A stretch of 64,000 nucleotides of DNA from an uncultured Candidatus Binatia bacterium (GTDB lineage Bacteria > Desulfobacterota > Binatia > Bin18). Position numbers and translations under genes: made by a program. The notes beneath the pieces were generated by a model. It ran no database searches and had not been told where the DNA came from. It saw only the letters and a program-made list of their open reading frames with translations. Where the stretch lies: the NCBI GenBank assembly GCA_965214605.1, contig OZ243961.1, positions 2,624,001 to 2,688,000 of the forward strand, in the 5' to 3' direction. Positions 1-64,000 of this stretch are shown here, one piece after another (positions within the stretch are counted from its first letter, which is position 1; every line of letters starts with the position of its first letter).

Positions 1-345
1 GGATCAATTGTCAATATTTCATCGGTCGCCGGGCTGGTCGGGCTGCCGAACATCCCCGCTTACCAGGCCAGTAAGGGCGCGGTGCGGCTGCTGACCAAAA
101 ATGCCGCCGTCCAGTACGCCCAGGATAATATTCGGGTGAACTCTATTCATCCAGGCCGAATTGAAACCCCGATGACCGCCCCGTTGGCGTCCGAACGCCG
201 GGAGATGGTGCTCAATCTGACCCCGCTCAAACGGGACGGGAAACCCCGAGAGGTGGCCTACGGCGCTCTGTTTCTGGCGTCTGATGAGTCTTCGTACGTG
301 ACCGGGGCGGAACTGGTCATCGACGGGGGCTTCACCGCTCAATAG
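1..345 (+). CDS. Short-chain dehydrogenase/reductase, 5'-truncated by the window edge
   Basis: Frame open from base 1: GSIVNISSVAG...YQASKGAV (YxxxK), IRVNSIHPG, YVTGAELVIDGG. Confidence 0.9.
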   Translation, partial: GSIVNISSVAGLVGLPNIPAYQASKGAVRLLTKNAAVQYAQDNIRVNSIHPGRIETPMTAPLASERREMVLNLTPLKRDGKPREVAYGALFLASDESSYVTGAELVIDGGFTAQ

Positions 346-357
346 GAGGCAGGCAAG

Positions 358-1104
358 ATGACGCCCAGAGTATTCTTCCGACCCGGCTGAAGCTCGTGCG
401 CCAAAACGAAAGAGTTGCTTTCGTCGTGGGGAGTTGCTTTTGAGGAGATCAATGTTGAGCAAGATCCGCAGGCAGGAGCCGAGCTCAAACGCCGCCAGGT
501 CCCGCTCGTCCCGGCTGTTGCGCTTGGTGATCAGATTGTGCACGGCTGGGACCCGCCCGCCCTCGCCGCCTTGGTTGGCGTGGCTTATTCAGCTCCCCCA
601 CAGCTTTCACCGCCGGAACTTGCCGTACAGCTTGACCGGATTCTGGAAGCCGCCCAACGGGCACTTCGGCCCCTCTCTGTCGAACAGCTGCAGACCACAG
701 CTCCTGACCGCGCCCGAACGCTGCGTGATATCGGGTATCATATCTTTCGTCTCAGCCTCGGCTTTCACGACGCGGCCCAACAAGGACGCTTCCCGGCGGC
801 CTGGCTGCTGGAAGCCGTGCCGACCGATATGGGCGATGGAGCAGCCCTGGCACGCTATGGAGAAACGGTGCGGGCCCGTCTGTCAGGCTGGTTTGCCACA
901 CACCCCGGCCAGCCGTTTTCTGTCCCGGTGCAAACCTACTATGGACCTCAGTCTCTCCACGCCCTGTTGGAGCGGACCAATTGGCATGCGGTCCAACATC
1001 TGCGCCAGGTGTACGCCCTGCTAGAGACGGCTGGACTGACTCCCGAGCGGTCCCTCGGCGCCTGGGATTACGTTGGCCTGCCGCTGCCGGATTCGATTTG
1101 GTAA
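358..1104 (+). CDS. Probable selenoprotein: glutaredoxin-like domain (UxxC) fused to a DinB/YfiT-like domain
   Basis: AGGAGG then ATG 358; reads MTPRVFFRPG-TGA(388-390)-SSCAKTKELL, in frame with ORF 415..1104; TGA sits at the first Cys of the Grx CxxC; DinB His motifs (GYHIF, WHAVQH). Confidence 0.8.
401..429 (+). promoter_or_regulatory. Candidate bacterial SECIS hairpin
   Basis: ACGAAAG(406-412)/CTTTCGT(418-424) 7-bp stem with loop AGTTG; lower CCA/TGG pairing; loop begins 22 nt after the in-frame TGA. Confidence 0.65.
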
Positions 1105-1123
1105 GAGAGGCAACGTCGTATCC

Positions 1124-2143
1124 ATGATCAGTGTTCTTGTCCTGTTCAAACGCATCATCAGAACGCTCCGCAAGGATAGACTGGACCGCGTCGTGCTGGC
1201 TCTGGTGGTGATCACGCTTGTCGGCATGCTGGGCATGGCCTACTTTGACTCTCTGCCTTTGGCCGACTCGCTCTGGTGGACAATTGTGACCATTACCACT
1301 GTTGGCTACGGGGATATTTCTCCGGCATCTCTGGGCGGGAGGATTGTTGGCGTGTTGCTGATGCTGTTTGGCATTGGCTTTCTGGGCCTGTTGACGGCGA
1401 CCCTGGCCAGTAGCTTTGTTGAGGAACGACGGCAGGAGGGAAAAGGCGTGAATCCGGTACATGTGGCTCAGCATCTGCTGCTGTGCGGCTGGAGTTATAA
1501 AGCTAAGGAAATTGTCGAAGAGGTCCGGGCCGATGATGCAGTCCAGATCCGTCCGGTGGTCCTGATCGCCGAGTTGACGGAAAAACCCCTGGAAGATGAC
1601 CAGGTGTACTTTGTGACTGGAGCGGTCACGCAGCAGACCCTGTATAAGGCGAACGCTGGGCAGGCCCAGGCGGCCATTGTCTTATCCGATGAGAGTATTG
1701 AGGCCCATACCAGAGACGCCAAGACCATTCTGGACACACTGACGATCAAGTCGACATATCCAGACCTATACACCAGTGTGGAGCTGGCCGACTCCAAAAA
1801 TGTCGAACACTGCCGGTTGGCCAAGGCCGATGAGATTATTGTCTCGGGCGAGCTGAGTACCAATCTTCTCGTGCGAGCCAGCTTCGACCACGGCGTGACG
1901 CAAATTATTACCGAGCTGGTGAGCAACCGCTTTGGGAGTGAAATTTATAAAACCGTACCGCCCCCCAAATGCGTGGGCCGACCTTTCCTTGAGGTGTTGA
2001 CCCTGTTGAAGATGGACCACAATATTATTGTTGTGGCGGTTGAGAGCGCCAAACAAGGACACTTTCTTGCGAACCCTCCGAATAGCTATATAATTGACGA
2101 AAGAGATCGTCTCGTCGTGGTTGGCAAAGATCGTCAGGCGTAG
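1124..2143 (+). CDS. Potassium channel (2TM pore plus RCK/TrkA domain)
   Basis: TTVGYGD selectivity filter; cytoplasmic Rossmann-like RCK domain (LLCGWS...AQAAIVLS); ATG 1124 chosen as start. Confidence 0.9.
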   Translation: MISVLVLFKRIIRTLRKDRLDRVVLALVVITLVGMLGMAYFDSLPLADSLWWTIVTITTVGYGDISPASLGGRIVGVLLMLFGIGFLGLLTATLASSFVEERRQEGKGVNPVHVAQHLLLCGWSYKAKEIVEEVRADDAVQIRPVVLIAELTEKPLEDDQVYFVTGAVTQQTLYKANAGQAQAAIVLSDESIEAHTRDAKTILDTLTIKSTYPDLYTSVELADSKNVEHCRLAKADEIIVSGELSTNLLVRASFDHGVTQIITELVSNRFGSEIYKTVPPPKCVGRPFLEVLTLLKMDHNIIVVAVESAKQGHFLANPPNSYIIDERDRLVVVGKDRQA

Positions 2144-2156
2144 GAGGAAAGCAGGT

Positions 2157-2555
2157 ATGTCCTCAGAGTATTTTGAGACGGTAAAGACATTTTTGTTAGA
2201 CTTGGGTTATGCGGTGACAGAGGAAGACCCGGACCAGCAATTGGTACTTGTCCGGGATGAAGAAAATGGGATTACCGATCTGATCGTGGATTGTGAAGAT
2301 CCGATTCTCATCCTTGAGCAGATGATCTTGCCGGTTCCGAGCAATCCGGGCGCGCTGTTTGAGCGGTTGCTCCAAATGAACCGGACGCTCGTCCATGGCG
2401 CGTTTGTGTTGGACGAGACCAGCAAAATGGTGTTGTTTCGGGATACGTTGCGCCTAGAAAACCTGGATATGAACGAATTAGAAGGCTCTATTGAAGCGCT
2501 CAGCTTGGCCCTGGCCGAAAATGCCGACGAGTTGTTGGCCTTTAGCAAACAATGA
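2157..2555 (+). CDS. YbjN/CesT-like chaperone-fold protein
   Basis: LLQMNRTLVHGAFVLDE...FRDTLRLENLD pattern; AGGAGG RBS; directly upstream of pspA. Confidence 0.7.
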   Translation: MSSEYFETVKTFLLDLGYAVTEEDPDQQLVLVRDEENGITDLIVDCEDPILILEQMILPVPSNPGALFERLLQMNRTLVHGAFVLDETSKMVLFRDTLRLENLDMNELEGSIEALSLALAENADELLAFSKQ

Positions 2556-2567
2556 GGGAGACCACCT

Positions 2568-3287
2568 ATGGCAAGTGTTTTTCAGCGACTGTTTAAGTTC
2601 GGACAATCCGAGGCGCACGCGGCTCTCGATAAATTTGAAGACCCGATAAAAATGACCGAGCAGGGGATCCGCGATCTCAAGCGTGACCTCCAGGCAAGTA
2701 TGAGCAGTTTGGCCGAGGTCAAAGCCATTGCCATCCGGCTCAGACGGGACACCGATAACAATAAAAGCATGGCCGCCGAGTACGAGCGCAAGGCCATGAT
2801 GCTGCTCCAAAGAATGCAAAACGGCGCGCTTGACCAGACCGAGGCGGAGCGCTTGGCCGGGGAAGCCCTGCGGCGCAAAGAAGAGTGCCTGGAAAAGGCC
2901 ACTCGTACACAAAAGGACTGGGAAACGCAGGATACCATGGCTTCCCAGCTCCAGGGGAAAATCGAGAAGCTCAAATCAACCGTCTCAAAGTATGAAAACG
3001 ATCTGGTCACCCTCAAAGCGCGGGCCAAAACCGCGGCTTCGACCAAGAAGATCAATCAGCAGCTGTCCAAGATCGATTCATCTGGCACGATCGCCATGCT
3101 GGAAAAGATGCGCACCAAGGTTGAAGAAGACGAGTCGCTAGCCCAGGCTTACGGCTCAATAGCCGATGCCGACCAGACCATTGAGGACGAGATTGACAGC
3201 GCGCTGACCTCCAAAACCGCGCCGGCGACCAGCAGCGCCCTGGCCGACCTGAAGGCCAAAATGGGGATTATCGCCGCCGGCTCATAG
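2568..3287 (+). CDS. pspA: PspA/IM30 family protein
   Basis: N-terminal amphipathic FQRLFK, EDPIKMTEQ.IRDL, long coiled coil, LADLKAKMG C-terminus. Confidence 0.9.
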   Translation: MASVFQRLFKFGQSEAHAALDKFEDPIKMTEQGIRDLKRDLQASMSSLAEVKAIAIRLRRDTDNNKSMAAEYERKAMMLLQRMQNGALDQTEAERLAGEALRRKEECLEKATRTQKDWETQDTMASQLQGKIEKLKSTVSKYENDLVTLKARAKTAASTKKINQQLSKIDSSGTIAMLEKMRTKVEEDESLAQAYGSIADADQTIEDEIDSALTSKTAPATSSALADLKAKMGIIAAGS

Positions 3288-3304
3288 CACAAAGGAGAAC
3301 GCTG

Positions 3305-3856
3305 GTGGCATTCCGGGACTGGTTAAAGGGCTTGTTTGCCGACAAAGAGCCAGAGCTAGATCCACTTGAGCTTTCCCTGGCCGACCTGAAAAAGGGCTAT
3401 CTGGTCGACTACGACCTCAAAACCTGGCAGGTCGCCAGTCACAATACCTATGACTTTGACGGTGACCGAGCCGAGGAGTGGGAACTGTTCTCGGGTGATG
3501 ACCGCTGCTATCTCGGCGTTGAGCGGGACGACGAGGACGAGTGGTCAATCAGCCGCAAGATTGCGTTTTCGGCGCTCGGCACAGAGATTAAAGACCACTT
3601 GATCAAGCACGACGACCCGCCTGGGACAATTGTGTACGATGGGACCCGTTACACCCTTGAAGAGAGCGGCGCAGGGCATTTCTTTGCCGATGGCCGGGTA
3701 GCGGGCGATGAGATGATCTACTGGGATTACACGGACGAGACGGGTGAGAAACTACTTACCCTCGAACAGTGGGGCGAGACCGAGTTTGAAGCCTCTGTTG
3801 GCAAGACGGTTCAGGCCTACGAATTTCGGAATATTTTGCCCAAGCACCAGGGGTGA
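3305..3856 (+). CDS. DUF4178-like protein
   Basis: Acidic beta-rich protein (YDLKTWQV, EWEL, YWDY..LEQW); typical pspA-speE neighbourhood. Confidence 0.7.
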   Translation: MAFRDWLKGLFADKEPELDPLELSLADLKKGYLVDYDLKTWQVASHNTYDFDGDRAEEWELFSGDDRCYLGVERDDEDEWSISRKIAFSALGTEIKDHLIKHDDPPGTIVYDGTRYTLEESGAGHFFADGRVAGDEMIYWDYTDETGEKLLTLEQWGETEFEASVGKTVQAYEFRNILPKHQG

Positions 3857-4305
3857 CGAGGGGATGTCGAAACGGCGGCCCATCATCTCGGTGCGCTTCC
3901 CCGGAAAATGAATGCCCCTGGGTTCTTGGAGTTTTTCCAGCGGAACTCGGCGTAGCCCCCCAGACCCCGTCATGCCACCAACGGGTGGGGAAACAGGCCG
4001 TCGAACCTTCCCCCTGATCGGATTCACGCGCGCTCCCCAGCGGCGCCAAACGCCCGCCTGCCCTCACCCGGCTCACACTTGATGGAAGACGGGGGTGAAG
4101 AATCTCTGCCGCTCTCCTCAAGATTGGGTGGGAGAACTGCAAGCCGTGTTGACGTCCCTAGGCCGTAAGAGTCTCTCGACAATGGGACCCGGCTGCCCCC
4201 CAAGAGAGCAGAGCACACGATCTCCCCCATCCTCAGACCGAGGTGGGGGGTCTGGACAATCCGACGACGAGCTGCGGTGGACCGCGGGGAGTGCTTGGAG
4301 AGCTC

Positions 4306-5850
4306 TTAATACACCTCCCAGCGGCCGCGTCTATAATACTCGTGTAGAACCGGCTGGAGTTCGTTGTTCACACTGATCTGAGTGCTGTCGTCAAAAACAC
4401 CCTTGCCAAAGTGGGTCATGGACAGGAGTGCCTCTTGGTTGAGAAAGCGCGTCTCAAGATGATCAAAGGACAGCCCTAAGAGGGCCTCCTTGAGGGCCTT
4501 GTGCTCCATCAGGCTTGCGTCCACCCCCAACACAAATCCCCACTCCCCCATCGTTGGAATGTGGTTGTGGTAGGCCAGCGGACTCAGGCCGGCCGCTTGG
4601 AACGTCTTGTAGATACACACAAACGCCTTACGGGTAAACGATGGACTCGTTGCCTGGGTTACAACCACCCCGCCCCGTTTGAGCTGTTTTTTGCACAGGC
4701 GGTAGAAGTCGAGCGAGTACAGACGCGCCAGAACAACGGAATTTGGATCTGGCAGGTCAATGATAATCACATCAAAGAGCCGCCGGGCCGTCTGTAAAAA
4801 GGTGAACGCATCGGCGTGCACAATTTCAACCCGGGGATCGCTCAGGGCGTTGTCGTTGAGCTGGACGAGGACCGGATGCGAAGCTGCCAGTTCAGTCATG
4901 GCCGGGTCGAGATCAACAAGGGTGAGGCGGCTGACCGCCGGATATTTGAGAACTTCCCGCGCCGCCAGTCCGTCCCCCCCGCCCAGAATCAGCACCTCGT
5001 ATCCATCGGTCATCAACGATTTGCCGACGAGGCTCAGAGCGGGGTGAACTAAGGGCTCATGATAGCGCTCCTCGTCATAGCTGCTGAACTGCTGGTTGCC
5101 GTTGATGTACAGCCAGTAATACTCTCGCCAGCGCGTCATGACCAGCCGCTGGTAGGTCGTCTGTTTCACTAAGATGATGGTATCTTTGTAGAGCGCTTGC
5201 TCGCCAAACAAGACAATCGGTTTGGCCCACGCAGCAAGGATGAAGAGACCGCTGCTCACCCCGACCCACAGCCCCAACATGAGTCGCGGGCGGGCAAACA
5301 CGGACCGAAAGCGAAACACAAACACGGAGGCGACGACAAAATTCACCACTCCTAGCGCAATCGGGGTATAGGTCAGGCCGAGATACGGCAGGGCTACAAA
5401 GGCAAAGACGAGGCCACCCACCAAGGCTCCGTAATAGTCCTTTTCCAGGACCGAGGAGATATTCACCCGCAGTTCTTCATAGCCGGCGTTGACACGGGTG
5501 ATGAGCGGGATTTCCATGCCGATCAACAGGCCAATAGCAATCGCCAAGGGGTAGATCACGACCCCGGCATTGTTCACAAACGCAGAGAGGGCATAGCTGG
5601 CGGCGGCCGCACTCGCGCACAGGAGCGACAGGCCGAATTCGATAACGGTAAAGGTATCAAGCAGCGCAGCGCTAAAGGAGCGGCTCAGACGGCTTCCCAC
5701 CCCCATAGCAAACAGCATCAGCGACATCAGCAGGGTCCACTGAAGCGTGGCATTGCCGAGAAAGTAGCTGGCCAGGGTACACAGCACAAACTCGGCCACA
5801 ATGCCTGCGCAGCCAGTGGCAAACAGGCACAGCTTCAGCAGGCTAGACAC
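4306..5850 (-). CDS. speE: Membrane-anchored polyamine aminopropyltransferase (spermidine synthase-like)
   Basis: N-terminal multi-TM region, then LILGGGDG, LVDLD, DVIIIDLPDP motifs. Confidence 0.9.
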   Translation of the reverse strand: MSSLLKLCLFATGCAGIVAEFVLCTLASYFLGNATLQWTLLMSLMLFAMGVGSRLSRSFSAALLDTFTVIEFGLSLLCASAAAASYALSAFVNNAGVVIYPLAIAIGLLIGMEIPLITRVNAGYEELRVNISSVLEKDYYGALVGGLVFAFVALPYLGLTYTPIALGVVNFVVASVFVFRFRSVFARPRLMLGLWVGVSSGLFILAAWAKPIVLFGEQALYKDTIILVKQTTYQRLVMTRWREYYWLYINGNQQFSSYDEERYHEPLVHPALSLVGKSLMTDGYEVLILGGGDGLAAREVLKYPAVSRLTLVDLDPAMTELAASHPVLVQLNDNALSDPRVEIVHADAFTFLQTARRLFDVIIIDLPDPNSVVLARLYSLDFYRLCKKQLKRGGVVVTQATSPSFTRKAFVCIYKTFQAAGLSPLAYHNHIPTMGEWGFVLGVDASLMEHKALKEALLGLSFDHLETRFLNQEALLSMTHFGKGVFDDSTQISVNNELQPVLHEYYRRGRWEVY

Positions 5851-6688
5851 ACCAGATGATCAGGAAAGATGCGCCCACATAGGAGAACATCTCCAGACAG
5901 GCCACGCCGAGATGGGGCTGGTCTTGTTCGACGAGCTTGGCCGAGATGCTAGTGCCGGGCAGCAAGATCTTGTCCGTTGCGAAACGAACCACGGGCAGGA
6001 AGAGGAGCCCGACTAGGGCATAGCTGCCAAAGGCCATAAAATTGCTCTGCCAGGAGAAGAATTCCTCGCTAGCGGCAAAGCCTAAGATGTTGCCCATTGC
6101 AATGAGGGCTCCGGCAAAGCTGACCCCAACCGCGACATTATCACGCTCAATCTCGCTATGAATGCTATAGGGGGTAATCCACTCGTACATCAGCCCGGTG
6201 AGTATCAGCCCGAGCTGCCCCACGCTCCAGAAGGCCAGCGCGGTCCAGATCGTTCCGGTTTCACCGGACAAGGCGCCAAACAGGATGAGACCAGTGGCAA
6301 TATATATCCCGGCTTCGGTTATGCCGGTGCCCGCATTATGGTCGTGGATGATTTCCTTTTCGTTCTCGAACTGAAACAAAATCAGCTTATCGCTGACCAC
6401 GGTTGAGATGTTGAGGAGGACGATGCCCAAGGGACCGTATAGGAGGATATCGACCACATCTTCCACTAGACCGTGTGACGGACCGCTGAGCACCCCGCCG
6501 ATGGTCAAAATCAGTCCCAAGTAATAGCCGACCAGCGCCAAAGCCAGGGCAACATTATCGTTGTCCACGAGCTCTTCTTTGACACGGAACCCACGGTGCA
6601 GCAGATCAAAAACCCGCTTGCCAAGCCAAAACAAGGCGTAGGCACAGAGGAGATAGAAAAAGGCGAGGATGAGGGAATCGAGAGTCAT
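5843..6688 (-). CDS. DUF350 membrane protein (tandem domains)
   Basis: Repeated 'E...DNVA' motif between hydrophobic helices; overlaps the speE start. Confidence 0.75.
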   Translation of the reverse strand: MTLDSLILAFFYLLCAYALFWLGKRVFDLLHRGFRVKEELVDNDNVALALALVGYYLGLILTIGGVLSGPSHGLVEDVVDILLYGPLGIVLLNISTVVSDKLILFQFENEKEIIHDHNAGTGITEAGIYIATGLILFGALSGETGTIWTALAFWSVGQLGLILTGLMYEWITPYSIHSEIERDNVAVGVSFAGALIAMGNILGFAASEEFFSWQSNFMAFGSYALVGLLFLPVVRFATDKILLPGTSISAKLVEQDQPHLGVACLEMFSYVGASFLIIWCV

Positions 6689-6703
6689 GGCCTATTGAGT
6701 CGT

Positions 6704-7411
6704 CTATTTACCAGAACCGAAGCTGCGGGAGCGAAACGAGGAGCTGCTGCTGCGCCCTACCCGGCTTTGGAACTTTTGGCGAAACCGCTGCTGACTCGCC
6801 ACCTCGCGCGTTTGGCGGCGCTCAAAAAAATCCGGGTTGCTCTGTTTGGTTCTCGTGCCGTTGGTGCCGTACTCGCGACCGGTCCGGCCGTAGTAGGGAC
6901 GCCTTTGGTCCCGGTAACTGCGGTATCGGTCATAATCCCGGCGAAAGATAGATCCTCCGGCCAAACCGAGCACGTCTCTGAGCAGCGCGTATTTGCCATA
7001 AAACTCCCAAAAGGAGCTGCCGCTGCTATCGGTCTTCCACTGCCCGTATTTTTCGTTGCCAACGTAGTGGTAGGGGGCCGGATGGGGGGTGGTATTCTCT
7101 TGCTCCTTGTTCTTTGAAGCTAGGCTCAGGCCGAGGAAGTTTTCATTTCTTCGATAGAACTGTTCGGAAATCTCAAGCCATTTGGTTGACCAGACCTGCT
7201 CGCCCTGCAAGACCTTGTATTTATGGTAATATGCTGGAAAGAAGATGCCCTCCTCACGCATATCCTCCAAGATGATAGTGTACTCGGGCGCGTCGCGCAG
7301 TTGGGCTTTAAGATTGTCGAGAGGAGACAAGGAGCTAGAACAGCCTGACGACACCAGGCCGATGATCAGGAACAGGCCGAGGAGGCTCGGGGTGGAGAAG
7401 ATACGACGCAT
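6704..7411 (-). CDS. Hypothetical lipoprotein with Arg/Ser-rich tail
   Basis: Signal peptide ending SSGC; FWEFYGKY motif; RSRSFGSGK tail. Confidence 0.65.
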   Translation of the reverse strand: MRRIFSTPSLLGLFLIIGLVSSGCSSSLSPLDNLKAQLRDAPEYTIILEDMREEGIFFPAYYHKYKVLQGEQVWSTKWLEISEQFYRRNENFLGLSLASKNKEQENTTPHPAPYHYVGNEKYGQWKTDSSGSSFWEFYGKYALLRDVLGLAGGSIFRRDYDRYRSYRDQRRPYYGRTGREYGTNGTRTKQSNPDFFERRQTREVASQQRFRQKFQSRVGRSSSSSFRSRSFGSGK

Positions 7412-7516
7412 TGTGTGTCCTTGTCACCGGCCATACTTAGGATGAACAAACTTGGGGTCGGCGTCAAGCTGAAGGGACACGAGGAATGACGGAGCATTCC
7501 TCGTTCTACCAAGACC

Positions 7517-7876
7517 ATGTCTAAAATAGGAACCCATCTGCTGGCCGACCTGTATGGGATAGACCTGGCTCTGCTGAGAGACGAGGGAGTGCTGCTCGGC
7601 GTCTTTCGCGCCGCGCTTGACAACGCCGGTTTTACCGTGCTCTCCCACCTCAGCCACCGCTTTGCCGACGGCGGACAAGGCGTGACCGGTATGTTTCTGT
7701 TGTCCGTATCCCACGCTACCTTCCACACCTTCCCTGAACACGGCTATATGGCGGTGGATATTTTTTCGTGTGGCAGCGCCGATCCACACGCGGTGCTCGG
7801 CGTCCTGACCAAGACCTTTGCGCCCCACACCGTGCGCACCCAGCGGGCGGACAGGGGGAAGAAAGACGGGGCGTGA
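7517..7876 (+). CDS. speD: S-adenosylmethionine decarboxylase proenzyme (variant cleavage motif VSH)
   Basis: GTHLLADLYG, GVTG..LLS-V-SHATFHTFPEHGY.AVDIFSCG. Confidence 0.8.
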   Translation: MSKIGTHLLADLYGIDLALLRDEGVLLGVFRAALDNAGFTVLSHLSHRFADGGQGVTGMFLLSVSHATFHTFPEHGYMAVDIFSCGSADPHAVLGVLTKTFAPHTVRTQRADRGKKDGA

Positions 7877-7912
7877 CCAAGACCGGGCCGAGGTGCGCCG
7901 GGACCCGCCTCC

Positions 7913-8884
7913 CTAGTCGGCTTTGATCTTCTTAATCTCCTCGGTCAGCTCTGGCACGGCCTGAAACAGGTCAGCCACTAAACCGTAATCGGACACATTG
8001 AAGATCGGGGCTTCAGGATCTTTGTTGATTGAGACAATGATCTTGGAGTCCTTCATCCCCGCTAAGTGCTGAATGGCCCCGGAGATACCGACCGCAAAGT
8101 ACAGCTCGGGCGCAACCACCTTCCCGGTCTGGCCGACTTGCAGGTCATTTGGCACAAAGCCGGCATCCACCGCCGCCCGACTAGCCCCCATGGCGGCGCC
8201 CATGGCGTCAACGAGGGGCTCAAGATACTCTTTGAAGTTCTCTCCGGACTTCAGGCCTCGACCGCCGGAAATCACAATACTCGCGTCGGTGAGCGTCGGC
8301 CGGTCAGAGGTAATCTCGTTAAAGGCAACAAATCGCATCTGCTGGTCGGCCGCCTCGAAGCGTACCTCAACCCCTTCAACTGGCGATTGGTCGCCCGGCT
8401 GGGCGGCGTCAAATGCCGTGCCACGCACAGATACGACCTTGACCGCCCCGTCCAGAGATACCCTTGCGATGGCATTGCCAGCATACATCGGACGCTGAAA
8501 CGTCCCGTCGTCATGAATCCCCACGATGTCGCTGGCCATCCCGACACCAAGACGGGCGGCGACACGGGGAAGCACATCTTTGCCCTGAGCGGTGGATGTT
8601 GCGAGCAGGAGCGAGACATCGTGGCGAGTGATCAGCTGTTCGAGTGCGGCGGCATACACATCGGCCAGATAGGTGACCAGTGCCGGGTCGTCCGCGGCCA
8701 GGACTTTGGCCGCGCCATAGCCGGCCGCTTGTTGCGCCACCCCATCCACCTCAGAGCCCAGGACCGCGACTAGCACGTCTCCGCCGAGTTTTCCGGCCGC
8801 CTCTTTGCCGGCCTGAATAGCGATCAGCGTGCTCTTTGGTAACTGTCCGTTTTTTGTTTCGGCATAGACAAGTATATTCCCCAT
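7913..8884 (-). CDS. etfA: Electron transfer flavoprotein alpha subunit
   Basis: [41 protein letters not shown]. Confidence 0.95.
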
Positions 8885-8894
8885 GAGAGGCTCC

Positions 8895-9650
8895 TCAGAT
8901 CGCTTTTGCTTCGGTGTGCAGCAGCTCGACAAGTTCTTGAACCGACTCGACAATTTTGCCGGCCTCTTTCTTAGGTGGCGGCTGCATGGACTGCACGCTG
9001 AGGTGCAGAGTGGTGTCCGTGCCAAGGTCCGCCAGCGGAATCTCTTTGATCTCTTTTTTGCGCGCCTTCATAATACCCGGCAGCGAGGCGTAGCGCGGCT
9101 CGTTGAGGCGCAGGTCAGCGGTGACCAGACCCGGCAAGGCAAAGGCGATGGTTTCTAAACCGCCGTCCACCTCACGCACCACCTCGACCGACTGTTGATC
9201 GTCGGACACGTTGACCTCAGAGGCAAACGTCGCCTGCGGCCAGCCCAGCAGGGCGGCTAGCATCTGTCCGGCTTGATTTGAGTCGTCGTCAATCGCCTGT
9301 TTGCCCATGAGGACGAGGTCTGGGCTCTCGCTGTCGACGAGCTTGGCCAGCACCCGCGCCACGCCAAGGGGGTCGAGATCTTGATCGGTCAGCACCAACA
9401 GGGCTCGGTCGGCTCCCATTGCCAGCCCAGTCCGGAGCTGTTCGGTATTGACCTTTTGGCCAATGCTGGCCAGGATCACTTCACTGCCGCCGACTTGTTC
9501 CTTGAGTCGGAGTCCTTCCTCAATCGCGATTTCATCAAAAGGGTTGATTACATACTTCACATTATCCGTGACAATTCCCGAGTTGTCGGAATTGATCCGA
9601 ATCGTGGTCTCTGGGTCGGGCACCCGCTTGACTGTAACAAGTATCTTCAC
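8895..9650 (-). CDS. etfB: Electron transfer flavoprotein beta subunit
   Basis: [45 protein letters not shown]. Confidence 0.95.
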
Positions 9651-9681
9651 CGATTCATTCCTCCTCAGAAGAGCATGCCGT

Positions 9682-10458
9682 TTAGTTAGGATAGCCCAAG
9701 CGGCTTGATAACTCGTGGCCGGCCCTTATCGCCAGTGGGATGATCTCGCGTTCCGTCCGCTCAGGGGGGATACGATAGGCGGGCCCACTGACCGCCAAAC
9801 TGCCGACGACCGTACGCGTATAATCCTTGATTGGGACGGCGACGCTGCGGATGTCGGCCACATATTCGCCATTATCGACCGCGTAGCCGTTGCTGGCAAT
9901 CGCGCCTAACTGCTCAATAAGAACCGGCCGGTCAGTAATCGTCCGTTGGGTGTGCTGGGGCAGCTCGTCGAGCAGGACGCGTTGGATCTCTTCGGCCGGC
10001 TCAAAGGCGAGATGGACCTTACCCACCGCCGTACAGTGTAAGGGGAGGTTTTCGCCGACCTGCGACACAATCCGAATCGGCTGGTCGGATTCAACCATAT
10101 CAAGCGGCACGACTGTTCCTTTACGCATGACGGCCACGTAAGCACTCTCTCGACAGTCTCTCACCACCTCGGCCATGATCGGCCGGGCTTGTTGGAGCAA
10201 GCCCATATGCTGAATATAGGTCTGACCCAACTGGAGACACTTTGTTCCCAAACGGTAGTTCTCAGTTGAGCGATTCTGTTCTATATAGTCACGGGATTCC
10301 AGAGTTGCCAGAATACGGAAAACATTGTTTTTGTGCAGATTCAGCCGTTTGCTCAGCTCGGTAACGCCCAGCTCTCCATCGTTATGGAACTGTTCCAACA
10401 CATCCAAAGCCCGTATCACGGCTTGGATGATGTAGTTGCTTTTTTCACGGAGAACCAT
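9682..10458 (-). CDS. IclR family transcriptional regulator
   Basis: N-terminal HTH (GVTELSKRLNLHKNNVFRIL), PLHCTAVGK, GYAVDNGE. Confidence 0.9.
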   Translation of the reverse strand: MVLREKSNYIIQAVIRALDVLEQFHNDGELGVTELSKRLNLHKNNVFRILATLESRDYIEQNRSTENYRLGTKCLQLGQTYIQHMGLLQQARPIMAEVVRDCRESAYVAVMRKGTVVPLDMVESDQPIRIVSQVGENLPLHCTAVGKVHLAFEPAEEIQRVLLDELPQHTQRTITDRPVLIEQLGAIASNGYAVDNGEYVADIRSVAVPIKDYTRTVVGSLAVSGPAYRIPPERTEREIIPLAIRAGHELSSRLGYPN

Positions 10459-10509
10459 GCTTCCTCCTGACACCACGGACTATAAGCAAATAACGTTCTA
10501 CTTTAGTAG

Positions 10510-11322
10510 ATGTCTTTTCCTTTTGTCAACACGGTCCGGTCCCTGAGCGGGAGAGACGCAATGGGGGCTGATGCGGCTTTTACCATTCTCAATCCGGACG
10601 GGCGTTTTCCGCTTGTGCTGACCTGTGAACACGCCTCGTGTCGTGTCCCGGCCGGGTACCAGAATCTGGGCCTGAATACGGCCGCTCTGCGCCAACATAT
10701 TGGCTGGGATATTGGCGCCCGGGCGGTTCTTGAGGCCGTTGTGCAGAGGCTCGATGCTCCGGCCGTTTGCTCGGGCTATTCGCGTCTGCTCATCGACTGC
10801 AACCGGGCGCTGCACGCTCATGACCTGATCGTGACCCACAGTGACGGGACACTCATCCCCGGCAATCAGGGCCTCTCGTCGACCGAGCGGCACAAACGTA
10901 TCACGGAGTTCTACCAGCCCTACCATGACGCGATTGATATGACCCTGAGCCGGCTGCTGGCTAGACGGAGCGCTGTCCGGCCAGCCCTCCTCAGCCTGCA
11001 CAGTTTTACACCGGCGCTACGTGGCCAAGCCGAGAATGGGCGCGCGTTTGATATTGGGATTCTGTTTGATCGTTACCAAAACCTGGCCACTGCCCTTGGC
11101 CGGCGGTTGCACAGGGCGGGCTATCGGGTGCGCCATAATGAGCCGTATTCCGGCTATGAGGGGATGATTTTCAGCGTTCACAGTCATGGCCGGCGGCATC
11201 GGCTTGTGTATATGGAGCTGGAAATGAATAATGGTCTGCTCACGCAGTCCGACAGTATTGGCCGGATGGCTGAGGCTATCAGCGAGGCGTGCAGCACGCT
11301 GTTTCCCTCGCCCGACGGGTAA
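10510..11322 (+). CDS. N-formylglutamate amidohydrolase family protein
   Basis: TCEHAS, HIGWDIGA, SRLLIDCNR, SLHSFTP, NEPYSG; true start may be ATG 10561. Confidence 0.85.
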   Translation: MSFPFVNTVRSLSGRDAMGADAAFTILNPDGRFPLVLTCEHASCRVPAGYQNLGLNTAALRQHIGWDIGARAVLEAVVQRLDAPAVCSGYSRLLIDCNRALHAHDLIVTHSDGTLIPGNQGLSSTERHKRITEFYQPYHDAIDMTLSRLLARRSAVRPALLSLHSFTPALRGQAENGRAFDIGILFDRYQNLATALGRRLHRAGYRVRHNEPYSGYEGMIFSVHSHGRRHRLVYMELEMNNGLLTQSDSIGRMAEAISEACSTLFPSPDG

Positions 11323-11344
11323 GGACAGCCGAAAAGGGGAGTGT

Positions 11345-12265
11345 ATGCGTATCATTTTGATTGGCCAAGCCGCGTTTGCCGAAAAAACGCTTGAGAAGCT
11401 CGTTGAAAAAGGTGAGGAGGTGGTTGCCGTCTTTTGCCCGCCTGATGCGGCCGAAGGGAGACTCGATCCGGTTAAACAACGGGCGAGTGCGCTCGGTATT
11501 CCCGTTCACCAACACAAGTCAATGAAGAGGGAGCAGGCCGAGGTGGTCAAGAAATTTGAGGAGCTCGACGCCGACCTCGCGATCCTCGCATTTGTGACCC
11601 AGATCGTGCCGCCGGCCGTCTTTAACGCCCCGAAGTGGGGGAGTATCTGTTTCCATCCTTCGCTATTGCCCAAGTATCGTGGGCGGAGCGCGATGAACTG
11701 GGCCTTGATCAACGGGGAAACCAAGACCGGCTTAACCCTGTTCTGGGTTGATGAGGGGATCGATACCGGACCGATTCTGTTGCAGAAAGAAGTCGCGATT
11801 GATCCCGACGATACCACCGGTACGCTGTATTTCAACAAGATCTTTGCGCTCGGCGTTGATGCGATTGCCGAGTCGGTTGACCTGATCAGGGCCGGCAACC
11901 CGCCCCGTCTGGTTCAGGACGAGTCTCGGGCAAACTATGATCCGCCGTGCGCGGATGAGCACGGACAGATCGACTGGTCCAAGCCCGCCCAGCAAATTTA
12001 CAATCAGATCCGGGGCTGTGATCCACAGCCCGGTGCGCATACCGCCTGGCAGGGACACCTGCTCCGCCTCTATGACTGTCGACTTCAGCCCGCCAGCGTG
12101 ACAGGGGCGGCTGGACAAGTCATTAAAGTGGGCCAGGAAACCGTCAGCATTGCCGCTTCTGGAGGCACGCTGGTGGCCAAGAAAATGCGCGGCCAGGGTA
12201 AGAAGCTGGCCGCCGCAGAAGTGGCCGCCCAGAGCGGCTTTGGGGTGGGGGATAGGCTGGAATGA
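11345..12265 (+). CDS. Fmt-like formyltransferase / 10-formyl-THF hydrolase-like protein
   Basis: HPSLLPKYRG, DEGIDTGPI, IRGCDPQPGA; N-terminus MRIILIGQAAFA. Confidence 0.8.
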   Translation: MRIILIGQAAFAEKTLEKLVEKGEEVVAVFCPPDAAEGRLDPVKQRASALGIPVHQHKSMKREQAEVVKKFEELDADLAILAFVTQIVPPAVFNAPKWGSICFHPSLLPKYRGRSAMNWALINGETKTGLTLFWVDEGIDTGPILLQKEVAIDPDDTTGTLYFNKIFALGVDAIAESVDLIRAGNPPRLVQDESRANYDPPCADEHGQIDWSKPAQQIYNQIRGCDPQPGAHTAWQGHLLRLYDCRLQPASVTGAAGQVIKVGQETVSIAASGGTLVAKKMRGQGKKLAAAEVAAQSGFGVGDRLE

Positions 12266-12295
12266 GGAGAGACAGAGGGGCCGGCTGTGACGTCT

Positions 12296-12805
12296 CTAGA
12301 TTTGGGAGGCAAGCGGCTCTAGTTCAATCAACACCTGACCAAGTTCGACCAGCTCTCCGGGTGCGACGTGGATCGTTTTCACCCTGGCCCTTTCTTCGCT
12401 GGCCAGGGCATTTTCCATTTTCATGGCTTCGAGTACCAGGAGGGTCTGGTTGGCTTCGACCTCATCGCCCTGTTCAGCCCGCACTTCAAGAATTTTGCCC
12501 GGCATAGGAGAGCGGATTTCGGGCTCCCAGCCGCCTGCCCGGCTTCTACGCCTGCGGGCGTGGGTGTCCTGAGCCCTGCTAAATTCATACACCCGCCCCT
12601 CAACGGCGACCAAAATGCGGGAGCCGTGGGTGGCGACATGGGCCTTAACGGCCTGGCCGTCGACGAGGAGCGTGACCGCTCCGTTCCGGGCCGAGATCAG
12701 ACGGGCCTGCCCAGTCTGCTCGTTCAGGCTGAACTCGCACAGGTCCCCGCTCAGGGTGTAGGTGAGGACTAACGGCTCGTCCTGGACGTACAGGGTGGTC
12801 TTCAT
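12296..12805 (-). CDS. Biotin carboxyl carrier protein
   Basis: SPMPGKI...EAMKMEN biotinylation motif. Confidence 0.9.
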   Translation of the reverse strand: MKTTLYVQDEPLVLTYTLSGDLCEFSLNEQTGQARLISARNGAVTLLVDGQAVKAHVATHGSRILVAVEGRVYEFSRAQDTHARRRRSRAGGWEPEIRSPMPGKILEVRAEQGDEVEANQTLLVLEAMKMENALASEERARVKTIHVAPGELVELGQVLIELEPLASQI

Positions 12806-14301
12806 CGGCGACTCTGTCCTAAACGCCAGCCGCCGATTTGGGTCCACGGGCTTGGCCGAGGGGTGTGGACATCCGCCGCCTGGGCCGACCCGCGCTGGGC
12901 TTGGCCGAGCGCCGCAGCCAAGACGGCAGCGGTCCGATGGGTGGTCGTATCTGGATGCCAGTCTTGGAAATATTCGGTCAGAAAGCCGGTATGGGTGTGT
13001 CCGGCAATAAACGCCGGATGGGCTAACAGGTCGAGCAGAAACGGCCCGTTTGTGATCGGGCCAAGTACCACACACTGGCGGAGGGCGGCCTGCAGGCGTT
13101 GGCGTGCCTGCTCGCGATCTTGACCCCAGGTTGAGAGCTTGGCAATCAGCGGATCGTAATACACGCTGACTTGGCTCTCTAACTCCACTCCCGCATCGAC
13201 CCGAACGCCGGGCCCGCTCGGTGGCCGCCAGGCCAAGACCGGGCCAGGAGCGGGTAGGAAGCCGTGAGCCGGGTCTTCGGCGTACAGCCGACACTCACAG
13301 GCGTGGCCGCTGGGCTGTATCGCGTCCTGACCGAAGCCGAGGGTTTCGCCAGCGGCAATACGAATCTGTTCGCGGACAAGATCAAGGCCGGTGACGAGCT
13401 CCGTGATTGGGTGTTCGACCTGCAGTCGCGCATTGACCTCCAGGAAGTAGAAACGGCCCTGGTTATCGAGGATAAATTCTACCGTGCCCGCGTTATGATA
13501 GCCCGCGGCTCGGGCTACAGCCAGGGCGGCTTGGGTCATTTCCGCCCGCAGATGCTCTGAGACCGCGGGTGAGGGCGTTTCTTCAAAAATTTTCTGATAG
13601 CGGCGCTGAATTGAGCACTCCCGCTCGCCCAAGTGGACCAAGGTCCCGTGTTGGTCGCCTAGCACTTGGACCTCAACGTGGTGGGGGTTTTCCAGATAGC
13701 GCTCAATATAGACCGTCCCTTCGCCAAAGGCCGCGGCCGCTTCACGCCGCGCGGTCGCCAGGGCCTCGTCTAGCTCGTCTTGACTGCGGACAATGCGCAT
13801 GCCTTTACCACCGCCCCCGGCCGCGGCTTTGATCAGCAACGGATAGCCGAGCGAGCTAACCTGTTCTTTGAGTACCGCGGGCTCGGCGGACGGGTGTTCC
13901 AGAGCCGGAATGACCGGCACGCCAAGCGAGGAAACGGTTTGGCGGGCAAAGATTTTATTGCCGACGGCTGACAGGGATTGGGGGGCCGGGCCGATAAAGG
14001 TCAAGCCGGCCTCTTGCACCCGGGTGGCGAACATGGCGTTTTCCGAAAGGAAACCATAGCCTGGGTGAATAGCCTGGGCGCCGGTGTGCCGAGCTGCGGC
14101 AATAATTGCCTCGCCGTTCAGATAACTTTCGGTCGCCTGAGCTGGGCCGATACACACCGCCTCGTCAGCCGCGTGCAGGTGGGGAGAAGACAGGTCGGCT
14201 TCGGAGTACACCGCAACGGCCGCGATTCCCATCTCGTGGCAGCTGCGTGCGACGCGGGCGGCAATCTCGCCGCGATTGGCAATCAGGATCTTTTTGAACA
14301 C
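12802..14301 (-). CDS. Biotin carboxylase subunit of an acyl-CoA carboxylase
   Basis: ILIANRGEIA, HPGYGFLSEN, GGGGKGMR, RECSIQRR, EVNARLQVEHP. Confidence 0.95.
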   Translation of the reverse strand: MFKKILIANRGEIAARVARSCHEMGIAAVAVYSEADLSSPHLHAADEAVCIGPAQATESYLNGEAIIAAARHTGAQAIHPGYGFLSENAMFATRVQEAGLTFIGPAPQSLSAVGNKIFARQTVSSLGVPVIPALEHPSAEPAVLKEQVSSLGYPLLIKAAAGGGGKGMRIVRSQDELDEALATARREAAAAFGEGTVYIERYLENPHHVEVQVLGDQHGTLVHLGERECSIQRRYQKIFEETPSPAVSEHLRAEMTQAALAVARAAGYHNAGTVEFILDNQGRFYFLEVNARLQVEHPITELVTGLDLVREQIRIAAGETLGFGQDAIQPSGHACECRLYAEDPAHGFLPAPGPVLAWRPPSGPGVRVDAGVELESQVSVYYDPLIAKLSTWGQDREQARQRLQAALRQCVVLGPITNGPFLLDLLAHPAFIAGHTHTGFLTEYFQDWHPDTTTHRTAAVLAAALGQAQRGSAQAADVHTPRPSPWTQIGGWRLGQSRR

Positions 14302-14393
14302 AGCCGGGGCCTCGGATATGCGGAGTCTCGGATCGTCTGGCCCTGCCAGCAGTAGTCTGATCGGGGAGCTTTGTCTACTCCCCGGCGGTCGAG

Positions 14394-15401
14394 TTACTGA
14401 ACCTTCTGATACTTGCGATAGTCATAGCCGGTGGCCATGGCCAGCAGCAGCTTGTCCATACCGCCCGGCCGCTCGCGGCGCAAGACGCGCAGGCACGCCA
14501 GAAAGCCTTGGTAGTCGGTCTGGACCGGCAGCTTACGGTCTGCGCTGCGAAAGAGAAAATCTCTGAGCCGGGTGACGGTGAAACGCAGGGCGGAAAACCG
14601 CAATTCATTAGGAAAGGCGTCCCACTCAACCAAAGATAAGGACCGAACTTCTTGATAGCCGTCAATCAGGGCGTTAAAGCGGTCAAGATGATAACGGTCG
14701 TCGAGGTAGCACAGGACGTTGACCGCTGTCGCGAGGTCGGCAATCAGTTTTCCCTGGCCCGCCGCTTTAAAACCGAGAATACCGGACACCTTTCTCCCGC
14801 GGAAGAGCAGGTTGTCGGCAAACACGTCGCCATGAATGATGCCTTTTGGCAGCCGCTCTTCGAGATACTCTTCATGGTGGGCGAGCTCGTCGTCCAAGAT
14901 GTGTTTGATCTGTTTCAGATGGGACGGGATGCGCAGGTGGAGGTAGAGGTCTCGAATGCGGGCAAAGCTAAACCGGTTCTCCAGACCAGGTTTATAGTCT
15001 TGTCCGGCTCGGTGGAGGGTGCCCAGTGTTTTGCCGACCTGATACACATGCTCAGGACTCATTTGGTCTGCAGTGCGTTCTTTTCCGGACAGGGCGGCGT
15101 AGACGGAAACCGCTTTGCCTTTGTACTCGCGCAGGAAGTGGCCGTTTTGGTCGGCAATCGGCCTAGGACATGCGATGCCCTTGGTCCGCAGAAAGACCAA
15201 CAGCTCAATCTCGCGCTGCGCCTGCTCGGCGTCCTTGACCTCGTCTATCTTGAGAAAGAATTTCCCCTTGCCAAATTCGAGACGATAGTAGGTGTTGACC
15301 GACCCGGCCGGAACGCCGCTGACATCGGAGAGTTCGCCCAGCTGATAGGGCTTGAGGATGCGCTCCAGAGTTCTTCGATGGAGGACGGTATAGACCGCCA
15401 T
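14394..15401 (-). CDS. thrB: Type II homoserine kinase-like (APH fold)
   Basis: MAVYT, GSVNTYY, LPKGIIHGDVFADN, ALRFTVTRL. Confidence 0.75.
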   Translation of the reverse strand: MAVYTVLHRRTLERILKPYQLGELSDVSGVPAGSVNTYYRLEFGKGKFFLKIDEVKDAEQAQREIELLVFLRTKGIACPRPIADQNGHFLREYKGKAVSVYAALSGKERTADQMSPEHVYQVGKTLGTLHRAGQDYKPGLENRFSFARIRDLYLHLRIPSHLKQIKHILDDELAHHEEYLEERLPKGIIHGDVFADNLLFRGRKVSGILGFKAAGQGKLIADLATAVNVLCYLDDRYHLDRFNALIDGYQEVRSLSLVEWDAFPNELRFSALRFTVTRLRDFLFRSADRKLPVQTDYQGFLACLRVLRRERPGGMDKLLLAMATGYDYRKYQKVQ

Positions 15402-15531
15402 GATTCCGCCCTAAACATGGATGGTGTTACGACCCACAACCCTGAGAACAGGACAATAAACTGGCCCAGCCTACCTCCTGCCCCCCGTTATGTCAAGAAA
15501 AATGAGCGCACCCATGTCGCCCGCTCGCAGT

Positions 15532-17286
15532 CTACCAGCCAATAACATACGACGGCATGCGTTTGCTCAGTTCCCCGCGTGGATCTGCCCCGCCTTTGAT
15601 GATGCCGCGCTCCGGGTCAACACAGAGACCGAGTACGTCGCCCTCACTCCAATCTGCTTTGCTCTCGACGCTATGGCCTCGGGCCTCAAGCTGGCGGTGG
15701 ACCTGGCTTGGGATACGGCCTTCTAGGCGCAGCAGACCTGACACGGCCTTATGCGGAAAGAAGCTCGACGGAAAATGGGCTGAGGAGAAACGCGGGGCCT
15801 CAATCGCGTCCTGGACTTCCATGCCAAAGTCAACCACATTCAAGAAAAATTGCAGGGTCCACTGATCTTGCTGGTCGCCTCCGGGCGTGCCAAAGACCAT
15901 ACACGGTTCACCGTTGCGCAGCACCAGGCTCGGCGTCAGGGTCGTACGCGGTTGTTTGCCCGGAAGTAGAGCGTTGGGATGGCGCGGGTCAAGAAAGAAG
16001 GTTTGAACCCGGGTTCCCAGCGGGAAGCCGAGACCGTCAATCACTGGAGAAGACGGAATCCAGGCTCCGCTTGGGGTAAAAGAGGCCATATTGCGCTCCG
16101 TATCGACCACCGTGACATACACGGTCCCCGGTCCCCAGTTCCGGGCGGCAAAAATCTCCTCCCCCTCCAGCAGTGCCACCCCGGTATGGGGATTACCGGG
16201 GCGTTGGTCGTGGGAGGCGTGGTGGGGGTCGATCAGAATGCGCCGTTGCGCCGCATACTCTTTGGAGAGCAGGCTGTTGAGTGGGACATCGACAAATTTT
16301 GGATCGCCGTAATACTGTTCCCGGTCGGCAAAGGCGAGCTTCAGACTTTCGATGACGGTATGGATATAGTCGGCGCTATTATGGCCCAAGCTGGCGAGGT
16401 CATAGCCCTCTAGGAGCGCGAGCTGTTGCAGAAACACCGGTCCTTGACTCCACGGGCCGCATTTATACACCTCGTAGCCGCGGTAAGTATACGAGACCGG
16501 CTCCTCGACCGTGGTGCGAAACTCGGCCAGGTCGTGCGTGCGTAACAGCCCGCCGTGGGCTTTGCTGTGCTCCTCAATGATCTGCGCAATTTCTCCGCGA
16601 TAAAAGGCATCCCGGGCTGCCTCCAGACCAGCCTCACGACCCTGTCCTTGGGCGTTCTGCTCGGCGTCCATCAGACGCCGGAAGGTGTGGCCTAAGTCCG
16701 GATTTTTGAGAATTTCTCCTACATCGGGGAGCCGGTCCTCAGGCAAATAGACTTTGGCCGAAGACGGCCACTCGGTGCGAAACCGTTTCGCATTGCCCGC
16801 AATTGAGAAATCCATCTGCATGTACGCCGGGGCAGGACCGCGTAGCGCGCGATGGAGCGGAAAGCCGCCTTCGGCCAGTTCAAGGGCCGGTTCCACAACC
16901 TGGCGGAAACTCAGGGTGCCAAAGCGTCGGAGAACACCAATCAGCGCATCAGGCACAGCACAAGGACCGGCGGCTTCAACGCCGTTGAACGGAATCAGCG
17001 GAATATCCTGTTCCTGAAACCACTCAATCGTGGCCGCTCGGGGTGCAGCCGTATTGCCGTTGATGGCCGCCACCCGCCCATCGGCTGCGGTGTACACGAG
17101 GGCCGAGATCTCTCCGCCAAAGGTATGCATATGCGGGTTCAGCACCCCCTCGGCCAGAGTTGCCGCGACGGCCGCGTCAAACGCATTGCCTCCGGCTTGC
17201 AGAATACGCAGTCCGGCTTGGGTTGAGAGATAATGTTCGGTGGCAACCATGCCTCGCGTGCCCATCAGGGTCGGACGATAGCCCAT
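15532..17286 (-). CDS. Gamma-glutamyltransferase family (Ntn hydrolase)
   Basis: GGNAFDAAVA, AFADREQYYGDP, TVYVTVVD nucleophile site, FGTPGGDQQ, GADPR. Confidence 0.9.
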   Translation of the reverse strand: MGYRPTLMGTRGMVATEHYLSTQAGLRILQAGGNAFDAAVAATLAEGVLNPHMHTFGGEISALVYTAADGRVAAINGNTAAPRAATIEWFQEQDIPLIPFNGVEAAGPCAVPDALIGVLRRFGTLSFRQVVEPALELAEGGFPLHRALRGPAPAYMQMDFSIAGNAKRFRTEWPSSAKVYLPEDRLPDVGEILKNPDLGHTFRRLMDAEQNAQGQGREAGLEAARDAFYRGEIAQIIEEHSKAHGGLLRTHDLAEFRTTVEEPVSYTYRGYEVYKCGPWSQGPVFLQQLALLEGYDLASLGHNSADYIHTVIESLKLAFADREQYYGDPKFVDVPLNSLLSKEYAAQRRILIDPHHASHDQRPGNPHTGVALLEGEEIFAARNWGPGTVYVTVVDTERNMASFTPSGAWIPSSPVIDGLGFPLGTRVQTFFLDPRHPNALLPGKQPRTTLTPSLVLRNGEPCMVFGTPGGDQQDQWTLQFFLNVVDFGMEVQDAIEAPRFSSAHFPSSFFPHKAVSGLLRLEGRIPSQVHRQLEARGHSVESKADWSEGDVLGLCVDPERGIIKGGADPRGELSKRMPSYVIGW

Positions 17287-17833
17287 GAGATTCTCCTTTG
17301 CGTCGGTGCTGCGCACTCTGCGCGCGGTTGTGGGTCCACAGCAGCTTCTTTATCAACCTCGGCGGGCTCTGAGAGCCGGGCAGGGTAATTTCCTGCATGA
17401 AAAATATCAGGAAGGTATCACACGACCGCCTCCGCACGGCTCCAGGCCCGACGCACATAGCCGGCACAGGCCCCGAGTCCGGCTTCTCTGTTTTTTTGTC
17501 CAGGAGAGATATTTTCCATGAACTTTCACCTGAGGATACCAGGCCAGGCGGGCTGCCGGCTTCTCCTCACCGGGTCAGCCCGCAGCGGAAGGCCAAGGGC
17601 CGTCCGAAGCCACTGACCGGAGGTCTGCGCTGAACAGCCGCCTCGCCACAGACGGGACGACAGTCTCTGGCACTATACGCGAAAAGCTGAGCGGGAATAA
17701 AGCCCGTCGGCCGGGGATTATTCGAAGCATGGCGATAGTCACGTTTGGCAATCTGGGCCGTGATCCCCCTTGATGAGCGAGCACGCCATTTCTATAGTCG
17801 GCAAGATACTGCAGAATTTAAGGAGGGTACCCT

Positions 17834-19228
17834 ATGTCTTTTGTACGCTTGACAAGCTTGGGACTAGCTGTGGCGCTCGCGCTCATTGCAGGTCCGGTCT
17901 TAGCCGAGCTCAATCCAGGCGATAAGCTCGACAGCTCAAACTGCGAGGAAGCCCGCAGCATGCTGCCGGACTTTGTTACTGAAAAGTTCTGTGCCGGCGA
18001 CTACGCCGCAGAGATCATTGAGGTGACGGACGAGCAGTTCCAGTACAGCACCAAGTTCAAATCCGGCTCCGAGACCAACGCCGGAAAGTACTATGTGACC
18101 GATTCGGGTCACATGTACGAGACCGAGAGCCAAACCTGGCCGAAGTTTTGGTACGGCTTTCCGTTTCCGGGTCTCAGCTCCGCGCTCTCCCAAGACAACT
18201 GGCAAGGTGAGCTGTCCAAGGATCGTACGATCCCCTACAAAATTATGTACAACCACCAAGTCGCGCGCTTTCAGATCGACGACGTGTACTGGTTTCTGTC
18301 AATCAAGTGGTGTACGCCGGAGGGGTTTGACCGTTCGGTCGAATTTGGCGCCTACGCAACCTGGTATATCGGTCGGCACTCGGGCCCAATGGAAAATCCC
18401 GATGAGACCTACCTCAAAGACATCATTTTTGGGGTTGCTCCCTACGACGTGGTCGGGGTCTCGACCCTCGAATACTGGTTCACTGACCCGGAAAAATGGC
18501 AGTCCATCTGGGCCTTTGTGCCGACCATTCGTCGTGTGCGGCGTCTGACCGCCTCGAACTCGTCCGAGGGGCTGTTCGGCTCAATCATCGCTCGTGATGA
18601 TCCCTATGGCTGGGCCGGAAAAATCCAGTATATGAACTGGAATCTGATCGGTATTCAGGACATGCTCGTCCCGATTGCGCCAACCGGCATAGAAAAAGCT
18701 ATGCTGCCGGGTGAGGCTGCGCCGAAAAAATTGCCCTCCGACGATGCGAATATCACCAACAAGGGACAGATCCCGTCGGGTCAGGTCGCTCGCATCTCCT
18801 GGTCGCCGGAAGAGCGGATTATGCACGGCTACGAAACGCCGGGCTGGACCGGGAAGGCTTGGGCGCCGACCAACCTCAAGCTGGCCAAACGGACCTGCTG
18901 GGTTGTCGAAGCAACGCCCAAGGATCCCTACTACGCCTATGGCCGCCGGATTCTCTATATCGACAAGCACGCCTACTGGGCCTACTGGACGACGCTGTAC
19001 GACCGGGCTGGTGAATACTGGAAGACCATCATCTGGATGGACAAGATGGGCTACACGCCGGGTCGGGACATGACGGTCCGCCATCCGTTCTGGGGTGTTG
19101 GCGAGGACGTCCGGCAGAATCGGGGCAGCTTCTTTGACGTGCAGTCCAAGGGCTACTACACCGAGTATGAGCTGGGCTTTCCGGATTCCACTTATACAAC
19201 GAGTAACTTAGCCGCCCTGGGGAAATAA
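17834..19228 (+). CDS. DUF1329 / outer-membrane lipoprotein-sorting-like exported protein
   Basis: Signal peptide; GFPFP, PTIRRVRR, WVVEATPKDPYYAYGRR, YDRAGEYWK. Confidence 0.8.
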   Translation: MSFVRLTSLGLAVALALIAGPVLAELNPGDKLDSSNCEEARSMLPDFVTEKFCAGDYAAEIIEVTDEQFQYSTKFKSGSETNAGKYYVTDSGHMYETESQTWPKFWYGFPFPGLSSALSQDNWQGELSKDRTIPYKIMYNHQVARFQIDDVYWFLSIKWCTPEGFDRSVEFGAYATWYIGRHSGPMENPDETYLKDIIFGVAPYDVVGVSTLEYWFTDPEKWQSIWAFVPTIRRVRRLTASNSSEGLFGSIIARDDPYGWAGKIQYMNWNLIGIQDMLVPIAPTGIEKAMLPGEAAPKKLPSDDANITNKGQIPSGQVARISWSPEERIMHGYETPGWTGKAWAPTNLKLAKRTCWVVEATPKDPYYAYGRRILYIDKHAYWAYWTTLYDRAGEYWKTIIWMDKMGYTPGRDMTVRHPFWGVGEDVRQNRGSFFDVQSKGYYTEYELGFPDSTYTTSNLAALGK

Positions 19229-19252
19229 GGGCGTTATCCCAACGTCCCGCCG

Positions 19253-19287
19253 GGAAGAGGGGGTGGGTTTTCCCACCCTCTCTTTCC
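19253..19287 (+). terminator. Putative intrinsic terminator
   Basis: GC-rich hairpin (GAGGGGGTGGG-TTTT-CCCACCCTCTC) just after the DUF1329 stop. Confidence 0.55.
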
Positions 19288-19331
19288 TTGTGCGGGACGT
19301 CGAACGTGCCAACGGACAGGGGCGCTGAGAG

Positions 19332-20081
19332 AGGCGTATCTTAGTCGTCGAAGATGAAGCCAAGGTCGCCAGTTTTATTCGGCGCGGTCTTGAAGCTGAG
19401 CACTACCAGGGTGACGTCGCGACCGATGGTCAGAGCGGTCTGGAGCGCGTTTTTGAGGAAGACTATGACCTGCTGATTCTTGATGTCATGCTGCCCGAAC
19501 GGGACGGCTTCTCAGTGCTACAAGAACTGCGCCGCCACCGGCTTTCCCTTCCGGTCTTGATGCTCACCGCCCGCGATACGGTAGCTGACCGGGTGGCGGG
19601 ACTCGATGGCGGGGCGGATGACTATCTGACCAAACCGTTCGCCTTTGAGGAATTCGTCGTCCGGGTCAGAGCCCTGCTGCGCCGCGGCGGGCCGGTCCAG
19701 CCGCCGATTCTGCACCTGGCCGACCTGAAGCTCGACCCGGTCAGCCGAGAAGTGACGCGGGCCGGACGACCCATCACGCTGACCGCCAAAGAGTTCGCCC
19801 TGCTGGAATTTTTCCTGCGCCAGCCCGGCCGGGTCTTGAGCCGCGTCCTTATTGCCCAGCACGTCTGGGGAGTGGATTTTGATACCTTCACCAATGTGAT
19901 TGATGTGTACGTGAACTATCTGCGCAAGAAAATTGATGCTGATTTCAGTCCCAAACTCCTCCACACCGTGCGCGGTGTCGGCTATGTGCTCAAGGACGGC
20001 TATACGCGGCCCTTCCCCCTCGCCCTCTCCTTCAATGGCGAGAGGACGAAGGGGAGGGAAAAACCCGAACACGACCAATGA
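19332..20081 (+). CDS. OmpR/CusR-like response regulator; expected start codon reads AGG (possible pseudogene or base error)
   Basis: AGG-CGT-ATC-TTA-GTC-GTC-GAA-GAT-GAA = xRILVVEDE, in frame with ORF 19488; LILDVMLP, GADDYLTKPF, HTVRGVGY. Confidence 0.8.
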   Translation, partial: RRILVVEDEAKVASFIRRGLEAEHYQGDVATDGQSGLERVFEEDYDLLILDVMLPERDGFSVLQELRRHRLSLPVLMLTARDTVADRVAGLDGGADDYLTKPFAFEEFVVRVRALLRRGGPVQPPILHLADLKLDPVSREVTRAGRPITLTAKEFALLEFFLRQPGRVLSRVLIAQHVWGVDFDTFTNVIDVYVNYLRKKIDADFSPKLLHTVRGVGYVLKDGYTRPFPLALSFNGERTKGREKPEHDQ

Positions 20082-21508
20082 CCCTCCGACCCCGCACCCT
20101 CAGAGCCCGCCTGACCGTGTGGTATACCGCCCTGCTGTCGGGCATGCTGGCCATGCTCGGACTGGCCACCCTCGTGCTGTTGGAGCGCGGCTTGCGCCAG
20201 AATATCGACGCCTCGCTGGATTCCGTGGCCCGTTCCATTGTCGAAACCACGCAGACCACTCCTCACCGCCGCTTGGGACCGGGCCTTGACGAAATCCTTG
20301 AGTCCTTCTTCTTCCCGAGTTTGTCTCGCCGCTCGTTTCGGATGCTTGACCCGCTTGGTCGGCCCGACCCTCGTGTCGCGCCGCGTGGACGGCTCCAGTT
20401 TCCGATCAGCCCCCAGGCCCTGGAAAACGCCAAACATGGCCGCTCCACCTATACCACCATCAGCCTGCCCGACGTCTCGCTCTCCCCGGTCCGGCTGCTG
20501 ACCGTGCCCGTGTTTGAGCGCGGTCGGCTGCGCAACTTCATTCAGGTCGCCATGTCGCTGGAAAGCGCAGAAGCGGCCCGCTCACGTTTCCTGCTCGTCC
20601 TGACTCCGCTGGCGCTCGGTGGAGCCGGTCTAGGCGGCTGGTTTCTGGCTGGCCGCGCCCTGGCCCCGGTCGATGCAATGGTTGAGGCCGCCCGCCGAAT
20701 TGAAGCCGAAGACCTCTCACGCCGGCTTGAGGCCAACGACAACAACGATGAACTCGGCCGGCTGGCAACCGTGCTCAACGATATGCTGGCCCGCCTGGAG
20801 CGCTCCTTCAGCGCGGTCCGCCACTTTAGCGCTGACGCCGCCCACGAGCTGCGTACCCCGCTGACCATTCTGAAGGGGGAGATGGAAGTTGCGCTGCGCA
20901 CCTCGCAGACCGGCGACGAGTATCGGCAGGTGTTGGGCAGCTGCCTCGAAGAGGTAGACCGGCTGATCACCCTGGTCAATGACCTGCTCTTCCTCGCCCG
21001 CTCGGACAGCGGCCATCTCGAACTCACCCGCACGACGGTCAATCTAGCCGAGGTGCTCGAAGATGCCCGCCCGGCCCTGCTCGCCCTGGCCGAGCGTCAG
21101 ACCGTGGACTGCCACATCTCCGACCCGCCGGCGGTGTGGGTCAGCGGCAACGCCGCCCTGCTGTTTCGCCTGGTGTTCAATCTTGGCGAGAACGCCATCA
21201 AATACACCCTGGCCGGTGGCCGGGTCGAACTGCGCTTGAGTCAGTCGGCGGACGAGGCCAGGCTTGAGGTTCAGGACACCGGGCCAGGCATTGCCTCTGA
21301 AGACCAGGCCCAGATTTTTGAACGCTTCTACCGGGCCGACCCGGCCCGGACACGGGGTGGGACCGGCCTCGGTCTGGCCCTGGCCCGCTCCATCGCCGGC
21401 CTGCACAACGGGCGGATCTCGCTCACCAGCCAACCGGGACAGGGCAGCTGTTTTCAGGTCACCTTGCCGGCAAACCCTCAGCAGGCCACCGAACGGGAGA
21501 GCCGCTGA
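20078..21508 (+). CDS. Sensor histidine kinase (HAMP-HisKA-HATPase, CusS-like)
   Basis: Two TM segments, HAMP, DAAHELRTPL, NAIKYT, DTGPGI, GTGLGL. Confidence 0.92.
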   Translation: MTLRPRTLRARLTVWYTALLSGMLAMLGLATLVLLERGLRQNIDASLDSVARSIVETTQTTPHRRLGPGLDEILESFFFPSLSRRSFRMLDPLGRPDPRVAPRGRLQFPISPQALENAKHGRSTYTTISLPDVSLSPVRLLTVPVFERGRLRNFIQVAMSLESAEAARSRFLLVLTPLALGGAGLGGWFLAGRALAPVDAMVEAARRIEAEDLSRRLEANDNNDELGRLATVLNDMLARLERSFSAVRHFSADAAHELRTPLTILKGEMEVALRTSQTGDEYRQVLGSCLEEVDRLITLVNDLLFLARSDSGHLELTRTTVNLAEVLEDARPALLALAERQTVDCHISDPPAVWVSGNAALLFRLVFNLGENAIKYTLAGGRVELRLSQSADEARLEVQDTGPGIASEDQAQIFERFYRADPARTRGGTGLGLALARSIAGLHNGRISLTSQPGQGSCFQVTLPANPQQATERESR

Positions 21509-21574
21509 ATCCAGGCGTGTCCATTGATTTTCTGTGGTCTTCTCTCCACAATGGCACGATGCTGAGGGAACTCC

Positions 21575-22018
21575 GTGCTTGAAACCGTTCTGCTGCTGGC
21601 CGGCTGCGCGCTGTTTGGGGCCGCGGCCGTGTGTGACCTATACAGCCGCTCCATTCCCGACCGGGTGCCGCTCGGGTTGCTGGCGGTGTTTGGCGTGTAT
21701 GCCGCAATCGCCCAGGTGGCCCCGCTGTGGACTCATCTGGTCACCGCCGCGGTTCTGCTGTTGGTCGGCTTTGGCCTGTTCGTCGCCGGCGCGCTTGGCG
21801 GAGGCGACGGCAAGCTGCTGGCCGTTGCCGGCCTGTGGATCGGCCCGTTCGATATCAGTCTGTTTCTGGTCGGCATGGGACTGCTCAGTCTCGGCCTTGG
21901 CCTATTCAGCCTACTGCCGTTTGCCGTCACCCGCCGATTGCGGTCGAATCTCCCACTGGCGTTGGCCATTGCCCCACCGGCCGTTGTCGTGTTGACATCG
22001 CGCGCCTTTTTCGCCTGA
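21575..22018 (+). CDS. cpaA: Flp prepilin peptidase (A24, TadV/CpaA)
   Basis: Hydrophobic; DLYSRSIPD and GGGDGKLL catalytic Asp motifs; adjacent to cpaB. Confidence 0.85.
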   Translation: MLETVLLLAGCALFGAAAVCDLYSRSIPDRVPLGLLAVFGVYAAIAQVAPLWTHLVTAAVLLLVGFGLFVAGALGGGDGKLLAVAGLWIGPFDISLFLVGMGLLSLGLGLFSLLPFAVTRRLRSNLPLALAIAPPAVVVLTSRAFFA

Positions 22019-22025
22019 GACGCCT

Positions 22026-22895
22026 ATGCGACGCTATCGTTCCGTGCTCCTGATCGTGCTCCTGGTGATCGTCCCGATCAGCGCTCTAGCAGTCAGCGTG
22101 TGGCTGTATTTGGGCCAGCCGGACGAGACGGAGGGGGAACCGCCGCCTCCGCCGCCTCCGCCGCCTCCGCCGCCGCTGGTCGATGTGTGGGCCGCAGCCG
22201 GTGACCTGGATGTCGGCGTCCTGCTTGTCGCCGACGATATTACCACTGTCCCGCTTGAGGCCGAGGCCATCTTTCCAAACTACCTACGGCAGGACCAGAT
22301 TGATATGTCGGAGGTGGCCGGCTCGGTGGTCCGCACCCCGCTGTTGGCCGGTATGCCGCTCACCTGGGCACAACTGGTGCGGTCCGGCCAGGACGGTTTT
22401 CTGGCTGCGGTCCTTGTCCCCAACCACCGGGCCGTCACCATTACGGTCGATCAGGAGACGAGCCACGCCGGCCTCATCTCGCCGGGCGACCGGGTCGATG
22501 TCATCTTCACCACGCAGACCGACGCCAACGGCCAGCTCAGTACTGTCAGCCGGACGGTCCTGGAGAATATCCGGGTGGTGGCTGTCAACCGGCGGATTGA
22601 GCAGCGCGCCAGCGAAGCCCAATCCCAGGAGGGCGAGGGCGGCCAGCAAGATACCGCACAGACGGTGACGCTCGAAGTGTTGCCCCTAGAGGCCGACCAG
22701 CTCGTGCTGGCCACGAGCCGGGGCAGTCTGTCGCTGGCTCTGCGTCCTCTCAGCCGGGCTGGCGGTTTTGGCCGGCGGCCAGCGGTCGGCGTCACAATGC
22801 TCCTGCAACCGGAAGCGCCGGATCCGGTCCGGGTCCAGATCTACCGTGGCACCAGTCGGGAAGAAGTGCTGATGACCGAAAGGCTCTCTGACTAG
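22026..22895 (+). CDS. cpaB: Flp pilus assembly protein CpaB/RcpC
   Basis: SAF-like region, RAVTITVD...AGLISPGDRVDVI, TVTLEV, GSLSLALR. Confidence 0.9.
   Translation: MRRYRSVLLIVLLVIVPISALAVSVWLYLGQPDETEGEPPPPPPPPPPPPLVDVWAAAGDLDVGVLLVADDITTVPLEAEAIFPNYLRQDQIDMSEVAGSVVRTPLLAGMPLTWAQLVRSGQDGFLAAVLVPNHRAVTITVDQETSHAGLISPGDRVDVIFTTQTDANGQLSTVSRTVLENIRVVAVNRRIEQRASEAQSQEGEGGQQDTAQTVTLEVLPLEADQLVLATSRGSLSLALRPLSRAGGFGRRPAVGVTMLLQPEAPDPVRVQIYRGTSREEVLMTERLSD
22140..22175 (+). repeat. 9-bp tandem repeat encoding a 12-Pro linker in CpaB
   Basis: CCGCCGCCT x3 followed by CCGCCGCCG. Confidence 0.85.
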
Positions 22896-23857
22896 CCGCC
22901 GCTGATGCTGCGTAGCGCATCAAGCGTCATCAAGAAGCTCGGGCCGGCGACCAGGAGAACCGTGCCCGGCGTCACCATCAGCAGCATGGGCATACTCATC
23001 AGCACCGGTAAACGCTCAATCTGGCTGGCGATACGGGCTGCCCGCTGGGCTCGTTCACTGCGGGCAATGTTCTGCATCGACTGGGTGAGCGGCGTACCGT
23101 AGCGCTCGCCCTGGATAATAGTGGTGGCCAGGTCGCGTAAACCCTCTACTTCAGTCCGGGTGTATAGGTTTTGCAGGACGGTCCTGCGCTCAGCCCCAAT
23201 GCGGAGTTCGGTCTCAACCTGGCCGAACTCCCTGGCCAGATCAGGGGCCAGCGGTACGAGTTCCTGGGCGACTCTGGTCAGGGAGCGCTCAAAGGTGAGA
23301 CCGGATTCAAGACACAGGGACAGCAGGTCGAGGGCATCGGGGAGGGCGGTGACCATTCTGGTGTGCCGGCGAGTTACCAGGTAGCGCAAACCCGTCTCGG
23401 GCATTATTCCGCCAACCACCGCTCCGACCAGCCCGGCTACTACAATCAGCCCCGTATAGCTTCCCAGAAGATCGGTCTGGGCCGCCTGGAAGCCGGCCAG
23501 CAGGCCGCCGGCCAGGGTACCAACGAGCTTGGCGGACATGAACACCGCCAGAGCATCGGTTTGGTGGAAGCCGGCCTTGCGGAGGAGATGATTGAGCTTG
23601 GCGCGCTCGTCGGTCCCGACCGGGACCAGCAGAGAGGCAAACTTGAGTACGCCGACCGAGACTCTCAGATGCAGAGGGCGGCCCGAGGCTTGACGGCGGG
23701 TGCGGGGCTCGGGTTCTCCATAGACCGCCGCTGCCCAGGCCCGTACCTGGCTCAGTCGTCGGTCAAGTACCTGGACGCGGCGGGTTTCCTGCAACACCAG
23801 ACGGACCAGCACGGCGACAATGGGCAGGGCCATAACAAGGGTCAGCAGTATGAGCAT
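22892..23857 (-). CDS. tadC: Tad inner-membrane platform protein TadC
   Basis: LPDALDLLSLCLESGL, QGERYGTPL. Confidence 0.9.
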   Translation of the reverse strand: MLILLTLVMALPIVAVLVRLVLQETRRVQVLDRRLSQVRAWAAAVYGEPEPRTRRQASGRPLHLRVSVGVLKFASLLVPVGTDERAKLNHLLRKAGFHQTDALAVFMSAKLVGTLAGGLLAGFQAAQTDLLGSYTGLIVVAGLVGAVVGGIMPETGLRYLVTRRHTRMVTALPDALDLLSLCLESGLTFERSLTRVAQELVPLAPDLAREFGQVETELRIGAERRTVLQNLYTRTEVEGLRDLATTIIQGERYGTPLTQSMQNIARSERAQRAARIASQIERLPVLMSMPMLLMVTPGTVLLVAGPSFLMTLDALRSISGG

Positions 23858-23871
23858 GCCTCTTCTCCGTC

Positions 23872-24903
23872 TCAGCGGATGACACGGGCGGCCAGATTGC
23901 GGGCAATCAGCAGCCCGACAACTATGAAGCCAATACCGTAACGCAGCAGGCCTGCGCCCGATTCAGTATAGAACAGAGTCTCAACTGCCTTCGGGTTGGT
24001 GAATTTCTGTATCGACAGCACCACTATCGGAAGTATGGCGATGATTATCAGGGTCAGCCGGGTCTGGGCCGTTGCGCTCTGGGCCTTGAGAGCGCTTTCA
24101 CGGCGGGCACGCAGGGTGGCCGACAGATTGGTGAGTGCGCCCGAGATAGCTCCGCCGGTTGTCCGTTGCAGGCAGACGGCGGCGGAAAACAGGGTGAACT
24201 CAGAGATGCGGACACGGGCTGCGGTGCCGCGGATAACTGTCTCTGGGTCAAGTCCGGCATCCGTGCCTTCCTTGATCGCTCCCAACACATTGCTGACCGG
24301 CGGCCGGGCCTCCCCCGCCACAGCGGAGATGGCTTCCGTCGAAGGCAGACCAGCCCGCATGAGGCGCACCACATGGTCTACAGCCTCGGGAAAGATCCGC
24401 AAAAACTCGGCCCGTTGACGGGAGTCTTTGATAGCCAGCACAGAATAGCTGGCTCCCAGCCAGCCGACCAGCGCCAGCAGCAGGCTGAGGACTAGCCCGA
24501 ACCGGGTAAAGAACAGCCCGATAAAGGTCATGACCGCGGCCAGCCCGGCCAGCCCGAGTGCTTTTGGCACGGCTTTGTCGGCCTCCAGCATGGAGAACTT
24601 GTGCTCAATCCGGTCGAGCAGCCAGGAGTTGGCCCGCCGCTGGCGGAAGACGCTGATCTCGACCGTGGCCTCGCCATCGGCTGGAGTCTCGCCACTCAGC
24701 AGGGCGGCCACCCGTCGCAACCGACGGTCAAGTGCCTTGCGCTCTTTGCGGGTATCAAGCCACAGCATGATGACGAGGGATTCGACGAGCAGAGCGGCTA
24801 GAGCGCTGATTATACTCATCAGCACACTGCCGGCCAACGCCAGGGCGACCACTGCCGGGATCAGAACGCCCACGACACAAGCGATAATCAATATCGGGGT
24901 CAT
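23872..24903 (-). CDS. tadB: Tad inner-membrane platform protein TadB
   Basis: [29 protein letters not shown]. Confidence 0.9.
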
Positions 24904-26309
24904 GCCGCAGCCTCCACCTCGTTGCCGCTCTCTTGGAGCACTTCCATGAGTTCGGCCCGTAGGCCCGCGGCCTCAATCGCCTCAATCCAGGAAGGTTGGC
25001 GACCCGTGCCCTCAAACACATGGGCCTCGCCCGGTAGCCGCCTCCACATCTCCTCAGTCGTTACCACCTCGCCCTCTAGCCCGGCCACATCGGTAATACT
25101 GGTCACGCAGCGGTGGCCGGAGCGCAGCCGGGCCATCTGGACGATGACATCGAGGGCCGACACAATCTGCCGACGGATAGCCATTAGCGGCATGTCGGTT
25201 GCGGTCATCATCAGCATGTTCTCAAGCCGCATCAGCGCGTCGCGGGGATTGTTGGCGTGGACCGTACACATTGAACCGGGGTGGCCGGTGTTCATTGCCT
25301 GCAACATTTCGTTGGCTTCTTCGCCCCGGACCTCGCCGACAATGATCCGGTCGGGCCGCATCCGCAAAGCGTTGATCAGCAGCTCCCGGATCGTCACCCG
25401 GCCGGTGCCCTCGCTGCTCACTGTGCGCGTTTCCAGCCGGACGACGTGCGGTTGCTGGAGCTGGAGTTCGGCCGAGTCTTCGATTGTTACCAACCGCTCC
25501 GTATTGTTGATCTCGCGCGACAGGGCGTTCATGAAGGTCGTCTTGCCGGCCCCGGTGCCCCCGGCGATCAGAATGTTCAGGCGGGCTTTGACGCAGATCC
25601 GGAGCAGCTTTGCCATGACTGGGGTAAAGCTCTGACGGTCGGCCATGTCTTCTAGGCCGATGCCCTTGACCACAAAGCGGCGGATTGAGATGGCTGCCCC
25701 GTCGATCGCCAGCGGGGGGATGATAATATTGACTCGGCTGCCGTCGGGCAGACGGGCGTCCACCATCGGGCTGGCCTCGTCCACTCGTCGGCCAACCCAG
25801 CCGGCGATGCGCTGGGCAATGTTCAACAGGTGTTGCTCGTCGCGAAACCTGATGTCGACCTGCTCCAGCTTGCCCCGACGTTCGATATAGACCGATTTGG
25901 TGCCGTTAACCAGGATGTCGGAGATATGTGGGTCACTGAACAGCGGCTCCAACGGACCGAGCCCCTTGATGTCGTCCACTAACCGGTTGACGACCTTCTG
26001 GCGGTCAAGCGGAGTCAGGTCGGAGGCAACAGAATCCTCAGTATCGAGAAAGGCCCGGAGCTGAACAGCCAGGTCGTCACGGTCCAGCTCAGCCGCCTTG
26101 GCCATGTCAAGGTTCTCGACAATGACCGGGTGCAGCTTGGTTGCCATGTCGGCGATCAAGGTCGAGGCGGTCCGGGTGCGGACCGGGGCGATGGATTCGA
26201 CCGGCTCGGCAACCGTCGGCGCTTCGCGGCGGTCCTGGGGTGCTTCGCGGTGTTTCGGGGCCGGCTTTTTGGCTGCCTTGGGGCGGCGTCCAAAAGGACT
26301 GCGTGCCAT
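24900..26309 (-). CDS. tadA: Tad assembly ATPase CpaF/TadA
   Basis: [17 protein letters not shown] Walker [31 protein letters not shown]. Confidence 0.95.
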
Positions 26310-26352
26310 GGGCTATCCTTTCCTGGTGAGTTGGGATCGCGCTCCCCTCTCA

Positions 26353-27492
26353 TCACTCTCGTCCGCTCTCTTCTACCAGCGAGACTGTCTGGTGTATTAA
26401 GGTGTCGGTCAGCTGGCTCAGTGCGGTTCGGTATTTTTTGCTCAGGTTGCGCTCCGGCCAGCCGTGGTTGGTGGCTGTCGGCAGGGCCGGCTCAAATGGT
26501 ATGGTCACGTCGGGGGTACGGCCGGCTAGAGCGTAGCTGATCTCATCCGAGGCCAGCGCGCCTTTCTTTGCCCGGGTGTGGCTCTCGACCAAGATGACCG
26601 GGCGCTCCTTGCCCAGCAGGGCGAGACGATGGACCGCTCGGTTGAGGCTGACCAGGGTCGGTTCATAGACCAGCACCCGATCGTCGGCGTGCTCAAAGAT
26701 GGAGAACAGCGTATCAGTATCGGTCGCGCCGTCTACGATAACGAGGTGCGAGCGGTTGGCAAGCTGCTCGATCAGCCATTGGACCGCGTCGGCGGCCGGT
26801 TGCGGGGGCAGACTGTCGCCGACGCGGTAGCCGTAGACCGAGATGCGGGGCGAGACCGTGGTCCGTACGCCGTCGATCAGGTCTGGGTTGGGCTCGGCAG
26901 TGGCGGCGATCTCAAGGAGTTCTTCCAGACCCTGGGCCGGCTCGACATCGAGCATCAGCGGCAGCGCCCCGGAGGTCCGCTCTAGGTCGAGCGCCGAGAC
27001 ATAGCTGCCCCGGCTGGCCGCGGTCCGGGTTGTCACCGCGGCCAGGGTTGTGGCTCCACTCCCGCCGCAACTAGCAAAGGCGATGACCCGCCCGGCATAC
27101 AGCCGGGCCGGACCGTCGTCGTTTTTGAGGGCGGTTGTCACCGCGTCGTGAATATCGTTGACGGTCACCGGCTTAGGCAGGTAGTCGCTGACCCCGTAGG
27201 CGAGCAGTTCACGGGTGAAGCGGGCGGTGTCGTTGGAACTGATGGCTACTACCAGGGTCCCCAGCTCGCATACGCCCGCCAACTCGTGGATACGGCCGGT
27301 GGGGAACTCGCTGCCATCGAGATCGACGAATATCAACCGGGGCGAAGCGGCGGTGGCCAGGGTCTTGATAGCCGCTGTAATATCGCTGCGCTGCACCTGC
27401 GCGCCGCGGCCGGCCAGGGCCTCGCTTAGGACTTTTTCGGTTGCCGCATCTACGGCAAAGGCGCGGATCTCGTTATTGTCTGTGGCTTCCAT
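26353..27492 (-). CDS. tadZ: CpaE/TadZ (atypical receiver plus MinD-like ATPase)
   Basis: Receiver-like N-terminus (GVSDYLPKP); degenerate Walker A CGGSGATT. Confidence 0.8.
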   Translation of the reverse strand: MEATDNNEIRAFAVDAATEKVLSEALAGRGAQVQRSDITAAIKTLATAASPRLIFVDLDGSEFPTGRIHELAGVCELGTLVVAISSNDTARFTRELLAYGVSDYLPKPVTVNDIHDAVTTALKNDDGPARLYAGRVIAFASCGGSGATTLAAVTTRTAASRGSYVSALDLERTSGALPLMLDVEPAQGLEELLEIAATAEPNPDLIDGVRTTVSPRISVYGYRVGDSLPPQPAADAVQWLIEQLANRSHLVIVDGATDTDTLFSIFEHADDRVLVYEPTLVSLNRAVHRLALLGKERPVILVESHTRAKKGALASDEISYALAGRTPDVTIPFEPALPTATNHGWPERNLSKKYRTALSQLTDTLIHQTVSLVEESGRE

Positions 27493-27828
27493 ATCAGGCT
27501 TGGAGGATTACCGGATTGACTAGGCCGGTGCACTCAACGAGGGTGCGCAGAGCGGTCAGAGTTTCGTCCTGCTGTTGTCTTTTCATTGCTTTCACCGTGA
27601 CCTCATGCTGCTCTCGGGGCGTTGGTGCTTCGGCAAAGGCGGTTATGATTTCTTTGCCGCCTGTACGATGGTCGGCAGAGGAACGTATCGGAGGCTCCGG
27701 GCCAGACGATGCTTATGAATAGAGGGCGGCGACTTCTCAATGGCTTCGATGACTCCCCGGTACTCCTCAAGGCCCAGCGCTCGCTTTTCTAAGGGGGCTG
27801 TTCGGCCATGTTTTTTTGTCATGAGCTT

Positions 27829-28122
27829 CTACTCGTCAATGACCATGGTTGCGACCTCGGGCAGTTCCTTGGCCTCGTCATTTGACCAGCGGCTGTAGGC
27901 CCCGGAGACCGAGCCGTGGGCATCTTTCGGCCGACCGCCGGCCGCGGCCTTCACATTCCTGTTCCGTACGGTCTCGGCAGTATCAATCAGGTGCTGGGCT
28001 TCTTCGAGTTTGACGAGGACGGAACGGCTTGACGGAAGGGTGGTGCGGTCAAGGGCCAGCGGCAGCACCGCGCAGCCTGTGGCGGCAAGGGTCAGACAGA
28101 GGGCCGGAATTATAGACGTCAT
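27829..28122 (-). CDS. Small lipoprotein in tad operon (CpaD/RcpB-like position)
   Basis: Lipobox ATGC; lies between secretin and tadZ. Confidence 0.55.
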   Translation of the reverse strand: MTSIIPALCLTLAATGCAVLPLALDRTTLPSSRSVLVKLEEAQHLIDTAETVRNRNVKAAAGGRPKDAHGSVSGAYSRWSNDEAKELPEVATMVIDE

Positions 28123-28169
28123 GTGCCTTTTCCTCATTTTGGTGCATAAGGCCGGCATACTCTCTCCAT

Positions 28170-30101
28170 CTAATAATAATAGCCTCGGAGGCGAAGGCCG
28201 GTAGTCGGCTGCTCACGATTTTCGGCCAGCGGTATGCTTGTGGCATCGGTCAGCCGGGCGGTGACAACGATGATGAGTTCGGTGGCGTTGGAGCGGACCG
28301 AACGGCTGCCGAATAGTAGATTGACGAAGGGAATGTCTTTGAGAAGCGGCATGCCGGATTCGCGCGATTCGCTCTGGTCACGGTACAGGCCGGCGATGAC
28401 GATGGACTCGCCGTTCCCGACCTCAACGGTGGTCTCGGCCCGCCGGCCGTCAATGACCGGAATATCCAGCCCTTCGGCCCGGAGCGATTCGGTCTCGGAG
28501 CGTTGCGAGACCTCGGAACGGACGGTCAGGACGATCCGTCCGGCGTTTACCACGGTCGGCACGAAGTCGAGCAGTACGCCGAATTTCTTGTAGACGAAGG
28601 TAATCGCGCCGTCCCTAAAGCCGGCCGGAAGCGGAAACTCGCCGCCGGAAAAAAAGCTGGCGGTTTCGCCGGAGATGGCGGTCAGGCTGGGCCGGGCCAG
28701 AATGCTGACGAGGCCGGCGGTGGCCAGGGCGTCAAGCAGAGCGGTGACCCGGGTGCCGTTAATGAACTGGCTTGTGCCCAGGGCGACGGCTTCGCCGCCG
28801 GGTAGAATAGCCCGTACGAGCGTGCCGGTCTCCTCGTCAATAAAGTTGAAGCGGCCGATCTGGAAGCCGGTGAAGCCTCCCGGTCGGTGGGGTTCGATAG
28901 CTTCCCAGTTGATGCCCAGGGCTTCACTGACGCTGCGGCTCATCTCGGCGATCTGGACCTCAAGGTTGACCTGTTGTGCGCCCGAGACGACGAGTCGGTT
29001 GGTGACCGGAACCTCGTCGGGCAGGGCGGCCGCGGCCAGCCGGACGGCTAGGTCGGCCTGGGCTGAGGAGGTCACCTCGCCGCTGAGTTCAACCCCTTTG
29101 CTGAGCTGGCGTACACTGACATCCTTGAGTTCTTGTGTGCCTTCCAGGGCGCTCTGTACCGGGCCGACATCAATCACGGTGGCCACGGTCCAGGCGGCGA
29201 TCATCTCGCCGGCGGCGTCAAGTGCGGCGACTGAGGTACGGCCAATGGCTTTGCCGACAAGGTGGAGGATGCTGGGGGAGACGAGACTAACGTCGGCGAT
29301 GTCGGGATCACCGACAAAAATGGATCCGGCCGTGGTGTCAAGGCGGAGGAGGTGGCTATGGCCGAGGGGTAGGGTGAGGAGGGGGGCGGAAGGGGGCGAT
29401 TGTAGACGAGTGGCAGTGGGCTGGGCTGGTTGCGCCGGGGTCTGGGAAATCTGGGGCGGTTGTGGGTTTGGCCGGGCGGTTTGCCTCTCTCCTTGATCCT
29501 CTCTCTGGGGGAGCAGAACAGGGGCTTGAGAGTGGGTTTTTGCAGTCTGTTCTTCCTCCTGGGTTGACCGCTCACTGGTCATGGGTCCCTTGTTTTTTTG
29601 CATGTCGAGCACGATCTTGGTCATGCTGCCCTGGCGTAGAGGGAAGGTGTGCAGGTGGTAGTCGCCGGTGAGGGTAGCGGTGAGGGTGCGGCCGTCAGGA
29701 GCAAGGACGACTTCGCTAATGTATGCGCCGAGGTACTGTCGGACCTGCTCAAGACTGGTGTTCATCCGGCGATCGAACTCCACGGTCAGGAGTCTGTCGT
29801 CTATGCCGGCGGTGTAGCCGACGGCTTGAGGCCAGTCAAAGACGATGCGGCCGTAGTCGTCATGCGCCCAGGCACGGATGATGACCTGCTCGGCGGTCTG
29901 TCTCTCTCTCCGGCCCTCCTCCTCAAGGGAGGGAGGGACTGCTTGTGGCTGATCGGTCGATCCGAGGTCTGCCGGCTGAGCGCAAGCGGGTCTGTCGCCC
30001 CCCACCGATAGCGAAAGGGCGACAAGGGTTCCGCATGTGAGCTTGAGTATTGGCTGTAGCGCATCAAACACTGTGCCTGAGTACCCTACAGCCTGAAACA
30101 C
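28170..30101 (-). CDS. rcpA: Tad secretin CpaC/RcpA with extra N-terminal domain
   Basis: IFVGDPDIADV, BON-like region, QVNLEVQIAEMSR, SGETASFFSGGEFP, LKDIPFVNLLF; exact start uncertain. Confidence 0.9.
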   Translation of the reverse strand: MFQAVGYSGTVFDALQPILKLTCGTLVALSLSVGGDRPACAQPADLGSTDQPQAVPPSLEEEGRRERQTAEQVIIRAWAHDDYGRIVFDWPQAVGYTAGIDDRLLTVEFDRRMNTSLEQVRQYLGAYISEVVLAPDGRTLTATLTGDYHLHTFPLRQGSMTKIVLDMQKNKGPMTSERSTQEEEQTAKTHSQAPVLLPQREDQGERQTARPNPQPPQISQTPAQPAQPTATRLQSPPSAPLLTLPLGHSHLLRLDTTAGSIFVGDPDIADVSLVSPSILHLVGKAIGRTSVAALDAAGEMIAAWTVATVIDVGPVQSALEGTQELKDVSVRQLSKGVELSGEVTSSAQADLAVRLAAAALPDEVPVTNRLVVSGAQQVNLEVQIAEMSRSVSEALGINWEAIEPHRPGGFTGFQIGRFNFIDEETGTLVRAILPGGEAVALGTSQFINGTRVTALLDALATAGLVSILARPSLTAISGETASFFSGGEFPLPAGFRDGAITFVYKKFGVLLDFVPTVVNAGRIVLTVRSEVSQRSETESLRAEGLDIPVIDGRRAETTVEVGNGESIVIAGLYRDQSESRESGMPLLKDIPFVNLLFGSRSVRSNATELIIVVTARLTDATSIPLAENREQPTTGLRLRGYYY

Positions 30102-30149
30102 AATCAGGCAACGATGCCCGGATATCCGTGCCTAGACGCTTGGTTTCCA

Positions 30150-30179
30150 GCAGCACCAAATGGTATCATTTGGTGCTGC
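30150..30179. terminator. 13-bp hairpin between flp and rcpA (attenuator or mRNA stabiliser)
   Basis: GCAGCACCAAATG-GTAT-CATTTGGTGCTGC perfect inverted repeat. Confidence 0.55.
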
Positions 30180-30248
30180 CACTGTCGGCAGTATCGGGAT
30201 TTAGATCAGAAGCAGTAGGGCAACGCGGTTTAATCGTTGCCGCCCCGA

Positions 30249-30485
30249 CTAGTCAGCAGTATCGGGCCCTAGATCAGTAACAGTAGGTGCCGTGATATCG
30301 ACCGTCCCCAGACTCTCCCCTATGTTGTCTAGCAGAAGATCCATATCTTCGACAAATGTCGCCACCCCTGCTCCTATGCCCGCAACGACTACTCCCGTCA
30401 GAATCGCGTATTCGATGGCAGAGACGGCTTTGGTGTTGCGCAGATAGTGGCGGAATTCCTTCGTGTAGTGTCTGAGTGTAGTCAT
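30249..30485 (-). CDS. flp: Flp family type IVc pilin
   Basis: 78 aa; basic leader, then VSAIEYAILTGVVVAGI; strong AGGAG RBS. Confidence 0.85.
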   Translation of the reverse strand: MTTLRHYTKEFRHYLRNTKAVSAIEYAILTGVVVAGIGAGVATFVEDMDLLLDNIGESLGTVDITAPTVTDLGPDTAD

Positions 30486-30622
30486 GGTCTTTCTCCTTTC
30501 CTGGAGGGTTAAGGTTTATCGTATCGTACGGCTGGGTTGCATTTCCAATGGCATTCAGTGCATGGAGTCCTCCTGATCGGTTTGGGCTGGTAGTTGTCCC
30601 GTTTGTTGTTCATGGCTCTGTT

Positions 30623-32170
30623 CTAGTAGATACGACGGAAGCGCTTCAGCTGTCGGCCGATTTTGCGAAAGGCTTCTTCTAGTTCCTCGTTCGTGGTGTT
30701 ATTGATAAAAACATAAGTGCCCTCCGGGTCGTCGGCTTGACTTGAGCACCGCTCTAGGTGAACCCCCAAATTGTCGTCTGGATTCTTGTCGTCTGCTATC
30801 CGGCTTGGGTCCATAGCCGCAATGGTAAACACCTTGATGCCGGCGGCCTTGGCTTCGCTACACGCCCTTTGTCGATGTGCCACCACAGTCTTACGAAGGA
30901 GATGGCTGTCATCGCCGTCAGTAAGCAGGATGAGGGCTTTCTGGACGTGTCGTCGTGCCGACGGGTCTATGGGGTGAATCTGGTCGCCCCACACGGATCG
31001 CCAGGCAGGTGCCAGCAGCCGGTGTCCCCAAACCACGCCGAGTGTCGAATAGGTGGCCGCCCCACCCGGACCGAGTCCCCGGATTGCGGCCTTGATTGTG
31101 TTGGTATCGGTTGTCAGTGGTATAATTGGGGGGAGGGTGCAGTCGTACTGGGGAGTTTCGAATCTGAATCGACTCTTATCAATATTGTTGGGGTTGCTAT
31201 AGCACACGTCCCGTGGTTTATGGTCCACATGACACTCGAAATTAACGCTATGGTCTTTTGGATAGTTTATAGTTGGGGAATAAAACCCCATCATAAATGG
31301 CGCCTGCGTAGGTAGCACCGTTGAAAGGCCAGGCGGAGTCGTACCGATCGGTAGGGGGAGTTCAGGAATAGTACGCTGGTCGGGACAGCCTTGCCACTCC
31401 TCATCCGGTGCCGGGAGCATATGCGTTTCGCCGGTGGTGCTGTCCGGGTAGGGGTTGGGGTAGTAGCGCTCGGTCGGGTAGAAGGCCCAGCCGTTGTCTT
31501 CCCAACGCTGCGCCATCGCGGAGTCGAAACGCACGCGGTAGTGCCAGGGAACCAGTCCGATGGCAGCCGAATCGTCGCTGCCGTTGTTCAAGAGGTCGAC
31601 CAGCTCCAGGGCGGCCCGCTTCACAATAGCCATCTTATTATCACTCGAACGGCGGCCCTGGAGATCATATGCCATTGAGCTGGTGGAATCAATCGCCAGG
31701 GCGACCTCGGTCAGCCTGTTGATCTGCTCAAAGCCACTGCGGGCCGCGGACGCGGTATCCAGGTCGTCCCACAGCCATCTTCCAAAGACGACCCCGCCGA
31801 GATCCGCTTGGGCTCGGACGCCGGCCGTGCCTGCGGTGCAGTCGTGGGTGATGGCGATCTCTAGGGTTTCGTTGGCTTTGGCACGTTTGCCCTCGGGCAG
31901 GTTGGCCAGGATGTAGCGTCTGGCTATTGGTTGTAGGACGGTGTTGATCTGGGCGTTGGTCATGGTATTGCAGTTGAAATCGTCCAGGGTGTTCATCAGA
32001 GCAACGCCGGCTGAGTCGGAGGCGACCTGGAGGAGGTCACGCTGGTAGGTCAGATGGTGGTGGTCGCCGACGAGGGCGATGCCGGCCAGGCTCATTAGGG
32101 TCAACATGACCGCGCTGATGGCGGTGCCGGCAGCGTGGGTGTTGTACAGAAATTTTCTGAAGAGTGTCAC
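30623..32170 (-). CDS. tadG: TadG-like pseudopilin/adhesin with VWA domain
   Basis: N-terminal TM, LQVASDSA, MIDAS DSTSSM, LLTDG, GIKVFTI. Confidence 0.85.
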   Translation of the reverse strand: MTLFRKFLYNTHAAGTAISAVMLTLMSLAGIALVGDHHHLTYQRDLLQVASDSAGVALMNTLDDFNCNTMTNAQINTVLQPIARRYILANLPEGKRAKANETLEIAITHDCTAGTAGVRAQADLGGVVFGRWLWDDLDTASAARSGFEQINRLTEVALAIDSTSSMAYDLQGRRSSDNKMAIVKRAALELVDLLNNGSDDSAAIGLVPWHYRVRFDSAMAQRWEDNGWAFYPTERYYPNPYPDSTTGETHMLPAPDEEWQGCPDQRTIPELPLPIGTTPPGLSTVLPTQAPFMMGFYSPTINYPKDHSVNFECHVDHKPRDVCYSNPNNIDKSRFRFETPQYDCTLPPIIPLTTDTNTIKAAIRGLGPGGAATYSTLGVVWGHRLLAPAWRSVWGDQIHPIDPSARRHVQKALILLTDGDDSHLLRKTVVAHRQRACSEAKAAGIKVFTIAAMDPSRIADDKNPDDNLGVHLERCSSQADDPEGTYVFINNTTNEELEEAFRKIGRQLKRFRRIY

Positions 32171-32218
32171 CTGGGTGTGTTTTTCTTCTATTTGCCCTCT
32201 CTCCTCAGGGAGAGAGGA

Positions 32219-32758
32219 TCATACCGGGGCCGGAGGCACGGTGTCGACGCGGACCGGCAGGATGTGGTGCTGGTAAACGAAGTCGTCGTCCTGGCGGATG
32301 CACACTTCGGCGACGATGACGACTTCGCCGGCCTGTATCGCCAATTCGGTTGGCAGGACGGCGTCGGTCCCGGTATTGCCAACTTTGCCACAGTTCGCAA
32401 TGTCGTCGTCGCTGGCGGCGTTTGTGCCGAATAAATCTTGTCTGGCCCACAGTACGGTGGGAGCGTCGTTTCCCGATGCTTTTTGGACCGCTGAAGTCAC
32501 GAAGGCGGCGAGCGAAGGGCTGATCTGGTGGTTGTACAGATACTGGCTCAGGTCTCTGATGTAGTTGGCAACCGGCATGGCTTCCTGGCTGACGTATTCG
32601 GCCATGGTGACTGCGGAGTGGGCGGTCCTGGCCTGGGCGGTGGACAGCCGGTACAAGTCAAGGGTGAGAACGGAAGCGGTAAGCAGGACCACCGTGCCAA
32701 GGGCGCATTCAAGGGCGGCCGAACCGCTGTCCGATGTGCCGAAGGAGCTTCTTTTCAT
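32219..32758 (-). CDS. TadF/TadE-like pseudopilin
   Basis: GSAALE followed by a hydrophobic helix; VIVAEV. Confidence 0.75.
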   Translation of the reverse strand: MKRSSFGTSDSGSAALECALGTVVLLTASVLTLDLYRLSTAQARTAHSAVTMAEYVSQEAMPVANYIRDLSQYLYNHQISPSLAAFVTSAVQKASGNDAPTVLWARQDLFGTNAASDDDIANCGKVGNTGTDAVLPTELAIQAGEVVIVAEVCIRQDDDFVYQHHILPVRVDTVPPAPV

Positions 32759-33321
32759 CAGGCGTCCTCCCAGAGACGTTCGTTGCGCATGACTGTCATG
32801 ACGGTCAGGCCCCTCTCGTCGACGAGGCGCCGTTGGGCCCAGGCCAGGACGGCCGTTTGCGGCTTCAGGGTCATCGCGACGACTACGATGTCTTTGGCGT
32901 CGCCACCGAGGTTCGCGTTCTCGCCCTGCGACAAATTGCCGGCCAGCATATCGGACGGGTTGTCGTAAACCCTAACCTGAATGGTGAGGCAGAAGTCGGC
33001 TAGGGCTTCGTCGCCTTCCGGATCGGTGCATTTCCCGTCAGCGCTGTCCGCTAGCTTGAAGCTGATCCTGTTGCCGATCTCGGCCGCGATTGCCTCCAGG
33101 CATTGAGTTCGCATGACCGCCTCATTGGGGGCCGCGGTGTCTGACAGGGCGTTGTGACGGGCCACCCGGTTGGCCGCCCGCTGAAGCAGGTCACCGACAA
33201 GCAGGGTGCTCGCAATCTCGAACACACCGGCCAGGGAGACGGTGAGAAAAGAGGCTGCCAGACAGCTTTCAAGCGCGACCGCCGCCCGTTGAGAAGCCAG
33301 AAATCGCTTTATTCCGAACAT
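32758..33321 (-). CDS. TadE-like pseudopilin
   Basis: AAVALE plus hydrophobic helix, LQRAANRVAR, GGDAKDIVV, MRNE. Confidence 0.75.
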   Translation of the reverse strand: MFGIKRFLASQRAAVALESCLAASFLTVSLAGVFEIASTLLVGDLLQRAANRVARHNALSDTAAPNEAVMRTQCLEAIAAEIGNRISFKLADSADGKCTDPEGDEALADFCLTIQVRVYDNPSDMLAGNLSQGENANLGGDAKDIVVVAMTLKPQTAVLAWAQRRLVDERGLTVMTVMRNERLWEDA

Positions 33322-33338
33322 GGTTGCGGTTCTCTTTA

Positions 33339-35216
33339 CTATTCGTGGCGGTCCAACCCGGACTCTGTTCTGGTAGACAGCGTAATTCGTACCATTGTTC
33401 CCTGGCCTGGCAATGAGTTCACCGCGATGCTTCCGCCGTATTTCTGGGCAAGATACTGGGCCAAGGTGAGTCCCATCCCCATTGCATCCTCTCTCGACGT
33501 ATAGAAGGGGCTGAAGACCTTCTTGCGGTTCTCGGGTGTAATACCGATCCCGTTGTCGGTGATAGTGACCAAGATTTCTTCGCCCTCTTCTCTCGTCTCA
33601 AGCCGTATGACCCCTGTTTTTTTTCCTTTTTCTTGCACTGCCCACACGGCATTCTCAATAACATTTGTCAACAGCAGATATATTTCCGATCCGAGTGCCA
33701 ACATTTCTGGAATCGGGTTCAGCTCTTTGACGACTAGGGCCTGCGTCTCTGCCCCGGTGCTGTCCACTATCTCTCTGATGGGGCCATTGAGGTCGATTAG
33801 GGTGTAGGCCTCCTCATGTTTCTCGGAAAAAGCTGGCAGGCGGTTCGCAAGGGCGACAATATCCTCTGTCTGGGCGCGTATGCTCGATACCACTGCGGCT
33901 GCGGTTTTGATCTCTTCTTCGGCCGCGGTCTGCGGCTCTGCGGACTCGAACTCCTCTTCGGTTCGTTCCCGCTCGTCGCCCGCTCTCGGCATGGGCGTTA
34001 TTGCGGTGAGCAGCTTCTTTTGCATGTCGCCAAGGATGTCCATGCTGCTGTTGATTCGTTCGGCAACGGTCGTCAACAGCTTGGCTACGACCTCAAGTCC
34101 AACCCCGTGCAACGCGGTTTCGGTGGCTGGGGCCGGGCTCTTTCCACTGGCTTGCTCCTCGGCTTGGAGAAGGTCAGCAGTCAGCTTCACTAGTTCTTTG
34201 GCCCCTTCGGAGTGTTGCGCCGGTACGTCAGACGGCGGTACGGATGCGGACTCTTCTTCTTGACCGGCGTCCTTTTCGACGTTTGTCTGTTGTAGGAGTA
34301 CGGGGACGTTCGCCGGCGATACGGCCGTCACACCGGCGTCTGGGGCCGCAGCCACCCGCTCGGCATCCCGCCGTCTGCTCCCGGGTATTTGCAGGGCGAT
34401 GGCCAACCACATCACCCACAAGGCTCCTCCTGCTCCCAGTATGCCGCGTTCATAATAGCTGGCGAGTGTCTCTTTCTTGATTCTCTGGGATTCCAGATCG
34501 TTGATCAGGCTCTCTCCGAGGTCGCTCACTCTGCTTGAAGTAGCCTCTTGAAACGTTTCTTCTGTCGGTTCTCGTTTGTCGAGCAACACTTGTCCGTGGG
34601 CGACGAAATTCGCAATTGTTTTGGCGATATCCGGGTGGCGCGCAACGATGCTGTCCCCTAGCTCTTCCAGCGCTCTCCTCAGACGTTTTTTTTCCGGGGG
34701 AGCCGGGGTTGCGAGATAGGTGTTGATCTCGTCGGTGACGCTTGAAATGTTGCGGACAAACGCCGGCTCACCGCCTTCCTCCTGCACTTGCTGCATCACA
34801 CTCGCTGCGGCCAGCGGCAGATAGCGAAGGGAATTGCGCAGGACCGCATAGCCCATCTTGAAGCGCTCAATCCGTTCTTCTTTGGCGTCAAGGGCACTGA
34901 GATAGGCGTTGAGGTCGTTGCCCAGCTTCTCCGGGAGGTCGGGGATGCCCAGCATCGTCTCCAGCAGATCATCCTTGAGCCGCTCCATCCGGGGGATGAA
35001 GGTGATCAGTCCGTCAAAATCAGCCATTGAGTCGGCCCTGACCCGTGCGGTCTCAATACTCCATTGGGACTCGATCTGGCTGATCTGTCGAATGAGGGAA
35101 ATGGCGAGCTGGTAGTTTCCTTGCCTGATGCTGTTGGCCATCCAGTACAGCCCCGCCGCAATCGCGATGAGGGCTACTGAGAGGAAGACGCCAATGGTAA
35201 TGGATTTGGATTTCAT
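33339..35216 (-). CDS. DAHL-type periplasmic sensor with HATPase domain; no recognisable H-box His
   Basis: Two TM segments flanking a helical domain (KEERIERFK...VLRNSLRYLP, FVAHGQVLL); NVIENA, DNGIGI, FSPFYT, GMGLTL. Confidence 0.8.
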   Translation of the reverse strand: MKSKSITIGVFLSVALIAIAAGLYWMANSIRQGNYQLAISLIRQISQIESQWSIETARVRADSMADFDGLITFIPRMERLKDDLLETMLGIPDLPEKLGNDLNAYLSALDAKEERIERFKMGYAVLRNSLRYLPLAAASVMQQVQEEGGEPAFVRNISSVTDEINTYLATPAPPEKKRLRRALEELGDSIVARHPDIAKTIANFVAHGQVLLDKREPTEETFQEATSSRVSDLGESLINDLESQRIKKETLASYYERGILGAGGALWVMWLAIALQIPGSRRRDAERVAAAPDAGVTAVSPANVPVLLQQTNVEKDAGQEEESASVPPSDVPAQHSEGAKELVKLTADLLQAEEQASGKSPAPATETALHGVGLEVVAKLLTTVAERINSSMDILGDMQKKLLTAITPMPRAGDERERTEEEFESAEPQTAAEEEIKTAAAVVSSIRAQTEDIVALANRLPAFSEKHEEAYTLIDLNGPIREIVDSTGAETQALVVKELNPIPEMLALGSEIYLLLTNVIENAVWAVQEKGKKTGVIRLETREEGEEILVTITDNGIGITPENRKKVFSPFYTSREDAMGMGLTLAQYLAQKYGGSIAVNSLPGQGTMVRITLSTRTESGLDRHE

Positions 35217-35240
35217 GGTAATAATTCCCGAGCGGCAACC

Positions 35241-36467
35241 TTATCGCTGACCGGACTCCTCTCCCTTTTCGTAGCTGCGGACGTATGCTGAGTCAGCAGC
35301 AGGGCTCCCCCGAAATCTTCCCCCTTTGCCATAGCTTTTGCGGACATATGCTGAGCTATCAGCCGTAGGGAGACCTTGACGGGACTTTCCCCCTTTGCCG
35401 TAGCTTTTGCGGGAAGGCGTTTGGTCTCTTTCCTCTTCAGCTTGAGGGGCAGGAGTGTCGCTCCCAACAGTCTCTTGCGGCAATTCCGGCGCCAAGGTTT
35501 TGATAAACGTGACAATTGCGTCTTTGTGTTCACCCGGCGCTTCTCGTCCTAACTGAAACTCGAACATGGCATCGACCGCATCGCGCAAGGTCTCCGCGCT
35601 TCCGTCGTGAAGATAAGGGGCGGTATGGGCGGCCATCCGCAGGCTCGGCACCTTGAACGCATGGCGGTCGGCCTCGTTTCCCGTCACGTTGAAGCGCCCC
35701 AAGTCGGCGGTAGTGATGTTGCCCCGCTTTTTGAAGTAATCATTGATGACGCCGAACACCTGAAACATATTGCCGCCCACGGCTGCCCCCTGGTGGCATG
35801 ACACGCAGCCATAGCGTTTAAACAAGGCGTAGCCCCGTTTTTCCTGTCCGTTGAGGGCCGAGTCATCGCCTTTGAGCCAGCGGTCGAATCGACTGTCGGG
35901 CGTGGTCAGGGAACGCATAAATTGGGCAAGGGCGTCCTTGATGTTCTGGCGGTTAATGCTGTCTGGATAAATCTGCTGGAACAGTCCGGGATAGTCTTCG
36001 TCCTGGAAGAGTTTGCTTACGACATCCGGCCAGATACTTCCCATCTCAATAGGGCTCTGTATCGGTCCATCGACCTGCTCTTCGAGCGTATGGGCGCGCC
36101 CGTCCCAGAACTGTTTGAAGTTGAAACCGGAGTTGAACACGGTCGGCGCGTTCACTACGCTGGACTGTCCCTCAACCCCGACAGAAAGGGTCAGTCCGTC
36201 ATCCCCGCCGGAACTGAGATCGTGGCAACTTGCGCACGAGACGGAGTTGTCTTTCGATAATCTCGTGTCGTGGAACAACCGCCTTCCCAGCTCTACTTTC
36301 GCTGCGTCCACCTCGACCTCCGGCGGAACCGGCCTGATTGGCTCTGCGGCGTCTGTCCGGGGAAGAAGGGAGAATACGCAGACGATGGCGACTACTCCCA
36401 TCCCTGTCAGCCGATGGCCTAGCGCCCAGCCGACTATTCGGGTTGCGCTCTTTTGAGTGATCTTCAT
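35241..36467 (-). CDS. Di-haem cytochrome c peroxidase family protein
   Basis: LGRRLFHDTRLS, CASCH, FWDGRA, PIEMG, CVSCH, FKVPSLR, PYLHDG. Confidence 0.9.
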   Translation of the reverse strand: MKITQKSATRIVGWALGHRLTGMGVVAIVCVFSLLPRTDAAEPIRPVPPEVEVDAAKVELGRRLFHDTRLSKDNSVSCASCHDLSSGGDDGLTLSVGVEGQSSVVNAPTVFNSGFNFKQFWDGRAHTLEEQVDGPIQSPIEMGSIWPDVVSKLFQDEDYPGLFQQIYPDSINRQNIKDALAQFMRSLTTPDSRFDRWLKGDDSALNGQEKRGYALFKRYGCVSCHQGAAVGGNMFQVFGVINDYFKKRGNITTADLGRFNVTGNEADRHAFKVPSLRMAAHTAPYLHDGSAETLRDAVDAMFEFQLGREAPGEHKDAIVTFIKTLAPELPQETVGSDTPAPQAEEERDQTPSRKSYGKGGKSRQGLPTADSSAYVRKSYGKGGRFRGSPAADSAYVRSYEKGEESGQR

Positions 36468-37210
36468 GGTTCCTTCGTGTCGTCCTGCTGGGTCTCGCTG
36501 TTTTCGATGAGCCGCATCAGTTCGGCTCTGTCGCCCTCTCCCCAGTAGGAGACGTTGTGATTGGAATAGAGCTTCCTTGCTTCCTCAGTGCGTCCTGCCT
36601 CGACGAGCATCCGCACCAGATTAGCGGTGATCGTAGGATGCGGGGCCGATGCCAGCGCCTCGTCGTAATACTCTTTCGCCCGCACGTAATCGCCCTCAAG
36701 GCTTGCCACTACGGCCAGACCGTTGGCCGCCCAGGACGCCACGGCGCCATCGGCCAGCTCGGCGGCGGCGAGGAAGTGGGTCTTGGCCTGAGCAAGGTCT
36801 TCGCGCCCCAGGCTAGCCCGCCCGGCGCCGAGCAGCGCTTCGGCCTTCATGGCCGGCTGTGTCGCCAAGGTGCCTGCTTTGGCGAACAGCGCGTCAGCCG
36901 CGTCAAAGTCCCCCGACTGCAAGGCCATATAGGCGAGCCCAAGTTTCGGCTCAGGCGCGCTCGGGAAGCTGCGGGAAAGATTTTCGTACAGCCGCCCTGC
37001 GGCAACCGGCTGGCCGGTTTCAATCGCCGCCGCAGATACCTCTAGACTGCTCTGTAATACCTGTTGTTGGGCTGGACTGAGCCGGCCTTGTTCGTTCCCG
37101 CCCGGGAGCTGACTGCAAGCGCTCAGGGACGCTACAAGGACTGCTGCCGTCCAGCTGCAATCATCAAAGCTCATAAGAGTCCTACAACCAATGTAAGTAT
37201 ATGCATACAT
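36464..37210 (-). CDS. tadD: TadD-like TPR lipoprotein (pilotin)
   Basis: Lipobox LSAC and TPR-like repeats (NGLAVVASLEGDYVRA); start uncertain; stop overlaps the peroxidase ATG. Confidence 0.7.
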   Translation of the reverse strand: MYAYTYIGCRTLMSFDDCSWTAAVLVASLSACSQLPGGNEQGRLSPAQQQVLQSSLEVSAAAIETGQPVAAGRLYENLSRSFPSAPEPKLGLAYMALQSGDFDAADALFAKAGTLATQPAMKAEALLGAGRASLGREDLAQAKTHFLAAAELADGAVASWAANGLAVVASLEGDYVRAKEYYDEALASAPHPTITANLVRMLVEAGRTEEARKLYSNHNVSYWGEGDRAELMRLIENSETQQDDTKEP

Positions 37211-37315
37211 GCAGATTGTCTGTCAAGTATTTTTTGGAGCTTGTGATAAAAAAGTTCAGAAATAACACGATCTTAACTGATTGATATGAGAATATTTTCT
37301 GATGGAAATAAATTT

Positions 37316-37382
37316 TTCTACTCAAGCAGAGACCTCTTGCATACATGCTGCATGTATGCAAGAGGTCTCTGCTTGAGTAGAA
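37316..37382. repeat. Perfect 67-bp palindrome (33-bp arms, 1-nt centre) in the tadD/tetR divergent promoter
   Basis: TTCTACTCAAGCAGAGACCTCTTGCATACATGC-T-GCATGTATGCAAGAGGTCTCTGCTTGAGTAGAA. Confidence 0.9.
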
Positions 37383-37408
37383 GGGTATTGGGGAAAGATC
37401 GGATGTAT

Positions 37409-37445
37409 TAAGGTTGTCTGCAGGTAAGGTTGTCTGCAGGTAAGG
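37409..37445 (+). repeat. 16-bp tandem duplication upstream of tetR
   Basis: TAAGGTTGTCTGCAGG x2 followed by TAAGG. Confidence 0.85.
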
Positions 37446-37454
37446 ATAAATCGT

Positions 37455-38093
37455 ATGACAAAAGCAGGCCAAGCTCAGCAGACCAGAGAAAATCTGATCT
37501 CCGCCGCCCGTGAGTTGTTCGGGAAGTATGGATACGTCGATACAAATACCACAGAGATCGCCCTGCGTGCCGGGACGACCCGGGGGGCACTATACCATCA
37601 CTTCCGTGATAAACTTACCCTCTTTAAGGTAGTCCTCAGTGAGGTCAGAGCCGAATTGGGACAGAAGGTCAGGGATCGCGTACAGCAGGCTGAGGGCGAT
37701 GCCTGGCAGCGGTTCGTCGTGGCCGGCTTCTCGGGTTTTCTTGATTTTGTAGAGGACCCAAACGCGCGGCGTGTTCTTTATCTCGACGGCCCTGGAGTTA
37801 TGGGCCGCGCCCTGTCTCCCGAGGACGAAGGGCCGGGGATGATGGTAATACGCGAAGCCATGAAGGTACTAGTCGACGAGGGCTATATCGAAGAGCAGCC
37901 GCTCGAACCGCTGTGCCGGCTGGTCTGGGGAGTGTTTTTTGAGGCTGGTATTTACATTGCCAGGGCCGACAACAATGAGGTCGCCCAGCAGGAAATTAGC
38001 TTTCTGGTGGAGCGCCTGCTGGGAGGGCTGCGGGTCAAGGCCCAGTCACAGCAACCTTACGAAAAGGACAAGTGGCTGAAGCGGAGGCAGTGA
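37455..38093 (+). CDS. TetR/AcrR family regulator
   Basis: ARELFGKYGY...IALRAGTTRGALYHHFRDK. Confidence 0.92.
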   Translation: MTKAGQAQQTRENLISAARELFGKYGYVDTNTTEIALRAGTTRGALYHHFRDKLTLFKVVLSEVRAELGQKVRDRVQQAEGDAWQRFVVAGFSGFLDFVEDPNARRVLYLDGPGVMGRALSPEDEGPGMMVIREAMKVLVDEGYIEEQPLEPLCRLVWGVFFEAGIYIARADNNEVAQQEISFLVERLLGGLRVKAQSQQPYEKDKWLKRRQ

Positions 38094-38320
38094 CTCATAG
38101 ATCGTTTCGTCGGCCGGACCCTTTCCTTGGAGCTCCCCCTCGCTCCGCCCTCTCCCTGACGTCCTCGGTAACTGTTAAGGTGCCGAGGACGTCAGAGGGG
38201 GAGCCGTCGTTCCCTTCTTGGCGGTATCCTGGCGGGGCGAGGAGCGTCCAATTTCGCGCTCAAATGAAGCTCTCTACCCTAGCTGGGGCGTCTCTCGCAG
38301 AGAATTCCCTATTCGTCGCC

Positions 38321-38364
38321 ACTACCATGAGAAAATTCTCATGGTAGTCTCATCTTTCTCTCAT
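38321..38364 (+). promoter_or_regulatory. Candidate regulator binding site upstream of the degP-like gene
   Basis: 13-bp inverted repeat 38321-38348; TCTCAT at 38337, 38348 and 38359 (11-bp period). Confidence 0.55.
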
Positions 38365-38430
38365 ATTGAAGTCGTATGGTGTGGGTCAGAACATGTGAGA
38401 GGAGGACGTTATGAAGAAGACGAACACAGT

Positions 38431-39897
38431 ATGAAGAAGACGAACACAGTTGTTGCCGGGCTGCTGGCCGTGGCTCTGGCTGGAGGGGGTTTTGGTCTTG
38501 GTCGACTGACGTCCGTTGAGGTGATCAAGGCCGAGACGTTGACAAAGCCGACGCCCGCGTTTTCCGCCCCTGCCGGGCTGCCGTCTTTTGCCACCCTAGC
38601 CCCGCGGGTTTCTCCCGCAGTCGTCCATATCAAGGTGGCCGTTTTGGAGCGGGCCGATTTTCAACGCGGACCTCGGTTCGGCTTTCCGCCAACTCCCTTC
38701 GGTGGGCCGCCGTCCCGCTTCTGGTCGCCTTTCCCCTTTCCGCAGCCGAATCCCGCTCCTCGGCGTGGTTCGGGATCGGGTTTTATCGTGCGTAAGGACG
38801 GACTGATCTTGACCAATAATCATGTGGTTGAGAACGCCAAGGAGATTCGAGTGGTCTTGACCGACGAGACAGAATATCCGGCCGAACTGGTGGGAAGCGA
38901 TGCCAAAACAGACCTGGCCGTGTTGAAGATCACCCCCACGGCAGAGCTGCCGGTTGCCTCCCTGGGCGACTCCGACGCCCTGCAGGTTGGGGATTGGGTG
39001 CTGGCAATTGGCAATCCATTTGGCCTGAGCAATACGCTCACGGCCGGTATTGTGAGCGCCAAAGGCAGGACGATCGGGGGGCCGTACGATAATTTCATCC
39101 AGACCGATGCGTCAATCAATCCCGGCAACTCAGGCGGTCCACTGTTCAATCACGACGGCCAGGTCGTCGGGATTAATACTGCGATCTTTAGCCGCAGTGG
39201 GGGCAATATCGGTATTGGTTTTGCCACACCGATCAATCAGGCCAAGGCGCTCATGCCCGAACTTGAAGAGCACGGGTATGTGGCCCGTGGCTGGTTGGGC
39301 GTTTCGATTCAGGACCTGACCCCAGACCTCGCCGAGTCGTTCGGCAGTGCTGAGGGCCAGGGTGTTTTAGTCGCGTATGTGACGGCTGACAGCCCAGCTG
39401 AAAAGGCGGGCATCCGGCGCGGCGACGTGATCCTCAGCTATAACGGTCGGAGGGTGAAAGAAGCGGCCGATCTGCCGCTCCTAGTGGCCGAGACAACGGT
39501 TGGTCACACCGTTGCCGTTGAACTTAGCCGCGGGGGTGAGCAGGAAATTCTCTCCGTTACCGTTGGGGAACTGGCCGAAGAGCGCCGGGCCAAGAGGGCG
39601 ACTGCGGACAGGAGTCAGTGGGGCTTGGTCGTGCGCGACCTGCAGCCCCAAGAGCGTCTCCGGACCGGCCTCAAAACGGGTGAGGGAATCCTAGTATCGG
39701 ACGTTCTGACGGACAGTCCAGCCGCCCGTGCCAACGTTCGCAGTAGAGAGGTGATTCTGGAAGCCAACCACGCGCCGATTGGTTCGGTCGAGGACTTCAA
39801 GAGAGCACTTGACAAGACCGCAGCCGTCGCCCCGCTCTTGTTGCTGCTCAAACGACCGAGCGGAGCGAGCCGTTTTGTCTCGCTGGCTGCCAAATAG
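38431..39897 (+). CDS. DegP/DegQ (HtrA) serine protease with two PDZ domains
   Basis: GSGFIV, TNNHVV, TDLAVLK, QTDASINPGNSGGPL, RGWLGV. Confidence 0.95.
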   Translation: MKKTNTVVAGLLAVALAGGGFGLGRLTSVEVIKAETLTKPTPAFSAPAGLPSFATLAPRVSPAVVHIKVAVLERADFQRGPRFGFPPTPFGGPPSRFWSPFPFPQPNPAPRRGSGSGFIVRKDGLILTNNHVVENAKEIRVVLTDETEYPAELVGSDAKTDLAVLKITPTAELPVASLGDSDALQVGDWVLAIGNPFGLSNTLTAGIVSAKGRTIGGPYDNFIQTDASINPGNSGGPLFNHDGQVVGINTAIFSRSGGNIGIGFATPINQAKALMPELEEHGYVARGWLGVSIQDLTPDLAESFGSAEGQGVLVAYVTADSPAEKAGIRRGDVILSYNGRRVKEAADLPLLVAETTVGHTVAVELSRGGEQEILSVTVGELAEERRAKRATADRSQWGLVVRDLQPQERLRTGLKTGEGILVSDVLTDSPAARANVRSREVILEANHAPIGSVEDFKRALDKTAAVAPLLLLLKRPSGASRFVSLAAK

Positions 39898-39994
39898 ATG
39901 TTGGGACCGGGCCTGACGGGGTGGGCACCTTGCTGTCACCACCCCACATCGCCCCCCCTCTGCCCCTCAGGGGGAGAGTAAGGGGATGAGCCTG

Positions 39995-40600
39995 CTATGT
40001 CGCCGGGTCGTTTTTTGGCCCACGGTTCTCAATCACCTGATCGATAAGCCCATATTCAAGGGCCTGCTGGGGACTAAAAAAGAAGTCCCGGTCTGTGTCT
40101 TTCTCAATCTTTTCCAGCGGCTGGCCGGTGTGCTGGGCCAAAATAGTGTTCAACTGCTCCCGAATACGCAGCACTTCTTTGGCCTGGATTTCGATATCGC
40201 TGGCTTGGCCTTCTGCTCCGCCTAGCGGTTGGTGAATCATCACCCGAGCGTGGGGCAGAGCAAAGCGTTTGCCCTTGGCTCCGGCGGCCAAGAGCAGCGC
40301 TCCCATGCTGGCGGCTTGGCCGACACACAGGGTCGAAACATCGGGCTTGATGTATTGCATAGTGTCATAAATTGCGAGCCCGGCGGTGACCGAACCCCCG
40401 GGCGAGTTAATATAGAAATGAATGTCTTTCTCCGGGTCTTCCGACTCAAGGAACAACAGCTGGGCTGTAACGAGCGCAGCGACTTCGTCGACTACCGCTG
40501 AGCCTAAAAACACAATACGATCTCGCAGCAGACGGGAGTAAAGATCATAGGCCCGTTCCCCTCTGCCAGTCTGCTCGACAACGGTTGGAATAAAGTTCAT
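39995..40600 (-). CDS. clpP: ATP-dependent Clp protease proteolytic subunit
   Basis: [36 protein letters not shown]. Confidence 0.97.
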
Positions 40601-40739
40601 AGTGCAGCTAGCTTAGTCTTTTCCGGCTCCTCCAGCAATACGCCGCCCTGCTCTTCAGGCCCCTGCCCCTTCTCCTGTCCGCTTTCCGCGTGGTAGAGTG
40701 CCCGGCAAGATTCATGTTCGCGGATAGGAGGAGAGCACT

Positions 40740-41243
40740 ATGCCAGTCAAAGCCGGTTGGGAAGGTCGGTATTATGAAGATTTTGAGATCGGGGACGTGT
40801 ACCGCTGTCGGCTCGGTCGGACGGTGACCGAAAACGATAACATCTGGTTTACCTTGCTGACCAACAATACCAACCAGATCCATTTTAATGCCGAGTACGG
40901 TAAACAGACCGAGTTTGGTCAGTGTCTGATCAACAGTGTCCTGACGCTGGCGATTGTTGCCGGACTCGGTGTGGCCGATGTGAGCGAGAATGGCTTTAAC
41001 CTGGGCTGGGATAACGTCACGCTGCCCAACCCGGTGTTTGCCGGGGATACCCTGTACTCCGAGTCTGAAGTCCTGGAAAAGCGCGAGTCCCGGTCCAAAC
41101 CCCAGTGGGGGATCGTCAAGGTCGAAACGCGTGGGGTCAAACAGGACGGCACCCTGGTATGTCAGTACACGCGTAATGTTATGGTCTGGAAAAAGGCTCA
41201 CGCGCCGAAACGGGATCTCTTCCCCGCATTAAAACCCGCCTAA
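40740..41243 (+). CDS. MaoC family dehydratase
   Basis: GRYYEDFEIG, NQIHFNAEY, PVFAGDTLY. Confidence 0.88.
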   Translation: MPVKAGWEGRYYEDFEIGDVYRCRLGRTVTENDNIWFTLLTNNTNQIHFNAEYGKQTEFGQCLINSVLTLAIVAGLGVADVSENGFNLGWDNVTLPNPVFAGDTLYSESEVLEKRESRSKPQWGIVKVETRGVKQDGTLVCQYTRNVMVWKKAHAPKRDLFPALKPA

Positions 41244-41273
41244 CGCCGCTGTCTGGACTGGGAACGCGCCGCC

Positions 41274-42413
41274 ATGGAATGCCAACGCCATCTCTTTGCC
41301 CTGCCCGAGGATCAGCACTATCTCAACTGCGCGTACATGTCTCCGCTGCTGAAATCGGTCGAAGCGGCCGGCATTGCCGGGCTGCGGCGCAAGGTCAATC
41401 CAGCCGGGCTTGTTCCGGGGGATTTCTTTGACGAAACACAAGAGGTGCGCCGCCGCTTTGCCCGCCTTGTCCATACGCAGGCTGAGCGGATCGCGTTGGT
41501 GCCGGCCGTCAGTTACGGCGTTGCCATTGCCAGTCACAATACGCGGCTCCGGCACGGGCAAAACGTGGTCATCCCCGGCGAGGAGTTTCCGAGCAATGTC
41601 TATGCCTGGATGGCGCAGTGTCAGCACAGTGGAGCACGTCTGCGTTTTGTTACGCGTCCGGACCCGGGTTCGTCCGACAGCTGGACCGTCCGCCTCCTTG
41701 ACGCCATAGACCGCCATACCGCGGTCGTGACTCTCAGCACGGTTCATTGGACGGACGGTACGCCGTTTGATGTAAACCAGATTGGACGACGGGCACGCGA
41801 AGTCGGCGCGCTGTTTGTTGTCGATGGCACGCAGTCGATTGGGGCCCAGGCGTTTGACTTTGCCGACGTACAGCCGGACCTCCTGGTGTGCGCCGGCTAC
41901 AAGTGGCTACTCGGTCCCTACCAGTACGGTTTTGCGGTGGTGGGCGACCGCCTGCTTAATGCGGAACCGTTTGAACACAACTGGATTACCCGTAAAAACA
42001 GCCAAGACTTCGGCGCTCTGGTCAACTATCAGACCGAGTTTCAGGCTGGGGCGCAGCGGTTTGACGCTGGCGAGCGGTCCAATTTTATTCTAGTGCCGAT
42101 GGTGGTTGCCGCACTCAAACAGCTGGACCGCTGGGGTATCGCCAATATTCAGGCGTATTGCGCCCGGCTCAGCAGCGGACTGGCCGAGGTGCTCAGAGAC
42201 AGCCCGTTGACGGTGGCCGCCGAGCGCTCAGCCCACCTGTTTGGGGTGCAGCTCCCCGACGCCGGGCAGATGCCGGCCGTTCTTGCCGAACTCCGCAGAC
42301 GCCAGGTGTACGTGTCTCAACGCGGGAGCTCAATCCGTGTGTCCCCGCACGTCTATAATCGGCCCGAGGATATCTCGGCCCTAGCCGAGGCGTTGCTCAT
42401 CGCGGTAGGATAG
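41274..42413 (+). CDS. Class V PLP-dependent aminotransferase-fold enzyme
   Basis: YLNCAYMSP, VDGTQSIG, AGYKWLLGP, IRVSPHVYN. Confidence 0.88.
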   Translation: MECQRHLFALPEDQHYLNCAYMSPLLKSVEAAGIAGLRRKVNPAGLVPGDFFDETQEVRRRFARLVHTQAERIALVPAVSYGVAIASHNTRLRHGQNVVIPGEEFPSNVYAWMAQCQHSGARLRFVTRPDPGSSDSWTVRLLDAIDRHTAVVTLSTVHWTDGTPFDVNQIGRRAREVGALFVVDGTQSIGAQAFDFADVQPDLLVCAGYKWLLGPYQYGFAVVGDRLLNAEPFEHNWITRKNSQDFGALVNYQTEFQAGAQRFDAGERSNFILVPMVVAALKQLDRWGIANIQAYCARLSSGLAEVLRDSPLTVAAERSAHLFGVQLPDAGQMPAVLAELRRRQVYVSQRGSSIRVSPHVYNRPEDISALAEALLIAVG

Positions 42414-42494
42414 GCTGCCGACGCCGTGGCTTCTGCCATGCAGGGATCGTCCCAAGAGCATTTCAAGAGCAATCCATGACTAGTGAGGAGAAGC

Positions 42495-42962
42495 ATGACA
42501 CATGACGCTGAGGTGAGAGCACTGTTTGAGAAAGAGCGCATTAAAGAAACCACCCATCGCTACTGTTATAGCGTGGACCGGGGCTCACTTGAGGAGCTCA
42601 TGGACTTGTTTGCCGACCCGTGTGATCTCGTGCTCGTGCCCGGTGAGCGGTTTGCCGGCCGGGCAGCTGTGCGGGACTGGTATGGGGCGTATATCGAGGG
42701 GCGGCCTGAGGTGCTCCGCCACCTGATTCACAATCAGCTTATCAGCCTAGACGGCGACCGTGCCCGAGTCAAGAGTTACTTTGATGCGGTTGCCGATCTC
42801 AAAGGTGAAGCCATTGTCGGCGCGGGCTTTTATGATGATACCCTTCGGCTGTGCGATGGGCAGTGGAAATTCACCGAAAAGATAATCACGGTCGATTTTC
42901 TGGTTCCGCTCAAAGACGGCTGGGGAGGGAATGAAAAGATCCGGGTGTCGCCCTGGTGGTGA
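42495..42962 (+). CDS. SnoaL/NTF2-like protein
   Basis: RYCYSVD, RHLIHN, GFYDD, WKF. Confidence 0.8.
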   Translation: MTHDAEVRALFEKERIKETTHRYCYSVDRGSLEELMDLFADPCDLVLVPGERFAGRAAVRDWYGAYIEGRPEVLRHLIHNQLISLDGDRARVKSYFDAVADLKGEAIVGAGFYDDTLRLCDGQWKFTEKIITVDFLVPLKDGWGGNEKIRVSPWW

Positions 42963-43089
42963 CCTTGTGATGGAGGGGTGGGGGAGAGCCGGGCAGGAGG
43001 CCGGTTTGGGAGCGGTGACCGGCCGAGTGTCCACCAAGCGCCTTGAAGCGCTCGGCGCCCTTTCTCCGAGAGCTGTAACGGTGACGACG

Positions 43090-43773
43090 TTAGGTGGGCT
43101 GCTTTCTGCCCGTGTATCCGGGTGGTCTGGGAAACGGGGTGCCGTATGCATTGAGCCAGCTGACCTCTTCGACCGCTCTGCGAGTGACCGGCCCAAAGCG
43201 GCCTAGCGGGTAGCCAATAGGAATGAGCGCATAGGTCGTAATGGTATCTGGCAGGTCGAGGATCTTTTTCATGTCGGCTTCATACTGCGTGGTCACCGAG
43301 GTCAGCGTTGCGCCTAAACCCACAGCCCGGCAGGCCAACAGGATATTTTGTACCGCGGGGTAAATGCTGCCGCTCAGAATCCGAATGAAGTTCTCGGCAT
43401 TTGGTCCCTTCTTACGCTTGGCGTGGAGGCGGCGTTCGCGTAAACACGGGACGATCAGCACGGGAGCCTCGGCTAAGTGATCGGCGAGGTAGGAGGCGGC
43501 GCGGACATTGTTGTCGGTCTCGGGCGTAAGTCCAGCTGCGGCGTACTCCTTCAGAGCACGCCGCCAGCCGTGTTGATAGAGGGCCGCGATTTTCTGTTTG
43601 CGCTCTGGGTCGGTCACCACCACAAATCGCCAGGCTTGGACGCCGCCTCCGCTCGGTGCTTGAGTGGCGGCTTCGAGGATACGATAGATCAGTTCGTCTG
43701 GGACAGGATCAGGTTTGAGGCGTCGCATGCTGCGACAGGTGTACATGATGTCGAACAGGTCGTGTTCGGCCAT
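43090..43773 (-). CDS. Nitroreductase family protein
   Basis: RSMRRLKPDPV, APSGG..QAWRFVVV, QNILLACRAVGLG, PIGYP. Confidence 0.9.
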   Translation of the reverse strand: MAEHDLFDIMYTCRSMRRLKPDPVPDELIYRILEAATQAPSGGGVQAWRFVVVTDPERKQKIAALYQHGWRRALKEYAAAGLTPETDNNVRAASYLADHLAEAPVLIVPCLRERRLHAKRKKGPNAENFIRILSGSIYPAVQNILLACRAVGLGATLTSVTTQYEADMKKILDLPDTITTYALIPIGYPLGRFGPVTRRAVEEVSWLNAYGTPFPRPPGYTGRKQPT

Positions 43774-43794
43774 GCTTGGGGCGCTCCTTATTTT

Positions 43795-44511
43795 TTAATG
43801 AACCCGATACGCCACCAGGCGTGTCACGCTTTTTTGTGCCGTGCCTTCGCTGCTGATAGCTTTGACCAAGCCGACTCCTCGGGCGTACCACTCGGTATGA
43901 AGCAGCAAAAATTCCGAGGTTTTTTTGCGCGGGTCCGGCACTATGCTGAGTGTCCGCGTCTCGACTCTGAGACAGTTGCGAAAGGTCCCGGCCGGCACCT
44001 GTATGGCGCTCGGGTCAATCCAGGCGGTGGCCGACGAGTGGTTCTTCCCTCCGCTCGACATGATCCAGGTGTCCAGACTCATGCGCCAGTGTGTTTTTTT
44101 CACAAACGGACTCGGCATGATTTGGTCAAACCCCTGACCCAGCCGGGTATCCCAGACGCGGTCCCCCTCAGAGTCCAGCCACGGATAGCGGTATAAAAAC
44201 CCGTTTTTGTGAAAATAGGCAACCGTGCTTCTGGCCCCAGGGGCGCGAGGGGTAAGCGGTTCGTAGTCCTCGGCAACCACGTAGGACAACTGCCCGAATA
44301 GCGGCCAGTTGTCTTTAACGACGGTCTCGGTCATGTAGTAGTGATAGTCTCCGCCCGAGAACCTCACCTCATGCGTCCAGGTGTTATGCATGGCCAGAGG
44401 GAAGAAGTCGGCCGCCCTGAGCACAGTCGGCTGGGGAGAGAAGAGCGTGGCGAGTGACCAGGCAATGCCGACGGCTGTGGTAAACGCGAGAAGCCCTTTC
44501 CCCATGTCCAT
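43795..44511 (-). CDS. Hypothetical exported protein
   Basis: Signal peptide; FFPL..NTWT, VPAGTFRNC, WYARGVGLVK. Confidence 0.65.
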   Translation of the reverse strand: MDMGKGLLAFTTAVGIAWSLATLFSPQPTVLRAADFFPLAMHNTWTHEVRFSGGDYHYYMTETVVKDNWPLFGQLSYVVAEDYEPLTPRAPGARSTVAYFHKNGFLYRYPWLDSEGDRVWDTRLGQGFDQIMPSPFVKKTHWRMSLDTWIMSSGGKNHSSATAWIDPSAIQVPAGTFRNCLRVETRTLSIVPDPRKKTSEFLLLHTEWYARGVGLVKAISSEGTAQKSVTRLVAYRVH

Positions 44512-44552
44512 ACCATATACTGTTTACCCCTCGGTGACGCAAGCGTTTTCAC

Positions 44553-44579
44553 AAACGGCCGGCTGAGGTGTTCTTCTAA
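44553..44579 (+). promoter_or_regulatory. Candidate ECF-type promoter for a leaderless sigma mRNA
   Basis: AAACGG-N16-TCTAA ending 5 nt before ATG 44585; no SD upstream of the ATG. Confidence 0.45.
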
Positions 44580-44584
44580 TACAG

Positions 44585-45154
44585 ATGGAGCAGCAAACAC
44601 AAGTCCCGCCCTTTCCTGAGTTGGTGGAACGTCACCAGAGGGCGGTATATCGCTATCTCGTGCGCTTTACCCAGGACCCACACGATGCCCAAGATCTGTT
44701 TCAAGAGACGTTTTTACGCGCCTACCGGGCATATACCCGCGCGCAAAAGAGGCAAGAGCGCCGGGGCGAGATGCATTATCGGGCCTGGTTGATGCGGATC
44801 GCTGTAAACGTATCCAAGAACTATGCGCGCGACCGCCAACGCCGGGGCCGGGTGCTCGTGGCTGGGAACTGCGAGCAGGCCAAAGATGCTGCCTCGTGGC
44901 TCGGAACCGGAGCAGACATGGAGGAAACCATGACCGCCAGCGAGACGACCCGGACTTTACTGGCCGTCATTGAGACCCTGCCCTTCCGGCAGCGTGCCGC
45001 TCTCGTCCAACGCCAATTCGAGGGCCTGGACTATCAGGTCATTGCCAATAATCTGGCGTGTTCGCAGGACACCGCGCGGGCTCATGTCTATCAGGCGCTT
45101 CGCAAGTTGCGGCTCGCCCTCGCTCGGCGGGACACCGACGCCAAGGAGGACTAG
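44585..45154 (+). CDS. ECF RNA polymerase sigma factor
   Basis: Region 2 DAQDLFQETFLRAY, AWLMRIAVN; region 4 LPFRQR...IANNLACSQDTARAHVYQA. Confidence 0.92.
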   Translation: MEQQTQVPPFPELVERHQRAVYRYLVRFTQDPHDAQDLFQETFLRAYRAYTRAQKRQERRGEMHYRAWLMRIAVNVSKNYARDRQRRGRVLVAGNCEQAKDAASWLGTGADMEETMTASETTRTLLAVIETLPFRQRAALVQRQFEGLDYQVIANNLACSQDTARAHVYQALRKLRLALARRDTDAKED

Positions 45155-45157
45155 GCT

Positions 45158-46180
45158 ATGACAAAACCATGCGGATTTTCAGAACGCCACCTTATTGCCG
45201 AGGCGTTCGGTGAGGCCAAGGCTGAGCTGACTCAACAGGTGGGCAGGCATGTGGCCGGCTGTTCTTCGTGTACCGAGCTGCTCGAACAGTATCGGACGCT
45301 GCGCGCCCGCTTACGGGACTGGCCGCCGCCCGATCCCGCCCAAGAGGCCGAGGGCCTTTGGCGCGCCCGGCAGGCGCTTGAGGCGCGGCTGCACGAGGGG
45401 CAGCGTCCGCGGCTGCGCGTCGAGCTGTGGCACTCTCCGGTCGGAGATATTTTGCTTGGGGCGACCCACAAAGGGGTGGTTTTTGTTGAGTTCAAGCGCC
45501 CCCACCAATCGTCAGCCCAGCTCGCGCGCTTAGAGCACGACCTGAGGCCTGAGCAGGCCGGGCCGGATACCGCTGCCTTCATCCAACAGCTCGACGAGTA
45601 TTTTGCCGGAACACGTCGCACGTTTGACTGGACGCTGGACGACCGTTTGATGCGCAGCGACTTTCAGCGTCGGGTGCTGCGGGCCACAGCCGCCATTCCC
45701 TACGGCACGGTCATGAGCTATCAAGGCCTCGCCGATATCATTGGACAACCCACAGCGGTCCGCGCTGTTGCCCAAGCGCTGCGGCACAACCCGGTTCCTA
45801 TCCATATTCCGTGTCATCGGGTGTTGGGGAGTGATGGGCGCTTGACCGGCTATGCCGGTAACCTCGTCGATATCAAACGCGATATTCTTGAGACGGAAGG
45901 GATTCCGGTCAGACACACGAGGCGGGGCTTAGCCATTGTCAAGGCCCGGATGTATGTGGGCTGGCGTTCCCGCTCCTGTCTGTGTCGGCCTGACTGTCCG
46001 AGCCTTCAGGGGCAAACCGCTGGCGAACGGGTATTGGTCCCCTCTCGGACGCGCGCCCGTGAACTCGGCTACGAGCCCTGCTCCCGGTGTCATCCCGACC
46101 TGTACCCCTTGGAGGCGGCGGAACTGCCCGCGTCCCCGTCCACCCTGGGCGTAAGGCGGCAGATTGGCGCTGAGCCCTAG
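45158..46180 (+). CDS. Fusion of zf-HC2 anti-sigma-like domain, O6-methylguanine-DNA methyltransferase and Ada-type Zn domain
   Basis: HVAGCSSC (HxxxCxxC); IPYGTVMSY, IPCHRVLGSDGRLTGY; CRPDC...GYEPCSRCHP. Confidence 0.85.
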   Translation: MTKPCGFSERHLIAEAFGEAKAELTQQVGRHVAGCSSCTELLEQYRTLRARLRDWPPPDPAQEAEGLWRARQALEARLHEGQRPRLRVELWHSPVGDILLGATHKGVVFVEFKRPHQSSAQLARLEHDLRPEQAGPDTAAFIQQLDEYFAGTRRTFDWTLDDRLMRSDFQRRVLRATAAIPYGTVMSYQGLADIIGQPTAVRAVAQALRHNPVPIHIPCHRVLGSDGRLTGYAGNLVDIKRDILETEGIPVRHTRRGLAIVKARMYVGWRSRSCLCRPDCPSLQGQTAGERVLVPSRTRARELGYEPCSRCHPDLYPLEAAELPASPSTLGVRRQIGAEP

Positions 46181-46184
46181 CCCT

Positions 46185-46517
46185 ATGGCTGGCCATCTTC
46201 CCGCCTTTTATGCCGCGGTCTACCGTCTGGTCGCCCGCGTTCCTAGGGGCAAAGTGGTGACCTATGGGCAGATAGCCGCTCTGCTTGGAGCACCGCGCGC
46301 GCCGCGGGCGGTCGGGACAGCCCTGCGCCACCTGCCTCCCCCGCTCTCGCGCACCGTTCCCTGGCAACGGGTCATTAACGCCTCGGGCGGCATCAGCATA
46401 CGCGGGGATTTCATTCGGGCCGAACAGCAACGCTGGCTGCTCGAAGACGAGGGCATCGAGTTCGGTCGCCACGGCAAGGTTGATCTCGACAAGTATCGCT
46501 GGGCAGGTCCCAAATGA
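46185..46517 (+). CDS. Alkyltransferase-like (ATL) protein
   Basis: VPRGKVVTYGQIA, RAVG, VPWQRVINASG (Trp replaces the catalytic Cys). Confidence 0.88.
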   Translation: MAGHLPAFYAAVYRLVARVPRGKVVTYGQIAALLGAPRAPRAVGTALRHLPPPLSRTVPWQRVINASGGISIRGDFIRAEQQRWLLEDEGIEFGRHGKVDLDKYRWAGPK

Positions 46518-46556
46518 TGGAGACCGCCCAAGTGGAAGACACCGCCCTGAGAAGCC

Positions 46557-47876
46557 TCAGCACAGGCCGTGCAGTCGCCCCGCCTCCTCCTTCAGCTCAT
46601 CCCGGAAGTCCGGATGGGCGACGGCGCTCAACTCCCGAGCTCGCTCTCGCAGGCTCTTTCCGCACAGGGTCGCAATCCCGTACTCGGTCACCACAAAGTC
46701 AACAAACGCGCGGGGTGTCGTCACCACCGTCCCTGGTGCCAGGGTTGGCACGATGCGGGAAATACGACGGCCGTCGAGCAATGAACTTGAGGGCAGGGCA
46801 ATAATAGATTTGCTGCCGGCCAAGCTGGCGGCGACGCAGAAGGCGGTCTGTCCCCCCGTTCCGGTAAACTGCTGGGGGCCGATCGACTCGGAAGCGACCT
46901 GGCCGGTCAGGTCAATGCTGAGCGCGTTGTTGATCGCCGTAAAGTGGGGATCTTGGCATAGCAGACGGATGTCGTCGGTATAATTGAAGTCGTACAGTTC
47001 AAAGACGGGGTTGCCGTCAATGAAGTCCAACTCTTCAGGGCTGAGCATGGGATGAAAGCCGGTCCCCACGACTATTCCGGTATGGCGCGTTTTGTTTTTC
47101 CCGGTCAGCACCCCGGCCTGGATGAGGCCAATCACCCCGGGCGGGATAATTTCGGTCTGCATCCCCAGATCATTCTTGCCGTACATATAGGCAGGCAAAG
47201 GACTCGTCATATCACCGGCTCCGATTTGAATTGTCTCGCCATCCTGAATCAGCTCATTGACGATGGACATGCAGATCGTGTCGATCGCGTCCTGTTTTTC
47301 CTGGCTGTAGACTTCCGGACTGATCGTTGGCGGGCCGATGGTTGGCGGGCGTTCCACACAGCGGTCGATGGCGGAGATATGGATATAATTCTCGCCGCCG
47401 GTCCGAATAAAGCTCGGATCAATTTCGGCGATGACCCGGTCGGCCCGTTGGGCCATCAGCGGTGACATGCCGACGCTGGTACCGTAGCTGCAGTAGCCGT
47501 GCCGGTCTGGGGGCGACACGCTGACCATATACACATCAAGGGCGTCAAGGCCGTGGGGCAAGGACTCGGCCCGGAAACACGAGACCGGAATATAGTCCAT
47601 CCCGCCTTTGTGCATCAGGCCCCGCTCGCGACGGCTCAAGTACCAAGACTCCAGTCGAAAGAAGTCCGTTATGCCGGGAATATCCCAGTTATAGAAAGAG
47701 ATCAGCGTGTTTAAACACAGCCCGCGTAACGCTTCTTTTTGCTCAACCAGGGCCTGACACAGGACAAATGGCGTTGCCTGGATGCCGGCTATGTAGACGG
47801 TGTCGGTCGGTTTAATGAGTGCGATTGCCTGTTGGGGAGTCACGAGTTTGTTGCCGCAGAGAGAGTGCCAGTCCAT
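46557..47876 (-). CDS. Acetyl-CoA hydrolase / 4-hydroxybutyrate CoA-transferase family
   Basis: SPPDRHGYCSYG, IQIGAG, DLTGQVASES, GTGGQ, VVTEYGIA, AHPDFR. Confidence 0.88.
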   Translation of the reverse strand: MDWHSLCGNKLVTPQQAIALIKPTDTVYIAGIQATPFVLCQALVEQKEALRGLCLNTLISFYNWDIPGITDFFRLESWYLSRRERGLMHKGGMDYIPVSCFRAESLPHGLDALDVYMVSVSPPDRHGYCSYGTSVGMSPLMAQRADRVIAEIDPSFIRTGGENYIHISAIDRCVERPPTIGPPTISPEVYSQEKQDAIDTICMSIVNELIQDGETIQIGAGDMTSPLPAYMYGKNDLGMQTEIIPPGVIGLIQAGVLTGKNKTRHTGIVVGTGFHPMLSPEELDFIDGNPVFELYDFNYTDDIRLLCQDPHFTAINNALSIDLTGQVASESIGPQQFTGTGGQTAFCVAASLAGSKSIIALPSSSLLDGRRISRIVPTLAPGTVVTTPRAFVDFVVTEYGIATLCGKSLRERARELSAVAHPDFRDELKEEAGRLHGLC

Positions 47877-47962
47877 AGCGGGGCTCCTTGTGCTCGGGCG
47901 TCCTCGTCGGCTGACGCGGGCGGGTTCGCCAACGGTGACCACCAGCCGCCCGAATACCAAGC

Positions 47963-48931
47963 CTAGGGGGTTAAGATGAGTTTCCCGACGGATTGGCGGG
48001 ATTCTATAAATCGATGCGCCTCGGCAGCCTCAGCCAGTGGATAGGTCTTGCCTATCAGGAGCTTGAGTTTGCCATCCTCAATGAGCTGAAACGACTCGGC
48101 AATCCCTTTTTGATGCAGCTCCGGTATGGCCGAGGCGGTGTACAGGCCAAAACAGCTGACCTTGAGCGAGTTCTGAAACAGACCGAAGACGTTCAGCGGC
48201 TCGGGGGCTCCACCGGCCTGACCGTAGAGGATTGCATGGCCGAACGGGGCTAGGCATTTGAGTCCTTTGGCAAAGGTCGGTTTCCCGACCGCGTCGAGGA
48301 TAAGATCGACACCCCTGCCGTCGGTCAGCTTTTGGGTTTCTTCGACAAAGTCTTGGCTCTCATAATTGATGACCGCGTCTGCCCCATACTGCTGAGCCAG
48401 CGCGGCCTTGGCATCGCTTGAGACGGTTCCGATCACCCGCGCGCCGGCCGCTCTGGCGATCTGCATGGCGACCACGCCCACCCCGCCGGCCGCCGAATGT
48501 ACGAGCACGGTTTGGCCCGGTGTGGTCTGATGACAGGTGTGCAACAGGTGGTAGGCCGTGAGGGTTTGAATCGGAAAGGCCGCGCCCTGCTCAAAGCTGA
48601 CCGAATCGGGGAGCACCATCACCTGGTCGGCCGAGACGAGCGCATATTCGGCGTAGGTCCGTATCCCGATGGCCGCGACCCGCGTTCCTGGTGTGATATG
48701 GTCGACTCCCTCTCCAACCGCTTCGACCACGCCCGAGGCTTCGAGTCCGGGCGTATCTGGGAATCGTGGCTGCATGACGTACTGGCCCTGGCGGAAGCGT
48801 GTATCCGCAAAGTTAATCCCGATGGCCTGATTTTTAATCAACACCTTCCGTGGTCTGAGTTCAGGAGTTGGGGCATCGCCCAGTTTCAGGACCTCAGGGC
48901 CACCGACCGTCTCAAACAGAATGGCTTTCAT
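47963..48931 (-). CDS. NADPH:quinone oxidoreductase (zeta-crystallin/MDR)
   Basis: GGPEVL, GINFAD, VHSAAGGVG, GKLIL. Confidence 0.9.
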   Translation of the reverse strand: MKAILFETVGGPEVLKLGDAPTPELRPRKVLIKNQAIGINFADTRFRQGQYVMQPRFPDTPGLEASGVVEAVGEGVDHITPGTRVAAIGIRTYAEYALVSADQVMVLPDSVSFEQGAAFPIQTLTAYHLLHTCHQTTPGQTVLVHSAAGGVGVVAMQIARAAGARVIGTVSSDAKAALAQQYGADAVINYESQDFVEETQKLTDGRGVDLILDAVGKPTFAKGLKCLAPFGHAILYGQAGGAPEPLNVFGLFQNSLKVSCFGLYTASAIPELHQKGIAESFQLIEDGKLKLLIGKTYPLAEAAEAHRFIESRQSVGKLILTP

Positions 48932-49083
48932 GCTGTTCTCCCTTCGCCGCGTTGTATGGTCCTCCTCTGTCCTACCCCAATACCGCAGGTGAGAATAGAT
49001 GGGGGGTATCCCTTGACTGTGCCCCGCTGGGTGAGGGAAAAGAGCGGGAAAGTTTTCCCTCACCCAGGGATAAGGAGGAACCG

Positions 49084-50742
49084 ATGGCAAGCATCCGCGG
49101 GGAACAGATCATTGGACAAGCGTTAAGGAACGAGGGCGTTGATACTATTTTCTTTATGATGGGCGGCCCCACCTCGGGAACGGCCGCTTCGTGTCTCGCC
49201 CACGGCATGCAGGGCATTTATGTCCGCCATGAGCAAGCCGCCGCCATGATGGCACACGCCTATGCTCGGGTCACCGGGAAACCCGGTATTTGTATTACCC
49301 CGTCGGGGCCGGGAACGGCCAATGCCGTCACCGGTCTGGCCAACGCCTGGGCGGACTCCGCACCGATTGTGGCGATTGGGGGCTCTGCGCCGATACGGGC
49401 CACTACCCTCGACGCGTTCCAAGAGATGGACCAGGTGGCGATGATGAGACCGGTGGTCAAAGCCGCCTACCGGGTTGATATGGTCCAGCGGATTCCAGAG
49501 TACGTCAGCATCGCCTTTCGAGAGGCGCTAGACGGCAAAAAGGGGCCAATCTATCTGGATCTGCCCGGCGACATCTTGGCCGGGAAGGTGGAAGAGGACG
49601 GCCTGTACTGGCCACAAAATTATCGGGTTGAGAGTCGGCCGGCCGGAGATCCGGCGCTGATTCGGCGGGCAGTTGAGCTGCTCCGCCAGGCCGACAAGCC
49701 GATTATTGTTAGCGGCAGCGGCGTGCTGTGGGCCGATGCCAGCCAGGAGCTGCAGCAGTTTGTCGAGACAACCGGTATCCCATTCTACACCACCCCGCAA
49801 GGGCGAGGGGTGGTTCCCGAAGATCACCGCCGCGCGTTTCCGGCGGCCCGCTCCATGGCGTTTCGTGAAGCCGATGTGGTGCTAGTCGTCGGGACCCGGG
49901 CCAACTCCATGCTCTCTTTCCTGCGTGCACCGCGTTTTTCACCCGATGCCAAGTTCATTAATGCCAATCTGGATGGACGCTCCATCGGTCATAACCGGGG
50001 TGTTGAGGTGGGGATTATCGGCGATGCCAAGCTGGTCCTCCAGCAGCTGACTGCAGAGGCGGTCGGAAAATTCGACGGGGTTCAGGAAACGGCCTGGATC
50101 GCCCAGCTCTCGGCCAAGCAACGGTCCAACGAGGAACGCTCGGCCCCGCTGCTGCACTCTGACGCTGTGCCGGTTCATCCTTTGCGCCTGTGTCGGGAGG
50201 TGCGTGAGACTATCAGCCGCGACACAATTTTAGTTGTCGACGGACACGAAATCCTCAACTTTGCCCGCCAGTCGATTCCCATTTACAACGTCGGGACCAG
50301 CCTGAACGCCGGTCCACACGGCTGTATGGGCGTCGGTGTCCCGTTCGGGATTGGCGCCAAGGCGGCCCGACCGGACAAGCCGGTCGTGGTATTGTCCGGC
50401 GATGGGGCGTTTGGCTGGAACGGCATGGAAATGGACTCGGCTATTCGACACAATTTGCCGATTGTTGTCGTCGTGTCCAACAATGCCGGCTTTACCTCGC
50501 GCCAGACCGGCCGAGCAACCGCCAGTAACCTGGGGACGGGGAATGTCGGGCGTGAACTCGGCCACCAGCGCTATGAGAAAGTCGTTGAGGCACTAGGCGG
50601 CCATGGTGAGTTCGTCGAGAACCCGAACGATATCCGCGCCGCAATTGAGCGCGCGATAGCGAGCGGCAAACCAGCCCTGGTCAATGTGTGTACAGACCCT
50701 GAAGCGCAGGCAACCACGGATATGGGATTCGGCGGCTATTAA
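49084..50742 (+). CDS. Thiamine-diphosphate enzyme (2-hydroxyacyl-CoA lyase / oxalyl-CoA decarboxylase-like)
   Basis: RHEQAAAMMA, FQEMDQ, GCMGVGVPF, GDGAFG...NN. Confidence 0.88.
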   Translation: MASIRGEQIIGQALRNEGVDTIFFMMGGPTSGTAASCLAHGMQGIYVRHEQAAAMMAHAYARVTGKPGICITPSGPGTANAVTGLANAWADSAPIVAIGGSAPIRATTLDAFQEMDQVAMMRPVVKAAYRVDMVQRIPEYVSIAFREALDGKKGPIYLDLPGDILAGKVEEDGLYWPQNYRVESRPAGDPALIRRAVELLRQADKPIIVSGSGVLWADASQELQQFVETTGIPFYTTPQGRGVVPEDHRRAFPAARSMAFREADVVLVVGTRANSMLSFLRAPRFSPDAKFINANLDGRSIGHNRGVEVGIIGDAKLVLQQLTAEAVGKFDGVQETAWIAQLSAKQRSNEERSAPLLHSDAVPVHPLRLCREVRETISRDTILVVDGHEILNFARQSIPIYNVGTSLNAGPHGCMGVGVPFGIGAKAARPDKPVVVLSGDGAFGWNGMEMDSAIRHNLPIVVVVSNNAGFTSRQTGRATASNLGTGNVGRELGHQRYEKVVEALGGHGEFVENPNDIRAAIERAIASGKPALVNVCTDPEAQATTDMGFGGY

Positions 50743-50828
50743 AGACTGGGGCCGAGGGCTGAGAGGTGACCAAAGGGGTATGGGTGGCTTGACCCAGCCC
50801 TGAGCGCCGTCTCGGTGAGGAGAGCGGA

Positions 50829-51077
50829 GTGCAAAAGCCAGACATTCAGTATCCGTGTCGGTGGTATTACAAAATCATTGGGGCTGACCGACAGCTCATC
50901 ATGGACACCATCCCGATTCTTTTTGAGTATTGTGACTATCAGTTGAGCGAGTCGAACCGCAGCAAAACGGGCAGATACACGTCGTTTCACTTCTCTCTCC
51001 AAGTCCACAGTGAGGAGGAGCGCAATGTGATATTCTGCGCCCTCAAAAGCATCCCGACGGTCAAAATTGTCTTTTAG
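50829..51077 (+). CDS. YbeD/DUF493 family protein
   Basis: YPCRWYYKIIG, SKTGRYTS, VKIVF. Confidence 0.75.
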   Translation: MQKPDIQYPCRWYYKIIGADRQLIMDTIPILFEYCDYQLSESNRSKTGRYTSFHFSLQVHSEEERNVIFCALKSIPTVKIVF

Positions 51078-51087
51078 GAACGCCTGC

Positions 51088-52209
51088 TTAGGGGGAGGAT
51101 ATACGGAGCGAGCGAAACGCCACGGTTTGCTGCTCGGGTCCGGCCGGCGGAAAATCCGGTCCGACCCGAAACCGCACCTCGTTCTTGCCAGCTGAGAGCC
51201 AATTGGGATCGAGCCACAGCTCATACTCCCGCCAGCCCCGGTACAGCAACTGGCGGCCGACCAGATGGCCGTTCATCAGGATGGTCAGTGGGTAACACGT
51301 TTCGGTCCGAGTATACACGAAGGGACGGGCGGCAAATCGCAGCAGATAGGCGTCGGACCGCAGTAAGGAGAACGTGAGTCCGGCCTCGCCCCGTTTCATC
51401 CAGGTAATCGGCCCGGCCGGCTCTCGGTCCTGCGTCCCCCACGCGCCGACAAAGTTGGGGTGCTGGCTCGGTCCGCCAAAAGAGATTTGGACCAGGGCGG
51501 CGCTCTCGACCGCCCGCGCTGAGGGGAGAATCAGGCGGGTGTGGGGGAAGAGCAAGAAGGTTGGGTAGCACACCAACAGGCTGAGACTCCAGATCAGGGT
51601 GGACCGAGAAATAGGAAGACGGGCCGGACGGGAGAGACCGAAGCTGAGCCAGGCGGCGCTGAGCAAAACCGTACACGTGACGTCGAGCAGCCAGTGATGG
51701 CCGAGGTAGATACGCTGCCAGATGATCAGGGTTGACAGGGCGACGCACAGTCCAGTGCTGCTGTGTCGCAGCCAGGCGGTCCAGCGGAGGTGCTGGCCGA
51801 GAAAAATGAACACACCGCTGATCAGTATCGCGGTGCTAATGTGACCGCTGGGAAAGCTATTGCCGACCAGGCTCGGAGTCAGGACGCTGGGCCGGGCGCG
51901 CTCCAAGCCGGTCTTTAACAGCTCACATAAAAAAACGCCCCCGCCGATCACCCAGCTGGCCCGCCACACCTCGGCCCACTGGCGACGGACAGATGCGATC
52001 ACAATTGGGACGCTGCTCAAGAGGAGAAGGCCCACCAGCGGCGTCTGTTTGAGAACGGTCGCCAAATAATCGGCCTGGCACGAACGTAGGGTTTGCACCC
52101 ACCGATAGGCCGTCGTATCCAGGGCGATCAGCCACGGCAGACCAACCAGCTCGCACACGGCGAGTCCTAGACAGACGAGCGAGAAGCGAGTCGCAAAATC
52201 AGGTGTCAC
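51088..52209 (-). CDS. PAP2 family phosphatase with C-terminal soluble domain
   Basis: KTGLERARP, SFPSGH, RIYLGHHW; GTG 52209 chosen as start (uncertain). Confidence 0.78.
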   Translation of the reverse strand: MTPDFATRFSLVCLGLAVCELVGLPWLIALDTTAYRWVQTLRSCQADYLATVLKQTPLVGLLLLSSVPIVIASVRRQWAEVWRASWVIGGGVFLCELLKTGLERARPSVLTPSLVGNSFPSGHISTAILISGVFIFLGQHLRWTAWLRHSSTGLCVALSTLIIWQRIYLGHHWLLDVTCTVLLSAAWLSFGLSRPARLPISRSTLIWSLSLLVCYPTFLLFPHTRLILPSARAVESAALVQISFGGPSQHPNFVGAWGTQDREPAGPITWMKRGEAGLTFSLLRSDAYLLRFAARPFVYTRTETCYPLTILMNGHLVGRQLLYRGWREYELWLDPNWLSAGKNEVRFRVGPDFPPAGPEQQTVAFRSLRISSP

Positions 52210-52618
52210 CAGTCCGAATAGCCTCGGCCTGTGCCCATTCCATATTGTGGCGGTGGCGGTTCGCCATTTCTTTGAGGAAGGCGGCAATATCGGAGGGCGG
52301 GTTCAGGGCTAAGACTTGCTCGACTTTACGCGCAACCCAGGCTTGTCCTTGGGACAGCAGATTGATCTGGTCTGCCAGGCTGGTGAGCCGCAGGACCTTG
52401 TCGGCAAAGTCGCCGATTTTGGTCGAGGGTGTGCCGCCGTGCAGGCGGATCAAGCCTTCGAGGACAGCGGTATCGCTCACCTCGACGTCGGTGAAATTGG
52501 CCAGCAGTGCACTCACCTCAGGGTTTGCCGTCTCTTGGCGCATCGCGTCCAACAGCCGATGGCCGGCGCGTTCTGCTTCGAGCAGCCGGTTGAGGAGTGC
52601 TTCGAGTTGAGAGTCCAT
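52199..52618 (-). CDS. Ferritin-like helical protein (DUF6306-like)
   Basis: LNRLLEAERAG, GQAWVAR, EM...H..N. Confidence 0.6.
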   Translation of the reverse strand: MDSQLEALLNRLLEAERAGHRLLDAMRQETANPEVSALLANFTDVEVSDTAVLEGLIRLHGGTPSTKIGDFADKVLRLTSLADQINLLSQGQAWVARKVEQVLALNPPSDIAAFLKEMANRHRHNMEWAQAEAIRTGDT

Positions 52619-53120
52619 CACACTCCCCTGTTTACCACCACTGGCTGACCCAAAGCAAGCTGCTGTGGGCTGTGCGAGGACAGACGCTTCCAGCTCCCGG
52701 CGTGTCGCCCAAGAGCTGGCTGAGCGTCGGATTGCTCGGTGGATTACCGCTTGGGAAAAAGAGCCCTCATCGTGCCTCGCCGAAGTCTTCGCGCGAGCAG
52801 CCACCGATTGATTGTATCCCGGTCGCTACACTCAGCACGATAGTGTGGTCCCCTCCATTGATTTTTTCGGCCGCCACCCCGTCGGGTGCGGTCGGCCCCC
52901 TAAAGAGCGGTCAACGCATACGCCGCGAAGGGAGCAAAAATCCGCTCGCGCCCCACGGCGGGCAGTGATAACCGGGTCATTTCTCGTCGCCTGTTTATGC
53001 CCATCAGCCCCCACAAGCATCCCCAGCTCTGACAAACGCCACAGACCCATAGCGCTGCCTCGCTCGGGTTGCTAAGGACTGTAGCGTTACTTTTTCACAG
53101 CCCCAGAAAGGAGCCCGACG

Positions 53121-53945
53121 ATGTCCTATCAGACCCTCAATCTAGAGCGAGACAAAGCTGTATTAACCCTTACCGTCAACCGGCCTGAGGTGCTCAACGC
53201 CCAGAGCCGGATCATGCTCGAAGAGTTTGACCAGGCCATGGCCCAAGCCGCCAGTGACGATACGGTTAAGGTTGTCATTGTGGCTGGGGCGGGCAAGCAT
53301 TTTTCGGCCGGCCACGATATTGGTAGCCCGCAGGAACTGCAAGATCAGCGGCAGCGACCGATACAGAAAGGGGTTGCCAACGAATATCAACGGACCTGGG
53401 AGCTGTACTTTGAGAACACGCTGCGCTGGCGCGACTTTCCAAAGCCGACCATCGCTCAAGTGCAGGGGTACTGTATCATGGGCGGCCTGATGCTAGCCTC
53501 GGCGTGTGACCTGATTATTGCTTCTGATGACGCCAAATTCTGTGACCGGTCCGTGCGCTGGGGCGGCTCGCATGTGCAGTATTACAGTCTGCCGTGGGAT
53601 ATTGGCTTCCGCAAAGCCAAAGAGCAGATGTTCACCGGCGATTGGCTGACGGCTCACGAGGCTGAGCGCAGAGGGTTGGTCAACCGTGTTGTATCGCGGG
53701 ACACGCTGGCACAAGGAACCATGGCGCTAGCGCAGCGCATTGCCATGCAAGACGCGTTTGCTCTACGCACGGCGAAGTTTGCCCTCAATCAGATGCAGGA
53801 CGAGATGGGTTTTCGGACCGCCGTTACCGGCGCGTTTCAAACCTATGCGCTGACTCGAGTCTATCGTCTTGAGCAGGGCGAAGACAGCCTGGCCGGGGCC
53901 CAGCGGGCCAAAGCGCGCGACGCGGCGTTTGGCGATCATCGCTGA
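53121..53945 (+). CDS. Enoyl-CoA hydratase/isomerase family
   Basis: NRPEVLNA, FSAGHD, KPTIAQVQGYCIMGG. Confidence 0.9.
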   Translation: MSYQTLNLERDKAVLTLTVNRPEVLNAQSRIMLEEFDQAMAQAASDDTVKVVIVAGAGKHFSAGHDIGSPQELQDQRQRPIQKGVANEYQRTWELYFENTLRWRDFPKPTIAQVQGYCIMGGLMLASACDLIIASDDAKFCDRSVRWGGSHVQYYSLPWDIGFRKAKEQMFTGDWLTAHEAERRGLVNRVVSRDTLAQGTMALAQRIAMQDAFALRTAKFALNQMQDEMGFRTAVTGAFQTYALTRVYRLEQGEDSLAGAQRAKARDAAFGDHR

Positions 53946-53998
53946 CCCCGGGGCTCCACGAGACGCAAGGCGCCCCGTCGGAGTGTGGCTCCAGAGCC

Positions 53999-54832
53999 TT
54001 AGTCGGCCTGACCGCTCCCCCAGGCGATGCCGTTGCGCAGCAACTGCTCAAACGCGGCGGTCTCCCACGGACCTCGGAACGACACCGGGGTCGTGCCTGA
54101 CTCCTCCACGCTGGCATCGACAAGGGGCTGGACATTGGTGAAGGGCGAGTGGCAGTGGCCGAGCGCGATATAGGCAACCCCACCCTGACCGATGTCCCGC
54201 GTGTACCCCAGCACTCGGGTTTTTCCATCCGGTAGCAGGGAGGTGTCGGTATCGTACACAAAGCCAAAGCCTGGGGGCGAAGGGTCTGTTGGCAGCTGGG
54301 TGGTCAGCAGGACTTGACTGCTGGCCGGTTCTTGCAGCTCAATCAGATACAGCTCATCCGTCACCTCAAAGGAAGCGGGCAGCCCCGTTGTCAGGGGGTG
54401 GTCGTGACGGGAGACCTCGACCTCGAACTTGCACAGGGGCGGGTGATTTAGAAAGAAGCTTCCCAAAACGGCGTGGTGGCGAGTCTTGAGCATTTTTCGC
54501 ACGCGGCGGTTGCCTTCAACCGGTACAGCTCTCCCGCCGCTGGTACCGTGCAAGCCTAGCCAGCGTCCGCCGTCCTCCAACCATTGCTGCATGACCGGAC
54601 TCTGTTCGTTGGTCAGGTGTGGTCCGGCAACATAGGTGATCACCAGCTGACAGGGTGGCAGCCACTTGGCTAGATCGGTGAAATCATTGCTGACGGTGGT
54701 CACCAAGTGTGGAGTTTCGCTCAGCAGTTGAAGAATGCGCAGACGGGCATAGTCCATATCATGTCCGGCCGGGGAGCCTGCCGGATAGCCGCCGGCAACA
54801 ACGTGGACGCGGATGGGATGCGCTGTACTCAT
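53999..54832 (-). CDS. ThuA-like domain protein
   Basis: GHDMDY, GGRWLGLH, FEVTDELY, YIALGH. Confidence 0.8.
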   Translation of the reverse strand: MSTAHPIRVHVVAGGYPAGSPAGHDMDYARLRILQLLSETPHLVTTVSNDFTDLAKWLPPCQLVITYVAGPHLTNEQSPVMQQWLEDGGRWLGLHGTSGGRAVPVEGNRRVRKMLKTRHHAVLGSFFLNHPPLCKFEVEVSRHDHPLTTGLPASFEVTDELYLIELQEPASSQVLLTTQLPTDPSPPGFGFVYDTDTSLLPDGKTRVLGYTRDIGQGGVAYIALGHCHSPFTNVQPLVDASVEESGTTPVSFRGPWETAAFEQLLRNGIAWGSGQAD

Positions 54833-54904
54833 ACTCTTGCCCTCCTTCTTTGTCAGTGGTATTTAGCGCAACTTTTTTGGAACTGCCAGCCGTCCGCGTG
54901 TTGA

Positions 54905-55165
54905 TTGCTCTCACGAGTCATCACGTCAGGGTTCAAGGCAAAAGGGGGGCCCCTTCTTGAGACGGGACAAGCCGTCATCATTTTGAAGCGTGGCAAGTCT
55001 GTTGCCCGGCTTGGGCCACCGGAAGGCTGGCCGCAAGAGGCGCTTTTTGAAACAGAAGAAATTCATGGGAAGAGGATTGAGTCGGAGACCCTACACTGCG
55101 GGAAGCTGAAGGGGAGGAGAGGGAGTACCCTTTGGTACCCATATCCTCCTGAGAATCCTCCCTAG
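54905..55165 (+). pseudogene. Degenerate Phd/YefM-type antitoxin remnant
   Basis: FKAK...LL-ETGQAVIILKRGKSVARL resembles the Phd pattern with an internal deletion; no partner toxin seen. Confidence 0.45.
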
Positions 55166-55372
55166 AGCTCTGATATGACGCAGCATTGCGAAGGGGCGGA
55201 CCCGCGACACGCGTGGTCTCTCTCTCCTGCCCAGAAGCAGGAGGTGCCCCCCGGCTGCATTTCATCGCGCCCCGGCCGGTCGTATCCGTTGTTGCCTCGG
55301 CACGGTCTATGGGGGCAGGAGTGCCGACACGAGATAAACGCACCTAGGCCGTCTCGGTGTATTCCCACTCTG

Positions 55373-56716
55373 TCATGACTCGTCTTGCGGCGTCCCGATC
55401 AACACAATTTTGATATCCATGACATTGGTCCCGGTCGGGCCTGGCTGAAATAAGTCACCGAGCGCGGCAAAGAAAGGATAGGCGTCGTTGTTGTGGAGGG
55501 CGGCGGACGAATCAAGTCCCTTGGCCCGCGCCCGGCTCAGGCTCTCCCCATCGACATAGGCTCCCGCCGCGTCGGTCGGGCCGTCTATGCCGTCCGTTCC
55601 GGCACTGAGGAGCATCCAGCCCGCTTCGCCTTGGAGCTCGTGGGCAACGACGAGGGCAAATTCCTGATTACGTCCGCCCTTGCCCGTTCCTGTCAGCCGG
55701 ACGGTTGTTTCTCCGCCGGCCAGGAGACACGTCGGGGTGCGTTCTCGTGCCAAGCGCGTCCGGATCTGTTGGGCAAAAGTATGGGCCGTCTGAGTGGTAT
55801 CGCCCGACAAGGGTTCAGGAAGAAGGTACACACCAAAGCCCCGCTGCCGGGCGTCTGAGGCTGCCGCTTCAAGCGCCAGACGGTTGGAGCCGAGCAGATA
55901 ATTGTGTACTCGGGAAAAAATCGTATCGTGCGGTTTGGGCGTCTCTTCCACCCATCCCCGCATTCCGGCAGACAGATGCCGTTTGACCGCTGCAGGACTA
56001 GACGCCAGCAGGCCATAACGTTCCAGGATACGCCACGCAGCGGTAAAGGTTGTGGGGTCGGCAACGGTCGGTCCCGAGCCGATCGTACTCAAATCATCGC
56101 CAATCACATCCGACAGAATAAAGCTGAGGACAGTGGCGGGAGCTGCCAGGCGGGCCAGCCTCCCGCCTTTAATCTGGGACAGATGTTTGCGTACCGTGTT
56201 GATCTCCTGAATATCTGCCCCGCAGCCCAAGAGTAGGCGATTGATCGTGAGCTTGTCTTCGAGCGATACCCCCGGAACCGGCCCAACGAGCAGACCTGAC
56301 GCTCCTCCGGTGAGGCAAAAACAGATCAGGTCAGACGGACTGCGCTCAGCTAGGAGGGTCATAAGGTATTTTCCGCCACGCAGGCTGCCCGGGCCGGGTA
56401 AGGGGTGCTCTCCGATGAGAAGGTGAAGGGGATCAAGACTGAGCACCGTGTCCTGAGGAACCACGACGCCCCCCCCAAGCAGATGTTCCCCGAGCAACGG
56501 GAGCAGGGCCTCGGCCATACGACCGGCACCTTTGCCCGCGCCAATGACAAAGGCGTTGTGGTCCAGAGAGAAGCGGGTCGTGTGGGCACCGACCCGAACG
56601 CTGAGCTGACCCGGCTGCCTAGTGAGGGTGCGCTGAATAAGCCGGGCCGGGTCAGCAGCCGTGAGCGCGCTGGAAAAAAGGGCGTCCAGCGCGGCACGCG
56701 TGAGGGGTGGGGACAT
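55373..56716 (-). CDS. Glycerate 2-kinase (MOFRL/TtuD family)
   Basis: GAGKG, HPLP, SDVIGDD..IGSGPT, GGETTV, GGRNQE, TDGIDGPT, TGTNVMD. Confidence 0.92.
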   Translation of the reverse strand: MSPPLTRAALDALFSSALTAADPARLIQRTLTRQPGQLSVRVGAHTTRFSLDHNAFVIGAGKGAGRMAEALLPLLGEHLLGGGVVVPQDTVLSLDPLHLLIGEHPLPGPGSLRGGKYLMTLLAERSPSDLICFCLTGGASGLLVGPVPGVSLEDKLTINRLLLGCGADIQEINTVRKHLSQIKGGRLARLAAPATVLSFILSDVIGDDLSTIGSGPTVADPTTFTAAWRILERYGLLASSPAAVKRHLSAGMRGWVEETPKPHDTIFSRVHNYLLGSNRLALEAAASDARQRGFGVYLLPEPLSGDTTQTAHTFAQQIRTRLARERTPTCLLAGGETTVRLTGTGKGGRNQEFALVVAHELQGEAGWMLLSAGTDGIDGPTDAAGAYVDGESLSRARAKGLDSSAALHNNDAYPFFAALGDLFQPGPTGTNVMDIKIVLIGTPQDES

Positions 56717-56779
56717 CAGTGTTCGGGGCGGGATATGCCCCGTCCGGTTTGGAGAGAGGATAATGCAGAGCGGTTTTGC

Positions 56780-57205
56780 TCAGGCGCCGTCGTCGTCAAG
56801 ATCGACCAGCGAGCCACGTCGCCGCAGACGATCGTCGTCAGTGCGACGGTGCAGTTTGGCTTCTTTTTCAAGATCGCTCTGACAAGACACACACAGCCTG
56901 GTAAATGGCAGGGCTTCGAGCCGCTCGGGCGTAATCTCTTCTTCACACATATCGCACAGACCGTAGTCATCGGACGCGATCCGTTCAAGCGCGTCTTCAA
57001 TCGCCTGGAGTTTCTCGCGGTCGCGGTCACTCAGAATCAGATTAATCTCGCGGTCGCGTTCTTCGCTGGCCAGGTCATAGGTATCCATTCCTTCTTCGAT
57101 CGTGCCTTCTTTGCCAACCCGAAACTCTTCGTCCAGCTGCTCCAGGATTTGCTGTTTTTGAGTGGTCAGGGTTGCGTGCATTTTTTTCAGAAACGTTTTT
57201 CGCAT
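56780..57205 (-). CDS. dksA: DksA/TraR family zinc-finger protein
   Basis: Coiled-coil tip DTYDLA; YGLCDMCEEEI...RLEALP...CVSC. Confidence 0.85.
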   Translation of the reverse strand: MRKTFLKKMHATLTTQKQQILEQLDEEFRVGKEGTIEEGMDTYDLASEERDREINLILSDRDREKLQAIEDALERIASDDYGLCDMCEEEITPERLEALPFTRLCVSCQSDLEKEAKLHRRTDDDRLRRRGSLVDLDDDGA

Positions 57206-57998
57206 GTGACGTACCCTCCTCCAGACCGATCAAGGTTTCCCCTAAGAATGCTCCTGAGCCCATCAATTGCGCCCGTGTCAAAAAGTCGCCCTACAAGGGG
57301 GAGGTGATCCAAAAGTCTTGCCACGACTCTTCGAACGTGAACGTTTTTTGGTTCGCGTACTTGTAATAAAGATTGTGGACGGTTCGAAACATCGCTGCCT
57401 AATAGGAACACTCCCGATGAGTGAAACACGCCTCTTACTCGTCCAATGTTGTATCAATTTCGTGGTTGGTCAATTGAGCTATCGAAAAATGTTTGCAGTC
57501 ACTAACGTAATATCTACCGCCGTGTCTCCTTTTCGGGAATTTCCTCCAACCCGTTTACACTCTCCGGTATCTGGGACGACAGCACAAACCACCCGTCTCT
57601 GTATTACTGAAGCGTCCCTGCCGTTTCAGTTGACCCACCGCCGTAATGGCTCTTCGGACTCTCCTACCTGCTCCCTGTGTCAGGGTGAAGGTCTAGCTGC
57701 CGGGCCCAGTGTATCTGCGACAAGCCGCACCAATCAGAGTCCGCTTCAGAGGGGACGCCATCAATGCTACTAAAAGGTCGTATCTGCCGTTTCAAGTTGC
57801 CCTGCCGTGACGCTAGACATCAACGCTCTGGCCGCTTTCAAGTCCTAGCAGACATTATCTTCACGATTCCGATCGCGGGTAACACTCAGCCCTAACGAAG
57901 AACTTTCTTAAAGTCAATAATTTGCAACTGCCGGATCCTGGTGTCTTTCGAGATTTTTATCCCAACAGAAACAGGGGCTTCGCGTTTACAATGGGCCA

Positions 57999-59354
57999 CT
58001 ACCCCGCTGCCGAGTGCGGCTCGGAGAGCCGGCTGACGTTCAGATCATAGCCGGCGGCACCGACGATACGCACCGGCACAATCTCTCCGCTAGCTGCCTG
58101 GGTCTCCTGGGAAAAATAGACTACCCCATCGATATCGGGCGCTTGGCCGCGCGTTCGGCCCCATACCCGCCCCTGGTCATCGGTGTCACACATCAGGACG
58201 TCCTGCTCAGAGCCGATCAGCGACAGCTGTTTTTTGCGGACAACCTGATACTGGCGTTCCATGAGACGTGCCCACCGCTCGTGTTTGAGCGCATCTTCGA
58301 CCTGGTTTGGCATCAGCCCGGCTGGCGTGCCTTCTTCTTGCGAGTAGCGAAATACGCCAACGTGATCAATTTCTGCTTCGCCGATAAAGGCGAGCAGTTG
58401 GCGAAAGTCTTCTTCTTGCTCGCCCGGAAAGCCGACGATAAAAGAGCTGCGCAGGACGACTCCAGGGATATGGGTCCGAATCCGCTCTAGCAGGCGCCGA
58501 ATCCTATCCCCGCTTTTTTCTCGACGCATCGCTCGCAGCATTCGGTCGCTGATATGTTGGAGAGGCATATCGATGTACGGGCAGACTTTTTCTTCTTCGG
58601 CAATGCCACGCAACACGGCCGCGTCCAGATAGTTTGGGTAGCAGTACAATAGGCGGAGCCAGTCAATCCCGTCCACCCTACACAGCGCCCGCAGCAGCTC
58701 TAACAGGGTCGTTCCGTCGCGACGCTCCCGGCCGTAGGCGGTGAGATCTTGGGCAATCAGGTTGAGTTCACGGACGCCTTGGGCAGCCAGAGTCTCTGCT
58801 TCTGCGAGCAGAGAGTCGAGAGGGCGACTCTCTTGCCGCCCCCGAATCTTGGGGATAATGCAGAAGGCACATTGATGGTTACAGCCCTCGGCGACTTTGA
58901 GATAGGCGGAGTAAAATGGAGTGGTCGGCACGCGTGGGGCGCTATGATCGGGCAGAACGTGGCCCGCCCCAACATATGAGACCGGACCGGCTAGCGCTTT
59001 CCGCTTGGCGCGTAAAATTTCGGTGATCCGCAAAAACTCGCCGGTGCCGACAAAAACGTCAACCTCGGGCAACGAGGTCCGCAGCTCGTGTCCGTAGCGT
59101 TGGGCTAGGCAGCCGGTCACAATGAGTTGCTTGGCCGGGCTGTTCTCTTTGTAGGCAGCCAGCTCAAGAATCGTCTCAATCGATTCTTCCTTGGCCTCCT
59201 CGATAAAGCTACAGGTGTTGACCATCAGGATGCCCGCCCGGTCTGGATCAAGGCTCATGGTGTAGCCCGCTTGGGCTAGGAGGCCGAGCATCACCTCTCC
59301 GTCGACCAGGTTTTTAGGGCAGCCTAGGTTGACCATGTATACGGTTTTGTCCAT
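57999..59354 (-). CDS. rimO: Ribosomal protein S12 methylthiotransferase
   Basis: LGCPKNLVD, NTCSFI, EGCNHQCAFC radical SAM motif, APDIDG TRAM region. Confidence 0.95.
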   Translation of the reverse strand: MDKTVYMVNLGCPKNLVDGEVMLGLLAQAGYTMSLDPDRAGILMVNTCSFIEEAKEESIETILELAAYKENSPAKQLIVTGCLAQRYGHELRTSLPEVDVFVGTGEFLRITEILRAKRKALAGPVSYVGAGHVLPDHSAPRVPTTPFYSAYLKVAEGCNHQCAFCIIPKIRGRQESRPLDSLLAEAETLAAQGVRELNLIAQDLTAYGRERRDGTTLLELLRALCRVDGIDWLRLLYCYPNYLDAAVLRGIAEEEKVCPYIDMPLQHISDRMLRAMRREKSGDRIRRLLERIRTHIPGVVLRSSFIVGFPGEQEEDFRQLLAFIGEAEIDHVGVFRYSQEEGTPAGLMPNQVEDALKHERWARLMERQYQVVRKKQLSLIGSEQDVLMCDTDDQGRVWGRTRGQAPDIDGVVYFSQETQAASGEIVPVRIVGAAGYDLNVSRLSEPHSAAG

Positions 59355-59386
59355 ACCGCTTGTCTGGGGCTGTGCGAGAAACAGCC

Positions 59387-60289
59387 TTACTCATCTTCGT
59401 TTTTGTCATCTTTGCGTTGCTGCAAGAAGCGTTGGAGTGCATCTTCTATGCCGCCATGGCCGTTAGCGTGGCCGTTGCCATTGCCTTTGGGCGCGGTTTC
59501 GAGTTCACCCTCTTCCTCTTTGTCACGGTCTTCGAGTTGCTTGACATAGGCGGCCATATTGGGATTCTCGGCTATGGCTTGGGCGACCTTCGCATCAAAA
59601 TCAAACGCCTGGGTGCTCAGCTCTGCCGTTTCAATACTAAATTTGAGGAAGGACTCAATCCGTTCGACGAGGGCCAGTGCGGCCTTGGGGTTGGGCGTGG
59701 CCGAGATATAATGCGGAACATTGGCCCAAAAGCTGGCCGAAGCGACGCCGGCTTGGCGACAGGCGTCGTTAAACACGCCAACAATGCCGGTTGGGCCTTC
59801 ATATCGGGACGGCGTGATCTGAATTTGGTTGGCCAGGGTTGGATCGCTTGAAAAGCCCACCACCCGAACCGGACGTGAATAGGCCACATCGGCCAGTAGC
59901 GCCCCGAGGGTGATGACGAGATTCACCCCGCACTGTTTGGCCAAATCAAGAATCACGGCCGAATATGTTCTCCACTTCAACTGGGGTTCAATCCCCACCC
60001 CCAGAATTAGATTGCGACGCAGAGCGGGAGTGGTGGAGTAAAAAAAGTCGTTGGCCGGCCACTTAATCTCACGGTACAAACCTTGTCGGAGACGCACCTG
60101 GGGGCGGGTTTCAGAAAAATCATAAAATTCTTCGGGGTCAATTCCGGCAAACTTGCGGGCTTGCACTCCTTTGACCAAGAACTCGGCGGCGTGTGTCGCC
60201 GCATTGCCAGCGTCGTTCCAGCCGGCAAAGGCAACGATTAAAACGGGGTCGCTGAGTGTGGGGAGTTTGTCTATCTGTAATGCGCTCAT
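59387..60289 (-). CDS. PAC2 family (proteasome assembly chaperone-like) protein
   Basis: AFAGWNDAG, IDPEEFYDF...RP, GIEPQLKW, YEGPTGIVG, WANVPHY, PNPKA. Confidence 0.85.
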   Translation of the reverse strand: MSALQIDKLPTLSDPVLIVAFAGWNDAGNAATHAAEFLVKGVQARKFAGIDPEEFYDFSETRPQVRLRQGLYREIKWPANDFFYSTTPALRRNLILGVGIEPQLKWRTYSAVILDLAKQCGVNLVITLGALLADVAYSRPVRVVGFSSDPTLANQIQITPSRYEGPTGIVGVFNDACRQAGVASASFWANVPHYISATPNPKAALALVERIESFLKFSIETAELSTQAFDFDAKVAQAIAENPNMAAYVKQLEDRDKEEEGELETAPKGNGNGHANGHGGIEDALQRFLQQRKDDKNEDE

Positions 60290-60354
60290 GACTTCCCCTC
60301 CTTCGGAGCTATAAAAAATGGGACATTGCGGCACTGGTCAAGCGTCGCAGGAGT

Positions 60355-60756
60355 CTACCTGCTTCCCGGACTATTGCCAAGGGATTCGAACCAGGGCAGC
60401 GTGTCTTTGAAAAAATATCCTCCCAGCACGAAGAGCACGAGGAGGACAAGCCCAATGACGACCGGACGCACAAACGATCGCGGCGCTTTCAGCGGCACGC
60501 TTTCCATAGCCGTTCTTCTTTGGCTATCGGCCAGGAAGCGGGCGACGGTTTCCGCCGGGTCTAGGTCAAGAAACAGGGAGTAGGTGCGCAGAAAGGGGAC
60601 CAGATACAAAGTATCGGCCAGGAGGTGCGAATCGCCCTGCCCCTCCAAAATGTGCAGATATGGTTCTGGGATACGCGTCTGCTCGCACGCTTCTTGGGGC
60701 GAGAGCCCTTGCGCTTCTCGTTTTTGCCTGAGTAGTGTTGCGAGTTCTCCTGCCAT
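60355..60756 (-). CDS. Short RodZ-like HTH membrane protein
   Basis: LRQKREAQGLS...TRI...LE, FLRTYSLFLDLD, single C-terminal TM. Confidence 0.75.
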   Translation of the reverse strand: MAGELATLLRQKREAQGLSPQEACEQTRIPEPYLHILEGQGDSHLLADTLYLVPFLRTYSLFLDLDPAETVARFLADSQRRTAMESVPLKAPRSFVRPVVIGLVLLVLFVLGGYFFKDTLPWFESLGNSPGSR

Positions 60757-60786
60757 AGGTTCGTACTCTCTACGGGAGACGCCGGC

Positions 60787-61885
60787 TTAGGCGGCCAGGC
60801 GTTGGAGTAAATATGCCTCAATAAAGGGATCGATATCGCCGTCGAGCACCGCGTCCGTATTTCCGATCTCGACCCCCGTGCGGTGATCTTTCACCATGCG
60901 ATAAGGGTGCAGGACATATGAGCGAATTTGGCTCCCCCAGGCAATATCCTTTTTATTCTTTTCCAAATCCTCCATCCTCTCTTTTTGTTTTTCCAACTCA
61001 CGCTCATACAGGCGGGCGCGCAAAATTTTTAGCGCCGTCGTCCGGTTGCGATGCTGCGACCGCTCATTTTGACAGGTCACGACAATACCACTCGGCAGGT
61101 GAGTCAGGCGAACGGCCGAGTCGGTTTTATTGACGTGCTGGCCGCCCGCTCCGCTGGCCCGATAGGTATCCACGCGAAGATCCTCGGGGCGAATATCGAC
61201 CTCAACACTGTCGTCAATCTCCGGGTACACGAACAACGAGGCAAAAGATGTGTGGCGCCGGGCATTGCCATCAAAAGGAGAGATGCGGACGAGGCGGTGA
61301 ATCCCCGCTTCGGCGCGCAGATAGCCATACGCATATGCGCCCTCTACGGTAAACGTGGCGCTCTTTAGTCCGCCTCCTTCTGCCGGCAGGTACTCGACAA
61401 CTTCTGCTGTAAAACCACGCCGCTCTGCCCAGCGCAAGTAGAGGCGGAGCAACATATCGGCCCAGTCTTGGGCTTCGAGTCCCCCGGCACCGGGATGGAG
61501 ACTCACGATCGCATTGTGGCTGTCGTGCTCACCGCCGAGCAGCTGCTGCATTTCGGCTGTACTGACGGCCTGGTCAATGTCGGCCACCATGCTTTCGACC
61601 TCACTGGCCGCTTCGGCGTCACCCGCCTCGGCCATCTCAAAGAAGACGAGAGCATCGGCGAGCGTCTGCTGCTGCTTTTTCCAAGCGCTGACGATCTCTC
61701 GCAGCGCGGCGCGTTCTTTGAGGACGGCCTGGGCTTGGTCTTGATCGTGCCAAAATTCATTGGCGGCGATGAGTTCTTCGAGCGTGGCGACGCGGGCTTC
61801 TTTTCCGGCAATGTCAAAGATGCCTCCCAAGATTATCGATCCGGGTTTGGAGTGCGGTCAGTTTTTCTTTAAGCTCGGCCAGCAT
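60787..61885 (-). CDS. prfB: Peptide chain release factor 2 (programmed +1 frameshift)
   Basis: ATG 61885, 23 codons to GGGAGG-CAT-CTT-TGA-C; SPF and GGQ motifs in the shifted frame. Confidence 0.96.
61813..61828 (-). promoter_or_regulatory. prfB +1 frameshift site with internal SD
   Basis: GGGAGG-CAT-CTTTGAC on the minus strand. Confidence 0.92.
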
Positions 61886-63479
61886 ACGCTCCTCCGTTAC
61901 GATCTCGGTAATGCCTCACGCCGCGATATCCTAGCATACCCAGACAGCCGAGGGCACACAGGTGAGCAAAGACATCTCCATACCTGGTATAAAAGCTGGT
62001 CACCTGAGGCCAGGTGATTTCTTCGACAAAGAACGTCCTCTCGTACAGCTCGGTACGAGTCCGAATCACCCCCGTCACATCGACCACAGCGGAAATCCCG
62101 GTATTGGCCGCCCGGACGAGCGGCACGCGGTTTTCAACCGCTCGCAGAGCTTCCATCATCAGGTGTTGATACGGGGCTGCGGTCCGGCCGAACCAGGCGT
62201 CATTGGTAATATTCACGAGAAAGGTGGCGCCGTGCTCAACAAAGTGGCGGGCCAGCTCGGGAAAAATTCCCTCGTAGCAGATCAGGACGCCAAAGGCGTG
62301 CGGTGGGAGCTTGAAGACGGTTGGCTTGGTGCCAGGGGCAAAGTCGCCAATGCCTTCGACAAGTTTATCCAGAAAAAACAGAAAGCTGTCCTGAAAAGGA
62401 ATAAATTCGCCAAATGGCGTGAGAATCATCTTGTCGTACCGGTCCACGACCTCGGCGTCGGCAGACAGCAAATAGGCTCGGTTAAACAGGGTGACGTGTC
62501 GGGCGTTGCGGTGGAAGGCCGGGCTGCCGAACAGCAGCGGGGTTTTGGTTTCGCGCGCCAGATTGAGGATCCGGCCCCGGTAAGTGTAGTCTGACTGAAA
62601 GAAAAAGGGAACAGCGGTTTCCGGCCAGGCGATCAGATCGGTGTCCTGAGAGGCGGCCAGGCGCGTCATTTGGGCGTAGCGCGCGATTGTTTCGGCCTGA
62701 AAAGCCGGCTGCCATTTTTCATCCTGTTCGATGTTGGCCTGGACGACTCCGACACGCAGGCGGTGGTCCTGGGGGAGGGCCGCCAGCTGAGAGCGACGCC
62801 AGGAACCCCAGGCCACGACGCACAGGACGAGGACCACCGTTCCGAGTAGCAGGCGTCCGCGCCCCGGACCGCGTTTATAGACCAGGGTGAAGAGGACGAG
62901 ATTGCCGAAGATGACCAGGGCGGAGATACCGTACACGCTGGTCACCTCGGCAATTTGGATCAGATTCAGCGAGCGATGTTGCGAATAGCCCAGACTGACC
63001 CACGGAAAACCGATAAAGAAAAACGACCGCAGCCACTCCAGGCTTACCCAGAGCAGGGGACCGAAGACCAGCAGCCATCGCCAGCGGCCCTTGCACCAGC
63101 GGACGCCGAGGGCAAAAGCGCCGGTGTAGGCAGCCAGAATGCTACACATCAGGAAGAGGGGGATGACGGCGACGACCGGATGGAGATTGCTATAGAGACC
63201 GATGGTGTGGACAACCCAGGAGACGGAGCACAAATAGAAGCCCATGCCGCCAACCCAGCCGTAGAAAAAGGCGTGGCTGAGGGGGCGTTCCCAGACCACC
63301 CACAGCAGGGGAACAAAGGCGACCCAGGCCAAAAAGCCAAGATCGGCTTTTGGAAAGGCGAGCGATAGCAGCACCCCGCTGACAAAGACCAAACCGGCCC
63401 CCCTGAGGCGCAGCAGGGCGAGCGGCAGAAAACGGAAAGGCAAACGATGAGAACCACCTCGTCTCAATGCGCTCACCAT
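61869..63479 (-). CDS. lnt: Apolipoprotein N-acyltransferase
   Basis: GFPW, QANI, WPETA, YDK..LTPFGEFIP, LICYE, TNDAWFG, RAANTGIS. Confidence 0.95.
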   Translation of the reverse strand: MVSALRRGGSHRLPFRFLPLALLRLRGAGLVFVSGVLLSLAFPKADLGFLAWVAFVPLLWVVWERPLSHAFFYGWVGGMGFYLCSVSWVVHTIGLYSNLHPVVAVIPLFLMCSILAAYTGAFALGVRWCKGRWRWLLVFGPLLWVSLEWLRSFFFIGFPWVSLGYSQHRSLNLIQIAEVTSVYGISALVIFGNLVLFTLVYKRGPGRGRLLLGTVVLVLCVVAWGSWRRSQLAALPQDHRLRVGVVQANIEQDEKWQPAFQAETIARYAQMTRLAASQDTDLIAWPETAVPFFFQSDYTYRGRILNLARETKTPLLFGSPAFHRNARHVTLFNRAYLLSADAEVVDRYDKMILTPFGEFIPFQDSFLFFLDKLVEGIGDFAPGTKPTVFKLPPHAFGVLICYEGIFPELARHFVEHGATFLVNITNDAWFGRTAAPYQHLMMEALRAVENRVPLVRAANTGISAVVDVTGVIRTRTELYERTFFVEEITWPQVTSFYTRYGDVFAHLCALGCLGMLGYRGVRHYRDRNGGAYAGRA

Positions 63480-63482
63480 CCT

Positions 63483-63971
63483 CTAGAGCAGGGCTTTGAG
63501 CTCGTGTTCTTTGCGCCGCATTTGTCGCGCCGCACTGGGCGAGACCTCGTGGTCGTAGCCGAAGAGGTGTAAAATCCCGTGAATCAACAAGACTTGGATT
63601 TCTTCGGCCGTGTGAGAGCCGCGTCTTGCGGCCTGGCGAGCGGCGGTCTCGACCGAGATAATGACCTCTCCGAGCAAAAACGGGCAGGCCGCGTCGGCGA
63701 GGGGGAAGGAGAGTACATCAGTCGGGGTGTCCTTGTGGCGGTACTGACGGTTGAGACGGCGCATCTGCAGATCGCTGACTAGGGCGATGCTGAGTTCGGT
63801 CGGGGTCTGGCCGAGGTGGCGGACGATCGTCTTGGCCCAGCCTCGGAGTACGCTCCGACTTACCGCCGGTGTCGTCCCGTAGATGTCGATGACGAGTCCC
63901 GACTTGGCGGCGCCGACGGCGCTCTCGGCGTTCTTGTCTGAGCTGCTCTCGTTTTTCTTGGTCACGTTCAT
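63483..63971 (-). CDS. ybeY: rRNA maturation endoribonuclease YbeY
   Basis: LNRQYRHKDTPTDVLSF, HGILHLFGYDH; start uncertain. Confidence 0.92.
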   Translation of the reverse strand: MNVTKKNESSSDKNAESAVGAAKSGLVIDIYGTTPAVSRSVLRGWAKTIVRHLGQTPTELSIALVSDLQMRRLNRQYRHKDTPTDVLSFPLADAACPFLLGEVIISVETAARQAARRGSHTAEEIQVLLIHGILHLFGYDHEVSPSAARQMRRKEHELKALL

Positions 63972-64000
63972 AGGCGCTAATCACATCTTGGACAAGCCGG
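63718..64000 (-). CDS. phoH: 3' end of a PhoH-family ATPase (truncated by the window edge)
   Basis: RLVQDVISAYE resembles the PhoH C-terminus; phoH-ybeY-lnt synteny. Confidence 0.55.
   Translation of the reverse strand, partial: RLVQDVISAYERDQEKREQLRQERRERRRRRQVGTRHRHLRDDTGGKSERTPRLGQDDRPPPRPDPDRTQHRPSQRSADAPSQPSVPPQGHPD

Follow-up and report, generated by a model that had tools for sequence, protein, structure and literature searches.

The fusion gene and its locus

The window analysed here is a 64,000-nucleotide stretch of DNA from an uncultured Candidatus Binatia bacterium, and positions are counted along its forward strand. At 358..1104 (+) lies a gene for a protein of 248 aa, a fusion of a (seleno)redoxin and a DinB-type domain, which runs from ATG (358-360) to TAA (1102-1104) when an in-frame TGA is read through. 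A Shine-Dalgarno-like AGGAGG (344..349, +) stands 8 nt before the ATG and overlaps the TAG (343-345) of the neighbouring SDR gene (PF13561), whose 3' end occupies 1..345 (+), 12 nt upstream of the fusion gene; GGAGG precedes the start in most of the relatives displayed, though not in every one. No sigma-70 promoter-like site was found for the fusion gene, and the SDR gene, which is upstream in 14/91 homologous loci (those nearest the window), is likely co-transcribed with it. On the other side, 1124-7876 holds K+ channel, CesT/YbjN-like, PspA, DUF4178, spermidine-synthase-like, DUF350 and AdoMet decarboxylase genes. The K+ channel/PspA block was rejected as a trait of the family, since it is downstream in 6/91 loci, all from the window's genus; in six related loci the gene close by is one for an ETF subunit, so the block looks inserted.

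Translation from position 358 gives MTPRVFFRPG, the TGA (388-390) and then SSC. The initial annotation had read FRPG-TGA-SSC from this ATG and its Shine-Dalgarno sequence, in the frame of the ORF at 415, and the sequence and its translation bear it out. It had also held that standard annotation would truncate the gene, as has indeed happened: the table-11 ORF begins at TTG 415, within the loop of the hairpin described below, and among the 120 close homologues listed nearly all begin past the motif, most of them 216-234 aa long. In almost every close database entry at least the first 19 residues, and with them the active site, are missing. The homologues are full-length in 91 loci, where the TGA is the sole internal stop, and three full-length database homologues (P0063, P0066, P0070) have RPGCSSC. 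The window's genome (G000) has one copy of the gene, and a search of genome contigs with the single protein returned only two unrelated glutaredoxins.

The in-frame TGA as a selenocysteine codon

The TGA at 388..390 (+) is almost certainly read as selenocysteine (Sec11), a prediction that draws on the conservation described here. It would be the first residue of a U-S-S-C redox motif (388..399, +), whose second cysteine, Cys14 (397-399), is retained in 90/91 loci. Of the 91 loci, 11 come from genomes, among them the window's, and 80 are on metagenome contigs, the best-ranking of 449 found. TGA occupies the Sec11 codon in all 91 and in 27/27 further genome loci (29-52% identity; one a repeat). 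Cysteine counterparts, for which the initial annotation had proposed to look, were found in P0063, P0066 and P0070 and in proteobacterial plasmids, where the codon is TGT or TGC in 6/6 homologues. Among 150 distant representatives, 60 align over the motif, and 54 of those 60 have C-x-x-C. Read-through homologues have Cys opposite the TGA and in no case Trp. A quick tree of 87 rows, for which the Sec/Cys position was masked, shows at least four changes between Sec and Cys, and the Cys forms P0063, P0066 and P0070 are nested within the Sec clade. Rare variants of the motif are U-S-S-G in L112 (4031-4042) and S-T-S-S, with both cysteines gone, in P0254.

The residues just before the TGA, Arg8, Pro9 and Gly10, are retained, through varying codons, in 60-61 of 62 non-redundant genes, which indicates that the region upstream of the TGA is translated. 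The counterpart of TTG 415 is not conserved (CTC 21, TTG 20, CTG 16 and TTA 3, of 60). General recoding of TGA was ruled out, as TGA is the terminal stop in 48/91 genes, and so was an assembly error, given the 91/91 and 27/27 loci and contigs from three runs. These contigs, from runs X1, X5 and X6, span the codon as TGA with no alternative letter (X7 has no coverage of it), although X1 may be the source of the GCA_965214605.1 assembly itself; the TGC or TGT that the initial annotation had named as evidence against its reading did not appear.

The SECIS-like hairpin

A SECIS-like hairpin with a 7-bp stem lies at 406..424 (+), formed by ACGAAAG (406-412), the loop AGTTG (413-417) and CTTTCGT (418-424), and can be extended to about 401-429. 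There are 22 nt from the TGA to the loop, and G stands at loop position 2; the stem, loop and spacing are those given in the initial annotation. The folding energy of the 53-nt hairpin stretch is -18.1 kcal/mol (z -2.18), a value equalled in 4/200 shuffles, and the window's hairpin taken alone is only modestly beyond chance. By a loose criterion, a comparable hairpin follows 5,419 of the 138,051 TGA triplets of the genome (3.9%).

More can be learned from the relatives. In an alignment of 57 distinct sequences, 86% of cells pair, vs 37-52% with the partners slid, and 4/12 pairs are altered on both sides; no shuffle in 500 reached the paired share, a figure that kinship inflates, and the covariation counts overstate the support because they are drawn from related protein-coding sequences. 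Two stem codons are fixed in the non-redundant genes: Thr17 is ACG in 62/62 (vs 51% elsewhere) and Ser22 is TCG in 53/53 (vs 46% elsewhere). Six to seven of the 7 stem pairs are retained in 73/82 distinct TGA genes vs 0/6 Cys genes, which have a weaker hairpin (n=6) despite encoding a similar K-E-F-L peptide. Judged from these comparisons, the hairpin is under selection. Loop position 2 is G in 81/82 TGA genes and also in 4/6 Cys genes, the latter because Glu19 dictates that G. Fold, codon fixation, pairing and loop G thus all agree with the SECIS-like element first suggested; Rfam gave no match for it. A stand-alone U-P-P-C glutaredoxin at L022:1501-1752 (G034) has an almost identical hairpin, which suggests that the SECIS travels along with the redoxin domain.

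Selenocysteine machinery and other candidate selenoproteins

The four components whose presence the initial annotation had put forward as a check, selA, selB, selC (tRNA-Sec) and selD, all occur in the window's genome (99.99% complete), each above its cut-off, and selD itself has an in-frame TGA. selB adjoins selD and selA adjoins tRNA-Sec (G000:C1:1899798-1902715; 3624480-3625952), both distant from the fusion gene. Across the genomes carrying the TGA gene, selA was found in 33/36; selA, selB and tRNA-Sec were not found in the other three, G027, G1077 and G1011 (completeness 100, 93 and 88; contigs 240, 670 and 310). A congener of G027 has selA, and in these fragmented assemblies the absent genes are likely on missing contigs. 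With the conserved TGA, its Cys counterparts and the hairpin retained in TGA genes, this machinery upholds the Sec reading of the initial annotation.

The same genome looks rich in selenoproteins. Seven in-frame TGA codons of G000:C1 in a U-G-x-C context with hairpins (623108, 970954, 2061126, 2286765, 2698976, 3022715 and 3138982) resemble, we assume, those of UGSC-family selenoproteins. Five further candidate Sec codons, at 954488 (+), 370458 (+), 1557442 (-), 475654 (-) and 215216 (+), have the motifs H-W-U-P-F-C, C-A-A-U, P-V-U-P-x-C (two) and C-M-H-U. Of these, H-W-U-P-F-C, whose hairpin has an AGTTG loop as in the fusion gene, we take to be peroxiredoxin-like, C-A-A-U SelW-like and P-V-U-P-x-C GrdB/PrdB-like.

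Domain architecture and conserved residues

The protein consists of an NrdH/YruB-like thioredoxin-fold domain (residues 1-76; 358..585, +) and a DinB/YfiT four-helix bundle (residues 82-233; 601..1056, +). Pfam recognizes Glutaredoxin (PF00462) at residues 5-61, with E 3e-13 and 50.1 bits against a cut-off of 22.9, and DinB_2 (PF12867) at residues 91-218, with E 6.5e-7 and 30.3 bits against 24.8. No NCBIfam model of the NrdH, YruB, glutaredoxin 3 or Uxx-star families reaches its cut-off; the best is TIGR02196 (49.3 vs cut-off 88.55), NF041212 gives 33.9 (vs 66), and the redox domain scores higher with the NrdH/YruB models than with glutaredoxin 3. The initial annotation had described a Sec-glutaredoxin fused to a DinB-like domain: the glutaredoxin fold and the DinB bundle stand, and by its best scores the redox domain is closer to NrdH/YruB-type redoxins than to classical glutathione-using glutaredoxins.

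An AlphaFold2 model of the fusion protein has a pLDDT of 93.8 and a pTM of 0.89. In fold searches, residues 1-76 match NrdH-like redoxins (3zij, Z 13.6; 1h75, Z 13.2) and residues 82-233 match 6iz2 (DR0053; Z 15.7, rmsd 2.2, 142 aligned residues), followed by YfiT 1rxq (Z 13.4), MST 8f5v (13.1), maleylpyruvate isomerase 2nsg (12.9) and BstA 5wk0 (10.0); DinB-type chains make up 8/10 of the top rows. None of the solved structures matches both domains by sequence.

Conservation singles out residues in both domains. Cys14, besides its near-invariance in the loci, is found in 57 of those distant representatives whose alignment extends to its column, and Pro52 (511-513) is presumably the cis-Pro of the thioredoxin fold. 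In the bundle, His128 on helix 2 (739..741, +) and the H-x3-H pair on helix 4, His210 and His214 (985..999, +), are invariant in 91/91 loci, as are Arg120, Gln213, Arg216 and Gln217, and Arg206 is retained in 90/91. The residue aligned with His128 is histidine in 142 of the 149 distant representatives that reach this position, and the helix-4 pair is invariant in alignment A4 (94 proteins). The metal site of YfiT and BstA is described as made by histidines on helices 2 and 4 (PMC10950700), and by analogy with this site the three conserved histidines very probably bind metal. Homologues in L032 (G005) and L033 (G004) have an 18-residue in-frame insertion near residue 113.

Distribution and relation to known families

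The fusion family occurs in 56/401 genomes of the window's class, mostly in one family (46/64) together with the window's kin, in 3/301 genomes of a phylum-wide sample, and in 5/401 genomes from the phylum of a Chloroflexi-labelled genome. Among the matches listed, the source names of the close ones are Deltaproteobacteria, Candidatus Binatia and Candidatus Rokubacteria, and a profile search gave 221 clusters at 50% identity (E up to 1e-30). Cys-form proteins are encoded on plasmids of Caballeronia, Variovorax, Roseomonas and Rhizobium (e.g., WP_244817409.1, WP_162571355.1, WP_207446294.1). They share the two domains and a C-S-S-C motif with the window protein, at 29-39% identity, but differ in having TGT/TGC for TGA and a weaker hairpin; no functional study of these proteins, named 'glutaredoxin domain-containing' or 'DinB family', was found. 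In P0193 (721 aa), an MmgE/PrpD protein is fused to a complete Cys-form redoxin-DinB unit.

Four known systems invite comparison. A Sec-containing glutaredoxin (PF00462, UxxC) is entered as experimentally verified in Table 1 of a recent catalogue (PMC13188914). It resembles the window protein in its thioredoxin fold, in Sec as the first residue of UxxC and in a SECIS-like hairpin within the next codons; the window protein is unlike it in being fused to a DinB domain of 170 residues, in its NrdH/YruB-like character and in falling below every NCBIfam cut-off. The stand-alone members of the DinB/YfiT superfamily (1rxq, 5wk0, 8f5v, 6iz2) have the same four-helix bundle with conserved histidines on helices 2 and 4, but they use free thiols and are only 10-21% identical to the window protein; in the parts of the selenoprotein catalogues compared, none of YfiT, BstA, MST and DR0053 is listed as a selenoprotein.

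Maleylpyruvate isomerase depends on a thiol and isomerises a product of ring cleavage (PMC4360819). The mycothiol-dependent enzyme (2nsg) shares the DinB bundle (rmsd 2.9, 152 aligned), but it needs free mycothiol and has neither a redoxin domain nor Sec. Its metal set is His-Glu-His, against the His-His-His predicted for the window protein. As regards mycothiol as a cofactor, the MshC model, the one examined, stays below cut-off in 8/8 genomes of the genus. We propose this isomerase as a working analogue and do not file the window protein as a member. Cys-type glutathione transferases (omega, zeta, beta) combine an N-terminal thioredoxin fold, with the catalytic residue at the start of helix 1, and a helical C-terminal domain. 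The likeness of this layout to the window protein is an analogy only: the C-terminal domain is of the GST type rather than a DinB bundle with a His triad, and whole-chain Foldseek matches have an rmsd of 9-16 A.

The architecture has apparently escaped the catalogues. Table 1 of the 119-family 2026 catalogue (PMC13188914) includes Sec-glutaredoxin but not a fusion with DinB. The word 'DinB' has 0 occurrences in the text of that catalogue and likewise 0 in the main texts of deep-Sep (PMC12013277) and BSepDB (PMC13326102). At title/abstract level no paper on a glutaredoxin-DinB fusion was found, though Deng et al. 2026 (Cell Rep) might include it. By the catalogues compared, and judging from the sequence comparisons, we regard the locus with near certainty as a real selenoprotein gene, one of uncatalogued architecture.

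A predicted composite site

The spatial relation of the two domains was modelled with P0066, a Cys homologue (52% identical), whose domains were folded as separate chains with zinc. The pair scored 0.87, against 0.02 for the best of three controls; the mark used is reached by 116/157 solved complexes and 2/215 mismatched pairs, counts that apply only roughly here; domains cut from a single protein are apt to pass this test. The runs share at least 92% of contacts, with partner pLDDT of at least 88. The lowest-error contacts link Ser12 and Ser13 to His209, His213, Trp208, Gln212 and Arg205: both serines touch His209, and Ser12 touches His213 (His210 and His214 of the window protein). Cys11, Cys14 and His129 are not named among the confident contacts of this model, and zinc contacts are not reported for it. 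The model suggests that the Sec/Cys loop abuts the helix-4 histidines of the DinB bundle, and on this prediction the redoxin loop and the DinB histidines probably form one composite site.

Gene neighbourhoods

A universal operon is absent across the loci scanned. The survey covered 144 neighbour loci, which include repeats of some genomes; neighbours were clustered after a composition filter that dropped some real genes (the fusion gene itself was kept in only 33/91 loci), and Pfam scans were made on 48 hand-chosen ORFs, mostly from 101 clusters, and on 93/126 representatives. An enoyl-CoA hydratase is a neighbour in 51/144 loci. Most loci, the window's included, have neighbours other than aconitase-type hydratases.

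A minority of loci, in distant settings, have a theme in common. In L168 genes for a PEP-mutase/ICL-family lyase and LeuC-like and LeuD-like proteins come about 30 nt past the TGA-type gene, all on one strand. On two Caballeronia/Burkholderia plasmids leuCD-like and ICL/PEP-mutase genes diverge from the Cys gene, and in L129 the gene diverges from a cluster of HMG-CoA-lyase-like, CoA-transferase and fused aconitase-type genes. In Variovorax the Cys gene lies amid CoA-transferase, MmgE/PrpD and HMG-CoA-lyase genes. PEP-mutase/ICL-family genes occur in four neighbour settings and HMG-CoA-lyase-like genes in two. The three aconitase-family hydratases (L124/L126, L129, L168) are mutually 33-36% alike, so the hydratase link is not simply inherited; it is seen in 5/144 loci, 4 records being distinct, and was noticed post hoc. 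In a control of five genomes, matches per genome numbered 2-9 for the aconitase family, 3-7 for PEP-mutase and 8-72 for MmgE/PrpD, and a rough estimate puts an aconitase-family gene within 8 kb of 0.4-3% of genes. Three independent aconitase-family cases are more than expected, though chosen after the fact. MmgE/PrpD neighbours (13/144 loci) were discounted as a functional link, being mostly background at 8-72 matches per genome; G027 has the 72. In Roseomonas and some metagenome loci the neighbours are isochorismatase-family, amidase and ABC-transporter genes, which also point to small-molecule catabolism. Taken together, the neighbours weakly indicate catabolism of carboxylic acids, not stress or efflux.

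Proposed function and alternatives

Stand-alone DinB enzymes activate a free thiol at a metal, and one of them isomerises maleylpyruvate with mycothiol (PMC10950700, PMC4360819). The predicted position of the redoxin loop at the DinB site and the conserved arginines lead us to take Sec11 as a built-in nucleophile. Our preferred reading, held at somewhat less than even confidence, is a self-contained selenol enzyme in which a Sec nucleophile beside a His-bound metal acts on a small unsaturated carboxylic acid. That its role is a catabolic one on a carboxylic acid is, considered separately, close to an even call, whereas the specific reaction, cis-trans isomerisation, is suggested more tentatively by the fold and the neighbours. 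The protein would supply Sec11 in place of free mycothiol, bacillithiol or glutathione; the selenol would add to the activated C=C, the bond would rotate, and the selenol would depart, as in the mycothiol-dependent maleylpyruvate isomerase. The conserved arginines could bind the substrate carboxylates, and the cis acid might pass to an aconitase-type hydratase and then to a C-C lyase, with Cys14 and thioredoxin reductase restoring any oxidised Sec.

The near-invariance of Cys14 (90/91 loci, and 57 of the distant representatives aligned over its column) is easier to reconcile with a net redox cycle than with a pure isomerase, which makes a reductive lyase the closest rival, albeit one we consider unlikely. 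Here Sec and the composite site are retained, but the protein would be a net two-electron reductase or reductive lyase acting on a metal-bound thioether, disulfide, halide, epoxide or sulfoxide: Sec would attack, Cys14 would resolve the adduct and thioredoxin reductase would recycle the pair, much as in a Cys-type glutathione transferase with a DinB bundle. NrdH-redoxins use thioredoxin reductase, and the NrdH-like head would suit this scheme, as would the thioredoxin reductase gene directly downstream of the fusion gene in L129 and the GST folds among the weaker structure matches, poor as their rmsd is. Yet the reductase is a neighbour in only 1/144 loci, and a saturated, reduced product would not obviously feed a hydratase.

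Quite unlikely, in our judgement, is the detoxification role favoured by the initial annotation, in which a glutathione-dependent S-transferase or de-glutathionylase binds glutathione at the DinB metal and the Sec-glutaredoxin resolves mixed disulfides or conjugates. DinB/YfiT proteins are described as His-metal thiol S-transferases (PMC10950700, PMC4360819). The fold matches to MST, YfiT and BstA agree with such a role, and gshB is present in 8/8 genomes of the genus, where bshC was not found and the mshC model stays below cut-off. On the other hand, the predicted redox loop would fill the face of the His site expected for a free thiol, the NrdH/YruB models outscore glutaredoxin 3, and no efflux, stress or glutathione genes recur among the neighbours scanned.

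A general selenoredoxin, or a handler of metals or metalloids such as Hg, As or Se species, in which the DinB domain would serve as a pocket for binding or as an accessory, seems distinctly improbable. It would accord with the link drawn in the catalogue between many uncharacterised bacterial selenoproteins and metal/metalloid resistance (PMC13188914), and with Uxx-star and ArsC-like selenoprotein models that match weakly, each under its cut-off; but mer, ars and metal-efflux operons are not recurrent in the loci scanned, and the invariance of a set of Arg, Gln, Trp and His residues hints that the substrate is a specific organic one. Finally, that the TGA is a true stop, or encodes Trp or Cys, and that the product is the 229-aa ORF from TTG 415 or the gene a pseudogene, is barely credible: the truncated form of nearly all close database entries and the three TGA-carrying genomes without detected Sec machinery would suit it, but the TTG start is not conserved, residues upstream of the TGA are under protein-level selection, read-through homologues have Cys and never Trp, and TGA also ends 48/91 of the genes.

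Implications

The selenol enzyme with a built-in nucleophile, stated in full, would be the first selenoenzyme of the DinB superfamily: a selenolate borne by a redoxin domain would replace the free thiol at a three-His metal and isomerise or reductively cleave unsaturated acids, in a catabolic route not described before that involves LeuCD-type hydratases and PEP-mutase/ICL-type lyases. Such a route would be found in Binatia-, Rokubacteria- and Chloroflexota-type bacteria, and culturable Proteobacteria have the Cys versions; we advance this complete picture only tentatively. With this gene the bacterial selenoproteome gains a widespread architecture, and selenium is connected with the DinB thiol-transferase superfamily, which does not figure in the catalogues compared. 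Should the composite site be true, the protein shows how a thiol-dependent metalloenzyme can dispense with its free thiol cofactor. The natural Sec/Cys pairs, which arose through at least four switches, together with the Cys forms of culturable bacteria, allow the function, and the advantage that selenium brings, to be tested directly.

Follow-up and report, generated by a model that had tools for sequence, protein, structure and literature searches.

Why should a di-haem cytochrome c peroxidase (CCP) and a membrane sensor with a DAHL domain be encoded inside an operon for a Tad/Flp pilus? This arrangement occurs in a 64,000-nucleotide stretch of DNA (hereafter, the window) from an uncultured Candidatus Binatia bacterium. 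To our knowledge, canonical tad loci have no built-in chemical input; if the reading proposed here is true, Tad pili would gain one, and a bacterial pseudokinase would acquire both a defined input and a defined target. A literature search found no paper describing this system, and Elgamoudi 2021 and Bingham-Ramos 2008 may touch on the pairing of ccp with DAHL genes.

We propose that the CCP and the DAHL sensor, which lacks the phospho-acceptor histidine, are a conserved part of one Tad subfamily and form a likely periplasmic redox pair that would steer pilus assembly by binding rather than by phosphorylation, a reading to which we assign a probability of roughly 0.45, slightly short of even odds.

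A complete Tad/Flp locus with two embedded genes

The core region, all on the minus strand, runs tadD-ccp-DAHL sensor-tadE-tadE-tadG-flp-rcpA, and the gaps recomputed from the sequence (-4 bp for tadD/ccp, an ATGA overlap; 24 bp for ccp/DAHL; 17 bp for DAHL/tadE; -1 bp for tadE/tadE; 48 bp for tadE/tadG) bear out the co-orientation and tight spacing given in the preliminary description. Contigs from two studies other than that of the source assembly span the same junctions, one (X6) covering tadD/ccp, ccp/DAHL and DAHL/tadE and the other (X5) tadD/ccp and DAHL/tadE. The ccp gene (35241..36467) and the sensor gene (33339..35216) are preceded by the gene for a TadD/CpaO-like TPR lipoprotein (36464..37210; Pfam TPR) and followed by those for two TadE/F-like pseudopilins (32758..33321 and 32219..32758), TadG (30623..32170; vWA domain, Pfam VWA), the Flp pilin (30249..30485; a 78-aa ORF with the pilin motif AVSAIEYAIL) and the RcpA secretin (28170..30101; Pfam Secretin, T2SS-T3SS_pil_N and BON). 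The labels tadE and tadF, as first assigned, are based on position and an N-terminal hydrophobic helix, the two pseudopilins having no match in Pfam or NCBIfam.

The interval first taken as the locus, 28170..37210, stands as its core and extends further on the minus strand through orf109 (27829..28158; a conserved, small, lipoprotein-like ORF of 109 aa without family), tadZ/cpaE (26353..27492), the ATPase gene tadA (24900..26309), tadB (23872..24903) and tadC (22892..23857), the last two recognized by Pfam, to position 22892, where it converges with cpaB/rcpC (22026..22895, plus strand; TIGR03177 above its cut-off) and the prepilin peptidase gene tadV (21575..22018, plus strand; Pfam). The Tad/Flp set is thus complete, comprising flp, tadV, rcpC/cpaB, rcpA, tadZ, tadA, tadB, tadC, tadD, tadE/F and tadG.

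A predicted operon promoter (37202..37226, minus strand) overlaps a TetR-type palindromic site. Because its -35 element, TTGACA, lies at 37226-37221 and a ribosome-binding site precedes 37174, tadD most likely starts at 37174 and not at 37210 as first given. A divergent TetR regulator gene (37455..38093, plus strand; Pfam TetR_N and TetR_C_41) likely controls the operon. In 12 of 14 Binatia-type loci the first operon gene, which in two of them is ccp, is preceded by the motif TTGACA(T/G)(A/C)C, and tetR occupies the same place as here in 12 of the 14. A simple promoter and terminator scan performed at chance level and did not pick up the tadD promoter.

A peroxidase without the distal histidine

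The CCP is of the DAHL-partner type and matches Pfam CCP_MauG (E 8.9e-59). It carries a signal peptide, two haem sites (C78/C81/H82 and C221/C224/H225) and a low-complexity C-terminal tail, so that the two CxxCH motifs, FWDGRA and EM of the preliminary description are all present. Alignment to 1iqc, 3o5c and 1nml places the active-site residues at M301, W121, Q131 and E141 and the calcium ligands at N106, T282 and P284. The features expected of bacterial di-haem CCPs, with roles as given in the passages cited from PMC10094543 (two CxxCH motifs, Met, Trp, Gln, Glu and the Asn/Thr/Pro calcium site), are invariant in 52-53 of 53 aligned sequences, and dN/dS of the protein is 0.05-0.41. The distal histidine of the peroxidatic haem, a mark of classical bacterial CCPs, is replaced by V98 here and by Ile, Val or Met in all 52 sequences with a residue at this position; it is likewise absent from all 29 generic DAHL-partner CCPs. 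Because of this replacement, reductive activation is probably dispensable. The redox-mobile E-haem loop (239-267) was considered as a specially conserved docking site and dropped, its conservation being 0.85 against 0.82 overall.

The best PDB match, 9qdt ('Probable cytochrome c peroxidase', E 7.9e-88), we take to be Escherichia coli YhjA. The alignment begins at residue 126 of 9qdt, and the tri-haem features of the YhjA type are absent from the window protein, which has 408 aa, two CxxCH motifs and a single N-terminal signal helix.

A histidine kinase without its histidine

The sensor consists of a transmembrane helix, a DAHL domain (residues 35-255), a second transmembrane helix, a linker, a degenerate DHp region and a HATPase_c domain. 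The DAHL match (PF19443) is strong (E 1.1e-28, 100.9 bits against a cut-off of 38), and this all-helical, bimodular domain is flanked by peaks of hydrophobicity centred on residues 5 and 259. Its predicted structure, all-helical with a pLDDT of 92, resembles McpS, PilJ and TorS (TM 0.49-0.64).

The sensor has no Pfam HisKA match. Alignment with histidine-bearing sister kinases sets the register of the phospho-acceptor site at K379, in preference to T382 and E386, the other two registers considered. Of 121 sequences, none has histidine at K379 or at T382, and three have it at E386. The N, G1, F and G2 boxes for ATP binding are kept: N522, D554, G556, G558, G580 and G582 are present in 119-120 of the 121 sequences, Ala takes the place of the first Gly of G2 in 114 and the first Asn of the N box varies. 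With dN/dS of the ATP domain at 0.02-0.48, the sensor is, as judged from its sequence, a pseudokinase: the phospho-acceptor histidine is gone, and the ATP boxes persist under purifying selection. The missing histidine, overlooked in the preliminary description, is predicted to preclude autophosphorylation, so the sensor would not be an ordinary two-component input.

The pair follows one subfamily of Tad loci

A synteny search showed that the arrangement is not unique to this genome. Among 53 mutually related loci, whose counts are therefore not independent, ccp accompanies the DAHL gene in 51, and both lie inside a tad locus in 36, in two phyla and two gene orders (Candidatus Binatia; Alpha- and Gammaproteobacteria). 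The first order is tadD-ccp-DAHL-tadE (12 loci), with the variant ccp-DAHL-tadD-tadE (2 loci); the second is tadC-ccp-DAHL (22 loci), in which the gap between the tadC and ccp ORFs is -23 to +19 nt at 20 of the 21 junctions listed. Apparent fusions of TadC with CCP (P0295, P0313) and of CCP with DAHL (P0293, P0294, P0297, P0300) were discounted as probable artefacts, produced by read-through or deletion where the genes overlap, a call based on the sequences of five of the six. In metagenomes, tad genes were found at 9 of 14 additional loci; a metagenome scan by TadZ alone found nothing.

The TadA proteins of ccp-bearing loci form one clade (100% with 37 sequences, 89% against the sister clade), as do the CCPs (99-100% in a quick tree). 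When TadZ served as the starting point for a search of the host's family and order, 15 of the 17 TadZ-positive genomes proved to have DAHL at a distance of 6-14 kb, against none of the 9 TadZ-negative ones. The two exceptions (G003, G020), together with the locus in G004 and the second copy in G005, are remnants in which no flp, tadE or tadG was found. Because members of two phyla have conserved the arrangement and pair and pilus are jointly present or absent in the host lineage, a functional tie of the pair to the pilus is, on these comparative grounds, well supported. The coupling originally suggested holds to this extent; the pair is not obligatory for related tad loci. A sister tad clade, with 10 loci from 9 genomes of family f15 (flp found in 7), has neither DAHL nor ccp in the locus, and the slot upstream of tadE holds a histidine-bearing REC-PAS kinase and a sigma-54 activator instead, so the pair is not a requirement of this pilus type.

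In a further 13 of the 53 loci (Pseudomonadales/Azotimanducaceae), the pair is followed by a gene of about 400 codons, with no Pfam match and only a sub-threshold vWA lead, and there is no tad. An AU test of the derivation of these loci from tad-linked ones gave p 0.51, and the five genomes tested carry a different tad clade elsewhere. The taxa of the loci described in this section may be linked to sponges. Tad genes are de-selected in one sponge consortium, according to the part of PMC6374434 cited here.

Could the pair be a passenger of the operon? The CCP would then clear periplasmic H2O2 upon attachment while sharing the TetR-controlled promoter, and the pseudokinase would signal to a regulator encoded elsewhere, without contact with the pilus. 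We consider this a real, if minority, possibility. The 13 loci without tad and the common promoter motif fit it, as do the invariance of all catalytic residues in the clade and the presence of cytochrome c maturation genes in a genome where this CCP is the only one. Its difficulty lies in the two operon positions, tightly coupled in both cases, and in the disappearance of the pair whenever the pilus decays; moreover, a Pfam scan found no gene for an electron-donor cytochrome or azurin in the window's locus, and the loss of the kinase histidine is left unexplained.

A possible route from haem to pilus

In the redox-pair reading, the CCP would first dock on the DAHL domain, whose conformation would shift with the redox state of the haems as set by H2O2 and electron supply, by analogy with TorT and apo-TorC acting on the all-helical sensor domain of TorS. 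Pairing of CCP-like genes with DAHL sensors elsewhere, as the preliminary description had it, was borne out: in generic loci ccp adjoins DAHL in 29 of 30 cases, with tad nearby in 0 of 20. This near-obligate pairing suggests that DAHL domains may be read via a haem protein. Weak support for contact between the two comes from an 18-member family of soluble CCP fusions with a DAHL-like helical domain at the end. Two of the 10 members tested match Pfam DAHL, one above cut-off; hhalign against the DAHL domains of the pilus-linked clade is not significant, and fold-search Z scores of 9-11.5 lie below the caution level for helical bundles. An AlphaFold model of such a fusion (pTM 0.41, CCP part unfolded) is uninformative on the interface.

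It is unlikely that the DAHL domain itself binds small ligands such as amino acids or host glycans and so regulates the pilus in response to a chemical signal other than peroxide, with the CCP as a mere modulator or chaperone. DAHL almost never occurs without ccp, and direct ligand binding gives no reason for this. The idea draws on the multi-ligand receptor Tlp10/DocB, which binds galactose (PMC9769880, in the passages cited), on the likeness of the predicted DAHL structure to the ligand-binding McpS domain, and on a dCache-HAMP protein without output domain that follows the sensor in many alpha- and gammaproteobacterial loci.

In the second step of the redox-pair reading, the cytoplasmic pseudokinase would relay the change by binding, with the receiver-like domain of TadZ/CpaE as the likeliest partner because the locus encodes no other receiver. 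This N-terminal domain keeps D15, D57 and K107-P (E 4.5e-4, under the cut-off), with D57 and K107 retained in 34 of 35 sequences; tad loci that lack the ccp-DAHL pair retain the Asp as well. The cited part of bioRxiv 10.64898/2026.07.08.737194 characterises the receivers of TadZ proteins as atypical domains for protein interaction. Loss of the histidine with retention of fold and ATP site would also suit a landmark that senses nothing and recruits TadZ and TadA to an assembly site, in the manner of PodJ and a recruited kinase in Caulobacter; CpaE depends on landmark proteins (same preprint, in part). The landmark reading we consider improbable, as it leaves unexplained both the invariance of the CCP's haem and catalytic residues and the sister loci without the pair.

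The axial ligand of MauG and MbnH is Tyr. A MauG/MbnH-like enzyme that oxidises or cross-links pilin or TadG, as a Pfam family common to MauG and the adjacency of ccp to pseudopilin genes in Binatia might suggest, is therefore very improbable, given Met301 as axial ligand in 53 of 53 sequences, NCBIfam scores below cut-off (MauG 164 against 443.85 bits; MbnH 182.7 against 362.85), peroxidases as closest solved relatives, and DAHL, not pilin, as the invariant neighbour.

In the third step of the redox-pair reading, adhesion would be gated where a host or another surface presents oxidative conditions. The peroxide or redox signal, the CCP-DAHL complex, co-transcription and a part in host colonisation are all putative. 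A broader version is more tentative, with the odds clearly against it: CCP and DAHL would serve generally as a two-protein haem co-receptor that reports peroxide or redox state in the periplasm, and a single Tad subfamily, having passed between Binatota and Pseudomonadota, would have rewired this co-receptor to a kinase without histidine that controls the pilus directly via TadZ, as a phosphorylation-free, redox-driven adhesion switch. Although the hosts are uncultured, the components are small, soluble domains amenable to expression and testing.

Comparison with known systems

A close parallel is DocA/DocB(Tlp10) of Campylobacter jejuni, where ccp likewise immediately precedes the gene for a membrane receptor. 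The sensor domain of Tlp10/DocB we take to be DAHL; its signalling output is that of a chemoreceptor (MCP), whereas here a His-less kinase core (HATPase_c) stands in a tad operon. Both DocA and DocB affect chick colonisation, and the C. jejuni CCP loci, DocA included, add no H2O2 resistance (PMC3156733, in the sections cited). A sensing role is consistent with this absence of protection and also with the loss of the catalytic Glu from 5 of the 29 generic DAHL partners; if the reading is true, it would offer a testable solution to an old puzzle, the need for DocA in colonisation although it gives no protection from peroxide.

Like the window CCP, E. coli YhjA, a non-classical peroxidase (PMC10301912, as excerpted), lacks a distal His at its peroxidatic haem and keeps the Trp, Gln, Glu, Met and calcium ligands; the window protein differs in lacking the third, N-terminal haem and the membrane anchor domain, and in being paired with a DAHL sensor. 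With the classical CCPs (1iqc, 3o5c, 1eb7, and NgBCCP in the cited passages of PMC10094543), it shares two haems, the Met ligand, the bridging Trp, Gln/Glu and the calcium site, and differs in the replaced distal His.

The predicted DAHL structure shares with TorS a stack of two four-helix bundles (TM 0.64 to 3i9y). TorS is read via an accessory protein in the periplasm, and its sensor domain is bound by a c-type cytochrome (PMC8534201, in the portion cited). Unlike the sensor described here, TorS is catalytically active as a kinase and has a response regulator, and at 10% identity the analogy is one of fold and logic only.

In Caulobacter, DivL is a pseudokinase. The Cpa/Tad system of that organism (CpaE, PodJ and a recruited histidine kinase) has the same core pilus genes, and kinase-fold proteins are placed at its pilus pole in the cited part of bioRxiv 10.64898/2026.07.08.737194; those regulators are encoded outside the operon and lack a haem input.

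Organization of the tad locus

A gene pair encoding a di-haem cytochrome c peroxidase (CCP) and a DAHL membrane sensor lies inside a tad pilus locus on the minus strand of the window. The gene tadD (36464-37210, start placed at 37174) is followed by ccp (35241-36467; Pfam CCP_MauG), the gene for a 625 amino acid DAHL protein (33339-35216; Pfam DAHL and HATPase_c), two TadE-like genes, tadG, flp and rcpA (Pfam VWA and Secretin), and the intergenic gaps computed across the first six genes, from tadD onward, are -4, 24, 17, -1 and 48 bp. Coordinates, domains and gaps together bear out the co-oriented order tadD-ccp-DAHL-tadE...tadG-flp-rcpA claimed in the preliminary description. The system is complete, with tadZ, tadA, tadB and tadC downstream and cpaB and tadV converging on the opposite strand. 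The 4.37 Mb host genome contains a single DAHL match and a single CCP_MauG match, both at this locus, the junctions of which are spanned by contigs of two other studies.

Upstream of tadD, a TetR-type palindrome is overlapped by a -35 element (TTGACA, at 37226), which makes 37174 the probable start of the gene. In 12 of 14 Binatia-type loci, both of those that begin with ccp among them, this motif lies ahead of the operon's first gene. Between tetR and tadD, a perfect inverted repeat with 33-bp arms (37316-37382) is centred on a second copy of the promoter's TetR-type site. A second orf109-tadZ-A-B-C-cpaB-tadV copy (orf109 being a small lipoprotein-like ORF of 109 amino acids between rcpA and tadZ), 87-99% identical, occupies contig C5 of the host genome (1-6400) and is probably a strain variant or an assembly duplicate. 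Tandem units of about 550 bp, each comprising the end of orf109 and the start of tadZ, lie between rcpA and tadZ in two other loci (L030:4433-6514, with four extra copies, and L053:18900-21657).

Spread of the pair and its linkage to tad genes

DAHL alignment yielded 53 loci from species-representative genomes, some contributing more than one locus, with titles from Ca. Binatia/Binatota, Alphaproteobacteria (Defluviicoccus, Rhodospirillales, Thalassobaculaceae), Gammaproteobacteria and one Thermodesulfobacteriota. The ccp gene is immediately upstream of the DAHL gene in 51; the exceptions are a contig beginning within the DAHL gene and a ccp-DAHL read-through. In 36 of the 53 loci the pair lies among tad genes, so the arrangement is not unique to the host genome; 13 have no tad gene, and four are too short for judgement. 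Twelve loci show the Binatia-type architecture tadD-ccp-DAHL-tadE-tadE-tadG-flp-rcpA, joined by two with tadD relocated behind DAHL, and 22 read tadZ-tadA-tadB-tadC-ccp-DAHL, the Alpha/Gamma type, often followed by a dCache-HAMP protein lacking an output domain and then tadV-cpaB. At 20 of the 21 tadC-ccp junctions listed, the two ORFs lie -23 to +19 nt apart. Metagenomes added 14 loci (ccp in 13, tad genes in nine).

In quick trees, the CCPs of these loci group into a single long-stemmed clade (99-100% SH-aLRT), with 70-80% identity between phyla. TadA from ccp-bearing loci likewise forms one clade (FastTree), and its small subclades match those of CCP. Judging from these trees, pilus and pair appear to have been inherited and transferred jointly. 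Two loci hold an additional ccp from this CCP clade that has no DAHL gene beside it: L026:13842-14969, about 4 kb upstream of tadV-cpaB, and L028:1436-2452. Directly behind cpaB, L073 (13647-15587) and similar Alpha/Gamma loci encode a conserved protein of about 650 amino acids with no Pfam family.

Because the loci had been chosen via DAHL, a second search was begun from TadZ, which matched in 27 of the 251 genomes of the class. Within the host's family and order, 15 of the 17 other TadZ-positive genomes have a DAHL gene 6-14 kb from tadZ, and none of nine TadZ-negative genomes of genus g8 has one, a count that omits two further TadZ-negative g8 genomes whose completeness is about 80%. Both exceptions (G003 and G020), along with G004 and a second copy in G005, are broken tad remnants in which flp, tadE and tadG were looked for and not found. 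As background, DAHL was detected in 74 of 401 genomes of the phylum of G041. Here ccp adjoins DAHL in 29 of the 30 best generic loci, the remaining one being truncated by a contig end, in line with the earlier claim that CCP-like genes pair with DAHL sensors elsewhere. For 20 such pairs selected for long contigs, the stretch of 11-20 kb covered at each locus holds no tad gene, bar one weak ATPase fragment. The ccp-DAHL pairing is therefore general, and its tad linkage is limited to this clade.

Loci without the linkage

Two sets of loci weigh against an obligate link. In family f15, nine genomes carry an apparently intact sister tad clade (7 of 10 loci show the flp motif); DAHL is absent genome-wide and ccp is absent from the tad locus. 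The pair is thus dispensable for this pilus type. In the three of these loci whose gene content was read (L126-L128), the slot before tadE is occupied by a REC-PAS-PAS histidine kinase with its His kept and a REC-PAS sigma-54 activator, which suggests that the slot is regulatory and houses an exchangeable cassette in this tad subfamily. Tad loci with the pair and tad loci lacking it can both encode a dCache-like membrane protein that has no cytoplasmic output domain (L058:11919-13238; in f15, e.g. L128:1527-2639).

In the 13 loci without tad genes, from Pseudomonadales/Azotimanducaceae, the pair precedes a membrane-anchored protein of about 400 amino acids; all five genomes tested carry tad genes of another clade elsewhere. 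The CCPs of these non-tad loci group together (support 85-92%), and derivation from a tad-linked state gave p 0.51 in the AU test. The protein behind the His-less sensor (L071:11701-12900 and 12 similar loci) is conserved, has no Pfam family, and displays a membrane helix, four invariant Cys, a coiled coil and a possible vWA-like domain.

We put the probability of a functional tie between pair and pilus at about 0.7.

The peroxidase and the sensor

In the CCP alignment, 52-53 of 53 rows keep both haem motifs, M301, W121, Q131, E141 and the Ca ligands unchanged, and the distal His position is I, V or M. The best solved relative, 9qdt (E 7.9e-88), likewise has no His there. Catalysis requires Gln and Glu (PMC10094543), and YhjA, which has no distal ligand, needs no reductive activation to be active (PMC10301912). 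Given the kept residues, the missing distal His and this precedent, the CCP is predicted to be a competent peroxidase open to H2O2. Among CCPs of generic DAHL pairs, the distal His is absent in 29 of 29 and the catalytic Glu lost in five. Family model scores ruled out a MauG or MbnH identity. The C-terminal end of the CCP, at the 35241-35480 end of the gene, is a low-complexity tail in which RKSYGKGG occurs twice; tails of relatives have variable numbers of SRGKGG repeats.

In the sensor, two membrane helices flank a DAHL domain modelled as all-helical (pLDDT 92, pTM 0.83) and resembling McpS (E 1.8e-4), PilJ and TorS (TM 0.64). Pfam finds no HisKA in it, and no HisKA annotation or motif appears among the matches listed (120 of 449 homologues). 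The closest His-bearing DAHL kinases read AHEINTPLGY, the His aligning with K379, and none of 121 rows has His there. The ATP boxes are retained. Across 11-13 overlapping pairs, dN/dS values range from 0.03 to 0.55 in DAHL, from 0.02 to 0.48 in the ATP domain and from 0.07 to 0.66 in the DHp-like helices. By these signatures, the sensor is a maintained pseudokinase rather than a decaying gene. His-less relatives reach beyond the loci whose context was read, so loss of the His may predate tad linkage.

A possible mechanism and comparison with known systems

We propose that the CCP would act through the DAHL domain, given the near-obligate ccp-DAHL adjacency and two precedents: TorT and apo-TorC acting on the TorS sensor (PMC8534201) and DocA-DocB for a CCP-receptor pair (PMC3156733). 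Weak support comes from 18 fusions of CCP to a DAHL-like helical domain, which matches the fold of McpS, PilJ and TorS (Z 9-11.5); Pfam DAHL matched two of ten members tested, and this clade's DAHL profile gave no match to that domain. The family (P0325, P0327, P0331-P0357) consists of soluble proteins of about 571 amino acids without a membrane helix, one bearing a name from Pseudohongiella.

The sensor's output would then proceed by binding rather than phosphotransfer, with TadZ a candidate target. Among the proteins of the locus, TadZ alone carries a receiver-like domain; its D57 and K107 are kept in 34 of 35 rows, and also in tad loci without the pair. TadZ receivers have been termed atypical in a preprint (bioRxiv 10.64898/2026.07.08.737194). 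TadZ (26353-27492) has GCGGSG-type P-loops clade-wide, without the signature Lys of distant TadZ (KGG), and tadZ occurs twice in several Alpha loci. Finally, oxidants would gate adhesion. The full redox-switch model is tentative, its chances falling slightly short of even.

A full-text search of the open literature, with most subscription papers outside its coverage, found no description of ccp-DAHL in a tad locus, and the matches listed for DAHL with cytochrome c peroxidase and for DAHL/Tlp10 included no such system. The ccp-DAHL pair within the tad locus is real and conserved, its mechanism is a proposal, and it joins parts already known.

Follow-up and report, generated by a model that had tools for sequence, protein, structure and literature searches.

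An ECF sigma factor operon with an anti-sigma/Ogt/Ada-Zn fusion protein: a candidate adaptive response to DNA alkylation in an uncultured Binatia bacterium

An alkyltransferase for O6-alkylguanine fused to an anti-sigma-like domain, and encoded directly behind an ECF sigma factor, raises the question of whether a repair protein could control a sigma factor, and through which of its domains. The fusion lies in a stretch of 64,000 nucleotides (the window) of contig OZ243961.1 from an uncultured Candidatus Binatia bacterium. Three genes follow each other on the same (+) strand in the order ECF sigma factor, anti-sigma/Ogt/Ada-Zn fusion, and ATL, and the tight packing reported in the original prediction is confirmed with intergenic gaps of 3 and 4 bp. 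Every motif it named (HVAGCSSC, PCHRV, CRPDC...PCSRC, and PWQRV) is present. The ATL gene starts at the ATG at 46185, whereas the ORF caller had placed the start at an upstream TTG. A second contig, from the same study but another sample, runs through the entire stretch and differs from it by 27 substitutions, with no gaps; this, together with the conservation among homologues, rules out an assembly artefact or a chance fusion. The features are as follows:

43795..44511, − strand: divergent DUF3108-like gene (weak Pfam match, E 0.003; signal-like N-terminus)
44548..44552, + strand: −35 box, TTCAC, in the promoter predicted for self-activation by the ECF, from a motif found across related loci
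44568..44572, + strand: −10 box GTGTT (group consensus G[G/T]GT[C/T]), 15 nt past the −35 box
44585..45154, + strand: ECF sigma factor of the Ogt-coupled clade, 189 residues (Pfam Sigma70_r2 and r4_2, TIGR02937)
45158..46180, + strand: anti-sigma/Ogt/Ada-Zn fusion, 340 residues, the final ~20 being a variable tail
45170..45397, + strand: predicted zinc anti-sigma domain, residues 5-80 (ligands C5, H31, C35, C38)
45407..45907, + strand: Ogt/AGT domain (O6-alkylguanine-DNA alkyltransferase), residues 84-250 (PCHR Cys219, codon at 45812)
45944..46099, + strand: Ada-type Zn(Cys)4 domain, residues 263-314 (C276, C280, C308, C311)
46185..46517, + strand: ATL (alkyltransferase-like, PWQRV), 110 residues

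The sigma factor consists of regions 2 and 4 only (Sigma70_r2, E 2e-15; r4_2, E 1e-10; TIGR02937, 90.8 bits against a cut-off of 42.9), which identifies it as an ECF sigma, and the tree places it in an Ogt-coupled clade (support 90/95, with few outgroups). Upstream of the sigma gene, the motif TTCAC-N15-G[G/T]GT[C/T] is found in 87 of 105 related loci compared with 3.1 in shuffles, suggesting that the operon drives itself, and it is probably transcribed from its own promoter by its own sigma. The strict form of the motif occurs once in the genome, at this operon, and no sigma-70 consensus promoter was found between 44400 and 46800. With only 12 nt between the −10 box and the sigma ATG, the transcript probably has little or no leader. 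The motif is missing within 450 nt in eight loci of one Ogt-only subclass and was not found at five sister ECFs that we checked, whose partners are membrane-type and carry the ZAS motif in three cases. A weight-matrix scan of the genome returned 14 sites above 15 bits, the top one outside the operon falling within a coding sequence that we take to be RapZ-like; no repair gene was found at five further sites inspected, including one from a looser pattern scan.

Zinc anti-sigma (ZAS) domains are defined by the ligand set C/H-x23-26-HxxxCxxC. The N-terminus of the fusion contains C5-x25-H31-x3-C35-x2-C38, in which 119 of the best 120 homologues match at each of H31, C35, and C38, and 117 match at C5. 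The domain type originally proposed from HxxxCxxC is borne out, with C5 as a fourth ligand that had been overlooked. Among the expected profile matches, DNA_binding_1 and Ada_Zn_binding are clear, but zf-HC2 stays below its cut-off (E 0.043, 14.4 vs 22.2 bits). The modeled domain comprises four helices (residues 9-16, 22-34, 36-54, and 60-78; pLDDT 76-97). Its best fold match outside Ogt structures is RslA (Z 6.8, r.m.s.d. 3.0, 62 aligned residues), with RsiW (5.9) and MucA (5.5) behind it; the matches include six more anti-sigma factors besides RslA, with likeness to ChrR among them, at modest Z-scores (4-7) that lie within the range of chance helical matches.

Anti-sigma factors block the surfaces of sigma regions 2 and 4. 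In our complex model, obtained along the lines suggested in the original prediction, the N-terminal domain is bound to both regions with an ipSAE of 0.71 (three runs), against 0.00 for the best control; the mark applied to this score is reached by 116 of 157 solved pairs and by 2 of 215 mismatched pairs. At least 75% of the contacts agree between the runs, the partner pLDDT is 85-86, and all confident sigma contacts fall within residues 9-78. The 12 residues in closest contact are also better conserved than the other positions of residues 5-80 (0.89 vs 0.51). The score may reflect likeness to solved ZAS-sigma pairs and shows likeness, not binding. The model contains no confident contact between Ogt and sigma and hence no modeled route from Cys219 to sigma release. 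Ligand conservation and modeling support the N-terminal domain as a conserved four-ligand zinc anti-sigma-type domain.

The central domain matches Methyltransf_1N (E 1e-7) and DNA_binding_1 (E 1e-30), and its fold matches 4bhb (Z 19.3). Alignment to 4bhb shows that Y188, R202, N211, H220, K240, and E247 are kept; the active-site residues are conserved in 119-120 of 120 homologues, C219 in 119. It has the two-subdomain fold with PCHR, Tyr, Arg finger, Asn hinge, and His-Glu of an AGT; the roles of H146, E172, and Y114 follow the AGT literature, and those of the remaining residues are in part general background. PCHR and its catalytic neighbors are retained in every partner class (82-84 of 84), and the active site occurs in all complete partners that we saw except a broken gene (L077) and a PSHR variant (P0127). 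Judged from these alignments, the Ogt active site is the element common to all classes.

A search with the sigma alone recovered 80 metagenome loci, 65 of them with an Ogt domain next and 11 with the N-extension of the partner cut by the contig end, so that an N-extended Ogt partner is next in 76; the remaining four have 61 nt or less left. This survey, which had been proposed as a check, upholds the sigma-Ogt pairing. Conservation of HxxxCxxC holds among the best homologues but not in all coupled relatives, as some partners have lost the zinc ligands while the same sigma clade and promoter persist. The zinc-less relatives retain the LIA and YR..L residues facing sigma region 4 (hhalign E 6e-4, against 0.5 for the reversed control); in one-helix relatives, the AR...L helix facing region 2 is retained (E 0.004, against 0.14 for the reversed control). 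For a Chloroflexota-like subclass, the helix comparison gave E 0.037, no better than the reversed control (0.047). A fold search with a zinc-less partner of three helices returned RsiW (Z 5.7), MucA (5.0), and RseA (4.3), matches that weigh little because an unrelated helical chain scored 5.5. From the sequence comparisons, the conserved core is the sigma, the sigma-binding helices, and the Ogt cysteine, with the zinc ligands, the Ada-Zn domain, and ATL being optional.

The third gene encodes an ATL protein, with W replacing the active Cys (PWQRV) in an AGT C-terminal fold; among solved structures it is closest to the Vibrio ATL-type protein 2kif and to Atl1 3gva. The original prediction named ATL as part of the operon. 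Such a gene lies no more than 1.5 kb away in 5 of 31 triple-fusion loci and in none of 36 others (5/67 in total), and we rejected it as a core part; it is an accessory in a few close lineages only. No AlkB family member was found in the genome and no TetR or MFS gene beside the operon. Upstream, 17 of the 19 triple-fusion loci numbered L008-L026 carry a DUF3108-like gene, and none of the 11 others does. This neighbor is probably not part of the switch.

The C-terminal domain matches Ada_Zn_binding (E 8e-8), and C276, C280, C308, and C311 align with C38, C42, C69, and C72 of E. coli Ada; the four cysteines are kept in 119-120 of the best 120 homologues. The reversed domain order and the lack of an AraC-type HTH were correctly described before: the fusion has no HTH_AraC match and ends ~25 residues past C311. 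Other Ada positions are replaced in the triple-fusion class, where T34 has mostly become D, R45 L (117 of 118), R67 Q, A, V, or T, K70 D (102 of 118), and R71 mostly V. Among the equivalents of T34, R45, R67, and R71, the copy in this fusion keeps R71 alone, whereas canonical Ada domains keep all four in 27-29 of 29; the median net charge of the domain is +1 in the class vs +5 in canonical Ada. The loss of these four residues in the class makes Ada's electrostatic DNA-binding switch unlikely. One-helix and ECF203-like partners have an Ada-Zn domain with T34, R67, and K70 kept, and the domain is missing in many coupled loci, including 5 of the 30 best class loci. No other Ada-Zn protein was found in the genome. 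Canonical Ada co-occurs in 3 of 35 genomes with a Zn-domain partner (almost all from two families), in 9 of 13 with an Ogt-only partner, and in 54 of 103 without the system; as the 9 Ogt-only-partner genomes also carry canonical Ada-Zn regulators, the system does not always replace Ada. In this class the Ada-Zn domain would be an add-on, possibly a phosphotriester acceptor or second trigger, and is not the conserved switch.

We give a slightly better than even chance to a sigma/anti-sigma adaptive response in which methylation of Cys219 destabilizes the anti-sigma and frees the sigma. In the resting state, the N-terminal domain would hold the sigma between regions 2 and 4, as modeled. AGT chemistry is a single-use, irreversible step that moves the alkyl group onto the active Cys, and the Ogt domain, with its catalytic residues kept, would perform this step once, with O6-alkylguanine as donor and Cys219 as acceptor. 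The alkylated Cys219 would then destabilize or open the protein, as alkylation does in other AGTs (PMC10779285), and the sigma may be freed directly or after proteolysis. Free sigma would transcribe its own operon via the conserved promoter and thereby supply fresh repair protein (here with ATL), which would recapture the sigma after the lesions vanish in a feedback sensed by consumption. As the fusion unites a single-use enzyme and a probable inhibitor, its consumption probably switches on its own replacement. The sigma-based Ada-like switch of the original prediction is partly supported, by the anti-sigma domain, the modeled binding, the coupling, and the promoter, but not with the Ada-Zn domain as the switch or ATL as a core part.

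The original emphasis was on methylphosphotriester repair, which would methylate Cys276 of the C-terminal zinc domain and so release the sigma. The near-invariant four cysteines, the general absence of canonical Ada where the partner has a Zn domain (mainly two families), and the T34, R67, and K70 kept in one-helix and ECF203-like partners speak for it. We nevertheless consider this trigger unlikely: many coupled loci lack the domain, T34, R45, R67, K70, and R71 are replaced in the class with a loss of charge, and it sits at the end opposite the sigma-binding helices, with no confident contact in the model. An ordinary ZAS switch, in which oxidation, zinc loss, or thiolate alkylation frees the sigma and the repair domains are cargo, has precedents in RsrA and ChrR. 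It would suit the full ligand set conserved in the class, the sister ECFs with membrane-type ZAS partners, and the fold likeness to ChrR, RslA, and RsiW, but the persistence of the same sigma clade and promoter beside partners without zinc ligands, and an Ogt active site kept in all complete partners save the two exceptions above, leave it with a small share of the probability.

The pair might also act as a homeostat, with stoichiometric inhibition and some sigma freed by damaged-DNA binding or turnover, steadying Ogt without a methyl switch. Translational coupling and a self-promoter suit any negative-feedback pair, and the predicted regulon in the genome is the operon alone; we find this reading improbable, given that the alkylation-repair genes downstream of the related ECF122 promoter suggest an inducible response and that a reactive Cys so strictly kept accords with repair but not specifically with lesion binding. 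A methylated partner could instead aid the sigma as a co-activator or chaperone, as Cada2 methylated at its PCHR cysteine acts positively and helps RNA polymerase (PMC10957082), and one-helix partners seem to lack the size for a complete anti-sigma clamp. With a modeled interface covering both region 2 and region 4 and an anti-sigma fold at the N-terminus, we regard this as very improbable.

Known ECF anti-sigma factors respond to envelope, redox, and metal signals. If Cys219 methylation does free the sigma, an anti-sigma counting DNA lesions by its own consumption would be a new type of input. Tentatively, and at a little under an even chance, we propose a third adaptive-response design after Ada and Cada2, in which the suicide repair enzyme is the anti-sigma and the single-helix +1 Ogt proteins of ECF122 and ECF203 are explained alike. 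On the same proposal, the design would occur in Binatia, Methylomirabilota, Acidobacteriota, and Chloroflexota, among others, each repaired lesion would destroy one inhibitor, and the triple fusion would be the complete form that reveals it. It would offer a candidate answer for ECF122 and ECF203, which were classified without a regulator, and explain the induction of alkylation repair in lineages that have neither Ada nor Cada2. Related operons occur in the culturable carriers Arthrobacter, Rhodococcus, Rubrobacter, and Streptomyces, and the sigma/partner pair with its rare promoter could become a compact reporter for O6-methylating agents.

ECF genes beside ogt, which had been said to occur elsewhere, are catalogued as ECF122 and ECF203, whose group descriptions give O6-methylguanine methyltransferase as the +1 gene (Casas-Pastor et al., 2021, PMC7826278). 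ECF122 is described there as restricted to Actinobacteria, with "no putative AS factors" and a predicted promoter CTCAC / CGTCTAC (PMC7826278). It shares the +1 methyltransferase gene with our operon, and its Ogt also has an N-terminal helix, which resembles helix 4 weakly (E 0.003; reversed control 0.014). The promoter is similar but not identical to TTCAC-N15-G[G/T]GT[C/T], with a spacer one base shorter here, and we located CTCAC-N17-CGTCTAC in Arthrobacter, Tsukamurella, and Rhodococcus loci. The ECF122 loci examined differ in having neither ZAS nor a fused Ada-Zn domain. In related ECF122 operons there is alkB, a further ogt gene, a tag-like gene, or an Ada-Zn gene standing alone. Three ECF122-type sigmas form a clade (100/100) apart from that of this sigma (90/95) in a tree with few outgroups, and a joint origin was neither rejected (p-AU 0.39) nor demonstrated. 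ECF203 is described with Ada_Zn_binding in its context, without an anti-sigma, and as TetR-regulated and not autoregulated (PMC7826278). The +1 Ogt and Ada_Zn_binding are also present here, and ECF203-like loci from Streptomyces, Nonomuraea, and Rubrobacter, assigned by context only, show the same Ogt-then-Ada-Zn order, but they differ in the lack of ZAS, a CAACC-like −35 box, and a separate sigma clade; the TetR/MFS context, actinobacterial origin, and sigma clade of ECF203 are not shared by our operon. The sigma falls outside both groups on the tree, and we rejected membership in either. ECF202, described as 35 proteins of Candidatus phyla (PMC7826278), could correspond to the Ogt-coupled clade in a comparison by description only.

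A literature search of titles and abstract openings, with subscription papers mostly outside its range, found no account or experimental test of an anti-sigma fused to Ogt, nor any test of sensing. In Caulobacter, the adaptive response is switched when the PCHR cysteine in the PF01035 domain of Cada2 becomes methylated (Kamat et al., 2024, PMC10957082), a parallel for reading Cys219 of Ogt as the switch; the C267G substitution in Cada2 mimics such induction. Cada2 is a one-protein, promoter-binding HTH activator, whereas here a separate sigma would give the output and a predicted inhibitor domain is attached to the methyltransferase. E. coli Ada is likewise built with two methyl-acceptor modules, Zn(Cys)4 and Ogt; the order is reversed here, the AraC HTH is absent, and the equivalents of T34, R45, R67, and R71 are lost in the class. 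With RslA, RsiW, and ChrR, which have a class I anti-sigma domain, the fusion shares the four-ligand motif, the four-helix fold, and the modeled position between sigma regions 2 and 4, but their sensory parts are membrane/periplasmic or cupin, whereas the putative sensory part here is a soluble, suicidal DNA-repair enzyme.

The 340-residue ZAS-Ogt-AdaZn fusion is probably an anti-sigma factor consumed by alkylation, encoded at a locus that is real and conserved. The operon comprises the following features:

44548-44552, + strand, predicted promoter -35 box (group motif upstream of sigma)
44568-44572, + strand, predicted promoter -10 box (group motif upstream of sigma)
44585-45154, + strand, ECF sigma factor gene (Pfam sigma regions 2 and 4)
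45158-46180, + strand, fusion gene (Pfam Methyltransf_1N, DNA_binding_1, and Ada_Zn_binding above cut-offs)
46185-46517, + strand, ATL gene, the third of the set

The three-gene layout with intergenic gaps of 3 bp (sigma/fusion) and 4 bp (fusion/ATL) stands as in the original prediction, its coordinates were confirmed, and a contig from a different sample covers the locus gap-free. The zf-HC2 match of the fusion lies below the Pfam cut-off. The host genome carries a second, plain ogt elsewhere, no Ada-Zn protein besides the fusion, and no match to AlkB. A divergent DUF3108-like gene (window 43795-44511, - strand) starts approximately 36 nt from the -35 box; 17 of 19 triple-fusion loci retain this neighbor.

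In the confident AlphaFold2 model of fusion residues 1-320 (pLDDT 92.8), four helices form the N-terminus, ahead of a complete Ogt and a small Zn domain at the C-terminus. A fold search against 48,161 chains matched the Ogt part best to 4bhb (Z 19.3). The best non-Ogt match was the anti-sigma factor RslA (Z 6.8, rmsd 3.0, 62 aligned), followed by RsiW, MucA, RskA (the SigK partner), ChrR, PupR, and RseA with Z of 4.4-5.9, and methylated N-Ada was also among the matches (Z 4.5); all of these are modest values. The modeled complex with the 189-residue sigma scored an ipSAE of 0.71 (median of three runs) against 0.00 for the best control; 116 of 157 solved pairs reach the mark for this score, compared with 2 of 215 mismatched pairs. 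At least 75% of contacts recur between runs, with a partner pLDDT of 85-86. All confident sigma contacts fall within fusion residues 9-78, where helices 1 and 3 face sigma region 4 and helix 4 faces region 2, and the Ogt and Ada-Zn domains make none in the complex model. Mean conservation is 0.89 at the 12 closest-contact residues versus 0.51 at the other positions of residues 5-80. Since similar complexes have already been solved, the model indicates likeness rather than proof.

A search of 151 genomes of the class with the fusion gave hits in 76 (E ≤ 1e-25). Sigma lies directly upstream in all of the 30 best loci, the window locus included, and the partner is ZAS-Ogt-AdaZn in 19, one-helix-Ogt-AdaZn in 6, and zinc-less Ogt in 5. 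In the reverse test, metagenomes were queried with sigma alone, and an Ogt domain resides next to sigma in 65 of the best 80 of 548 matches, one of them broken; 11 others show only the N-extension before the contig ends, by models partly built from the same loci, and the remaining 4 have at most 61 nt of contig left after sigma. The broken case is a metagenome contig (L077:3010-3590) whose +1 Ogt stops before PCHR, through either a real lesion or an assembly error. The sigma group occurs in at least 48 of 151 class genomes, with 22 candidates scored per genome. A 201-genome phylum sample contained 9 matches. Four are the sigma/Ogt system; the other five, which score lower, are ECFs that lack the promoter motif and have partners of the membrane type (ZAS motif in three).

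In five loci (L002, L003, L004, L005, L011), a glyoxalase/VOC-like gene, named from its translation, takes the place of ATL just 3' of the fusion. The locus in L003 (3400-4950), a record titled Klebsiella pneumoniae MAG, is near-identical to that of the Deltaproteobacteria record L002; the Klebsiella title probably reflects mislabeling or mis-binning. In L193, L195, L196, and L206, Ogt is followed by an overlapping transporter gene, which we take to be EamA-like, with or without sigma.

Of 105 loci, 87 carry the motif TTCAC-N15(16)-G[G/T]GT[C/T] upstream, compared with 3.1 in mononucleotide shuffles, the 105 including many close kin and about 30 in which the motif was first noticed. Of the 80 metagenome loci that played no part in defining it, 57 have the motif by our count, and it was not found within 450 nt in eight loci of one Ogt-only subclass. 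Wherever sigma is the first gene among the loci shown, its ATG lies 11-12 nt past the motif, a spacing suggestive of leaderless transcription. In some lineages, a short ORF (~30 or 60 residues) or a 213-residue gene separates promoter and sigma (L013, L015-L022; L032, L035; L026/L208). The strict motif occurs once in the host genome, at this operon, and a matrix scan of that genome found no repair regulon beyond it among the sites inspected.

Homologues of the fusion number 848 at E ≤ 0.001. Of the best 120, 119 retain the ZAS ligands H31, C35, and C38, and 117 retain C5; the Ogt catalytic set and the four Ada-type cysteines are each present in 119-120. Close relatives with names are Candidatus Binatia. 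As a lead from look-alike clusters with taxa for few members, Methylomirabilota and Acidobacteriota have the full fusion most often, and Chloroflexota and Vulcanimicrobiota the shorter forms.

As the best mechanism we lean, by a narrow measure, towards methylation of the PCHR Cys219, which would destabilize the anti-sigma factor and free sigma. All partner classes have an intact Ogt site (catalytic neighbors kept in 82-84 of 84) and a sigma-facing extension; the Ada-Zn domain is optional. Sigma-facing residues are even kept in partners without zinc ligands, which speaks against redox switching as a general mechanism: in zinc-less partners these residues are LIA and YR..L (E 6e-4 by hhalign, against 0.5 for the reversed control). 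Helix 4 is retained in one-helix partners (hhalign E 0.004; reversed 0.14). The zinc-less partner model has three helices, with weak anti-sigma fold matches. Methylation of Cys219 might reach the interface via unfolding, via proteolysis, or by displacing helix 4. In the consulted parts of two reports, Cada2 offers a precedent, being switched by methylation of PCHR Cys267, with C267A dead and C267G constitutive (PMC10957082), and alkylation opens and destabilizes AGTs, lowering the melting point of the Sulfolobus enzyme by 20-35 °C (PMC10779285).

Canonical Ada-Zn proteins are found in 3 of 35 genomes with a Zn-domain partner, versus 9 of 13 with an Ogt-only partner and 54 of the 103 that lack the system. 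Two families supply almost all of the 35, and some of the class labels (e.g., that of G027) were derived from coordinates. The scarcity of canonical Ada-Zn proteins beside Zn-domain partners hints that the fused domain replaces the phosphotriester repair of Ada, which would count against the mechanism favored here. In Ada numbering, 118 close triple fusions carry mostly D at T34, L at R45 (117), Q/A/V/T at R67, D at K70 (102), and mostly V at R71. T34, R67, and R71 are present in all of 29 canonical Ada domains and R45 in 27; one-helix partners have T/S34, R67, and K/R70 in 34 of 34. The sigma/anti-sigma type of switch originally proposed is supported; the emphasis then placed on Ada-Zn and ATL is not. 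Ada-Zn is optional, and of 31 triple-fusion loci only 5 have ATL within 1.5 kb (3 of them in the adjacent position), as do 0 of 36 other loci.

A Streptomyces plasmid (L124; NZ_CP107856.1, ~246-268 kb) carries sigma/Ada-Ogt/ogt, a further ogt, and a 2OG-Fe(II) oxygenase, adjoining genes for an FAD/NAD(P)-binding protein, a pcaB-like lyase, an adenylate-forming enzyme, a methyltransferase, and metK/metH/metF. The cluster, which has a likeness to CreE/CreD, looks like a pathway to a DNA-methylating N-N compound with self-protection. L121 shows a similar metK/metF context.

Two known ECF groups come close. As published, a methyltransferase occupies +1 in ECF122, which has "no putative AS factors" and the predicted promoter CTCAC/CGTCTAC; ECF203 has a methyltransferase, Ada_Zn_binding, and TetR without an anti-sigma factor (Casas-Pastor et al. 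2021, PMC7826278). We found CTCAC-N17-CGTCTAC at ECF122-type operons of Tsukamurella (ogt-sigma-ogt-2OG oxygenase-alkB), Arthrobacter (ogt-sigma-ogt-alkB-like-tag-like, the last two named from translations), and Rhodococcus (sigma-ogt-oxygenase-Ada-Zn), and ECF203-like sigma/Ogt-AdaZn pairs in Streptomyces, Nonomuraea, and Rubrobacter. ECF122-type operons also occur inside Binatia (L191, L192, and L201, in G001, G037, and G010), with sigma, a one-helix Ogt, a 2OG-Fe(II) oxygenase, and in two a separate Ada-Zn gene, contrary to the description of ECF122 as 100% Actinobacteria in the same source. In the parts consulted, one review lists ECF122 as uncharacterised (PMC8999054) and a review of Ada names sigma-70 and sigma-S only (PMC4437013). 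A literature search of titles and abstract starts found no description of an Ogt-fused anti-sigma factor. In a tree of 47 rows, with near-duplicates and 22 further rows excluded, the sigma group forms one clade (bootstrap 90, SH-aLRT 95) separate from ECF122-type and ECF203-like sigmas; topology tests did not reject a joint origin with ECF122/203 (p-AU 0.39, 0.32, 0.18), nor does the tree show one. By this tree and the group descriptions as consulted, the sigma/fusion system resembles ECF122 and ECF203 but belongs to neither, and it would act like a sigma-based version of the Ada/Cada2 response.
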